Shown in pieces: positions 1 to 38,764 of a stretch of DNA of 38,764 nt. The DNA is from Eubacteriales bacterium (GTDB taxonomy: Bacteria > Bacillota > Clostridia > Oscillospirales > CAG-272), in assembly GCA_045657645.1 (NCBI GenBank), contig JAZOTL010000003.1:1-38764 (forward strand). The letters run 5' to 3'. A program made the position numbers and the translations under genes. The notes below the pieces were generated by a model, which was given only the letters and a program-made list of their open reading frames with translations, made no database searches and was not told the origin of the DNA. Position 1 is the first letter of the stretch. Each line of letters begins with the position of its first letter.

Positions 1-137
1 CCCTTGTAAAACCTGTAAAAGAGGGCTACACCTTTGTTGGCTGGTACACTAAAGCGTCCTGCTCAAGCGGTTCAGTATCAAGCCTTTCCGCAACAAAATA
101 TACCGCAGATATAGTTCTCTACGCAAAATGGAAATAA
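1..137 (+). CDS. 3' end of a larger gene: surface/secreted protein with a Listeria-Bacteroides (Flg_new-type) repeat; the 5' part lies outside the window
   Basis: Frame 3 is open from the window edge to TAA at 135-137. The peptide LVKPVKEGYTFVGWYTKASCSSGSVSSLSATKYTADIVLYAKWK shows the GYxFxGWY...LYAxW repeat signature. A strong terminator follows. Confidence 0.5.
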   Translation, partial: LVKPVKEGYTFVGWYTKASCSSGSVSSLSATKYTADIVLYAKWK

Positions 138-140
138 TAA

Positions 141-173
141 AAAGGTGAAAACCAAAGGGTTTTCACCTTTTTT
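141..173. terminator. Bidirectional rho-independent terminator between two convergent genes
   Basis: 13-bp perfect stem AAAGGTGAAAACC / GGTTTTCACCTTT with a 4-nt loop. It is flanked by an A-run and a T-run, so it is U-tailed on both strands. Confidence 0.8.
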
Positions 174-187
174 ATATATAATAAGCG

Positions 188-580
188 TCACCGCACCATT
201 GTTATGCCTGCCCATATTACCATTGCTGCAAATATCTTTTTTAATAAGGGAATCTTTATTTTGTCTAAAAGAATTGCGCCCGCAATACCGCCCACCGCTG
301 CAGGCAGTATATATATAAGACAGTCTTTTAATTCAAAGCTTCCGTTTTGAAGATAGCTTGCAGCAGACACTACCGACATAGGCAGAATAGACGCTATAGA
401 TGTTGCAAATATATCTTTTTTTGAAAGGCTGGGAAAGAGAAGGGAGGAGGCAAAGATAATTAAGATACCGCCGCCCGTTCCCAAAAGGCCGTTTATAATT
501 CCTGCCCCAAGACCAACTGCTATAGCTAAAAGCTTTTTAGTGCTGCTGTTATAAGGAGCAGGGGTTTTATTTTTTAACAT
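188..580 (-). CDS. TSUP (TauE/SafE, DUF81) family membrane protein, half-size (130 aa)
   Basis: The protein is hydrophobic throughout. It has the GxxxGLLGTGGGILIIF motif typical of TSUP 4-TM repeats and an AGG-rich RBS upstream. Confidence 0.6.
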   Translation of the reverse strand: MLKNKTPAPYNSSTKKLLAIAVGLGAGIINGLLGTGGGILIIFASSLLFPSLSKKDIFATSIASILPMSVVSAASYLQNGSFELKDCLIYILPAAVGGIAGAILLDKIKIPLLKKIFAAMVIWAGITMVR

Positions 581-598
581 AAATAACCTCTTAAAGTA

Positions 599-627
599 TT
601 GTATTATTTTTAATTTTGTGATATCAT
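599..627 (+). promoter_or_regulatory. Candidate sigma-A promoter for uppP
   Basis: TTGTAT (599-604), a 17-nt spacer ending in TGa, then TATCAT (622-627). It lies about 40 nt upstream of the uppP start. Confidence 0.4.
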
Positions 628-666
628 ATAATAGATTATAATGTAATTTAAGGAAGGTATCTTTAT

Positions 667-1512
667 ATGTCTATTTGGCTGTTTGTAATAATAAGCGGTA
701 TAATACAGGGCCTTGCAGAGTTCCTGCCTATATCAAGCTCCGGTCATCTCTCTTTGTTCCAAAACTTCTTTGGTATGGACGATATTCCTATGACCTTTGA
801 TATTATGCTCCACATAGGAACACTTATTGCGGTATTTATCGTGTATTATAAAGATATTTTTCCCCTTGTACCTGCCTTCTTTACTATGCTTGACAAGGTT
901 TTTCGCGGAAAGTTCAAATTCAAAGAAGCAACACAAAACGAGCGTATGGTGATAATGGTGCTCATTGCTACCATTCCCCTTGCTATAGCAGCTCTCCTTG
1001 GTGACTTTGTTGACGGTCTTGGAAAGATAAGCTGGGCAATCGGCATTATACTTATTGTTAACGGTTGCGTACTCTTTATTTCCGATAAGCTTGCACGCGG
1101 TTCGGTAGACGGTGAAAATGCAAAGCCTAAAAACGCGCTTATCGTAGGTCTGTGCCAGCTTTGTGCAATTCTCCCCGGTCTTTCACGTTCCGGTTCCACC
1201 ATTACAGGCGGTCTTACCCAAGGCTTTAAGCGTGAGTATGCGGTAAAGTTCTCTTTTATTATGAGTATTCCTGCTATCCTCGGCGCGGCAGTTTCAGAGC
1301 TGCCCGATCTGCTTGACGGAGCAGCTATTCCTGCTGAATACGTTATGCCCTATATTGTGGGTACCGTTACAGCCCTTGTATGCGGAATTGCCGCAATGAA
1401 GCTGCTTATCTATATTTCTAAAAAATCCAATTTCAGATTTTTCTCTTACTATTGCTGGATAGTAGGTGTTCTTGCTGTAGTACTTGGTGCTGCAGGTGTG
1501 ACCTTTGCGTAA
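667..1512 (+). CDS. uppP: Undecaprenyl-diphosphate phosphatase (BacA/UppP)
   Basis: 281-aa polytopic membrane protein with the hallmark motifs GxxQGLAEFLPISSSGHL and PGLSRSGSTI. Confidence 0.93.
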   Translation: MSIWLFVIISGIIQGLAEFLPISSSGHLSLFQNFFGMDDIPMTFDIMLHIGTLIAVFIVYYKDIFPLVPAFFTMLDKVFRGKFKFKEATQNERMVIMVLIATIPLAIAALLGDFVDGLGKISWAIGIILIVNGCVLFISDKLARGSVDGENAKPKNALIVGLCQLCAILPGLSRSGSTITGGLTQGFKREYAVKFSFIMSIPAILGAAVSELPDLLDGAAIPAEYVMPYIVGTVTALVCGIAAMKLLIYISKKSNFRFFSYYCWIVGVLAVVLGAAGVTFA

Positions 1513-1533
1513 AAATTAAAAAAGGATGTAAAA

Positions 1534-4056
1534 ATGCCTCAATCAAAAAAGAAAAGAACGGTGGCGCCCCCTAAAAAGGGCACTACCCGTAACAGTAAAA
1601 ATACAACATCAAAAACAAGTGCCAAAAAGGCCATGGAAAAGAAGCAACAGCAAAAGCAACGCGCCGTTTCCGCTCTGGGCCCTTGGCTGCTTGTGCTCCT
1701 TGCAGCTTTTATAGGCTTTTCCCTGTTGTTGCCCGATTATTCGGGTGTGGTGGGCAAGGCGTTAAATACCTTCCTGAGGGGACTTTTTTCCGCAGGTGCT
1801 TACGCCCTTCCCATAGTGCTTATTGCGTCTGCTATATTCTTTAAGCGTGACTACGAAAACTCCTTTACAAAACAAAGAGTTGTCTTCTCGGTTTTTGCGG
1901 TAGTTGGTTTTTCTGCCTTTTACCACGTTTTTGCCCCCTCTCTTGATAAGGTTTTTGCCCTTGACAAGCTTTGGGCAGGCGGAGCCAAATTAAGCGGCGG
2001 CGGTGTTATAGGCGGACTTTTGGCATCAAGTTTAAGGGTGCTTTTAGGCAAGCCCGGTCTTATAATTATATCCCTGCTTATGATATTGGTGTTCGGCACC
2101 TTTATCTTCGGCTTTACCCCTGCTGACCTGGCTGAATATGTTGCCTATTATTTTAAAGGCAAGCGTGAGCAAACTAAGGCAGTTAAAAAGGAACGCGCCG
2201 TGTACCATAATAAGCCCGAAGCATATCTTCCCGATGATGAACCTGTTGTGCAGGAAACTCCTGAAACACCTATGGTTGACCCTGCTATATTTGAGCGTAT
2301 AAGGGAAGAGGTTAACAACAGCTTTGTGGTGGATGAAGGCACGGGTGAAATAATTGAAGAGCCTATAATTCCCGAACCTCCCAAAGGACAGAAAATGTTC
2401 CCTGATGAAGAGGGTGAGGTAGAGCTTGACATTCTTATAGAAAATGGAGAGCCTGTTTTCAATACCGCACAAGATGAGGAAGAAGACGGGGAAGAGGAGG
2501 AGCTTGAAGTAGAGCGAAGCGAAATTGTTGTTACCGAAGAGCCCAAGCCCGAGCCTAAACCCAAGCCTGTGTACGTATTTCCTCCCATCACCTTGCTTAA
2601 TCGTGATACGTCTCCTAAAAATGAAGACGTTACTGACGAATTGCGTACAAATGCAAATAAGCTTGTGGAAACCCTTTCAAGCTTTAAGGTAAGAACAAAA
2701 ATAGTAGATATCTCCCGCGGTCCTACAATTACACGCTACGAGCTTCAGCCTGAAGAGGGTGTAAGAGTAAGAGCTATTGCAAACCTTGTGGATGATATAT
2801 CCCTTAGCCTTGCTTCCAGCGGTATCCGTATAGAGGCGCCCATTCCCGGTAAGGCTGCTGTAGGTATAGAGGTTCCCAATAAAAGCGTTTCAACAGTTTA
2901 TCTGCGTGAGCTTCTTGAAAATCCTTCCTTTAAGAATAACAAGAGCCGTGTTACCGTTTCTCTCGGTATGGACGTTGCCGGCACTCCCATATTTGTTGAT
3001 ATAGCTAAAATGCCCCACTTGCTTATAGCCGGCGCTACGGGTATGGGTAAGTCCGTTTGTATAAACTCAATGATAGTAAGCCTTCTCTATAAGGCTTCCC
3101 CTGAAGAAGTAAAGCTTATACTTATTGACCCCAAAAAGGTTGAGCTTAACGTTTATAATGCACTCCCCCATCTTCTTATCCCCGTGGTAAGTGAGCCTAA
3201 AAAGGCGGCAGGCGCTCTTCATTGGGCGGTTACCGAAATGGAAAGACGTTTTGCACTTATAGAAAGCGTTGGCGTGCGTGATATATACAACTTCAATATG
3301 ACCACAAAGGATGACCCCAATTACGAATATATGCCCCACGTGGTTATAATAATAGACGAGCTTGCCGATCTTATGATGACAGCCCCTGATGAGGTTGAGG
3401 ATTCTATCTGCCGTCTGGCACAGAAGGCAAGAGCTGCAGGTATGCATCTTATTATCGGTACACAGCGTCCCTCTGTAGACGTTATCACAGGTCTTATCAA
3501 GGCAAACATCCCTTCCCGTATTGCATTTACCGTTGCAAGCCAGGTAGACTCCCGTACCATTATAGATATATCGGGTGCCGAAAAGCTTATCGGACGCGGT
3601 GATATGCTGTATGCCCCCGTTGGCGCTTCAAAGCCTATGCGTGTGCAGGGTGCTTTCGTAAGCGAGCAGGAGGTTGAGGCAGTAACGGGCTTTATCCGTA
3701 CAAAAGCGGGTGAAACCGAATACGATGATGACGTAATAGAAAAAATAGAAAAGGAAGCTGCAAAGTGCGGCGTGAAGAAGGGCTCATCCTCTGCAGGCTT
3801 TGCTGAAGCAGATGATGGAGAAGAAAGAGATCCTATGCTTATGCCTGCAATAGAGCTTGCGGTTGAAAGCGGTAAGATTTCCACATCCCTTATACAGCGC
3901 AGACTTTCACTTGGCTACGGCAGAGCCGCAAAGCTTATAGACCAAATGCAGCAGATGGGCGTTGTAAGTCCTCCTGAAGGAAACAAACCCAGAGCCGTGC
4001 TTATGACAAAGGCGGAATTCCTTGAAATGAGCGTAAACAATTCACCCGAAGAATAA
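1534..4056 (+). CDS. ftsK: DNA translocase FtsK/SpoIIIE
   Basis: 840 aa with N-terminal TM helices and an acidic/PK-rich linker. The motor domain has Walker A GATGMGKS and Walker B IIIDELADL. The C-terminal gamma winged-helix reads STSLIQRRLSLGYGRAAKLIDQM. Confidence 0.95.
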   Translation: MPQSKKKRTVAPPKKGTTRNSKNTTSKTSAKKAMEKKQQQKQRAVSALGPWLLVLLAAFIGFSLLLPDYSGVVGKALNTFLRGLFSAGAYALPIVLIASAIFFKRDYENSFTKQRVVFSVFAVVGFSAFYHVFAPSLDKVFALDKLWAGGAKLSGGGVIGGLLASSLRVLLGKPGLIIISLLMILVFGTFIFGFTPADLAEYVAYYFKGKREQTKAVKKERAVYHNKPEAYLPDDEPVVQETPETPMVDPAIFERIREEVNNSFVVDEGTGEIIEEPIIPEPPKGQKMFPDEEGEVELDILIENGEPVFNTAQDEEEDGEEEELEVERSEIVVTEEPKPEPKPKPVYVFPPITLLNRDTSPKNEDVTDELRTNANKLVETLSSFKVRTKIVDISRGPTITRYELQPEEGVRVRAIANLVDDISLSLASSGIRIEAPIPGKAAVGIEVPNKSVSTVYLRELLENPSFKNNKSRVTVSLGMDVAGTPIFVDIAKMPHLLIAGATGMGKSVCINSMIVSLLYKASPEEVKLILIDPKKVELNVYNALPHLLIPVVSEPKKAAGALHWAVTEMERRFALIESVGVRDIYNFNMTTKDDPNYEYMPHVVIIIDELADLMMTAPDEVEDSICRLAQKARAAGMHLIIGTQRPSVDVITGLIKANIPSRIAFTVASQVDSRTIIDISGAEKLIGRGDMLYAPVGASKPMRVQGAFVSEQEVEAVTGFIRTKAGETEYDDDVIEKIEKEAAKCGVKKGSSSAGFAEADDGEERDPMLMPAIELAVESGKISTSLIQRRLSLGYGRAAKLIDQMQQMGVVSPPEGNKPRAVLMTKAEFLEMSVNNSPEE

Positions 4057-4067
4057 CAGAGGTTAAA

Positions 4068-4613
4068 ATGTTTTATATTTTTCTTGCAGACGGTTTTGAA
4101 GAAATAGAAGCCCTTTGCCCCCTTGACCTTATGCTCCGTGCGGGCATTGAGGTAAAAACCGTTTCAATAAATCAAACCACCCTTGTTCGTGGTGCTCATA
4201 ATATTAAGGTAGAAGCGGATATGACCCTTGACAGCCTTGAACTTTGCTCCGACACCTTATGCGGAGTTATGCTTCCCGGCGGTCTTCCCGGAGCGGACAA
4301 CCTTTTTGAATGTGATAAGGTTAGACAGGCTGTACAGCTTGCTTATGATGAAGGTAAGCTTGTATGCGCTATATGTGCTGCTCCTTATATTCTTGGTGAA
4401 ATGGGATTGCTTGCAGGCAAAGAAGCAATCTGCTATCCGGGATTTGAAAATAGACTTCACGGTGCTGTTATCTCACAAAACAAGGTGGTATGCGCCAACA
4501 ACGTAATTACCGCAAAGGGTATGGGCGTTGCCTTTGACTTTGGAATAGAAATAGTAAAATATTTTAAAGGCGAGGCGGCTGCAGAAGCCCTTTCAAAAGC
4601 TACTATGGCATGA
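4068..4613 (+). CDS. DJ-1/PfpI (ThiJ) family protein
   Basis: 181 aa. It has the nucleophile-elbow context AICAAP and the LPGG motif typical of the DJ-1/YajL family. Confidence 0.85.
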   Translation: MFYIFLADGFEEIEALCPLDLMLRAGIEVKTVSINQTTLVRGAHNIKVEADMTLDSLELCSDTLCGVMLPGGLPGADNLFECDKVRQAVQLAYDEGKLVCAICAAPYILGEMGLLAGKEAICYPGFENRLHGAVISQNKVVCANNVITAKGMGVAFDFGIEIVKYFKGEAAAEALSKATMA

Positions 4614-5200
4614 TTAATATTCGTAAAGAAAAGAATTCTCTGCGTGAAAAATATCTCCGTAAGAGAAGGGAATTACCTTCGGAATATAAAAGCAAGCTTG
4701 ATGCACTTTTGTGCAAAAAGTTTTTAGAAACGTTTACCTACCGTAGTGCCCATACCCTTCTTGTTTATTACCCCCTTTCCGATGAGGCCGACATTACGCA
4801 GATAGCACTAAAGGCTCTTGCGGATAACAAAACCGTAGCATACCCAAGATGCACGGGGGATTCGGTAATGGAGTTTTATCTTGTGAGTGATCCTTCGCAG
4901 CTTGAGTCCGGCAGCTACGGAATTATGGAGCCGTGTAAGGATTTGCCCTTATATGATCCCAAGCGCTCACATACCGAGCGTACGATATGCCTTGTGCCGG
5001 GACTGCTATACGATAGTTGCGGTTATCGTTTAGGATATGGAAGAGGATATTACGACCGATATCTGCCCTTGCTTGAGGCTACAAAGGTAGGGGTTACTTA
5101 CAGTAGTTTTATAGTTAAGGATCTTCCCCGAGGAAGATATGATACAACAGTAGATTTTATGATATGCGAGAAAGGAGTTGTTCTTACAAATGAAAATTAA
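4610..5200 (+). CDS. 5-formyltetrahydrofolate cyclo-ligase
   Basis: 196 aa with the LVPGLLYD..G.RLGYGRGYYDRYL C-terminal signature of the 5-FTHF cyclo-ligase family. ATGA overlap with the upstream gene. Confidence 0.88.
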   Translation: MINIRKEKNSLREKYLRKRRELPSEYKSKLDALLCKKFLETFTYRSAHTLLVYYPLSDEADITQIALKALADNKTVAYPRCTGDSVMEFYLVSDPSQLESGSYGIMEPCKDLPLYDPKRSHTERTICLVPGLLYDSCGYRLGYGRGYYDRYLPLLEATKVGVTYSSFIVKDLPRGRYDTTVDFMICEKGVVLTNEN

Positions 5201-6116
5201 ATTTAAGCGCTCCCTTGTAGCACCGCTACTGGTACTTGTTATGTACATACTTATGGCGGTGACAAATCGTATTAATTTTTACGACCTTGGCTTGAAGGAT
5301 AACGTATATCTTGCGGTTATAATTATACAAATGATGATATTTGTTATCCCCGGTCTGATCTACTGTAAATTGAGAGGCAAGGAACTAACCTCCGAGCTAA
5401 GGCTTAAAGGTGTAGGGATGAAGGGTGTATGGCTTACGCTTTCCTCCTTTTTTACACTTATCTTCGGCTCCTCTCTTATTAAGCTGGCCCTGTATGCTTT
5501 AGGCTATTACAGCAGGCAGTATACCCTGTATGAAAATTACATACCCACCGATACAAGTGGCTTTGGCAGCGTACTTTATATAATTATCGCTATTGCTTTG
5601 GTGCCTGCTATTACCGAGGAATTTGTTTTTCGTTCAATAGTTTACGGTGAGTATTCGGCCCTTGGAATAAAAAAGTTTTCTGCCATGGTGTTATCGGCGT
5701 TGCTTTTTGCCATGATGCACTTTGACCTCCATAAATTCCCCGTGTACTTTTTCGGCGGTTTGGTTTTTGCATTTGTAACGCAGGTTTCCGGCTCAGTGCT
5801 ATGTGCTATGGCACTGCATCTGCTTAATAATATCTACGGCCTGCTTTTTGAAACTCAACTTTTGAGGCTGATAACACAAACGGACAACCTTATTTTTGTT
5901 CTGTTTGTTCTTGCAGTATTTTTCCTTATATTCCTTATATTGACCCTGCAATCTGCAGAGAATATATATTATATAAAAGGTATAAACGGAGAACCTTCTC
6001 CGAAAAGAAGAAAAAAGGAACGTCGCAGATTTTCAAAGGATGCGGAGTGTTTTCTTTCCCCTACCTTCCTTATTTGCGTAATAGTTTTCTTTGTTGTAAC
6101 CCTTTCATTTAAATGA
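5190..6116 (+). CDS. CPBP (CAAX) family intramembrane glutamic endopeptidase
   Basis: Polytopic membrane protein with the motifs EEFVFRS, FAMMHF and HLLNN. The start was moved to ATG 5190 (MKIKFKRS); an alternative ATG lies at 5178. Confidence 0.85.
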   Translation: MKIKFKRSLVAPLLVLVMYILMAVTNRINFYDLGLKDNVYLAVIIIQMMIFVIPGLIYCKLRGKELTSELRLKGVGMKGVWLTLSSFFTLIFGSSLIKLALYALGYYSRQYTLYENYIPTDTSGFGSVLYIIIAIALVPAITEEFVFRSIVYGEYSALGIKKFSAMVLSALLFAMMHFDLHKFPVYFFGGLVFAFVTQVSGSVLCAMALHLLNNIYGLLFETQLLRLITQTDNLIFVLFVLAVFFLIFLILTLQSAENIYYIKGINGEPSPKRRKKERRRFSKDAECFLSPTFLICVIVFFVVTLSFK

Positions 6117-6124
6117 GGTGTTGT

Positions 6125-7747
6125 ATGAATACAAATAATAATGGTAAAAAATTATCTCCAATGGATGAGATAATGCAGGTAACAAGGCGAGCGGTAAATC
6201 CCAATCAAACCCCCGAAGTGCCTGCTCCTAAAACAGAAGCGGTTCAGCCCCGCCGTGTTGCGCCCCCTGCTCCTTCTACTACTGTTGAAAAGGCGCCTGT
6301 GAAAGAAAAAAACGTGGCCGACTATGGCATAGAGGTTCCTGATTTACCTCCGCGTAATCGCGCTGCTTCTTCAACAACATACGCGGCATCGTCTGTGTCA
6401 AGGGCTGAACAGGTTCGCGTAGCGCGAAGCAACGCTGCAGGTACCCGCAGTGAGGCTGAACATACGAGAGTAATGCAAGCAACCCCGGCTCCTTCTGATA
6501 AAGAAATGCGTGAAAGGGAAGAAGCTGCAAGGATAGTTAGTGCCAATAAAAGGGCGGCTAATTCTCAAACCAGATTGACCGATACTGTTCCTTCGGTATC
6601 TGCTCGTTCCTATGAAGAATCAAAAAAAACCAAGGCAAATAAGAACGGTTCTGTAGGAAACCAGGCACAGGAGGTAGGTACAAGGGTTCTTTCGGGAACT
6701 GTTAAGGCGATAATTTATATCGTATCTGTACTTGTAATTTCTGTTTGCCTCAGTTTGTTTATAATATTCGTTGGAAACGATTGCTTTGCTTTTGTTAAAA
6801 CCGACGTAGACGTTACCGTTTCTATTGACGAGGGTGGCAATCTTTCGGATATAGCAGACGTTTTGCATGATAATGGTGTTATAAAATATCCGGGATTCTT
6901 CAAAATGTACGTTAGGTTAAGAAACAAGGATGTTGATGACTATCTTTCGGGCAACAGAGTTGTTAATCCAACCATGAGCTATGACACTCTTATTGCAGCA
7001 TTTAAGCCTTCGTCGGCGCGAGAAGAAGTTTCGGTTACCTTTATTGAAGGTTCTACTACCGATGAAATGATTGAAAAACTTGTTTCAGTGGGGATAGGAA
7101 CCAAAGAAGGTTATAAAAAGGCAATAAACGAAGGGGAATACGATTTCTGGTTTGTGGAGCGCCTTGATGCTGTTGACGGCATTGAAGATAGAAAGTATAG
7201 ATTAGACGGTTATCTTTTCCCTGATACCTATAACTTCTATACCGATTCAACCGAGGAAGAGGTAATATACAAGCTTCTTGAAAACTTTAATGCTAAATTT
7301 GATGAAGCAAATTCAGACAGAGCTATGCAGCTTGATATGACCGTTGATGATATTGTCATACTGGCTTCTATAATACAAAAGGAAGCAATGTATATAACAG
7401 ACTATCCTTTGGTTTCATCTGTTTTCCATAACAGACTTAATTCCCGTGAAACAAACGGTATGCTTCAGAGTAACGCAACGGTTCAGTATACTATGCCTAA
7501 GGAAGAGGTAACCATAGAACTTTCTACAGAGCAGATTAATAAGTATGATAATGCATATAATACCTTCCTTTATGAGGGTCTGCCCGTAGGTCCTATTTGT
7601 AACTCATCTCTTAATGCGCTTAACTGGGCGTTGTATCCCAATGATACAGATTACTATTATTTTGTATCCGATGCACAAGGCTATAACCTTTATGCTCAAA
7701 CATACTCCGAGCACCTTGCAAATATAGCAAAAGCGGCAGAAGAATAA
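6125..7747 (+). CDS. mltG: Endolytic murein transglycosylase MltG (YceG-like) with a long N-terminal extension
   Basis: The C-terminal roughly 330 aa is YceG-like (single TM, DGYLFPDTY, ASIIQKE, NAYNTFLYEGLPVGPICN). The N-terminal roughly 195 aa is low complexity and rich in A/P/S/R/E. ATG 6125 follows GAGGTG; an alternative ATG lies at 6113. Confidence 0.9.
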   Translation: MNTNNNGKKLSPMDEIMQVTRRAVNPNQTPEVPAPKTEAVQPRRVAPPAPSTTVEKAPVKEKNVADYGIEVPDLPPRNRAASSTTYAASSVSRAEQVRVARSNAAGTRSEAEHTRVMQATPAPSDKEMREREEAARIVSANKRAANSQTRLTDTVPSVSARSYEESKKTKANKNGSVGNQAQEVGTRVLSGTVKAIIYIVSVLVISVCLSLFIIFVGNDCFAFVKTDVDVTVSIDEGGNLSDIADVLHDNGVIKYPGFFKMYVRLRNKDVDDYLSGNRVVNPTMSYDTLIAAFKPSSAREEVSVTFIEGSTTDEMIEKLVSVGIGTKEGYKKAINEGEYDFWFVERLDAVDGIEDRKYRLDGYLFPDTYNFYTDSTEEEVIYKLLENFNAKFDEANSDRAMQLDMTVDDIVILASIIQKEAMYITDYPLVSSVFHNRLNSRETNGMLQSNATVQYTMPKEEVTIELSTEQINKYDNAYNTFLYEGLPVGPICNSSLNALNWALYPNDTDYYYFVSDAQGYNLYAQTYSEHLANIAKAAEE

Positions 7748-7754
7748 AAAACAT

Positions 7755-7784
7755 AGGGCGTCAGCAAAGTTTTGTTGGCGCCCT
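7755..7784 (+). terminator. Hairpin after mltG (weak terminator candidate)
   Basis: 8-bp GC-rich stem AGGGCGTC / GGCGCCCT (one G-T pair) with a 14-nt loop. The trailing T-tract is poor. Confidence 0.4.
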
Positions 7785-7850
7785 GATTGCGTTTAATGTT
7801 AAAAAGCAAAAAAATGTTGTGAACATATGATTAAAAAAATATAAACTATA

Positions 7851-7870
7851 TTTCGATAAATTTCGATAAA
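7851..7870 (+). repeat. Perfect tandem duplication TTTCGATAAA x2 in the abrB control region
   Basis: Read directly at 7851-7860 and 7861-7870. Each unit contains TTCGATA, one mismatch from the reverse Spo0A box TTCGNCA. Confidence 0.7.
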
Positions 7871-7874
7871 AATG

Positions 7875-7903
7875 TTGACAATGTAACAAATTTGTGTTAA
7901 CAT
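7875..7903 (+). promoter_or_regulatory. Sigma-A promoter of abrB (extended -10)
   Basis: TTGACA (7875-7880), 17-nt spacer, TGt-TAACAT (7895-7903), about 40 nt upstream of the abrB ATG. A second weaker candidate, TTGTGA-N17-TATAAA, lies at 7817-7845. Confidence 0.6.
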
Positions 7904-7943
7904 ATAAATGAACGTTGTATTTATTATTTTAATGGAGGTAAGC

Positions 7944-8189
7944 ATGAAGTCCACCGGAGTTGTTCGTAAAATAGACGAGCTTGGAAGAATAGTTCTTCCT
8001 ATCGAGATCAGAAACAACATGGATATCAAGAGCAGAGATGCTGTTGAAATTTTTGTAGACCAGGATAGAATCATTCTGAAGAAATATGAACCTTCCTGCA
8101 TTTTCTGCAACAATGCCGATGATGTTGAGTATTACAAGGGCAAGCTTATATGCAAAGCGTGCCTTGCAGAGCTGAATAAGCTTTCATAG
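7944..8189 (+). CDS. abrB: Transition-state regulator AbrB (SpoVT/AbrB swapped-hairpin domain)
   Basis: MKSTGVVRKIDELGRIVLPIEIR... is nearly identical to the canonical AbrB N-terminus. GGAGG RBS lies 6 nt upstream of ATG 7944. The C-terminus has CxxC-x15-CxxC, as I recall for clostridial AbrB proteins. Confidence 0.92.
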   Translation: MKSTGVVRKIDELGRIVLPIEIRNNMDIKSRDAVEIFVDQDRIILKKYEPSCIFCNNADDVEYYKGKLICKACLAELNKLS

Positions 8190-8216
8190 TAATTTTTAAC
8201 CATGTAATATATCCCT

Positions 8217-8248
8217 AAAAACGATGCAAAGAATTGCATCGTTTTTTC
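8217..8248 (+). terminator. Rho-independent terminator of abrB
   Basis: Stem ACGATGCAA / TTGCATCGT (9 bp, extended by A/T pairs), 4-nt loop, followed by TTTTTT. Confidence 0.85.
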
Positions 8249-8349
8249 TACTTTTCTGTTAGAATTCAAGTGCTATATATATAAATAGGAAGTGTTAAGG
8301 AAAAAGGGGAAGAAAAGTGTTAATAAAATGTAAATTGTGAATTTGCCTG

Positions 8350-8378
8350 TTGCATTTATATAATATATGTTGTATAAT
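8350..8378 (+). promoter_or_regulatory. Sigma-A promoter of the S10-spc-alpha ribosomal operon
   Basis: TTGCAT (8350-8355), 17-nt AT-rich spacer, TATAAT (8373-8378). Confidence 0.65.
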
Positions 8379-8384
8379 GATTAG

Positions 8385-8636
8385 GCTTGATGTGCGATGA
8401 AGCGGTAGGTGGCTTACAGTACGTAAGGGAATTACCGTGGAGTATGTCTGATTTATAATCGGGCGCAAAAAAATTGGCATTTTCCCGACATCGGATCTCA
8501 CCCGATGCTTGCGGATTAGCTCGGAAATTTGCAAGGCAAAATTCCGTTTTAATTTCGGAGAAAAAAGAAACACCCGGCAGGGTGTAAGCCAATGTTCGCT
8601 CTCCAAGTGGAAAAAATAATTTAGGAGGCAAAAAAA
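8385..8636 (+). promoter_or_regulatory. Long (about 250 nt) structured 5' leader of rpsJ
   Basis: No credible ORF; the two minus-strand ORFs in the track have no RBS or homology. Hairpins lie at 8489-8507, 8522-8546 (followed by TTTTAATTT) and 8570-8585. GGAGG RBS precedes GTG 8637. Confidence 0.4.
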
Positions 8637-8948
8637 GTGGCAGTTAATGAAAAGCTGAGAATCAGACTCAGAAGCTACGATCACACCTTGATCGACACAG
8701 CCGCTGCAAAGATCGTTGAAACCGCAAAGCGCAACGGTGCTGCAGTGTCCGGTCCTATTCCGTTGCCCACCGAGAAAGAGATAGTTACTATCCTTCGTGC
8801 GGTGCACAAGTATAAGGACAGCCGTGAACAGTTTGAGCTGAGAACACACAAGAGACTCATTGATGTAATCAAGCCCTCTAAGGCAGCAGCCGAGGCTATC
8901 ATGAGTCTGGAACTTCCCGCCGGAGTTGAAATCGAAGTTAAGCTTTAA
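8637..8948 (+). CDS. rpsJ: 30S ribosomal protein S10
   Basis: 103 aa; [14 protein letters not shown]...SGPIPLPT is the S10 signature. GTG start after GGAGG. Confidence 0.96.
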
Positions 8949-9107
8949 TTATTATAATTAAGGTAGAATTTCGGTAAGTGCCGATAAGGCACACTGCCGA
9001 GATACGAATTAACCTTTGATTAGTAAAACGGTGAGAGTTTTATGTCAAGTTGCTCCGCTTCCGATGCCGGTATGAGCAACCAATAACTAAAACAGGAGGA
9101 ACAAAAA
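8949..9107 (+). promoter_or_regulatory. Unusually long structured rpsJ-rplC intercistronic spacer
   Basis: 159 nt. Hairpin TCGG..GTGCC-GATAA-GGCAC..CCGA lies at 8971-9000. Hairpin GTTGCTC...GAGCAAC lies at 9049-9080. AGGAGGA RBS is at 9094-9100. Confidence 0.3.
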
Positions 9108-9740
9108 ATGAAAAAAGGCATTATTGCAAAGAAGATCGGTATGACCCAGATCTTCGACGAACTCGGAAACGTAATTCCGGTAACCGTTGTTGAAGCAGGA
9201 CCCTGTGTAGTGGTTCAGAAGAAGACGGTTGAAAACGACGGCTACGAAGCTATCAAGCTTGGTTTTGATACAGTAGCAGAGAAGAAGCTTAACAAGGCTG
9301 ACGCAGGTCAGTTCAAGAAGGCTAACGTAGAGTGCAAGAAGTACCTCAAGGAGTTCAGACTCGAGGACACATCCGCTTACAACGTAGGCGATACAATTGC
9401 AGCTACAACATTCGTTGCAGGTGATCACATTGATGTTACCGGCACCACAAAGGGCCGCGGTTACACCGGTGCAGTTAAGAGATGGGGAGCTCACATCCTC
9501 AGAATGACACACGGTACTGGTCCTATCCACCGTCAGGTTGGTTCAATGGGCGCATGCTCCAGCCCCTCCAGAGTTTTCAAGAACAAGAAGATGGCTGGTC
9601 AGTACGGTAACGAAAAGGTTACAGTTTTAAATCTTGATGTTGTAAAGGTTGATGAAGAGAAGAACCTTATCGCAATTAAGGGTGCAATCCCCGGTGCTAA
9701 GGGCGGTATCGTAATCATCCGTGACAGCGTTAAGGCATAA
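9108..9740 (+). CDS. rplC: 50S ribosomal protein L3
   Basis: 210 aa; [16 protein letters not shown]...[14 protein letters not shown] is canonical L3. Confidence 0.97.
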
Positions 9741-9760
9741 CGCGGAAGGAGGAAAATATA

Positions 9761-10384
9761 ATGGCAAATTTGAAGGTTGTTGACATGACCGGCAAGGATG
9801 TCGGCGATATTACCTTATCCGATGCAGTATTCGGTCAGGAAGTAAATACCGCAGTTCTCCACGCCGCAGTTAAGATGTATCTTGCAAATCAGAGACAGGG
9901 TACACAGTCTACACTTACTCGTACCGAGGTTTCCGGTGGCGGTAAGAAACCCTGGAGACAGAAGGGAACCGGTCGTGCAAGACAGGGTTCAACTCGTGCT
10001 CCTCAGTGGACACACGGTGGTGTTGCTCTTGGTCCTAAGCCCAGAAGCTACCGCATCACTATGAACAAGAAGGTTAAGAGAGTTGCTCTTAAGAGCGCAC
10101 TTTCCGACAAGGTCGCTACAAACAATATGATCGTAGTTGACAGCATCGCTACCGAAGAGTACAAGACCAAGACTATGGTTAACATGCTTAAGGCAGTAGG
10201 TGCAGCAAAGAAATCTCTCGTTGTTCTTGCAGAAAAGGACGAAAAGGTTGTTGGAAGCTTCTCCAACATTCCCGGCGTAAAGGTTGCATACGTTAACACA
10301 ATCAACGTATACGATATCCTCAACGCAGGATCCCTTATCTGCGCAAAGGCAGCAGTTGAGAAGATCGAGGAGGTTTACGCATGA
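9761..10384 (+). CDS. rplD: 50S ribosomal protein L4
   Basis: 207 aa; GGGKKPWRQKGTGRARQGS motif. Confidence 0.97.
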   Translation: MANLKVVDMTGKDVGDITLSDAVFGQEVNTAVLHAAVKMYLANQRQGTQSTLTRTEVSGGGKKPWRQKGTGRARQGSTRAPQWTHGGVALGPKPRSYRITMNKKVKRVALKSALSDKVATNNMIVVDSIATEEYKTKTMVNMLKAVGAAKKSLVVLAEKDEKVVGSFSNIPGVKVAYVNTINVYDILNAGSLICAKAAVEKIEEVYA

Positions 10385-10674
10385 ACACATTTGACATCAT
10401 AATCAAGCCGATCATTACTGAAGACAGTATGGCAAGAGTTGCTGATAAGAAGTACACCTTTAAGGTAGCTAAGAATGCAACAAAGCCCCAGATCGCAGCT
10501 GCAGTTGAAAAGATTTTCAAGGTTGATGTAGCATGCGTCAACACCATGAATTGCAAGAGCAAGCCCAAGAGACTCGGTGCTCGTCCCGAAGGACGTACAG
10601 CAGAGTGGAAGAAGGCTATAGTAACACTTAAGCCCGATTCCAAGACCATCGAGTTCTTTGACGGTATGATGTAA
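10381..10674 (+). CDS. rplW: 50S ribosomal protein L23
   Basis: 97 aa; IIKPIITE...YTFKV...KKAIVTL. ATGA overlap with rplD. Confidence 0.96.
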   Translation: MNTFDIIIKPIITEDSMARVADKKYTFKVAKNATKPQIAAAVEKIFKVDVACVNTMNCKSKPKRLGARPEGRTAEWKKAIVTLKPDSKTIEFFDGMM

Positions 10675-10695
10675 TCGAGAAGGAGTGAATGAAGA

Positions 10696-11526
10696 ATGGC
10701 AACAAAGAAGTATAAGCCAACTACTCCGGCGAGAAGAAATATGTCGGTACCGTCTTTTGACGAGATCACAAAGTTCTCGCCCGAAAAAAGCTTAATTAAA
10801 ACATTAAAGAAGCATTCCGGCCGTAACAGCTACGGCAGAATCACCGTTCGTCATCAGGGCGGCGGTAACAAGAAGAAGTACAGAATTATCGACTTTAAGC
10901 GTAACGTTGAAGGCGCTACAAAGGTTATCGGTATTGAGTATGACCCTAACAGAACTTCCTACATCGCTCTCCTTGAGAACGAAGCAGGTAAGAAGAGCTA
11001 CGTTATCGCTCCCGACGGCGTAACAGCAGGTGATACACTGTACTCCGGTGCAGATGCTGATATCAAGGCTGGTAACACCCTTCCTATTAGCAACATTCCC
11101 GTTGGTACAATGATCCATAACATCGAGCTTTATCCCGGTAAGGGCGGTCAGCTTGTACGTAGTGCAGGTGCTGCAGCTCAGCTTATGGCAAAGGAAAACG
11201 GTATGGCTCAGGTAAGACTTCCCTCCGGTGAGGTTAGACTTGTTCGTCTTGACTGCAAGGCAACAATCGGTACCGTAGGTAATCTTGAGCACGAAACAGT
11301 TAAGATCGGTAAAGCAGGTAAGAAGCGCCATATGGGTATCCGTCCTACAGTTCGCGGTTCCGTAATGAACCCCTGTGACCACCCTCACGGTGGTGGTGAA
11401 GGTAAGTCCCCCATCGGTCGTCCCACACCTGTAACACCTTGGGGCAAGCCTGCTCTCGGTTATAAGACTCGTAAGAAGAAGGCTCGCACCAATAAGATGA
11501 TTGTAAAACACAGAAACGGTAAATAA
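10696..11526 (+). CDS. rplB: 50S ribosomal protein L2
   Basis: 276 aa; [18 protein letters not shown] and [14 protein letters not shown] motifs. Confidence 0.97.
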
Positions 11527-11542
11527 GGAGCAGGCAGATTAA

Positions 11543-11824
11543 ATGAGCAGAAGCTTAAAAAAGGGATATTTCGTTGAGTCCAAGCTTTTCGATCGCATTG
11601 TTGCGATGAACGAAGCTAACGAAAAGAAAGTCCTCAAAACATGGTCTAGAGCTTCCACCATATATCCGGAGTTCGTAGGACACACAATCGCCGTTCATGA
11701 CGGAAGAAAGCATGTTCCGGTTTATGTAACTGAGGACATGGTAGGACACAAGCTCGGTGAGTTTGCACCGACAAGAACATACCGTGGTCATGCAGGTTCT
11801 AAGACCTCTAACAACGGTAAATAA
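11543..11824 (+). CDS. rpsS: 30S ribosomal protein S19
   Basis: 93 aa; [10 protein letters not shown]...[28 protein letters not shown]. Confidence 0.97.
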
Positions 11825-11844
11825 TTGCAGGGAGGATAATTAAA

Positions 11845-12180
11845 ATGGAAGCAAGAGCTTATCTTAAATATGCCAGAATATCTCCCCGCAAGGTTAAAAT
11901 AGTACTTGACCTTATCAGGGGTAAAGACACAGACACAGCAATGGCTATTCTTAAGAATACACCCAAGTCTGCGTCCGAGTATCTTATAAAGCTGCTCAAG
12001 AGTGCAGTAGCAAACGCCGAAAACAACTTCAATATGGATGCAAAGAATCTCTACGTATCCGAGTGCTTTGTATGCCCCGGTCCTACTCTGAAGCGTATGA
12101 TGCCCAGAGCAAAGGGTCGCGGAGACAGAATACTCAAGAGAACAAGCCATATGACAATCGTTGTTAAGGAAAAAAACTAA
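11845..12180 (+). CDS. rplV: 50S ribosomal protein L22
   Basis: 111 aa; ARISPRKVKIVLDLIRGK...RAKGRGDRILKRTSH. Confidence 0.97.
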   Translation: MEARAYLKYARISPRKVKIVLDLIRGKDTDTAMAILKNTPKSASEYLIKLLKSAVANAENNFNMDAKNLYVSECFVCPGPTLKRMMPRAKGRGDRILKRTSHMTIVVKEKN

Positions 12181-12198
12181 GAGAAGGAGGCAAGCCAA

Positions 12199-13080
12199 AT
12201 GGGTCAGAAAGTAAATCCTCACGGCCTTCGTGTCGGAGTTATTAAGGATTGGGATTCAAGATGGTTCGTACGTGACGAAGAGTTCGGCGATACACTTGTA
12301 TCCGATTACAATCTCAGAAATTATTTAAAGGACGCACACAAGGACGCAGGTATCCCTAAGATCGAGATCGAAAGAGATGCTGATCGCGTTAGAGTGTTCA
12401 TCCACTGTGCAAAGCCCGGTATGCTTATCGGACGCGGCGGTTCTGAAATCACCAAGCTCAAGGAAACTCTTGAAGCTAAGGTTGGTAAGACCGTTATTGT
12501 AAACGTAGTGGAAGTTAAGACCCCCGACCTCAATGCTCAGCTCGTTGCTGAAAACATCGCAGGTCAGTTAGAGCGCAGAGTTTCCTTCCGCCGTGCTATG
12601 AAGCAGGCAATCGGAAGAACAATGCGTCTCGGCGCAAAGGGTATAAAGATTTCCTTAAGCGGCCGTCTTGCCGGTGCGGAAATCGCTCGTACAGAGCATT
12701 ATCATGAGGGTACAATTCCGCTTCAGACAATCCGTGCTGATATCGACTACGGTTTCTATGAAGCAGATACCACTTACGGTAAGATCGGTGTAAAGGTTTG
12801 GATATACAACGGCGAGGTTCTCGCAGATTCCAAGACCAGAACCAGAAGAAATACTGCTGAAGCAGGCGATCGCAAGAACGACAGAAGACGCGGTGATCGC
12901 AGAGACAGACGCGACGGCAACAGAAATAACAGAGGAGGTAACTCCAGAGGATTCAGAGGACAGCAGGAAAGAGAAAACAGAAACTTCTCTAACCGTAAGC
13001 CCGGCTATTCCAAGCCTAAGGCTCCTGTTGCAGCTGAAGCTCCTGCAGAAGCTACCACCACAGAAGGGAGCAACGAATAA
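12199..13080 (+). CDS. rpsC: 30S ribosomal protein S3 with a roughly 70-aa Arg/Gly/Asp/Asn-rich C-terminal extension
   Basis: [13 protein letters not shown]... and the KH domain [11 protein letters not shown] are canonical. The protein is 293 aa, against roughly 220-235 aa for typical S3. Confidence 0.96.
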
Positions 13081-13502
13081 TGTTAATGCCTAAGAGAGTA
13101 AAATACAGACGTGTTCATCGCGGCAGACTTAAGGGTAAAGCATCTCGCGGTACTGAGATCGTTTACGGTCAGTACGGTCTCGTTGCTCAGGAACCCGCAT
13201 GGATCACGAGCAACCAGATAGAGGCTGCCCGTATCGCGATGACCCGTTACATCCGCCGTGGCGGTAATGTATGGATCAAAATTTTCCCGGATAAGCCTAT
13301 CACTGAAAAGCCTGCTGAAACTCGAATGGGTTCCGGTAAAGGTTCACCCGAGTATTGGGTTGCAGTAGTTAAGCCCGGAAGAGTACTGTTCGAGATGGAC
13401 GGTGTTGCACCGGAGGTAGCTAAAGAGGCTATGCGTCTTGCTATGCACAAGCTGCCTATCAAATGTAAGTTCGCAATGAAAGCTGAAACAGAGGAGGAAT
13501 AA
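13080..13502 (+). CDS. rplP: 50S ribosomal protein L16
   Basis: 140 aa; [20 protein letters not shown] overlap with rpsC. Confidence 0.96.
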
Positions 13503-13505
13503 AAA

Positions 13506-13694
13506 GTGAAGATCAATGAACTCAGAGATATGTCTCCCGAAGCTCTTGAGAAAAAACTTAACGAGCTCAAGGAAGAACTTTTTAACCTTCGTTTCCAGCA
13601 CGCTATCAACCAACTCGACAATCCTCACAAGATAGTCGATGTCAAGCGTGACATCGCCCGCGTTATGACCCTTCTCAACGAGAAGAACGCATAA
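13506..13694 (+). CDS. rpmC: 50S ribosomal protein L29
   Basis: 62 aa; [24 protein letters not shown] start. Confidence 0.94.
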
Positions 13695-13715
13695 GGAAAG
13701 AGGAGGTAATTAGTA

Positions 13716-13985
13716 ATGAACGAAACTACATTGGTACGTAACCTCAGAAAGACCCGTGTCGGAATCGTGGTAAGCAACAAGATGGATAAGACAATTGTTG
13801 TAGCCATCAACGACAATTTCAAACATCCTATGTACGGTAAGGTTATGAAGCGTACACTTAAGGTTCATGCACACGACGAAAACAACGAGTGCGGAATCGG
13901 TGATAAAGTTACCATTATGGAGACAAGACCTTACTCCAAGACAAAGAGATGGAGACTTGTCGGAATAGTAGAAAAAGCTAAATAA
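13716..13985 (+). CDS. rpsQ: 30S ribosomal protein S17
   Basis: 89 aa; [14 protein letters not shown]...HPMYGK...[19 protein letters not shown]. Confidence 0.96.
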
Positions 13986-14026
13986 GTTGCTACCAAATCA
14001 TAGTAACTGACAGGAGGAAAACAAAA

Positions 14027-14395
14027 GTGTTACAGCAAGAATCACGTATGAAGGTAGCGGATAACACCGGTGCCAAAGAATTACTGTGCATTCGCGTGCT
14101 TGGCGGTACAGGAAGACGTTATGCCAACATCGGCGATGTTGTTGTTGCAGCTGTAAAGAAGGCAGCACCTAACGGACAGGTTAAGAAGGGTGATGTTGTA
14201 AAGGCAGTTGTAGTAAGAACAGTTAAGGGCGTTAAGCGTAACGATGGTTCCTACATCAAGTTCGACGAAAATGCAGCAATCATAATAAAAGACGATAAGA
14301 CCCCCCGTGGTACCCGTGTTTTCGGACCGGTTGCCAGAGAGCTCCGTGATAAGGACTACTTAAAGATCCTTTCACTTGCACCTGAAGTATTATAA
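14027..14395 (+). CDS. rplN: 50S ribosomal protein L14
   Basis: 122 aa; (M)[20 protein letters not shown] start. Confidence 0.97.
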
Positions 14396-14408
14396 GGAGG
14401 AAAAATCA

Positions 14409-14723
14409 ATGAATAAAGTACATGTTAAAAGAGATGATACCGTCATTGTTCTTTCCGGTGATGATAAGGGCAAGAAGGGTAAAGTAGTTGAAGTTGCTCC
14501 CAAGGAGGGCAAGGTCATCGTTAGCGGCGTTAACATCGTTTCTAAGCACTCCAAGCCCAGAAGACAGGGCGAGAGCGGCGGAATCGTAAAGGTTGAAGGC
14601 GCTATGTACGCTGACAAGGTTGCTCTTTACTGCGATAAGTGCGGTAAGGGCGTACGTGCAAAGTACAAGATCGATGGCGACAAGAAAGTAAGAGTTTGCG
14701 CTAAATGCGGCAAAGAACTTTAA
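14409..14723 (+). CDS. rplX: 50S ribosomal protein L24 (Zn-ribbon C+ form)
   Basis: ATG 14409 follows AAGGAGG; the track ORF starts 11 codons earlier inside rplN. KOW motif VLSGDDKGKKGKV. C-terminal CDKCG...CAKCG, as I recall for Thermus-type L24. Confidence 0.95.
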   Translation: MNKVHVKRDDTVIVLSGDDKGKKGKVVEVAPKEGKVIVSGVNIVSKHSKPRRQGESGGIVKVEGAMYADKVALYCDKCGKGVRAKYKIDGDKKVRVCAKCGKEL

Positions 14724-14738
14724 TAGGAGGGAAAAGTA

Positions 14739-15278
14739 ATGTCAAGACTTAATGATATGTATAAGGCTGAAGTTGCTCCCGCCTTAATGAAGAAGTTTGC
14801 TTATAAGAGCCCCATGCAGATACCTAAGTTTGATAAGATCGTTATCAACGTAGGTGTAGGCGACGCTAAGGATAATTCCAAGGCAATTGACAGCGTTATC
14901 ACTGATATCTCTGCAATCGCAGGCCAGAAGGCAGTTCCCACTTTCGCAAGAAAGTCTGTAGCTAACTTCAAGCTTAGAGAAGGAATGAAGATAGGCGTTA
15001 AGGTTACACTCCGTGGCGAAAGAATGTATGAGTTTATGGATAGACTCTTCAACATCTCTCTCCCCCGCGTTCGTGACTTTAAGGGTATCAACCCCAACGC
15101 TTTTGACGGCAGAGGAAACTACTCCCTCGGTCTTAAAGAGCAGTTGATCTTCCCCGAAATCGAGTACGAGAAGATTGACAAGATCCGTGGTATGGATATC
15201 GCATTTGTAACAACGGCTAAGACCGATGAGGAAGCAAGAGAACTTCTCACACTCATGGGCGCGCCGTTCGCAAAGTAA
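14739..15278 (+). CDS. rplE: 50S ribosomal protein L5
   Basis: 179 aa; canonical L5 (RGMDI.F.TTA.TDEE). Confidence 0.97.
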
Positions 15279-15290
15279 GGAGGCAAAATA

Positions 15291-15476
15291 ATGGCTAAGA
15301 AGGCAATGGTATTAAAGCAGCAGAAGGCTCAGAAGTATTCCACAAGAGAATACAACAGATGCAAGATCTGCGGCCGTCCTCATGCTTATCTCCGTAAGTA
15401 CGGTATATGCCGTATCTGCTTCAGAGAACTTGCTTACAAGGGCGAAATTCCGGGTGTTCGCAAAGCATCGTGGTAA
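15291..15476 (+). CDS. rpsN: 30S ribosomal protein S14 type Z (zinc-binding, 61 aa)
   Basis: [23 protein letters not shown] contains CxxC...CxxC. Confidence 0.96.
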
Positions 15477-15578
15477 TAAAACTCCACGCTCAATCGGAAG
15501 GAGATGTAGAGTAATTTACATCTAACCGCCGATACCAAGCCGGTAAACCGGCAACTGCATTAAGGAGGAAAATAAATT

Positions 15579-15974
15579 ATGCAAATGTCAGACGTAATTG
15601 CAGATATGCTTACGCGTATCAGAAATGCAAGCAATGCAAAGCATGCAACAGTGGATGTTCCCGCTTCCAACATGAAGAAGGCTATCGCAGATATCCTTGC
15701 TGAAGAGGGTTACATCAAGGGATACCAGGTTGTTGAAGACGGCAAGCAGGGTATCATCAGAATCACACTCAAGTATGTAAACAAGCAGAAGGCTATCGCA
15801 GGAATCCGCAGAGTTTCCAAGCCCGGTCTTCGTGTTTACTCCAACTGTGAGGATATTCCCAAGGTTATGAACGGTCTCGGAATTGCGATAATCTCCACTT
15901 CCAAGGGTATCATGACTGATAAGAAGGCTCGCAAAGAAAACGTAGGCGGCGAAGTAATCGCCTTCGTATGGTAA
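15579..15974 (+). CDS. rpsH: 30S ribosomal protein S8
   Basis: 131 aa; [14 protein letters not shown] signature. AAGGAGG RBS. Confidence 0.97.
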
Positions 15975-15992
15975 TTAAGGAGGAAGAACAGA

Positions 15993-16532
15993 ATGTCTAG
16001 AATCGGAAGAATGCCGATAGCTGTTCCCGCAGGCGTTGAAATCACAGTAGGCGCTGACAACCTTGTTACCGTAAAGGGTCCTAAGGGAACACTTACACAG
16101 GCTTTTAACAAAGAAATGATAATCAAGCAGGATGGTGCAACCGTAGTGGTTGAGCGTCCTTCCGAAAACAAGAATCACAAGGCTCTTCACGGTCTTACCA
16201 GAACACTTCTCAACAATATGGTTGTTGGTGTTACTGCAGGTTACGAGAAGAAGCTTGAGATCAACGGCGTAGGTTACAGAGCTGCTAAGGCAGGTAAAAC
16301 TCTTACACTTAACCTTGGCTATTCTCACGATGTAAAGTTTGAAGATGCTGACGGTATTACCTTTGAGTGTCCTGATGCTAACACAATTCTCGTTAAGGGT
16401 ATTGATAAGCAGAAGGTTGGCCAGCTGGCTGCTCAGGTAAGAGAAAAGAGACCGCCTGAACCCTACCTTGGTAAGGGTATCAAGTATGCTGACGAGCGAA
16501 TCCGCCGTAAGGCCGGAAAAGCCGGTAAATAA
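15993..16532 (+). CDS. rplF: 50S ribosomal protein L6
   Basis: 179 aa; MSRIGRMPI.VP.GVE...PEPYLGKGIKYADE. Confidence 0.97.
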   Translation: MSRIGRMPIAVPAGVEITVGADNLVTVKGPKGTLTQAFNKEMIIKQDGATVVVERPSENKNHKALHGLTRTLLNNMVVGVTAGYEKKLEINGVGYRAAKAGKTLTLNLGYSHDVKFEDADGITFECPDANTILVKGIDKQKVGQLAAQVREKRPPEPYLGKGIKYADERIRRKAGKAGK

Positions 16533-16550
16533 TGAAAGGAGTGGATTTGC

Positions 16551-16910
16551 ATGGTATCAAGAAAAGACACAAACAAACAGCGTCTTAAGAGACATACAAG
16601 AGTCAGAGCGAAGATTTCCGGAACAGCCGAGAGACCTCGTCTTTGCGTTTATCGCTCCAATGCTAACATCTCTGTACAGATCATAGACGATGTTGCAGGA
16701 AACACACTCGTTTCCGCATCCACACTCGAAAAGAGCTTCACCGAATACGGCGGCAATAAGGCAGCTGCACGTGAAGTTGGTAAGATGATTGCTGCAAGAG
16801 CCCTTGAAAAGGGTATCGAAAACGTAGTTTTCGACCGCGGCGGTTACATTTACCACGGACGTGTTCTCGAGGTTGCTGAAGGCGCCCGTGAAGGCGGACT
16901 CAAATTCTGA
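16551..16910 (+). CDS. rplR: 50S ribosomal protein L18
   Basis: 119 aa; [24 protein letters not shown]...[12 protein letters not shown]. Confidence 0.97.
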
Positions 16911-16929
16911 GCAAGGAGGAGTAACAGAA

Positions 16930-17430
16930 ATGGCAGAAAGAATAGACGCATCTACTCTTGACCTTATGGAAACCAACGTTGCTATTAAGCGTGTATCCAA
17001 GACCGTTAAAGGTGGTCGTATCATCCGTTTTACAGCTATCATGGTTGTAGGTGACGGTAACGGTCACGTAGGTTACGGCTCCGGTAAGGCAGCAGAAGTT
17101 CCCGAAGCAATTCGCAAGGCTATCGAAGATGCTAAAAAGAATATGATCACAGTTTCACTTAAGGGTACTACCATTCCTCACGAGGTAATCGGTGAGTTCG
17201 GCGCAGGAAGAGTTCTTCTTAAGCCTGCTGCAGAAGGTACCGGTATCATCGCAGGCGGCACTGTTCGTAAGGTGCTCGAGGTTGCAGGTATTAAGAATAT
17301 CCGTGCTAAGTGTCTGCGTTCCAATAACCCTGCAAATGTTGTTAAGGCTACATTTGAAGGACTTAAATCACTTCGCACCGCAGAGGAAGTTGCAGCAATG
17401 CGCGGTATCTCTGTAGATGCTTTGAACTAA
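16930..17430 (+). CDS. rpsE: 30S ribosomal protein S5
   Basis: ATG 16930 follows AGGAGGAG; the track ORF begins 23 codons earlier inside rplR. Motifs [25 protein letters not shown]. Confidence 0.96.
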
Positions 17431-17445
17431 TAAGGAGGCGTCAAA

Positions 17446-17622
17446 ATGGCAAAGGTTAAAGTAACTCTTGTAAAGAGCCTCATCGGTTCAAAACCGAACC
17501 AGAAGTTGACCGCTAAGTCTCTTGGTCTCGTTCGCATAGGCGATTCCATTGAGCACGAGGACGACGCAGTTCTCGCAGGCAAGGTCAAGGTAATCTCTCA
17601 CCTCGTTAAAGTTGGCGAGTAA
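17446..17622 (+). CDS. rpmD: 50S ribosomal protein L30 (58 aa, below the ORF-track cutoff)
   Basis: Translated by hand: MAKVKVTLVKSLIGSKPNQKLTAKSLGLVRIGDSIEHEDDAVLAGKVKVISHLVKVGE. AAGGAGG RBS; position between rpsE and rplO. Confidence 0.93.
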   Translation: MAKVKVTLVKSLIGSKPNQKLTAKSLGLVRIGDSIEHEDDAVLAGKVKVISHLVKVGE

Positions 17623-17652
17623 GAGATAATATTCTAAAAGGAGGAAAAACCA

Positions 17653-18093
17653 ATGAAGCTCCATGAACTTTCACCTGCTCCCGGTTCCGTTACACCTGCA
17701 TGGCGTAAGGGCAGAGGCCCCGGTTCCGGTAATGGTAAGACAGCAGGCAAGGGTCATAAAGGACAGAACGCTCGCTCCGGCGGCGGTGTACGTCCCGGTT
17801 TTGAAGGCGGACAGCTTCCGCTTTATAGAAAGCTCCCCAAGAGAGGATTTAATAACGTTTTCTCCAAGGAGTATGCTATTGTTAATGTAGAGGACCTCAA
17901 CAAATTTGAGGACGGAGCTACAGTAGATATGGCAGCCCTTCTCGAGGCAAAGGTAGTACGCAAGGAACTTTGCGGACTTAAGGTTCTCGGTAACGGCGAA
18001 CTTACTAAAAATATAACTGTAAAGGCTAAGATCTTCTCCGCATCTGCAAAAGCTAAGATTGAGGCTGCAGGAGGAAAGGCTGAGGTGATCTAA
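17653..18093 (+). CDS. rplO: 50S ribosomal protein L15
   Basis: 146 aa; [12 protein letters not shown]...GRG.GSG.GKT.G.GHKGQ. Confidence 0.97.
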
Positions 18094-18094
18094 G

Positions 18095-19384
18095 GTGTTC
18101 AAGACATTGCAAAATGCTTGGAAAATTCCTGAACTTCGCAACAAACTTTTGATTACTGCATTCGTTGTAGTGCTCTATCGTTTTGGTGCGGTAGTTCCCG
18201 TTCCTTTCATCGACGCCAATATGATGCTTGAGGCATTCGGACGTGATTCCGCGTCTCTCTTCCAGTATCTGAACATTCTTTCAGGTTCTGCGTTCTCTCA
18301 GGCAACACTCTTCGCACTTTCAATTTCACCGTATATTACGGCATCCATCGTTATTCAGCTTCTCACAGTTGCTATCCCCGCTCTTGAAAGACTTTCAAAG
18401 AACGGCGAGGAAGGCAAGAAGAAGCTTACTCAGATCACCCGTTTGGTGACTGTTGTGCTCGGTCTTGTTACCGCTATAGGTTACTACTTCTATATGAAGA
18501 ACAGCCTTGGCGTTGTAACCGACACCGGTGTATTTGCAGCTATCGTAATTGTTGCTTGTTACTGCGCAGGTACAGCACTTGTTATGTGGCTTGCAGAAAA
18601 GATAAACGAGCACGGTATCGGTAACGGTATCTCTATCATCCTTTTCGCTAATATCCTTTCCGGCGGTTTCTCTATCGTTGGTGATTTCATCAACAGAATA
18701 AAGAAAGGCCCCTGGGGTATCGTTGAGGTTGAAGCGCTTGTATTCGTATCTCTCGCTATCATCACCTTCGTTGTTTTCATTACTGAAAGTGAAAGAAGAC
18801 TTCCCGTTCAGTATGCAAAGAAGGTTGTTGGCAGAAAGATGTACGGCGGTCAGAGCACCAATCTTCCCATTAAGCTTAATATGTCCGGCGTTATGCCCAT
18901 AATCTTCGCTAACTCTATAGTTGCGATCCCTTCCACACTTGCAATCATTTTCCCTGCAAAGGAAGGTACATTATGGTTTAAGTTCCTTAACGCTGTTGGC
19001 TCAGACTCTTGGGTTTATGTTATTTTGTTCGTAGTACTCATCATCGCTTTCGCTTACTTCTATATTTCGATATCCTTCAACCCTGTTGAAGTATCAAATA
19101 ACCTGAAGAAGAACGGCGGTTTCATTCCCGGCATTCGTCCCGGTAAGCCCACTTCCGACTACATTTCAAAGGTTCTTCATAGAATCACCCTTATCGGTGC
19201 GTTCTTCCTTTGTATCGTAGCTGCACTTCCCTTGGTTGCTAACATAGTATCAAAGGGTGCGCTTGGAGCAGGTATCGCCTTCGGCGGTTCTTCACTGCTC
19301 ATCGTTGTAGGCGTTGCAATCGAAACTGCACGTGAGATCGAAAGCCAGATGACTATGCGTCATTATAAGGGATTTCTTGAGTAA
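18095..19384 (+). CDS. secY: Preprotein translocase subunit SecY
   Basis: 429 aa, 10 TM; LRNKLLIT...YRFG..VP.PFID, ISPYITASIVIQLL. GTG start after GAGGTG. Confidence 0.97.
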   Translation: MFKTLQNAWKIPELRNKLLITAFVVVLYRFGAVVPVPFIDANMMLEAFGRDSASLFQYLNILSGSAFSQATLFALSISPYITASIVIQLLTVAIPALERLSKNGEEGKKKLTQITRLVTVVLGLVTAIGYYFYMKNSLGVVTDTGVFAAIVIVACYCAGTALVMWLAEKINEHGIGNGISIILFANILSGGFSIVGDFINRIKKGPWGIVEVEALVFVSLAIITFVVFITESERRLPVQYAKKVVGRKMYGGQSTNLPIKLNMSGVMPIIFANSIVAIPSTLAIIFPAKEGTLWFKFLNAVGSDSWVYVILFVVLIIAFAYFYISISFNPVEVSNNLKKNGGFIPGIRPGKPTSDYISKVLHRITLIGAFFLCIVAALPLVANIVSKGALGAGIAFGGSSLLIVVGVAIETAREIESQMTMRHYKGFLE

Positions 19385-19467
19385 GATATGGTAGATGCCA
19401 CAGGTTGAAGCCCACTGGGTTTCAACCGGCATCAAAAGCCTATCTGCTATATATGAGGAGATTACCA

Positions 19468-20097
19468 ATGAAAATAATATTTTTAGGAGCACCCGGTGCC
19501 GGCAAGGGCACACAGGCAGAAATAGTAAGCGAAAAGTTTAATATTCCTGCAATTTCAACAGGTGCTATCATCCGTGCTGCTATCAAAAATGGTACTGAGA
19601 TGGGCAATAAGGCGAAGGAATTTACCTCCACCGGCGCTCTTGTACCCGATGAAGTAGTTATCGGAATAATCAAAGAAAGGCTCACAGAGCCCGATTGTGA
19701 AAACGGTTTCATTCTTGACGGTTTTCCCAGAACTGTTCCTCAGGCAGAAGCTCTTGACGCTATGGGCGTTGAGATCGACCGCGTTGTGGACATTGATGTA
19801 CCCGATGAGAGAATCGTTACACGTATGAGCGGCAGACGCTCATGCCCCGCTTGCGGAGCAACCTTCCACACTGTTTATAAGCCTTCTTCTACAGGCGAAA
19901 CCTGCGATAAGTGCGGTGTTGAGCTCACTATTCGTGCTGATGATAAGCCCGAAGTAGTTCTGAGCAGACTTCACACTTACCACGAGGTAACAGAGCCTTT
20001 GAAGGATTATTACGCTAAGACCGGAAAGCTTGTAACAGTTGAAGGCCAGGAAGAGGTTGCAGATACTACTGCACTTACTCTCGAGGCTTTAAAGTGA
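19468..20097 (+). CDS. adk: Adenylate kinase (Zn lid form)
   Basis: MKIIFLGAPGAGKGTQ P-loop. The lid has CPACG...CDKCG. ATG 19468 follows GAGGAG; the 21 extra N-terminal codons in the track ORF cover an intergenic hairpin. Confidence 0.96.
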   Translation: MKIIFLGAPGAGKGTQAEIVSEKFNIPAISTGAIIRAAIKNGTEMGNKAKEFTSTGALVPDEVVIGIIKERLTEPDCENGFILDGFPRTVPQAEALDAMGVEIDRVVDIDVPDERIVTRMSGRRSCPACGATFHTVYKPSSTGETCDKCGVELTIRADDKPEVVLSRLHTYHEVTEPLKDYYAKTGKLVTVEGQEEVADTTALTLEALK

Positions 20098-20102
20098 GAT
20101 TT

Positions 20103-20855
20103 ATGATCCGGTTAAAAACTTCAGAGCAGATTGCTCAAATGAAAAAAGCAGGACGCATCACAGGCGAGGCATTACTCCTCGCAGGTGAAGCTGTCAAAGA
20201 AGGTGTTACCACTAAACACCTGGACGATATAATACGCAGATATATAGAAAAGTGCGGAGCTCGCCCCTCATTTCTGGGTTACGGCGGATTCCCCGCAAGT
20301 GCTTGTATCAGCGTAAACGACCAGGTAATACACGGCATACCTTCAGCGGCAACAGTATTAAAAGAAGGCGATATCGTTAAAATCGATGTAGGCGCCTATA
20401 TCGGTGGCTTCCACGGTGACAGTGCAAACACTTTTGCTGTAGGTAAGATAACCCCCGAAGCACAGGCTCTTATAGATGCCACAAAGCAAAGCTTTTGGAA
20501 GGCATTTGAGCAGGTTAAAGAGGGTAACCGAGTAGGTGATATCGGCAATGCGGTGGAGTCTTATGTAAAACAATACGGCTATAGCGTAGTTCGCCGTTAC
20601 GTTGGACACGGAGTAGGGCAGGACCTTCACGAGTCCCCCGACGTTCCCAACTACGGCACACCCGGCAGAGGTCCAAGACTTTCTGTTGGTATGACGATAG
20701 CTATTGAGCCTATGGTCAATATAGGTGCAGCGGATGTTATAGAGCTTGCAGACGGCTGGACAGTTCTTACTAAGGACAGAAGCCTTTCAGCTCACTATGA
20801 GCATACCGTGGCCTTGACCGAAAACGGTGCAGAGGTGCTTACTTATGTTGAGTAA
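20103..20855 (+). CDS. map: Type I methionine aminopeptidase
   Basis: MIRLKTSEQIAQMKKAG..., with metal ligands in DIVKIDVG, HGVG and IEPM contexts. The start could be GTG 20094. Confidence 0.95.
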   Translation: MIRLKTSEQIAQMKKAGRITGEALLLAGEAVKEGVTTKHLDDIIRRYIEKCGARPSFLGYGGFPASACISVNDQVIHGIPSAATVLKEGDIVKIDVGAYIGGFHGDSANTFAVGKITPEAQALIDATKQSFWKAFEQVKEGNRVGDIGNAVESYVKQYGYSVVRRYVGHGVGQDLHESPDVPNYGTPGRGPRLSVGMTIAIEPMVNIGAADVIELADGWTVLTKDRSLSAHYEHTVALTENGAEVLTYVE

Positions 20856-21093
20856 TACCTTGACCGGGCGTTTTGCACTTTCCATTGCTGGTCGTGATAA
20901 AAACCGAGTTTTTATCATAACCGAAGAGTTGGATGAAGGCTATGTTTATATAGCCGACGGAAAACTAAGAAGCGTAGATAAACCGAAGAGAAAAAAGCTA
21001 AAGCATATGATGCTTCTTAATACAGAGAAAGCAGAGCTTCCTCTTACAAATAAGGAGCTTCGCAATGCAATAAATGCTTTATCTCAAGCATAA
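20845..21093 (+). CDS. KOW-domain RNA-binding protein (YbzG-like), conserved between map and infA
   Basis: [18 protein letters not shown] is a KOW-like motif. The position matches what I recall for the small Bacillus gene between map and infA. The start is uncertain (20827 or 20845). Confidence 0.7.
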
Positions 21094-21110
21094 ATCAGGA
21101 GGAATTTTCC

Positions 21111-21329
21111 GTGGCAAAAGATGATGTAATTGAGTTTGAAGGAACCGTAGTTGAGGCACTTCCGAACGCTAACTTCAAGGTGCAGCTTCCCAACGGACAC
21201 TTCGTTACAGCTCACATTTCAGGCAAATTGAGAATGAATTATATATGGATACTGCCCGGTGATAAGGTAACTGTTGAGGTTTCTATGTATGACCTCACCA
21301 AGGGCCGCATTACCTGGCGTGCAAAGTAA
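21111..21329 (+). CDS. infA: Translation initiation factor IF-1
   Basis: 72 aa; [28 protein letters not shown]...ISGK.RMN.I.ILPGDKV. GTG start after AGGAGG. Confidence 0.97.
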
Positions 21330-21347
21330 GAAAGGAATGGTACTAAA

Positions 21348-21413
21348 ATGAAGGTTAAACCATCCGTTAAGAAAATTTGCGAAAACCCTAAGCACAAGCA
21401 GAGACAGGGCTAA
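21348..21413 (+). CDS. rpmJ: 50S ribosomal protein L36, abnormally short (21 codons; the central Zn-ribbon segment is missing)
   Basis: Hand translation gives [21 protein letters not shown]. This equals canonical L36 residues 1-11 fused to 28-37 (canonical [37 protein letters not shown]). The position between infA and rpsM is as expected. Confidence 0.75.
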   Translation: [21 protein letters not shown]

Positions 21414-21467
21414 GGATTCGCACAGTGCATAGCACAAAAAAATATTACAAGGAGTTAAAGATTAAGT

Positions 21468-21836
21468 ATGGCTCGTATAGCAGGCGTAGATATTCCTAAC
21501 GCGAAGCGTATTGAAATCGCACTTACCTATATATACGGTATCGGCAGAACCACAGCTACAAAGATTCTTGAAGCTACCGGTATTGACCCCGATACACGTG
21601 CTAAGGACCTTACAGAGGACCAGGTAGCTAAGCTTCGTGACGAGATCGAAAACAACCATATGGTAGAAGGTGACCTTCGCCGTGAGGTAGCTATGAACAT
21701 CAAGAGACTTATTGAGGTTAACTGCTACCGTGGTATTCGTCACAGAAAAGGCCTTCCTGTAAGAGGACAGCGTACAAAGACTAACGCGAGAACCAGAAAG
21801 GGTCCCGCAAAGACAATAGCAAATAAGAAAAAGTAA
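21468..21836 (+). CDS. rpsM: 30S ribosomal protein S13
   Basis: 122 aa; [23 protein letters not shown]. Confidence 0.97.
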
Positions 21837-21853
21837 GGAGTGAGTACCTAAAG

Positions 21854-22249
21854 ATGGCTAACAACACTAAAAAGGTTACCAGAAAGCGCCGTGAGCGCAA
21901 AAATATTGAAAAGGGTGCTGCACACATCAGAGCAACCTTCAATAACACTATTGTAACCATAACAGATGTAGCAGGAAATGCAGTATCATGGGCATCCGCT
22001 GGCGAACTCGGTTTTAAGGGTTCCAGAAAGTCCACTCCGTTTGCTGCACAGATGGCTGCTGAAACAGCTGCTAAGGCTGCAGTTGACCACGGCATGAAGA
22101 CAGTAGAAGTTTTCGTTAAGGGTCCCGGTTCCGGACGCGAATCCGCAATTCGTGCTCTCCAGACCGCAGGTCTTGACATCACTATGATTAAGGATGTTAC
22201 ACCTATTCCCCACAACGGATGCAGACCGCCTAAGCGCCGCAGAGTTTAA
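21854..22249 (+). CDS. rpsK: 30S ribosomal protein S11
   Basis: 131 aa; [18 protein letters not shown]...[17 protein letters not shown]. Confidence 0.97.
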
Positions 22250-22270
22250 TTTTAAGGGAGGATTAATAAT

Positions 22271-22897
22271 ATGGCAAGATATACAGGACCTGCTTGCAAG
22301 CTTTGCCGTAGAGAGGGCACAAAGCTTTTCCTTAAGGGTGAAAGATGCCTTTCCGGTAAGTGTTCCTTTGACCGTAGACCTACCGCTCCCGGTCAGCATG
22401 GCGCAGCAAGAAAAAAGGTTGAAGAATATGGTATGCAGCTTCGTGAGAAGCAGAAGACCAGAAGATACTACGGTGTTCTTGAGAAGCAGTTCAAGAGCTA
22501 TTTCGTAAAGGCAGACAAGATGGAAGGTGTTACAGGTGAAAACCTCCTCAGCCTTCTTGAGAGACGTCTTGACAACGTAGTTTACAGAATGGGTATGGCA
22601 GAGAGCAGAACTGATGCTCGTCAGCTTGTACTTCACGGACATTTCACTCTTAACGGTAAGAAGGTTACTATTCCTTCCATTCTTGTTAAGGTTGGCGATG
22701 TGATCACTGTTAAGGAAAGCAGCCGTTCTTCCTCAAAGATCAAGGGTCTTATCGAAGATCTTGATAACAGAATCAATCCCAAGTGGCTTGATGTAGATAA
22801 GAAGAACGCACAGGCTAAGGTCAATGCACTTCCTAAGAGAGAGGATATTGAATTCCCGTTCGAGGAGCAGCTGATCGTGGAGTTGTACTCCAAGTAA
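22271..22897 (+). CDS. rpsD: 30S ribosomal protein S4 (Zn-finger form)
   Basis: 208 aa; [25 protein letters not shown]...KC. S4 RNA-binding domain present. Confidence 0.97.
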
Positions 22898-22967
22898 TCA
22901 TGCCTCCGATAATAGCAAGGTGCTATTATAAAACACTAATTAAATATAGTAAATGGAGGATATGTTC

Positions 22968-23915
22968 ATGATAGAAATAGAAAAGCCCAATATTGAGACT
23001 ATAGATACAAGCGAAGACGGAAAGCATGGTACATTTATAGTTGAACCTCTGGAGAGAGGATTCGGCACCACACTCGGAAACTCACTTCGTCGTGTGCTTC
23101 TGAGCTCACTGCCGGGCGTTGCAGTCGTATCCATCAAGATCGACGGTGTTCTTCATGAAATTTCAACTATCCCCGGCGTTAAGGAAGACGTTACCGAAAT
23201 CGTACTTAATGTTAAGGGCATAATAGCTAAGCTTTATGCACAGGAGCAGAAGACTGTTGTGATCGACGTTGTTGGTCCTGCAACAGCAACTGCAGGTGAC
23301 ATTAAGTGTGACGGTGAGCTGGAAGTACTTAATCCGGAGCACGTTATAGCTACAGTTGGTGATAACACCAGATTCTATATGGAGCTTACCTTCGACCACG
23401 GCAGAGGATACGTTTCTCAGGAAAAGAACAAGCAGAACAACCCCTCAGCTATCGGAGTTATCCATACAGATTCCATCTACACACCCGTGTACAATGTAAG
23501 CTATAAGGTTGAAAATACCCGTGTGGGCAATGTAACAGATTACGATAAGCTTACGCTCAATGTTGAAACGAACGGAATTATTTCTGCTAAAGAAGCAGTA
23601 TCGTTGGGAGCCAAGATTCTCAACGAACATCTCAACTTGTTCGTAGATCTTTCAGATGAAGCGAAGAAGGCAGAGATTATGGTCGAGAGACCCGAAACTC
23701 AAAAAGAGAAAGTACTTGAGATGGTCATTGAGGAACTTGACATGTCTGTTAGAAGCTTCAATTGCTTGAAGCGTGCAGGCATCAATACCGTTGAAGACCT
23801 TACCATGAGAACCGAAGAGGATATGATCAAGGTAAGAAATCTCGGTAAGAAATCTCTCGAAGAAGTCATTCAGAAGCTTCACTCCCTCGGCTTAGAGCTT
23901 AAGAAGGACGAGTAA
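22968..23915 (+). CDS. rpoA: DNA-directed RNA polymerase subunit alpha
   Basis: MIEIEKP...[29 protein letters not shown]-terminal domain [19 protein letters not shown] 22968 follows GGAGGA; the track ORF starts 5 codons earlier. Confidence 0.96.
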
Positions 23916-23967
23916 AGCAAAAAAATAAAGAACAGTTAACATCAATCTTATAAGGAGGTAAGTAGAA

Positions 23968-24306
23968 ATGCCTAGAAAACTCGGCAGAACCAGCGCACAC
24001 CGTAAGTCTATGCTTCGCGGTATGGTTACTTATTTGCTTGAGAACGGTCAGATTGAGACCACTCTTACAAGAGCAAAGGAAGTGCGCAGCTTAACCGAAA
24101 AAATGATAACCCTCGGCAAGACCAACACATTGGCATCTCGCCGTGCAGCACTTGCATTTATAACCAAGGAAGATGTAGTAAAGAAGCTGTTTGATCAGAT
24201 CGCTCCTAAGTACAGCGATAGAAACGGCGGTTACACCAGCATCTACAAGCTCGGACCCCGTCGTGGTGACGCAGCAGAGATGGCTGTAATCAAATTGGTT
24301 GACTGA
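23968..24306 (+). CDS. rplQ: 50S ribosomal protein L17
   Basis: 112 aa; LGR.S.HRK.MLR......L....I.TT..RAKE.R...EK.IT. Confidence 0.96.
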
Positions 24307-24316
24307 TTATAATTAC

Positions 24317-24349
24317 CCAAAGGCCGTAAATATAATTTACGGCTTTTGG
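24317..24349 (+). terminator. Rho-independent terminator ending the ribosomal superoperon
   Basis: 15-bp stem CCAAAGGCCGTAAAT / ATTTACGGCTTTTGG (one G-T pair), 3-nt loop, with a U-run at the 3' side. Confidence 0.85.
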
Positions 24350-24433
24350 AATATGTTTCATATAGCAAATTGAATTTGTGTAATATGCATATTTATATTA
24401 AATAGTGCATATTATATGGAACAAAAACTGTCA

Positions 24434-24462
24434 TTGTATTCTATCCCGTTTGGTGATATAAT
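24434..24462 (+). promoter_or_regulatory. Sigma-A promoter (extended -10) of the surface-protein gene
   Basis: TTGTAT (24434-24439), 17-nt spacer ending in TGa, TATAAT (24457-24462). Confidence 0.55.
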
Positions 24463-24495
24463 TACAATAACAATAATATTGGAGGAAATAATATT

Positions 24496-25644
24496 ATGAA
24501 AAAGTTCAGCTTAGTTGTTGCTCTCGTACTCTCTATAGTGATGGCTTTGTCGCTGACTGTTTCTGCAGGTCCCAGCGGTATTACAGAGAATGCCCCCATC
24601 GTAGTTCCTAATGCTTCTCCCGTTATTGACGGTAGCATACAGGGCTCCGCTGAAGGATATTCCGCTGTTGCTTTAATGAATGCAAATACCCTTGCATACA
24701 TATGGGCACAGAATCCCCTTACTATGGACGGTAACGTATTCTTTGCATATGATACTAACGGTATCTATGTTGCAGCAAATATTCAGGAAGGTCTTGATGC
24801 ACTGACACCCACAGGTGCTAACGGTGGCGAGATCAACCACGTAACCAAGTCTACCGGCGAAGATGATATCGACGCAAGATTCGGTTGGAATGGTGACGTA
24901 TTTATAATTGCATTTGACCCCTTGAGAAGCCTTTTCGATCTCGGCTTTACAGCTAATGAAGACTATGCACCCCACTACTGTGTAGGTCTTTTTGAGGAAG
25001 GTGCGCGTGTATACCGTACCGAGTGTAATGATGCTGAAATAACCGATAACGTTACCATAGCTGGTAATATGACCGGTGATGACAGCTGGTGCTTCGAAAT
25101 GATGATTCCGTGGGATGTTTTAGTTGATGATATCAACAGCGTTGCTATGGAAGACATAGTTACTGCTGAAAAGCTTCAGGAATCCGGTAGCCTTTTTAAG
25201 GCATCCGCAATGTATATTGACAGATTCTATGATGAAGAAGCAGAAATCGTAGACACATGGGGAAGATTTGCTACAGTTCCTAAGTTCCTTGATGACGGTA
25301 CTGCAGGCGAAAAGAGCTCCGGTGACTGTATTAAGGCTTACGGTCTTAACCTCTTCATTAACAGTCTTCCTGCAGAGCTTCCTGTAACAACCAGTCCGGA
25401 TAGAGCTGACGAAATGCACGATACCGGCGATGCAGTTGTTACAACAGCTCCCGTAGATGCTGGTACAACCGTTGCTGACGGCTCTACATCAGCAGCAAAC
25501 GGCGCAACAACAACCGCTAAGCAGAATACTAACAAGGGTACAAACGGCAGCAGTGCGCAGACCTTTGATATAGGTATTGCAATTGCTCTTGGTGCTATTG
25601 CTACTTCCGGTGTTGGTATCTACGCTACAAAGAAGAGAAAGTAA
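24496..25644 (+). CDS. Secreted cell-surface protein, CBM9/DOMON-like sugar-binding fold, Thr/Ala-rich stalk, C-terminal TM anchor
   Basis: Signal peptide MKKFSLVVALVLSIVMALSLTVSA. IDGS...GNVFFAYDTNGIYVAANIQE resembles CBM9-type modules (from memory). The tail is FDIGIAIALGAIATSGVGIYATKKRK, with no LPXTG. Confidence 0.6.
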   Translation: MKKFSLVVALVLSIVMALSLTVSAGPSGITENAPIVVPNASPVIDGSIQGSAEGYSAVALMNANTLAYIWAQNPLTMDGNVFFAYDTNGIYVAANIQEGLDALTPTGANGGEINHVTKSTGEDDIDARFGWNGDVFIIAFDPLRSLFDLGFTANEDYAPHYCVGLFEEGARVYRTECNDAEITDNVTIAGNMTGDDSWCFEMMIPWDVLVDDINSVAMEDIVTAEKLQESGSLFKASAMYIDRFYDEEAEIVDTWGRFATVPKFLDDGTAGEKSSGDCIKAYGLNLFINSLPAELPVTTSPDRADEMHDTGDAVVTTAPVDAGTTVADGSTSAANGATTTAKQNTNKGTNGSSAQTFDIGIAIALGAIATSGVGIYATKKRK

Positions 25645-25653
25645 TTACTTTAG

Positions 25654-25687
25654 AAAAAAGCTATCACTTTAAGTGATAGCTTTTTTT
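25654..25687. terminator. Bidirectional rho-independent terminator
   Basis: AAAAAAGCTATCACTT / AAGTGATAGCTTTTTTT palindrome with A-run and T-run flanks, between convergent genes. Confidence 0.85.
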
Positions 25688-25714
25688 ACTTTCCGTATAA
25701 TTCTAAAGGGAAGA

Positions 25715-25939
25715 CTACTCGGTTTTATCCTCTACCTCTGCAGATAAGCGTTGGGCACCATCCTTGGCACTTGAAGGAACGGCAAGTAATTGCGCATATG
25801 ACTTTGCCTGGTCTCCCGTATAGGGGACACGGGGAGTCATTCCCGTTCTGTCGTTTACAGAGGCTACAGGATTTGTGAGGAAAGCATCCTTTGAATAATC
25901 GCAAGGATCGTTTACATTTTTACGTTTGTTTTGAGACAT
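25715..25939 (-). CDS. Hypothetical small protein (74 aa)
   Basis: Strong SD AAAGAGGGGTGG lies 7 nt upstream of the ATG. The protein is hydrophilic, with no family recognised. It ends at the bidirectional terminator. Confidence 0.5.
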   Translation of the reverse strand: MSQNKRKNVNDPCDYSKDAFLTNPVASVNDRTGMTPRVPYTGDQAKSYAQLLAVPSSAKDGAQRLSAEVEDKTE

Positions 25940-25945
25940 AAAATA

Positions 25946-26006
25946 CCACCCCTCTTTATTGAAGCATTGCTGCTCCTGTGAGTAGTGTTACTCTAAAGAG
26001 GGATGG
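25946..26006 (-). promoter_or_regulatory. 13-bp stem that sequesters the SD of the 74-aa ORF; could also terminate the Na/Pi transporter transcript
   Basis: On the minus strand CCAUCCCUCUUUA (26006-25994) pairs with UAAAGAGGGGUGG (25958-25946, the SD) through 12 Watson-Crick pairs plus one G-U. The loop is 35 nt, followed by UAUUUUAUG. Confidence 0.45.
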
Positions 26007-26017
26007 TTATGCGAGGT

Positions 26018-27766
26018 TTAATTGTTAAAAGCGTATTTGCTCTTGTAAAAATCGTATTTGTTTTTGTATTCCTCGTTATCTTCACGCAGGGCACGAAGAT
26101 TTTCGTGGATATTCATATCATTCATTCTTATATCAAATATGCAGCCTGCAATATTAGAGCAATGGTCTGAAATACGCTCAAGGTTTGTAATAAGATCCGA
26201 CCAAACAAAACCAACGTCAATGGTGGATTCGCCTTGCTGTAATCTTATAATATGATTGGTTCTAAGCTTTTCTTTAAGTCTGTCAATAACCTGTTCAAGG
26301 GGCTCAACGGCGTTAACCGCATCCATATCATTTTCGTTAAATGCTTTAAATGCAAGAGTTGTTATTTCGTCTATAGCGTCGGTAAGCACTTTAAGCTCTG
26401 CCTGTGCGTCGGGTGTAAAGGTAAGATCCTTTGCTCTTAACTCTTCTACAGATTCAAGAATGTTTACACCGTGGTCGGATATACGTTCAAAGTCTCCGAT
26501 TATCTTAAGGAGCATTGTTGCTTCGGCACTTTCTTCATTAGTTATCTGATTAGTGCTTAGCTTGACAAGGTAGGAACCAAGAATATCCTCATAATGGTCT
26601 GTTTTGTTTTCACCGTTGCGTATCTGTTCTGCAAGCTCGGGGGTATATTCTTTGATAGCAGTGATAGAATCTCTTAAGGTATCAATAGCGTATACTGCCA
26701 TTTCAGAGGTTACCTGGCGGCAACGGTCAAGCGCAACAGCAGGGGTGGCAAGAAGTCTTTCGTCAAGCTCTACAGCAGTTTCCTTTTCCTTTGAATCAGG
26801 AATAAGCTTGTTAGCAAGCTTTTCAAGCAAACCTGCCATAGGAAGAAGTATTATTGTACATGCAATGTTGAATATTGAGTGGAGAATAGCAATTTCAAAG
26901 GATTCTATGCTTTCTGTAAGTATTGCAGGTGTAAATACATACCTTACAATCGAGAATACCGCAAGCCATACTACTGTGCCTATAACGTTAAATGAAAGGT
27001 GAACGAGCGAAGCACGCTTTGCGTTTTTAGTGGTACCTATGGAGGAGAGGAGCGCTGTGATACAAGTACCAATGTTCTGTCCCATAATTATCGGGATTGC
27101 CGCACCAAATGATACGCTGCCTGTAACGGTAAGCGCCTGAAGTATACCAACGGAAGCGGAGCTGGATTGGATTATTGCTGTAAGAATTGCACCTGCCAAA
27201 ACACCGAGTATGGGGTTAGTGAACATAAGGAAGAGGTCTGCAAACCAAGGTGCCTCCTTTAATCCTGCAACCGCGGAAGACATTGCATCCATACCAAACA
27301 TAAGTGTTGCAAAGCCAAGAAGAATCACGCCTGTATCCTTCTTTTTCTTGCTCGAGCTGAACATATAAAGAATAATACCGATAAGCGCAAGCACAGGGGT
27401 AAAGGAAGTGGGCTTAAATAACTTAACGATAACATTGCTGCTTTCTATACCGCTAAGAGAGAGTATCCAAGCTGTTACCGTGGTACCAACATTTGCACCC
27501 ATAATAACGTTTATTGCCTGTTTTAATGTCATAAGGCCTGAGTTAACAAAGCCTACTACCATAACTGTGGTAGCGGATGAACTTTGTATTATAGCAGTAA
27601 CTCCTAAGCCTGTTAAAAAGCCTGCTAATCTACCTGTTGTAAATTTGCCCAATATGGTTCTTAAACTGTTTCCGGCTCTGCGCTCCAAAGCTTCACCCAT
27701 AAGGTTCATACCAAAGAGGAAAAGGCAGAGTCCGCCGATAAGGGCAAGTGCATCAAAAATAGTCAT
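26018..27766 (-). CDS. Na+/phosphate cotransporter family protein with C-terminal PhoU-like domains
   Basis: Duplicated Na/Pi motifs (GANVGTTVTA, GQNIGTCITAL; IQSSSATT, IQSSSASV) plus two PhoU-type repeats (ERISDHGVN, ERISDHCSN). ATG 27766 (MTIFDAL) follows AAGGAG; the track ORF starts 19 codons earlier. Confidence 0.9.
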   Translation of the reverse strand: MTIFDALALIGGLCLFLFGMNLMGEALERRAGNSLRTILGKFTTGRLAGFLTGLGVTAIIQSSSATTVMVVGFVNSGLMTLKQAINVIMGANVGTTVTAWILSLSGIESSNVIVKLFKPTSFTPVLALIGIILYMFSSSKKKKDTGVILLGFATLMFGMDAMSSAVAGLKEAPWFADLFLMFTNPILGVLAGAILTAIIQSSSASVGILQALTVTGSVSFGAAIPIIMGQNIGTCITALLSSIGTTKNAKRASLVHLSFNVIGTVVWLAVFSIVRYVFTPAILTESIESFEIAILHSIFNIACTIILLPMAGLLEKLANKLIPDSKEKETAVELDERLLATPAVALDRCRQVTSEMAVYAIDTLRDSITAIKEYTPELAEQIRNGENKTDHYEDILGSYLVKLSTNQITNEESAEATMLLKIIGDFERISDHGVNILESVEELRAKDLTFTPDAQAELKVLTDAIDEITTLAFKAFNENDMDAVNAVEPLEQVIDRLKEKLRTNHIIRLQQGESTIDVGFVWSDLITNLERISDHCSNIAGCIFDIRMNDMNIHENLRALREDNEEYKNKYDFYKSKYAFNN

Positions 27767-27918
27767 AACTACTCCTTGTGTTTTGATATATTTAGTATTG
27801 TTTAACTGTTTTAAATTTATCATTGTAGTGTAAAATCTGCTTCAAATCTATGTTAATAAATTGTAAACAGCAAAATCGAGGGAAAGCCGATTGATTTGCG
27901 TTATTATTATATAAGAAA

Positions 27919-27948
27919 AAAAGCTTTTCACCTTGGCGAAAAGCTTTT
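27919..27948 (-). terminator. Rho-independent terminator after the alpha/beta hydrolase gene
   Basis: AAAAGCTTTTC / GAAAAGCTTTT stem with an 8-nt loop. A T-run follows on the minus strand, immediately after the stop codon. Confidence 0.8.
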
Positions 27949-28902
27949 TTATTTTATATTCCATTCTTCGGCGGTTTCCCTCATTGTTTGAAGGTATCCT
28001 TCTTTATCTACGGGGTAAGCAAGGCCGTGTCCTGCTCCTTGAACCGCCACAAAACGCTTTTGTGTAACAGGAGATTCATTAAAAAGTTTACTGCTCATTT
28101 CCATGGGAACAAATGCGTCTGTATCTCCGTGGAAAAAGAGTATAGGAAGGTTGCAATTTTTTATCGCCTCTATGGGGGAGGTTTCTTCTATATCAAATCC
28201 GCCGAAAAAGCGGGCGCCGAATCTAATGAAAGGATAAATAAAACGGGAGGGAAGCTTAAGGTCGCAAATGACCTTATTTATTATTTCCTTTGCAGAGGTA
28301 AAGGGGCAGTCGGCAAGCAGGGATACAACGTTTGCAGGCAGGGGATTTCCTGCTGCCATAATGACTGTGGAAGCTCCCATAGAAATTCCCGTAAGGATTA
28401 TCTTAACATCCTTGCCAAATCGGCTCACCGCATATTCCACCCATTTAAGGCAATCGCGGTGCTCCTTTATACCAAAGGTTATTATTCTACCCTCGCTTTC
28501 ACCGCTTCCGCGCTGATCAACTATAAGGGCGTTTCTGCCCAGAGCAAAGCATCTTTCAACTGCACCGCTTAAATCCCTTTCCGCAGTACCGCGGTAGCCG
28601 TGAAATAGTATCTCCATAGGCGCTCCCGCCTTGTATTCGTAGTATTTTCCGTGTAGAGTAAGGGAGTCAAAGGATGTGATGTATATATCATCGTGGGGTG
28701 TGCCCCGTGTAGATTTTATCCAATTAACAAGCTCCTCACGGAAGGGCTCGTATATTTCACCCTTTGGAATTTCGTAGTTATCGGCCGAAGTTTTCTTTTT
28801 GCGGGGAGAGTAAAATACAAGACAAAATAAGATGAAGGATATTAAAAGAATTAAAAGGAATATCGAGAGGGCTATTGCTATACAGCAAAGTAATAGACGC
28901 AT
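27949..28902 (-). CDS. Alpha/beta hydrolase (S9/BAAT-like serine hydrolase) with an N-terminal TM anchor
   Basis: 317 aa; HGYRG, nucleophile elbow GISMGAS, GDTDAFVP and GAGHG motifs. GGAGA RBS. Confidence 0.85.
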   Translation of the reverse strand: MRLLLCCIAIALSIFLLILLISFILFCLVFYSPRKKKTSADNYEIPKGEIYEPFREELVNWIKSTRGTPHDDIYITSFDSLTLHGKYYEYKAGAPMEILFHGYRGTAERDLSGAVERCFALGRNALIVDQRGSGESEGRIITFGIKEHRDCLKWVEYAVSRFGKDVKIILTGISMGASTVIMAAGNPLPANVVSLLADCPFTSAKEIINKVICDLKLPSRFIYPFIRFGARFFGGFDIEETSPIEAIKNCNLPILFFHGDTDAFVPMEMSSKLFNESPVTQKRFVAVQGAGHGLAYPVDKEGYLQTMRETAEEWNIK

Positions 28903-28929
28903 AAAAAATCTCCGATGGTGTGAGTGTTT

Positions 28930-29556
28930 TTAGTTTTTGATATATAGTTTAAAATCACAGCAGTTTCCGCCCATTCCCAAGCTATGAGTTCTTGCCCAAA
29001 CAAGCTTTGGGTGCATATTTGCATAGCATATATCATCGTTTATACAAAAGAATTTTGTAAGTTCGGGATGGTTATATTTGCTGCACATTGTTATGTATGG
29101 GCAGGAGGTTATATCTACGGCAAAGCCGTTTTCACAATCTTTTTCAATGTATTCAAAACCTGCCTCGTTGCCGAATTTCAAAACCAGGAGTTTTTTCATC
29201 ATCCACGGAACTTTTTTGTATAATCCCGGAATTTTCATAATGTAAGGTATAACAGAGGCCATTTTTCGTACTTTTATAAAGCACCATTTTTCAAATGTTT
29301 TTAAAGCTTCATTTTGGTTACCTGTTTTGTTAAGCAATGCTTCGTAAAAAGAAATGCAGGGTAATATTTGTTCAAAATGTTCCATTGTCGCCTTGCTGAC
29401 GTTTCTATTTTCCTCTATTAGCTGTGCCGTACGTTGTATAACATTGTCAAGTAAATGCCCAAGACCGTTTTTTCTGAATTGGTCGGCAAGAGCAGAGGGC
29501 ATAGGCTGTTTTTTTATGTATTTTTTTGTAAGCCGTATATATTTTTTGTTATCCAT
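28930..29556 (-). CDS. L-2-amino-thiazoline-4-carboxylic acid hydrolase (ATC hydrolase) family protein
   Basis: The C-terminal pattern CPY...C.....PELTKFFC..DD........L.W.RT..L..GG..CDF matches my memory of that family. The start was set at ATG 29556 (MDNKKY) after GGGAG. Confidence 0.6.
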   Translation of the reverse strand: MDNKKYIRLTKKYIKKQPMPSALADQFRKNGLGHLLDNVIQRTAQLIEENRNVSKATMEHFEQILPCISFYEALLNKTGNQNEALKTFEKWCFIKVRKMASVIPYIMKIPGLYKKVPWMMKKLLVLKFGNEAGFEYIEKDCENGFAVDITSCPYITMCSKYNHPELTKFFCINDDICYANMHPKLVWARTHSLGMGGNCCDFKLYIKN

Positions 29557-29625
29557 AGTTGACTCCCGGGGATAATTTGATGATATCAAAGCTATTTCCA
29601 ATTGTAATTTGAACGTGCGTGATTT

Positions 29626-29973
29626 TTACTTCACATTCTCCTTTGCGGTGTTGATGGAGGCAATTAAAATACGTCGGATTGTACCGCACTGATTGTAAAG
29701 TTCGACAGCGGTTTCTCTGTTCAGAATATCGGATTTTACGAATAATTCCAACCAATATTCTGTTTCATAGCACTCCTTTAATGCTATTTGTAGTTTAGCA
29801 ATAAAATCAGGCTTTCCGTGGGCATAGTTTGCCTCGTGGATATTAGCGCCGATGGAGGTTGCAGAACGCTCCAACTGATTGACAAGGGAATAATGACCCT
29901 TAATTGTTTCACAGAGCTTTATGACTTTTACCGCAAAATCAGTTGAAAGTTCCCGAAGTTTAGATTCTGCCAT
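29626..29973 (-). CDS. Four-helix-bundle protein (23S rRNA intervening-sequence protein / Avd-like family)
   Basis: FAVKVIKLCE...LVNQLERSATSIGANIHEA......DFI.KL.IALKEC.ET.YWLEL is the family signature. The start was set at ATG 29973 (MAESKL). Confidence 0.88.
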   Translation of the reverse strand: MAESKLRELSTDFAVKVIKLCETIKGHYSLVNQLERSATSIGANIHEANYAHGKPDFIAKLQIALKECYETEYWLELFVKSDILNRETAVELYNQCGTIRRILIASINTAKENVK

Positions 29974-30025
29974 ATAAATACCGCCTTTCTTATCACAATT
30001 ATAGCATATCAATTACAATATTTAA

Positions 30026-30199
30026 AGTGAAATATCCTTCGGATGTGAAATAATGCCCTGCGGTCATTGTGAAATATTCGGTGTGCCACCGAATGTGAAA
30101 TGAAATAAATCCACCCACGCCCGCAGGCATTTCACATGGCGAAGCCATATTTCACACGCGCAGCGTATTTCACAAATCCCGAAAGGGATTTATTTCGTT
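30026..30199. repeat. Nested inverted array: 4 x (T/A)GTGAAATA, centre, then 4 x TATTTCACA-type copies, separated by seven distinct mini-hairpins; candidate structured ncRNA or protein-binding array
   Basis: Exact GTGAAAT at 30027, 30045, 30069 and 30095. Exact ATTTCAC at 30129, 30149 and 30167, plus a degenerate TATTTCGTT at 30191. The six inter-motif spacers and a short hairpin in the centre are self-complementary, and each has a different sequence. Confidence 0.7.
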
Positions 30200-30202
30200 G
30201 AA

Positions 30203-30240
30203 AAGAAACACCCTTTGTCAGTAGACAAAGGGTGTTTCTT
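30203..30240. terminator. Rho-independent terminator directly 3' of tRNA-Arg (usable on both strands)
   Basis: Perfect 17-bp stem AAGAAACACCCTTTGTC / GACAAAGGGTGTTTCTT with a 4-nt loop. U-rich tails follow on both strands. Confidence 0.85.
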
Positions 30241-30243
30241 TTC

Positions 30244-30319
30244 TGGCGCGCCTGGCAGGATTCGAACCTGCGACCTACCGGTTCGTAGCCGGGCACTCTA
30301 TCCACTGAGCTACAAGCGC
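30244..30319 (-). tRNA. tRNA-Arg (anticodon ACG), CCA encoded
   Basis: The reverse complement is GCGCTTGTAGCTCAGTGGATAGAGTGCCCGGCTACGAACCGGTAGGTCGCAGGTTCGAATCCTGCCAGGCGCGCCA. It has a 7-bp acceptor stem, D arm GCTC/GAGT, anticodon loop CTACGAA and T arm GCAGG-TTCGAAT-CCTGC. Confidence 0.93.
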
Positions 30320-30356
30320 GTACTTTATATAATTGCCGTTTTTTCACAGCCCTAAT

Positions 30357-30385
30357 ATGATATCACATTTGTTTTATTATGTCAA
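30357..30385 (-). promoter_or_regulatory. Sigma-A promoter (extended -10) of tRNA-Arg
   Basis: On the minus strand: TTGACA (30385-30380), 17-nt spacer ending in TGa, TATCAT (30362-30357). It lies about 35 nt upstream of the tRNA 5' end. Confidence 0.65.
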
Positions 30386-30466
30386 GGGTTTTCGCAGAAA
30401 TATTTATTTATTTCCCAATTGTTATATTCTTTATCTTTTGGGTAATACTTTCTATGAGGTGATTAG

Positions 30467-31858
30467 ATGACTTCATACGAAAAATACTGCAGGGAGCTTA
30501 CCGATAAGCTGAGGGTAGGGCAGAGCTTTGACGTTGTTAAAAAGAAGATTACTTTAAATGACGGCCGCAGATGCGCACTATTTTATGTAAGCGGTTTTAT
30601 AGATAATTCCACTATGCAACGGGTGCTTGAATATTTTATAGAATATAAAGATACCGAAGAGCTATATGACAGGGTACCCTATGCGGAAATGGCTGACGTA
30701 AAGGATACAGACGATGCCGTATCAAAGATACTTGCAGGGGGCACTGCAGTGGTTATAGAGGGCTTTGAGCGTATGATAATGGTATTCTGCAGAAGATATC
30801 CTCAAAGAAGCATTGAAGAGCCCGATAACGAAAAGGTTTTAAAGGGTCCCCGTGACGGTTTTGGGGAAACTATGATAATGAATACAGTGCTTCTGCGCCG
30901 CCGTATACGGGACCCACAGCTTACCTTTAAGCTTGTAAGCTGCGGAGAACGAACCGCAACAGACGTCGCCGTATGCTATATAGATGATAAGGTAGATAAA
31001 AAATTTCTTTCTACCGTTCTTGATAAGCTAAAAGCTATTAACGTTGAAGCCCTGTCCTTTGGCGAACAGAGTGTTGCCGAACAGCTTGTAAAGCGGAGAT
31101 GGTGGAATCCCTTTCCTAAGGTCAGGTTTACCGAGCGTCCCGATTCTGCCGCGGCAATGCTGCTTGAGGGCAGTGTTATTATCATAAGCGATAATACGCC
31201 CGAGGTGCTGATACTGCCAACCTCGATATTTGACTTTTTACAGGAAGCGGATGATTTTTACCTGCCGCCTGTAACTGCAAGCTATTTTAGATTTATAAGA
31301 ATGATTATCGTTGCTATGACTCTTTTTCTACTACCCCTTTGGTATCTGCTTATAAGTAATCCTCATCTGATACCTCCTTGGCTTGATTTTATTATCCTTA
31401 AAGAGCCGGGAAGAATACCCGTATTGGTACAGATATTTATTATAGAATTTATCATAGACGGCTTGAAAATCGCATCCCTTAACACTCCTCAGTCGTTAGG
31501 AAACTCCTTTTCTGTTATAGCCGGTTTGATATTAGGTGAGATGGCAGTAAGCATCGGGTGGTTCGTGCCCGAGGTTATTTTGTATCTTGCCGTTATAACT
31601 ATTGCTAACTTTACACAGTCAAGCTACGAGCTTGCCTACTCTCTTAAATTTATGAGATTGATAATGCTTGTGCTTAGTGCTGTTTTTGGTATATGGGGCT
31701 TTGGGGCAGGTGTGCTTCTCGTCTTTTTGCTAATCGTATCAAACAAGACTGTGGATGGCAGCCGTGGCTATCTATATCCCCTTATACCCTGGAACGGCAG
31801 GGCAATGCTGCGTTTCATGTGCCGTGTAAGGTTAAAAAATAAAGCCTCCTCGAAATAA
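30467..31858 (+). CDS. Spore germination protein, GerA / SpoVAF family
   Basis: 463 aa. The soluble N-terminal domain (SFDVV.K.I......C.LFYVSG..D, ERPDSAAAMLLEG) plus a C-terminal 4-5 TM domain is typical of GerAA/SpoVAF. No GerB or GerC partners are adjacent. Confidence 0.85.
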   Translation: MTSYEKYCRELTDKLRVGQSFDVVKKKITLNDGRRCALFYVSGFIDNSTMQRVLEYFIEYKDTEELYDRVPYAEMADVKDTDDAVSKILAGGTAVVIEGFERMIMVFCRRYPQRSIEEPDNEKVLKGPRDGFGETMIMNTVLLRRRIRDPQLTFKLVSCGERTATDVAVCYIDDKVDKKFLSTVLDKLKAINVEALSFGEQSVAEQLVKRRWWNPFPKVRFTERPDSAAAMLLEGSVIIISDNTPEVLILPTSIFDFLQEADDFYLPPVTASYFRFIRMIIVAMTLFLLPLWYLLISNPHLIPPWLDFIILKEPGRIPVLVQIFIIEFIIDGLKIASLNTPQSLGNSFSVIAGLILGEMAVSIGWFVPEVILYLAVITIANFTQSSYELAYSLKFMRLIMLVLSAVFGIWGFGAGVLLVFLLIVSNKTVDGSRGYLYPLIPWNGRAMLRFMCRVRLKNKASSK

Positions 31859-31880
31859 TGAGGAGGCTTATATTTTATTT
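31842..31880. terminator. Bidirectional rho-independent terminator
   Basis: AAGCCTCCTC / GAGGAGGCTT 10-bp stem with the stop codon in the loop. T-runs on both strands, between convergent genes. Confidence 0.8.
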
Positions 31881-31883
31881 GAT

Positions 31884-32960
31884 TTATCTCTTAACTCTTG
31901 CGTTTCCGCCCCAGATGGACCATACCTGATCCTCATCCATAGGCTGTGCATAGTCGGTTAAGAATGTGGTTGCCATAGCGCCTGTAGCCCAACCGAACTG
32001 TATCCACTTTTCGGATTCCCAACCCTTTAAGATAGAGTAGAGAAGTCCGCCAACAAAACCGTCGCCACCGCCGATACGGTCAAGAACGGTGATGTCACGA
32101 GGTTCAACTACGTGCCACTCGTCACCTGCAAGGAGGATTGCACCCCAAAGGTGATGATTTACGCTGATAACCTGACGAAGGGTGGTAGCAAATACTTTTG
32201 CATTGGGGAATGCTTTTCTTACATTCTCGATCATACCCTTAAAGCCGTCGATCTTAGCTGCGATATCCTTACCGCCTGCCTCAGGACCCTGAATGCCAAG
32301 GCAAAGCTGGAAGTCCTCTTCGTTACCGATAAGGATATCGGAAACGGAAGCAATTTCGGAGAATATATCGTGGAGCTCCTGCTCTCTGCCTTCCCAGAAG
32401 GAAGCGCGGTGATTCAAGTCAAAGGAGATAAGTGTGCCGTACTTCTTTGCCGCACGAGCAAGCTCAAGACAGAACTGGCTTGTTTCGTGAGAAAGGGCGC
32501 CGATAAGACCGGAAAGGTGAAGAATGCCAACACCCTCTTCGCCGAAAATACGGTCAAGGTCGAAATCCTTAATATTAAGGGTACGTCCTACCTCGCCTGC
32601 ACGGTCGTTACATACGCGGGGACCGCGTGCACCGTAACCGCTATCTGCAATGTTGAACTGATGGCGGTAACCCCAGGGGCCGCCCTGTGCTACTTCCGGA
32701 CCTTCGTAATCCATACCTCTGCTTCTGAGGTCGCGCTTAATGAACTCTGCAACGGGGCTGTCCTTAACAAATGTGGTAAGCACCTTTGTAGGCATACCAA
32801 GGTATGCAGCTATAGAAGCTACGTTGGTTTCAGCAGAGGTTGCCTGCATCATAAACATATTGCTGGAGGCAACGGGCTGACCGTTGGGAGGGCATATACG
32901 AACACCCATACTTGTAGGAACTACAAGGCTGTATTTACAGTTTTTCTTTATTTCTAACAT
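31884..32960 (-). CDS. PfkB-family sugar kinase, 2-dehydro-3-deoxygluconokinase (KdgK)-like
   Basis: 358 aa; DLNHRASFW, IGNEEDF and VLDRIGGGDGFVGGLLY (PfkB signature 2). Resembles Thermotoga-type KdgK from memory. Confidence 0.8.
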   Translation of the reverse strand: MLEIKKNCKYSLVVPTSMGVRICPPNGQPVASSNMFMMQATSAETNVASIAAYLGMPTKVLTTFVKDSPVAEFIKRDLRSRGMDYEGPEVAQGGPWGYRHQFNIADSGYGARGPRVCNDRAGEVGRTLNIKDFDLDRIFGEEGVGILHLSGLIGALSHETSQFCLELARAAKKYGTLISFDLNHRASFWEGREQELHDIFSEIASVSDILIGNEEDFQLCLGIQGPEAGGKDIAAKIDGFKGMIENVRKAFPNAKVFATTLRQVISVNHHLWGAILLAGDEWHVVEPRDITVLDRIGGGDGFVGGLLYSILKGWESEKWIQFGWATGAMATTFLTDYAQPMDEDQVWSIWGGNARVKR

Positions 32961-32998
32961 TTTAGTTCTCCTGAAAATGAATGGTGGATGATTATGGA

Positions 32999-34450
32999 TT
33001 ATGCGTTGTATATGGTTGCTGCAGTATCGCCGCCCATACCTGTCCAGTTAGTATGGAAGAATTCTCCGCGGGGACGGTCGGTTCTCTCGTAAGTGTGAGC
33101 GCCGAAGTAGTCTCTCTGTGCCTGAAGCAGGTTAGCGGGGAGTCTGTCGCAACGGTAACCGTCGTAATAAGTAAGTGCGGTAGCCATAGCAGGTGCGGGA
33201 ATACCGTTTGTAAGAGCAGCTGCGCATACTCTTCTCCAGCCTGCCTGTGCATCGTCTATGATGCCCTTGAAGTAGGGGTCAAGAAGAAGGTTGGTAAGCT
33301 CGGGATTGTTATCAAATGCTTCCTTTATCTTGCCAAGGAATACGCTTCTGATGATACAACCGCCACGCCACATAAGTGCGATGCCGCCGTAGTTAAGGTT
33401 CCAACCGTAGGTCTTAGCCGCAGTTCTCATAAGAGCGTAGCCCTGAGCGTAGGAGATGATCTTGGATGCGAAAAGTGCAGACTTGATATCCTTGATAAAT
33501 GCCTCCTTATCACCCTCAAACTTAGGTGTAGGGCCTGTAAGAATCTTGGATGCTGCAACTCTTTCTTCCTTTATAGCGGAAAGGCATCTGGAGTAAACTG
33601 CTTCACCGATAAGTGTAAGCGGAACACCTTCGTCAAGGGATGCGATTGCTGTCCACTTACCTGTACCCTTTTGACCTGCGGTGTCAAGGATCTTTTCAAC
33701 GATGGGTTCACCGTCTTCGTCCTTGTATGCAAGGATATCACGGGTAATTTCGATAAGGTAGCTGTCAAGCTCCTCTTCGTTCCACTTTGCAAACACCTCG
33801 TGCATCTCATCGCAGGACATACCAAGGTAGTTCTTCATTATCTGGTATGCTTCGCAGATAAGCTCCATATCGCCGTATTCGATACCGTTATGTACCATCT
33901 TAACAAAGTGGCCTGCGCCGCCTTCGCCAACCCAGTCACAGCAAGGAGAGCCATCCTCAACCTTTGCACAGATAGACTGGAATATAGGCTTAACGTAAGG
34001 CCAAGCAGCTACGGAACCGCCGGGCATCATGCTGGGGCCGTTAAGAGCACCCTCTTCACCGCCGGAAACACCTGTACCGATGTAGAGAAGTCCCTTGGAC
34101 TCAACATACTCGGTTCTGCGGATGGTATCGGGGAAGTGAGAGTTACCACCGTCAATAATGATATCGCCTTCTTCAAGAAGGGGAATAAGAGTTTCGATCA
34201 TAGCATCAACAGCGCCGCCAGCCTTGATCATCATCATAACCTTACGGGGCTTTTCAAGAGAAGCAACAAGCTCTTCAAGAGAGTAGGTGCCTACAATATT
34301 CTTACCTGCAGCTCTGCCCTCAACAAAGTTCTTTACCTTTTCGGTAGTTCTGTTGTAAACGGATACGGTAAAGCCTTTGCTTTCCATATTCATAACAAGA
34401 TTTTCGCCCATTACGGCGAGGCCAATAAGACCGATATCGGATTTTTTCAT
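32999..34450 (-). CDS. gnd: 6-phosphogluconate dehydrogenase, decarboxylating
   Basis: 483 aa; IGLIGLAVMGENLVMNMESKGF.V.VYNRT, GTGVSGGEEGA, HNGIEYGDM.LI.E.Y, and a C-terminal AHTYER. Confidence 0.96.
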   Translation of the reverse strand: MKKSDIGLIGLAVMGENLVMNMESKGFTVSVYNRTTEKVKNFVEGRAAGKNIVGTYSLEELVASLEKPRKVMMMIKAGGAVDAMIETLIPLLEEGDIIIDGGNSHFPDTIRRTEYVESKGLLYIGTGVSGGEEGALNGPSMMPGGSVAAWPYVKPIFQSICAKVEDGSPCCDWVGEGGAGHFVKMVHNGIEYGDMELICEAYQIMKNYLGMSCDEMHEVFAKWNEEELDSYLIEITRDILAYKDEDGEPIVEKILDTAGQKGTGKWTAIASLDEGVPLTLIGEAVYSRCLSAIKEERVAASKILTGPTPKFEGDKEAFIKDIKSALFASKIISYAQGYALMRTAAKTYGWNLNYGGIALMWRGGCIIRSVFLGKIKEAFDNNPELTNLLLDPYFKGIIDDAQAGWRRVCAAALTNGIPAPAMATALTYYDGYRCDRLPANLLQAQRDYFGAHTYERTDRPRGEFFHTNWTGMGGDTAATIYNA

Positions 34451-34466
34451 AAATATATGTCCTTCC

Positions 34467-35315
34467 TTATTTATTTCTTTTTGATTTTATATTTTCAAGC
34501 ACGGAGTAGGGAATAGCAAGCTCTCCTAAACCTCGTCCTATTGATATATGTGGTTTAAACGAACCGTGGAAATCGGTTCCTCCGGATATAAGAAGCCCAA
34601 GCTCCTGCGCAAGCGCCTGGTACTCCTGTTGCATTTCGGGGGTGTATTCGGTATAGTAGCCTTCCACACCGCAAAGCCCCTTTGCTTTTAAGCGAAGGAG
34701 GAATTCCTTTAATTCATCGTGGGGCTTGCGGGTAAGGTGCAGATGTGCCACAAATGCCATACCGCCCGCTTCGTTTATAAGCTCTACCGCTTCTTCATCG
34801 GTAAGCGCCTGCTTGCCGGAATAAGCGGGTCTGCCGTTGGCAAGGTAAAGGTCAAAGGCTTCCTTTACCGAGGAAACGTAGCCCTTTTTCACCATTATTT
34901 TCGCAAAATGTGCACGGCAGAGTACGTCGGTTTCGGCTATATCCTCTACCTCTTCCATAGTTACCGAAAAGCCTAATTTGTTAAGCATTTCGCAGGTGTG
35001 CTCCTCACGCTCGCGGCGTACCTGACGTACGTATTCCAGCTTTTTGAGGAGTGTCTGGTTGTTTATATCTATAAAATAACCTAAGATATGAGTTTCTGTG
35101 GCAGATTCTGCCGAAAGTTCTATCGCGGGGATAACCTCTATCCCTATCTTTTCACCCTCTGCTACCGCTTCTGCTACACCCGAAAGGCTATCGTGGTCGG
35201 ATACCGCAACGGCGGATAATCCTTCTTCCTTTGCGTGGCGCACAAGCTGTGCGGGGGTCATAGAGCCGTCTGAGTATATTGTATGGGTATGAAGGTCTAT
35301 TCTTTTTTCCATCAT
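34467..35315 (-). CDS. PHP-domain metal-dependent phosphoesterase (TrpH/YciV-like)
   Basis: 282 aa; IDLHTHTIYSDGS, AVSDHDS, GIE, AHL and GGTDFHG motifs. Confidence 0.88.
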   Translation of the reverse strand: MMEKRIDLHTHTIYSDGSMTPAQLVRHAKEEGLSAVAVSDHDSLSGVAEAVAEGEKIGIEVIPAIELSAESATETHILGYFIDINNQTLLKKLEYVRQVRREREEHTCEMLNKLGFSVTMEEVEDIAETDVLCRAHFAKIMVKKGYVSSVKEAFDLYLANGRPAYSGKQALTDEEAVELINEAGGMAFVAHLHLTRKPHDELKEFLLRLKAKGLCGVEGYYTEYTPEMQQEYQALAQELGLLISGGTDFHGSFKPHISIGRGLGELAIPYSVLENIKSKRNK

Positions 35316-36568
35316 TACTCCTTATCCCATATCCAAAGGCCAAGGGCAGGGTTGCTTATATAGAATATCTCTTCTCCGTTTTCAAGGGTGTTAAAGCCGT
35401 CCTTTAACTTTTTGGGGTCATAGATAGCCGCAGCCTCGTCATAGGGAATATATTTGAAGTTAACTCCCTCTATCTCCTCTTTTCCAACGTCCTTTGTACA
35501 GTAGGTTATGGAGAAGCGGTCGTCACTTGAGCCGTGGATAAGGTGAGCCGCAACAGAAAGGTTGTTTTTAAGGTCTTCACAGCTTTCAACAAGCTCAAGC
35601 ACTTTTTCTCTGCCAACGTAACCGTACTTACGGATAAGCTTGTCGTTTTCCTCATCCTCACCGAATTTTTTGATACCGGGAGCAAGGATTATAAGCTCAC
35701 CGCCGTCGGCAATAGCCATTCTTGTGCGGTAAACGCCCTTGTTGCCAAGCCATGTACTCTTGAACTCACGGGGATCAAGGAACACTACCACCTTGTTAAG
35801 GGGCTTATCCATATGAGTCAGGTTTATTGCCTGGCTCTTTTCAACAGCCTGCTCAAAAAGCTCGCGCTTTCTGCCCACGTACATACCGTGGATGTATACG
35901 TCATCACCCTTGTTTGTGGTAACGGTGAGCACGTACATAAGGGGAATATGAGCGATAAAGTTTTCTTCTGCGTAGTCAAATACACGGCGTACAGGGGAGA
36001 AGTCACGTCCCATAATGCGCTCCATTCCGTAAAAGGCGCCCAGCATATGGGAGGAGTTTATCATACTGCTTCCGCCGCAACCGACGAATATGTTTTTAGA
36101 GTAGTTTGCCATACCCACTACCTCGTGGGGTACGACCTGACCTATAGAGATTATAAGGTCATAGGAGGGATCCATTACAAGCTTGTTGACCTCAACGTCT
36201 ATCTTGCTGTTTACAAGACCGTCCGAAACCTCTGAAACAAATTCAGCAGGTACCTCGCCAAGCTTTACAACGTCCTTTCTCCAGTTGTGTACACGGATAC
36301 GCTCGAAAGGAACGTCCTCTCCGAAAAACGCGGTGCATTCCTCACGGGTCATAGGCTCGTGTGTGCCAAGGGCAGGGAGTATATCTACTTCGCATATGTC
36401 CTTGAGCAGGTCGTAATATATAGCGGTTATCTTTCCGGCGCCGGAATACATACGTGTATAGTCCGGGGGGAGAAGAAGAACCTTTTTCAACTCTTTGCCT
36501 TCAATAGATTTTGCAAGAGCCTCTTTTAACTGTTCGGTCGAAAGACCTTCTTTGCTTTCGTAATACAT
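35315..36568 (-). CDS. LarA-family (lactate racemase-like, nickel-pincer-nucleotide dependent) 2-hydroxyacid racemase/epimerase homologue
   Basis: 417 aa; D36-x-T-R39, H70 and H148-x9-K158-x15-H174. This reproduces the D72/R75, H108, H174, K184, H200 pattern and the exact H-K-H spacing I recall for L. plantarum LarA. Confidence 0.7.
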   Translation of the reverse strand: MYYESKEGLSTEQLKEALAKSIEGKELKKVLLLPPDYTRMYSGAGKITAIYYDLLKDICEVDILPALGTHEPMTREECTAFFGEDVPFERIRVHNWRKDVVKLGEVPAEFVSEVSDGLVNSKIDVEVNKLVMDPSYDLIISIGQVVPHEVVGMANYSKNIFVGCGGSSMINSSHMLGAFYGMERIMGRDFSPVRRVFDYAEENFIAHIPLMYVLTVTTNKGDDVYIHGMYVGRKRELFEQAVEKSQAINLTHMDKPLNKVVVFLDPREFKSTWLGNKGVYRTRMAIADGGELIILAPGIKKFGEDEENDKLIRKYGYVGREKVLELVESCEDLKNNLSVAAHLIHGSSDDRFSITYCTKDVGKEEIEGVNFKYIPYDEAAAIYDPKKLKDGFNTLENGEEIFYISNPALGLWIWDKE

Positions 36569-36607
36569 AGTAATTTCCCTAAATAATGTAATTTAATAAT
36601 TATAGTT

Positions 36608-36636
36608 ATTCTATCATATAGTTATTTTAAAGTCAA
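36608..36636 (-). promoter_or_regulatory. Sigma-A promoter (extended -10) of the larA-like operon
   Basis: On the minus strand: TTGACT (36636-36631, overlapping the dusB stop), 17-nt spacer ending in TGa, TAGAAT (36613-36608). Confidence 0.6.
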
Positions 36637-37607
36637 GGTTCACAGTTGTGATTTTTAAGCTCCGAAAGTATTGAAAAAACCTCGTCCTTTGTGTTTGCGT
36701 AGTTGATTGCAACCTTTGCGCCCGTGCATTCGCGCATACCCTTAATGTACATTGCCATATGCTTGCGTGCTTCCCGTATACCGGTGTATTCGCCCTTATC
36801 CTCTATCATCATTTCAAGATGTTTTCTTGCCATAGCAATTCGCTGTTCGGCAGAGGGTGGAGTGTAGGGCTTTCCTTCAAGGGCACAGGCTATCTCATTA
36901 AACAGCCAAGGGTTTCCGTAGGCGCCCCTTGCTGGCATAATTGCGTCACAGCCTGTTTCTTTAAACATACGCAGAGCGTCCTGGGCACTAAAAATATCTC
37001 CGTTACCTATAACGGGGATATTAACTGCATTTTTCACTTCCTTTATTACAGAAAGGTCACAAGCATGGGGTTCGTACATCTGTGCCTTCGTTCTCCCGTG
37101 TACGGCCACGGCACTGCACCCTGCTTCTTCAAGCATTTTTGCCATATGGGGTGCGTTTATACTGCCCGCATCCCAGCCTGCCCGTATCTTAACCGTTACG
37201 GGAATATCAATAGCCTTTACCACAGCCTCGGTTATCCTTGCCGCAAGCTCCGGATTTTTCATCAGGGCACTGCCCTCACCGTTTGACACCACCTTATGCA
37301 CGGGGCATCCCATATTTATGTCAATTATATCAGGGGAGAAGCGCTCTGTAAGCTTTGCTGCAGCCTCTGCCATTATTTCAGGCTCAGAGCCGAATATCTG
37401 TATGGCTACGGGCTTATCTTCTTTTTCAAATTTTGCAAGGGTTGCGGTCTTTTCATCACCATAGTGGATGGCCTTAGCAGAGAGCATTTCGGTAACTGTA
37501 AGTTCCGCGCCCATTTCACGGCATATACGCCTCATACTAAAGTCTGTTACACCTGCCATAGGAGCAAGTATAAGACCGTGTTTAAGTGTTATATTTTTAA
37601 TTTTCAT
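36633..37607 (-). CDS. dusB: tRNA-dihydrouridine synthase (DusB-like)
   Basis: 324 aa; LAPMAGVTD..FR.IC, DINMGCP, GRT and a C-terminal helical domain. Confidence 0.9.
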   Translation of the reverse strand: MKIKNITLKHGLILAPMAGVTDFSMRRICREMGAELTVTEMLSAKAIHYGDEKTATLAKFEKEDKPVAIQIFGSEPEIMAEAAAKLTERFSPDIIDINMGCPVHKVVSNGEGSALMKNPELAARITEAVVKAIDIPVTVKIRAGWDAGSINAPHMAKMLEEAGCSAVAVHGRTKAQMYEPHACDLSVIKEVKNAVNIPVIGNGDIFSAQDALRMFKETGCDAIMPARGAYGNPWLFNEIACALEGKPYTPPSAEQRIAMARKHLEMMIEDKGEYTGIREARKHMAMYIKGMRECTGAKVAINYANTKDEVFSILSELKNHNCEP

Positions 37608-37628
37608 TTCTATACTCCAATCAAGGGT

Positions 37629-37657
37629 ATTATATAATAACTACCTGTAAAATTCAA
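37629..37657 (-). promoter_or_regulatory. Candidate sigma-A promoter of dusB
   Basis: On the minus strand: TTGAAT (37657-37652), 17-nt spacer, TATAAT (37634-37629). Confidence 0.55.
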
Positions 37658-37717
37658 CAATTTAGTGTAATAATTTTCCTGACCTGCGGTGTATATTGCT
37701 TTTTTGTTGCAATTTTA

Positions 37718-37746
37718 TTGACAAACTGAAAATGATATTGTATAAT
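37718..37746 (+). promoter_or_regulatory. Sigma-A promoter of the ABC substrate-binding protein gene
   Basis: TTGACA (37718-37723), 17-nt spacer, TATAAT (37741-37746). AGGAGGA RBS at 37782-37788. Confidence 0.65.
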
Positions 37747-37795
37747 TTAGTCTGTATTCTTAAAAAAATGAAATCTATTTTAGGAGGACAAAATA

Positions 37796-38764
37796 ATGTC
37801 TAAGAAGATCATTGCTCTTCTTCTTGCACTTGTTATGGTTACTTGCATATTTGCAGGTTGCGGCAAGAAGAATGACAGCACAACAATTAAGATCGGTATG
37901 AGTGGACCCCTTACCGGCGCAGCAGCAGTTTACGGTGTTGCTGTTCAGAATTCCGCACAGATGGCAGTTGATGAAATCAACGCAGCAGGCGGCGTTAACG
38001 GCATCAAGCTTGAGCTTATAGCTACAGACGATGCTCACGACCCCTCTAAGGTTTCTACCAACTACTACAAGATGCTTGAAGACGGCATGCAGGTTTCTCT
38101 TGGTTGCGTAACCTCTAACCCCTGCCTTGAGTTCTGCAAGCTTTCCGCAGAAGATAACGTATTCTTCATCACACCCTCTGCTTCCAACGATACCGTTCCT
38201 GCAGAAGCTAACGCATACCAGATGTGCTTTGCTGACGGTAACCAGGGTGGCGTTGCTGCAGACTACGTAAACGGTCTTGAACTTGATAAGATCGGTATCT
38301 TCTATAAGTCTGACGACTCTTACTCCAAGGGTATCTACGACCAGTTTATGGCTAACCTTAATGATTCCATCGAGGTTGTTGAAACTGTATTTACATCCGC
38401 AAACGAAACCGACTTTGCTACACAGATAGGTGAGCTTAAGGATTGCTCCTTCATCTTTATGCCTATCTACTACACTCCCGCTTCTCTCTTTATGACACAG
38501 GCAAAGGATGTTGTAGCAGCAGACGCAGTTTACTACGGTTGTGACGGTTTTGACGGTATCGAGTCTGCAGAGGGCTTTGATATCACAGCTATTCCTCAGG
38601 AAGTAACAATGCTTTCTCACTTCAACTCCAAGGCTACAGAGGGTGCAGCAGCAGACTTCATCACCAAGTATACTGAAAAGTACGGTGCTGAAACTCTTAA
38701 CCAGTTCGGTGCTTCTGCTTACGACTGCGTATACGCTATAGCAGCTGCTATCGAAAAGGCTGTT
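37796..38764 (+). CDS. ABC transporter substrate-binding lipoprotein, branched-chain amino acid (LivJ / Peripla_BP_6)-like; the 3' end lies outside the window
   Basis: Not in the ORF track because no stop is reached. Hand translation gives MSKKIIALLLALVMVTCIFAGCGKK (lipobox FAGC), then IKIGMSGPLTGAAAVYG...EINAAGGVNGIKLEL. Open to the window edge (323 codons). Confidence 0.85.
   Translation, partial: MSKKIIALLLALVMVTCIFAGCGKKNDSTTIKIGMSGPLTGAAAVYGVAVQNSAQMAVDEINAAGGVNGIKLELIATDDAHDPSKVSTNYYKMLEDGMQVSLGCVTSNPCLEFCKLSAEDNVFFITPSASNDTVPAEANAYQMCFADGNQGGVAADYVNGLELDKIGIFYKSDDSYSKGIYDQFMANLNDSIEVVETVFTSANETDFATQIGELKDCSFIFMPIYYTPASLFMTQAKDVVAADAVYYGCDGFDGIESAEGFDITAIPQEVTMLSHFNSKATEGAAADFITKYTEKYGAETLNQFGASAYDCVYAIAAAIEKAV

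Follow-up and report, generated by a model that had tools for sequence, protein, structure and literature searches.

A tRNA-adjacent composite hairpin array in gut Clostridia contains the Gut-1 RNA motif and is linked to PF05635 four-helix-bundle genes

The locus lies in a 38,764-nt stretch of DNA (the window), and consists of a hairpin array placed between a tRNA-Arg gene and a gene for a 115-aa four-helix-bundle protein. The features are given below in minus-strand polarity, from the tRNA gene towards the protein gene.

30244–30319, minus strand: tRNA-Arg(ACG) gene with encoded CCA (ARAGORN; Rfam tRNA, 66.1 bits)
30200–30243, no strand assigned: hp0, a perfect 20-bp hairpin that opens the repeated unit
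30124–30200, minus strand: arm 1, matching the Gut-1 RNA (RF01706, cmscan) over its full length, in the order CAACGAAAU, hp1 (30174–30191), GUGAAAU (30167–73), hp2 (30156–66), GUGAAAU (30149–55), hp3 (30136–48), GUGAAAU (30129–35)
30186–30199, minus strand: AACGAAAUAAAUCC, the 5′ strand of long-range helix P1, with its partner at 30099–30112
30102–30128, minus strand: centre (5′ to 3′ from 30128 down to 30102), in the order hp4 GCCUGCGGGC (30119–28), degenerate fifth linker GUGGGU (30113–18), GGAUUUAUUUC (30102–12), the last being the 3′ strand of P1
30027–30101, minus strand: arm 2, with four AUUUCAC linkers (30095–101, 30069–75, 30045–51, 30027–33) and hairpins hp5 (30076–94), hp6 (30052–68) and hp7 (30034–44), loops GCA, GCA and GAA
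29998–30026, minus strand: predicted outward sigma-70-type promoter TTTAAA-17-TGcTATAAT (10/12 plus TG)
29626–29973, minus strand: four-helix-bundle gene, ATG at 29973, 115 aa (PF05635/TIGR02436)

The first base of the element lies directly 3′ of the tRNA CCA, at the junction of ...GCGCGCCA and GAAAAG. The hp0 stem incorporates an A-tract and a T-tract, the shape of a bidirectional intrinsic terminator. A simple terminator scan did not list it because the scan needs a T-run 3′ of the stem, while the tracts of hp0 are inside it. Its position and the behaviour of its family fit a bidirectional terminator and hp0 may act as one. Together, hp0 and both arms form a composite unit of ~225 nt (30027–30243). 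The 5′ strand of P1 overlaps and competes with hairpin hp1, each arm also has a degenerate fifth heptamer, and GTG 3′ of hp4 was kept in ~75–80% of units. The −35 of the outward promoter directly adjoins the final AUUUCAC, and the consensus match suggests that this promoter may be functional. The 115-aa protein belongs to the 23S rRNA intervening-sequence, Avd-like family (Pfam E 2e-25, TIGR02436 E 5e-29, PDB 2rld E 5e-22).

The preliminary description of the array reported a repeated 9-mer separated by self-complementary spacers, and most of its particulars were reproduced. Seven exact GTGAAAT/ATTTCAC copies were found at the positions reported, starting at 30027, 30045, 30069 and 30095 on the plus strand and at 30129, 30149 and 30167 on the minus strand, and the degenerate eighth copy is ATTTCGTT (30192–30199). 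The fourth plus-strand 9-mer reads TGTGAAATG rather than TGTGAAATA. Clustering of the 7-mer beyond chance was borne out, with 14 copies in the window against 5.97 ± 2.6 in shuffles and at least 14 in 0 of 100 shuffles; 7 of these 14 copies fall within 147 bp. All spacers were palindromic as claimed (30034–44, 30052–68, 30076–94, 30119–28, 30136–48, 30156–66 and 30174–91), with a single C.T mismatch in 30052–68. The flanking hairpin was perfect as described, but its arms are 20 nt (30200–30219 and 30224–30243) instead of 17. The description lacked the long-range pairing of 30099–30112 with 30186–30199 (14 nt, 93% complementary). Folding of 30024–30200 as RNA gave −67.5 and −63.7 kcal/mol for the two strands (z −5.8 and −6.35 against shuffles), and folding as DNA gave a z of about −6.9 against shuffles.

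The array had been described as belonging to no named RNA family. This did not hold, as its minus-strand arm is Gut-1 (RF01706), with cmscan matching 30124–30200 over model positions 1–77 at 77.7 bits (gathering score 50, E 4e-14). The plus-strand read of arm 2 (30025–30106) scored 45.5 bits, below 50, with E 8.7e-8 in a 581-base search. When 19 other loci were scanned, the tRNA-sense arm matched Gut-1 at 50 bits or more in every unit while the opposite arm reached this score in L089 alone. Gut-1 as published is a single arm, without a known function and described as missing from sequenced organisms (Weinberg et al. 2010, PMC2864571). The arm found here resembles it in having three hairpins joined by GUGAAAU and in its setting in gut-metagenome Clostridia. 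It differs in being part of a larger unit, which adds hp0, the closing helix P1, a second arm in inverted orientation and a predicted promoter facing outward, and in that such units are fixed 3′ of tRNA genes, are insertion-polymorphic and are tied to a PF05635 gene. Neither hp0, P1, the second arm, the outward promoter, the tRNA position, the polymorphism nor the PF05635 link appears in PMC2864571 or its supplement, and a literature search on Gut-1, PF05635, TIGR02436 and heptamer repeats returned just this paper and a Coxiella paper (PMC4990558). Gut-1 is typed in Rfam as an sRNA with covariation support, and we found single-arm, same-sense versions in Akkermansia, Bacteroidaceae and Clostridia.

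Contigs of uncultured gut Clostridia contained 142 units, 126 of them distinct, and the G arm preceded the C arm in all. The earlier proposal of a structured element under selection was supported by 94 homologous units, in which the spacer stems were 93.4% canonical in register against 41–42% with the partner slid, with ~3.15 Watson-Crick pair types at each stem position. A P1 helix of 9 nt or more was present in 81 of 97 units, compared to ~32% when pairings were shuffled; it covaries over six or more sequence classes and was retained in families that use other linkers. Sister families with unchanged architecture carry the linkers GTGATGT, ATGAAGC, ATGAAAT, TGATAT and GTGAAGC. A link between the two arms also gained support, as linkers were reverse-complementary between the arms in all five sister families and the predicted minimum-energy fold joins arm 1 to arm 2. 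The rungs of the proposed four-rung ladder are invariant within the family. No excess of loop-loop (kissing) complementarity between arms over permutation was detected for the six hairpin pairs.

The composition of the stems and loops was also evaluated with respect to strand. G.U made up 1.4–2.2% of stem pairs; this rarity is unlike typical functional RNAs, counts against RNA and fits DNA hairpins. Counts of G.U against A.C were 14 and 13 in arm 1 and 25 and 12 in arm 2 (p 0.047), and a strand call from these numbers was abandoned as uninformative. Loops on the AUUUCAC-sense strand are of the C(GNA)G and GNNA types, which classic DNA minihairpins have as well. UNC loops and Y.Y mismatches accompany the G-linkers, and GNA/GNNA loops and R.R mismatches the C-linkers. 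This pattern was considered as a sign of two-strand function and dropped as non-discriminating, since a pattern on either strand automatically appears on its complement and therefore decides nothing.

The position of the units was strongly constrained. A tRNA gene was the immediate upstream neighbour of 40 of 101 units, with 24 anticodons represented, and the downstream neighbour of 1 of 110; the upstream neighbour was co-directional in 69 of 75. The start point is directly 3′ of the tRNA CCA, with an exact junction behind many different tRNA genes that share a common hp0 family, and units without an upstream tRNA begin after other co-directional genes. Downstream of several units (e.g. L040, L030 and L078) there is a terminator that can act in the tRNA-sense direction only. 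The conserved polarity is that of the minus (tRNA) strand. A plus-strand promoter, TTATCA-N18-TACAAT, had been put forward as the start of a discrete RNA; it scores 9/12 and is unconserved, as 2 of 118 units have a promoter of 10/12 or better with this orientation. Promoters of at least 10/12 in the outward direction were found in 22 of 118 units, with the −35 adjoining the array in 15 of the 22, and an outward promoter adjoins the array in the majority of units that have a four-helix-bundle gene. No promoter was conserved on either strand across the 118 units, and hp0 is too close to the array for one to fit between them. Through the element, predicted terminator-plus-promoter modules come to lie between the genes of abundant gut Clostridia.

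Duplicated copies and alternative alleles indicated that the unit is insertion-prone. An identical 1,080-bp module comprising hp0, the array, the four-helix-bundle gene and a MazG-like gene was found behind tRNA-Pro in L253 and behind tRNA-Arg in L259. Minimal copies with sharp ends, ~96–97% identical, occurred twice each in L040 and L078, and hp0 was duplicated along with the array in L040, L078 and L253/L259. Matching copies in unrelated flanks were seen for L253/L259 and U028/U094/U048, and one MAG, SGB_6406, supplies four contigs. The hp0 loop is flipped between the L078 copies (TTAC and GTAA). Empty and filled sites at orthologous tRNA genes were identified by comparing L262 (empty) to the window and L263 (filled), and L285–287 (empty) to L253 (filled). 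In L253, hp0 takes the place of the native tRNA terminator seen in L285–287. Because all sequence beyond the CCA differs between L253 and L285–287, the module may ride on a larger island.

The element boundaries are the hp0 start and the final ATTTCAC. No target-site duplication was found at four junction pairs, nor did the units show terminal inverted repeats or a linked recombinase. None of the 126 units adjoins a candidate transposase, and a set of 82 representative downstream proteins included no RAYT/TnpA and two Transposase_mut matches. The 226-bp unit had no match in cultured phage and plasmid collections, and a search for the exact sequence of the GerA protein encoded in the window returned no record. 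Priming by tRNA or template-switching during reverse transcription would explain the CCA junction, but no reverse transcriptase was found near any unit and the model therefore stays speculation. The preliminary description had held that a dispersed REP/MITE-like repeat family with no positional conservation would argue against a structured-RNA role. The block did prove to be a dispersed, insertion-polymorphic repeat, but positional conservation was not lacking, as the units follow a strong rule of placement after tRNA CCA ends or terminators; the outcome therefore speaks neither for nor against a dedicated RNA.

The gene beside the array provides a possible partner. To our knowledge, no function has been assigned in about 30 years to the S23p proteins encoded by 23S rRNA intervening sequences; Avd, an S23p relative, is essential in diversity-generating retroelements. 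A PF05635 four-helix-bundle gene was the next gene in 24 of 110 units including the window, always on the same side and strand. The other downstream genes were diverse, with about three quarters of units having no adjacent four-helix-bundle gene. The closest four-helix-bundle loci were labelled Acutalibacteraceae and Oscillospiraceae. Repeats with a period of ~7 nt were present just upstream of the gene in 15 of 19 viral-contig homologues (34–87% identity) compared to 13% of background windows. An Akkermansia homologue has an upstream GTTATAT/ATATAAC hairpin array and a Chlorobi homologue has five tandem GTGAAAT copies ~45 nt upstream. In the Coxiella intervening sequence, three to four copies of GACAGAT precede the S23p ORF, and S23p from Xanthomonas forms a homopentameric ring (PMC4990558). 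PDB 2rld likewise contains five chains. The 7-nt repeats thus accompany the PF05635 protein family across phyla, a link between protein and heptamer that consists of co-occurrence. In L190, L145, L223 and L269/270 there is no space for a promoter between array and ORF, so the array must be in the mRNA leader there, while most gene-linked units have a predicted promoter between array and gene that would leave the array outside that mRNA. Neither the four-helix-bundle nor the MazG-like protein had a PADLOC match, PHROGs matched the MazG-like protein only, and the two showed no homology to each other (hhalign probability 0.1).

The explanation that we favour, tentatively and at somewhat less than an even chance, is that the array is the cis-acting part of a cassette prone to insertion, with the heptamers as putative sites for a ring-forming four-helix-bundle protein. 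Such a cassette would settle beside stable-RNA genes and hp0 would give the interrupted tRNA unit the terminator that it needs. Five G-type and five C-type heptamers would serve as sites for a pentameric four-helix-bundle ring, with the mini-hairpins as spacers that keep the heptamers single-stranded for presentation. Copies without the gene would be non-autonomous or relics, served in trans. For the gene-linked copies we lean slightly towards minus-strand RNA, as read-through or leader, over DNA as the bound form. Several observations count against the favoured explanation: hp0 resembles a strong terminator directly 5′ of the array, about three quarters of the units lack a neighbouring four-helix-bundle gene, a predicted promoter separates array and gene in most gene-linked units, G.U pairs are rare and the loops are of DNA minihairpin types, and neither target duplications, terminal inverted repeats nor a linked recombinase were found.

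An unlikely but substantial alternative is a DNA-level interspersed repeat of the REP/BIME/MITE kind, with hairpins formed in single-stranded DNA, 7-mers as sites for an unlinked transposase or recombinase, arms as the two ends of a miniature element, and the four-helix-bundle and other genes as passengers or neighbours. The multi-copy occurrence with sharp boundaries, the insertion polymorphism and the many matches at contig ends, which indicate that the element breaks metagenome assemblies, are as expected for such a repeat. So are inverted arms that co-vary between families like transposon ends, G.T pairs about as frequent as A.C, the common C(GNA)G loops and the inversion of the hp0 loop between the L078 copies; the orientation bias could stem from the replication strand rather than transcription. 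However, the missing target-site duplication and the lack of a candidate transposase beside any of the 126 units do not fit, and hp0 travels along despite its position outside the inverted arms. Seven position-specific hairpins and P1 were kept over deep family splits while transposon ends are usually less constrained, and the cross-phylum link between heptamers and four-helix-bundle genes would be left unexplained.

We consider it rather improbable that the unit encodes one or more free-standing small RNAs, as Gut-1 is catalogued, with GUGAAAU linkers that are kept single-stranded by the hairpins and either sequester an RNA-binding protein encoded elsewhere or base-pair to target RNAs, the inverted arm as a built-in anti-sense partner and the four-helix-bundle gene as merely a frequent neighbour. 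The Rfam sRNA class with its covariation support, the covarying stems and P1, the same-sense single-arm versions in Akkermansia, Bacteroidaceae and Clostridia, the tRNA-sense-only terminator after several units and the fixed polarity relative to upstream genes would all agree with a small RNA. Against this, neither strand has a conserved promoter and hp0 is directly upstream, an excess of G.U is absent, and copies that are nearly identical lie in unrelated flanks and are polymorphic for presence or absence. A small RNA would also leave unexplained the heptamer repeats at PF05635 genes of other phyla.

It is highly improbable that the array is a double-stranded operator through which a conventional transcription factor or DnaA controls the adjacent promoter: TGTGAAAT/ATTTCACA are similar to Rex/CRP half-sites and, more loosely, to DnaA boxes, TGTGAA...TTCACA is the Rex half-site pair, and the final heptamer adjoins a −35 in the window and in 15 units, but most units have no such promoter next to them, the half-sites are direct repeats 18–26 bp apart while these factors use N4–N6 inverted pairs, and palindromic covarying spacers would be pointless in a double-stranded operator. 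The DnaA-box cluster offered in the preliminary description was rejected along with Rex, CRP, CcpA and Spo0A boxes because the homologous arrays of the sister families have unrelated 7-mers in the same architecture (GTGATGT, ATGAAGC, ATGAAAT, TGATAT, GTGAAGC) and so do not keep a factor consensus. A CRISPR array, retron or diversity-generating retroelement was rejected for want of a fitting partner gene. A type III toxin-antitoxin system (ToxI-like) was also rejected, as the repeats are non-identical hairpins and are followed by a PF05635 gene that PADLOC did not match.

The element was compared to known systems. As in REP/BIME/REPIN, BOX, ERIC and bcr1 elements, the units are short extragenic palindromes in inverted pairs, multi-copy and 3′ of transcription units, with compensatory stem changes and possible terminator or insulator side-effects. 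Near-identical copies in unrelated flanks, as in REP, BIME and MITE families, were found (L040, L078, L253/L259 and U028/U094/U048), and neither the terminal inverted repeats with target duplication nor the RAYT/TnpA of MITE and REP elements were. REP copies share one palindrome, whereas in these units all hairpins are different and position-specific, the single-stranded linker and not the stem is conserved, no RAYT-like gene was seen, and the rule of position immediately 3′ of a tRNA CCA is much stricter.

Integron attC arrays are similar in keeping structure over sequence, in having inverted 7-nt cores (GTGAAAT compared to GTTRRRY) and in being interspersed in co-directional strings of accessory genes (L040, L078, L126 and L259). 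They differ in that GTGAAAT matches GTTRRRY at 6/7 at best, each arm has four to five hairpin-separated cores where attC has an R/L box pair, and the present elements have their own predicted terminator and promoter. No integron integrase was found in the unit neighbourhoods, and the units were not classed as attC sites. A functional analogy is provided by TRAP-type ring proteins, which are wrapped by RNA repeats. With five heptamers per arm and pentameric family members, a ring oligomer could by analogy read one repeat per subunit along a single strand in which spacers separate the repeats; the fold and family of TRAP are unrelated to PF05635, making this a model and not membership.

A parallel in gene content is the 23S intervening sequence with an S23p ORF (Coxiella, Leptospira; PMC4990558), which shares the PF05635 protein, tandem 7-nt repeats just 5′ of the ORF (GACAGAT in Coxiella), inverted repeats that can form a long stem, a place in or beside a highly transcribed stable-RNA gene, and a mobility that is suspected and unproven. 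RNase III excision was demonstrated for the 23S intervening sequence (PMC4990558). The window has the PF05635 ORF with upstream 7-nt repeats and not the insertion in a 23S helix; an Rfam search matched no rRNA in the window. The intervening sequence sits within helix 45 and its inverted repeats flank the ORF, whereas the window element follows tRNA-Arg, has both arms 5′ of the ORF and has heptamers spaced by mini-hairpins.

From these sequence comparisons it is possible, if doubtful, that PF05635/TIGR02436 proteins in general read lineage-specific 7-nt repeats and mark an unrecognised class of cassettes in or beside stable-RNA genes, of whose Clostridial version Gut-1 would be one arm. The sites of this class would be 3′ of tRNA CCA ends here and within 23S rRNA helices for the intervening sequences. 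For Gut-1, these loci supply an address 3′ of tRNA genes, the complete architecture, signs of insertion polymorphism and a candidate protein partner. Gut-1, which Rfam has listed from 2010 onwards as a motif restricted to the gut and without organism, context or function, and the S23p puzzle thereby merge into one question.

Re-reading of the array block placed every repeat of the preliminary description at its coordinates: GTGAAAT/ATTTCAC in seven exact copies and one degenerate copy, and all seven mini-palindromes, the latter also by an inverted-repeat check. The plus-strand 9-mers were positioned as described except that the fourth ends in G, and the flanking perfect hairpin was present with arms of 20 nt (30200-30219 and 30224-30243) instead of 17 bp. 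The window contains 14 copies of the 7-mer, seven of them within 147 bp, as compared to about 6 in shuffles, and none of 100 shuffles reached 14. Folding of 30024-30200 was well beyond that of its own shuffles on either strand (z -5.8 to -7) with the two arms paired to each other in the predicted minimum-energy fold. In addition, 30099-30112 was 93% complementary to 30186-30199, a long-range helix (P1) that had gone unnoticed. The array block is a real, non-random feature.

An Rfam scan of the window returned only two families at gathering score, tRNA and Gut-1 RNA (RF01706). Gut-1 matched the minus strand at 30124-30200 over the full model with 77.7 bits (threshold 50), placing the right half in a named RNA family where none had been recognised, and the left half scored a sub-threshold 45.5 bits against that model on the plus strand. 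As each half matches on opposite strands, the ladder resolves into two convergent Gut-1-type arms. Gut-1 was first described from 43 human-gut metagenome sequences and rated a likely RNA without organism or function (Weinberg et al. 2010, PMC2864571); we found no later literature on it. Membership in this known but unexplained family means that the array is not categorically new. No earlier account was found of the composite architecture, of its post-tRNA address and insertion behaviour, of the sister families, or of a link between PF05635 and heptamer repeats.

Species-representative genomes, metagenomes and viral contigs were searched with one pattern scan each, yielding 251 loci from which 142 units (126 distinct) were parsed. 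The units share one architecture.

Parts of the composite unit, in order, read in the tRNA sense (minus strand of the window)
1. hp0, hairpin with A- and T-tracts
2. (C)AACGAAAU, directly before hp1
3. hp1, hairpin
4. GUGAAAU-hairpin, three times
5. GUGRRnn
6. stretch complementary to the 5' GAAAU and the hp1 5' strand
7. AUUUC
8. AUUUCAC-hairpin, three times, then a last AUUUCAC

The arm with GUGAAAU linkers (G arm) preceded the arm with AUUUCAC linkers (C arm) without exception among parsed units, with five heptamers per arm when degenerate copies were included. The Rfam Gut-1 model matched the tRNA-sense arm in all composite units scanned and the other arm at threshold once. Single-arm Gut-1 versions in the same sense were found in Akkermansia, Bacteroidaceae and Clostridia. 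Arms from different families can sit side by side, as at L011:3450-3900 (minus strand), where a C-type arm with a CATCAT linker lies between two single-arm GTGAAAT arrays and abuts hp0 of the second. At L270 the L269 unit (about 1330-1500) occurs in a naturally deleted form: hp0 and the G arm are mostly gone, apparently through recombination between similar GC-rich stem sequences, and the C arm remains together with the four-helix-bundle gene. A viral contig (L241:5130-5200) carries four tandem 11-mers, GGTAACTTGCC, after its array. Four palindromic boxes on a Caloramator contig, GTGAAAT(N0-1)ATTTCAC spaced 13-14 nt (L006:25-122), look like Rex-type operators unrelated to the hairpin array, matching the search pattern by chance.

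The hairpins covary. Across 94 canonical units the outer four pairs of five hairpins were 93.4% canonical as compared to 41-42% with the partner slid one or two positions, with a mean of 3.15 Watson-Crick pair types per stem position. In 81 of 97 units P1 was 9 nt or longer, as compared to about 32% of shuffled pairings; it fell into at least six sequence classes that change jointly with hp1, with which it competes for the same 5' strand. The architecture was also kept in arrays with other linkers.

Sister linker families
GTGATGT/ACATCAC, L126:1600-1960
ATGAAGC/GCTTCAT, L213:11540-11900
ATGAAAT/ATTTCAT, L259:3290-3640 and L033:1-330
TGATAT/ATATCAT, L263:2560-2830, minus strand
GTGAAGC/CCTTCAC, L269:1250-1500

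These arrays share hp0, hp1, G arm, centre and C arm under a loose linker consensus, RTGAWRY. P1 was retained where the centre was parsed (L126, L213 and, approximately, L263), and the GTGATGT, TGATAT and GTGAAGC arrays gave no match to the Rfam Gut-1 model at threshold. Two linker families occur within one locus at L259 and L126. The arms were reverse-complementary in every sister family, which would fit inter-arm pairing and equally a single sequence-specific reader of both arms; because the rungs within a unit are identical and do not covary independently, we infer that a reader is favoured over pairing alone.

Unit position follows a rule. Of 101 assessable units, 40 had a same-strand tRNA gene as their immediate upstream neighbour (24 different anticodons), and 1 of 110 had a tRNA downstream; the upstream neighbour, protein genes counted too, was co-directional in 69 of 75. 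The junction reads CCA, then G, TG or nothing, then the hp0 A-tract. At L190 and L145 the tRNA-Cys(GCA) genes preceding the arrays end ...GCCTTCA or ...GCCTTTG, not the CCA encoded by every other tRNA gene there, so hp0 does not join a CCA at these loci. Co-directional strings of tRNA-unit-gene(s)-unit-gene(s) were found at L040, L078, L126 and L259. Outward downstream promoters matching at least 10/12 were predicted in 22 of 118 units, with the -35 beginning at the first base past the array in 15 of them. The plus-strand promoter proposed earlier fared poorly, with a counterpart of at least 10/12 in that direction in only 2 of 118 units.

Predicted promoters on the minus strand of the window
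30026-29998, minus, predicted outward promoter, TTTAAA-17-TGcTATAAT
30357-30385, minus, near-consensus promoter upstream of tRNA-Arg, TTGACA-17-TGtTATCAT, divergent from a GerA-family spore germination gene (30467-31858)

Insertion polymorphism was observed. Two copies are present in each of L040 and L078, with about 96-97% identity across a shared ~220-250 bp and sharp edges at the hp0 start and 0-10 nt past the last ATTTCAC; no tRNA accompanies the second copies. A 1,080-bp module of hp0, array, promoter, four-helix-bundle gene and MazG-like gene is identical in L253 and L259 and follows tRNA-Pro(CGG) in the former and tRNA-Arg(ACG) in the latter, with both flanks different. In L285-287, from the same species as L253, the tRNA-Pro CCA is followed by TGCAGAGTGTCC..., the native terminator, in place of which L253 has GAAAAG..., the module start. 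The break lies exactly past CCA and all sequence further downstream differs, so the module may mark the border of a larger island; genes and remnants of large serine recombinases lie close by. In L262 the orthologous site of the window, recognised by its GerA gene (77-78% identical), shows a plain terminator after that same tRNA-Arg and lacks the array; in L263 it carries an array of the TGATAT family, with a different gene behind it. In one strain (L252:2000-2250) the interval from the expected tRNA position to the CCA-GAAAAG module start contains four TGCACCCCC repeats and two genes for large serine recombinases, and related empty-site strains have a DUF4368 remnant at the corresponding place; other mobile elements, too, seem to integrate preferentially at the 3' flank of the tRNA. 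The MazG-like pyrophosphatase gene (110 aa, 2845-3177 in both L253 and L259) overlaps the four-helix-bundle stop codon and travels with that gene inside the module; no homology between the two proteins was found. In its place the window has a PF14196 (ATC_hydrolase) gene, 28930-29601.

The strongest lead on the array is the neighbouring four-helix-bundle gene. Profile search assigned ORF 29626-29973 to PF05635/TIGR02436, relatives of which are Avd and the S23p proteins of 23S rRNA intervening sequences; among solved structures 2rld is the closest. Its listed close homologues (87-96% identical) came largely from short gut-metagenome contigs; in all, 8,000 proteins passed E 1e-5. The gene follows the array in 24 of 110 units, with side and strand constant, and genes downstream of other units were diverse. 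It looks damaged by a frameshift at L033:6795-7180 (tblastn match in two pieces) and, judged from ORF translations only, apparently disrupted or fused at L145 (U047) and L129 (U032), which suggests that the gene may decay while the array stays.

Heptamers and PF05635 are linked across lineages. A survey that set out from the protein and not from the DNA pattern covered 19 homologues on viral contigs (34-87% identity). In 15 of them the 200 nt preceding the start codon contained a 6-mer at least four times on either strand, as compared to 13% of background windows, and the repeats had a period by eye of about 7 nt.

Repeats upstream of viral-contig homologues
TATTCAT x4 ... ATGAATA x4
CAATTGA/CAATGGA x5
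TAATTCG x4
TAACCTA x9
AAGAAAT/AAGAAGT

At L268, L269 and L271 the repeats follow a tRNA and terminator hairpin, as in the window. About 150 nt upstream of an Akkermansia homologue lies a hairpin array of GTTATAT/ATATAAC, and a Chlorobi homologue is preceded, at about 45 nt, by five contiguous GTGAAAT.

We tentatively favour, at somewhat less than an even chance, a joint package of array and protein. The heptamers would be repeated candidate binding sites for a protein that forms rings, the five on each arm matching a pentamer, and would be kept apart and single-stranded by the hairpins; hp0 would end host tRNA transcription and block antisense transcription; the outward promoter would drive the four-helix-bundle protein or any gene downstream; and gene-less copies would be non-autonomous or relics. 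A further reading, in which four-helix-bundle proteins read heptamers and make up, with their arrays, cassettes that home to stable-RNA genes, is conceivable though somewhat unlikely. The array may act as DNA, for which speak the absence of a conserved promoter, hp0 directly upstream of the array, G.U pairs no commoner than A.C, C(GNA)G loops and one loop inverted between copies. No target duplication was seen at the copy junctions examined, no linked transposase among the units' neighbouring genes and no match in cultured phage and plasmid collections. A purely DNA-level REP/MITE-like repeat served by an unlinked enzyme is unlikely. The array may instead act as minus-strand RNA, for which speak the fixed polarity, the strand of the Rfam match, the same-sense single-arm versions and loci with an array-ORF gap of only 17-21 nt, where the array must lie in the leader. 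A Gut-1 small RNA that stands alone and acts in trans is likewise unlikely. A conventional operator or DnaA-box array can practically be set aside.

Heptamer repeats also occur in other lineages. The one paper found on PF05635 with heptamer repeats reports three to four tandem GACAGAT immediately before the S23p ORF of Coxiella in strain-dependent copy number, a homopentameric ring for Xanthomonas S23p, and an intervening sequence long suspected to be mobile (PMC4990558). A cyanobacterial (Scytonematopsis) contig with 18 GTGAAAT in 237 nt on one strand (L038:5399-5635) resembles the short tandem heptamer repeats of cyanobacteria, and HMM search of that 7.6-kb locus found no four-helix-bundle gene. 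Taking the repeats of the protein-first survey together with the Coxiella heptamers, the 7-nt linkers of the window look like the Clostridial version of a general PF05635 companion, with mini-hairpins between the repeats.
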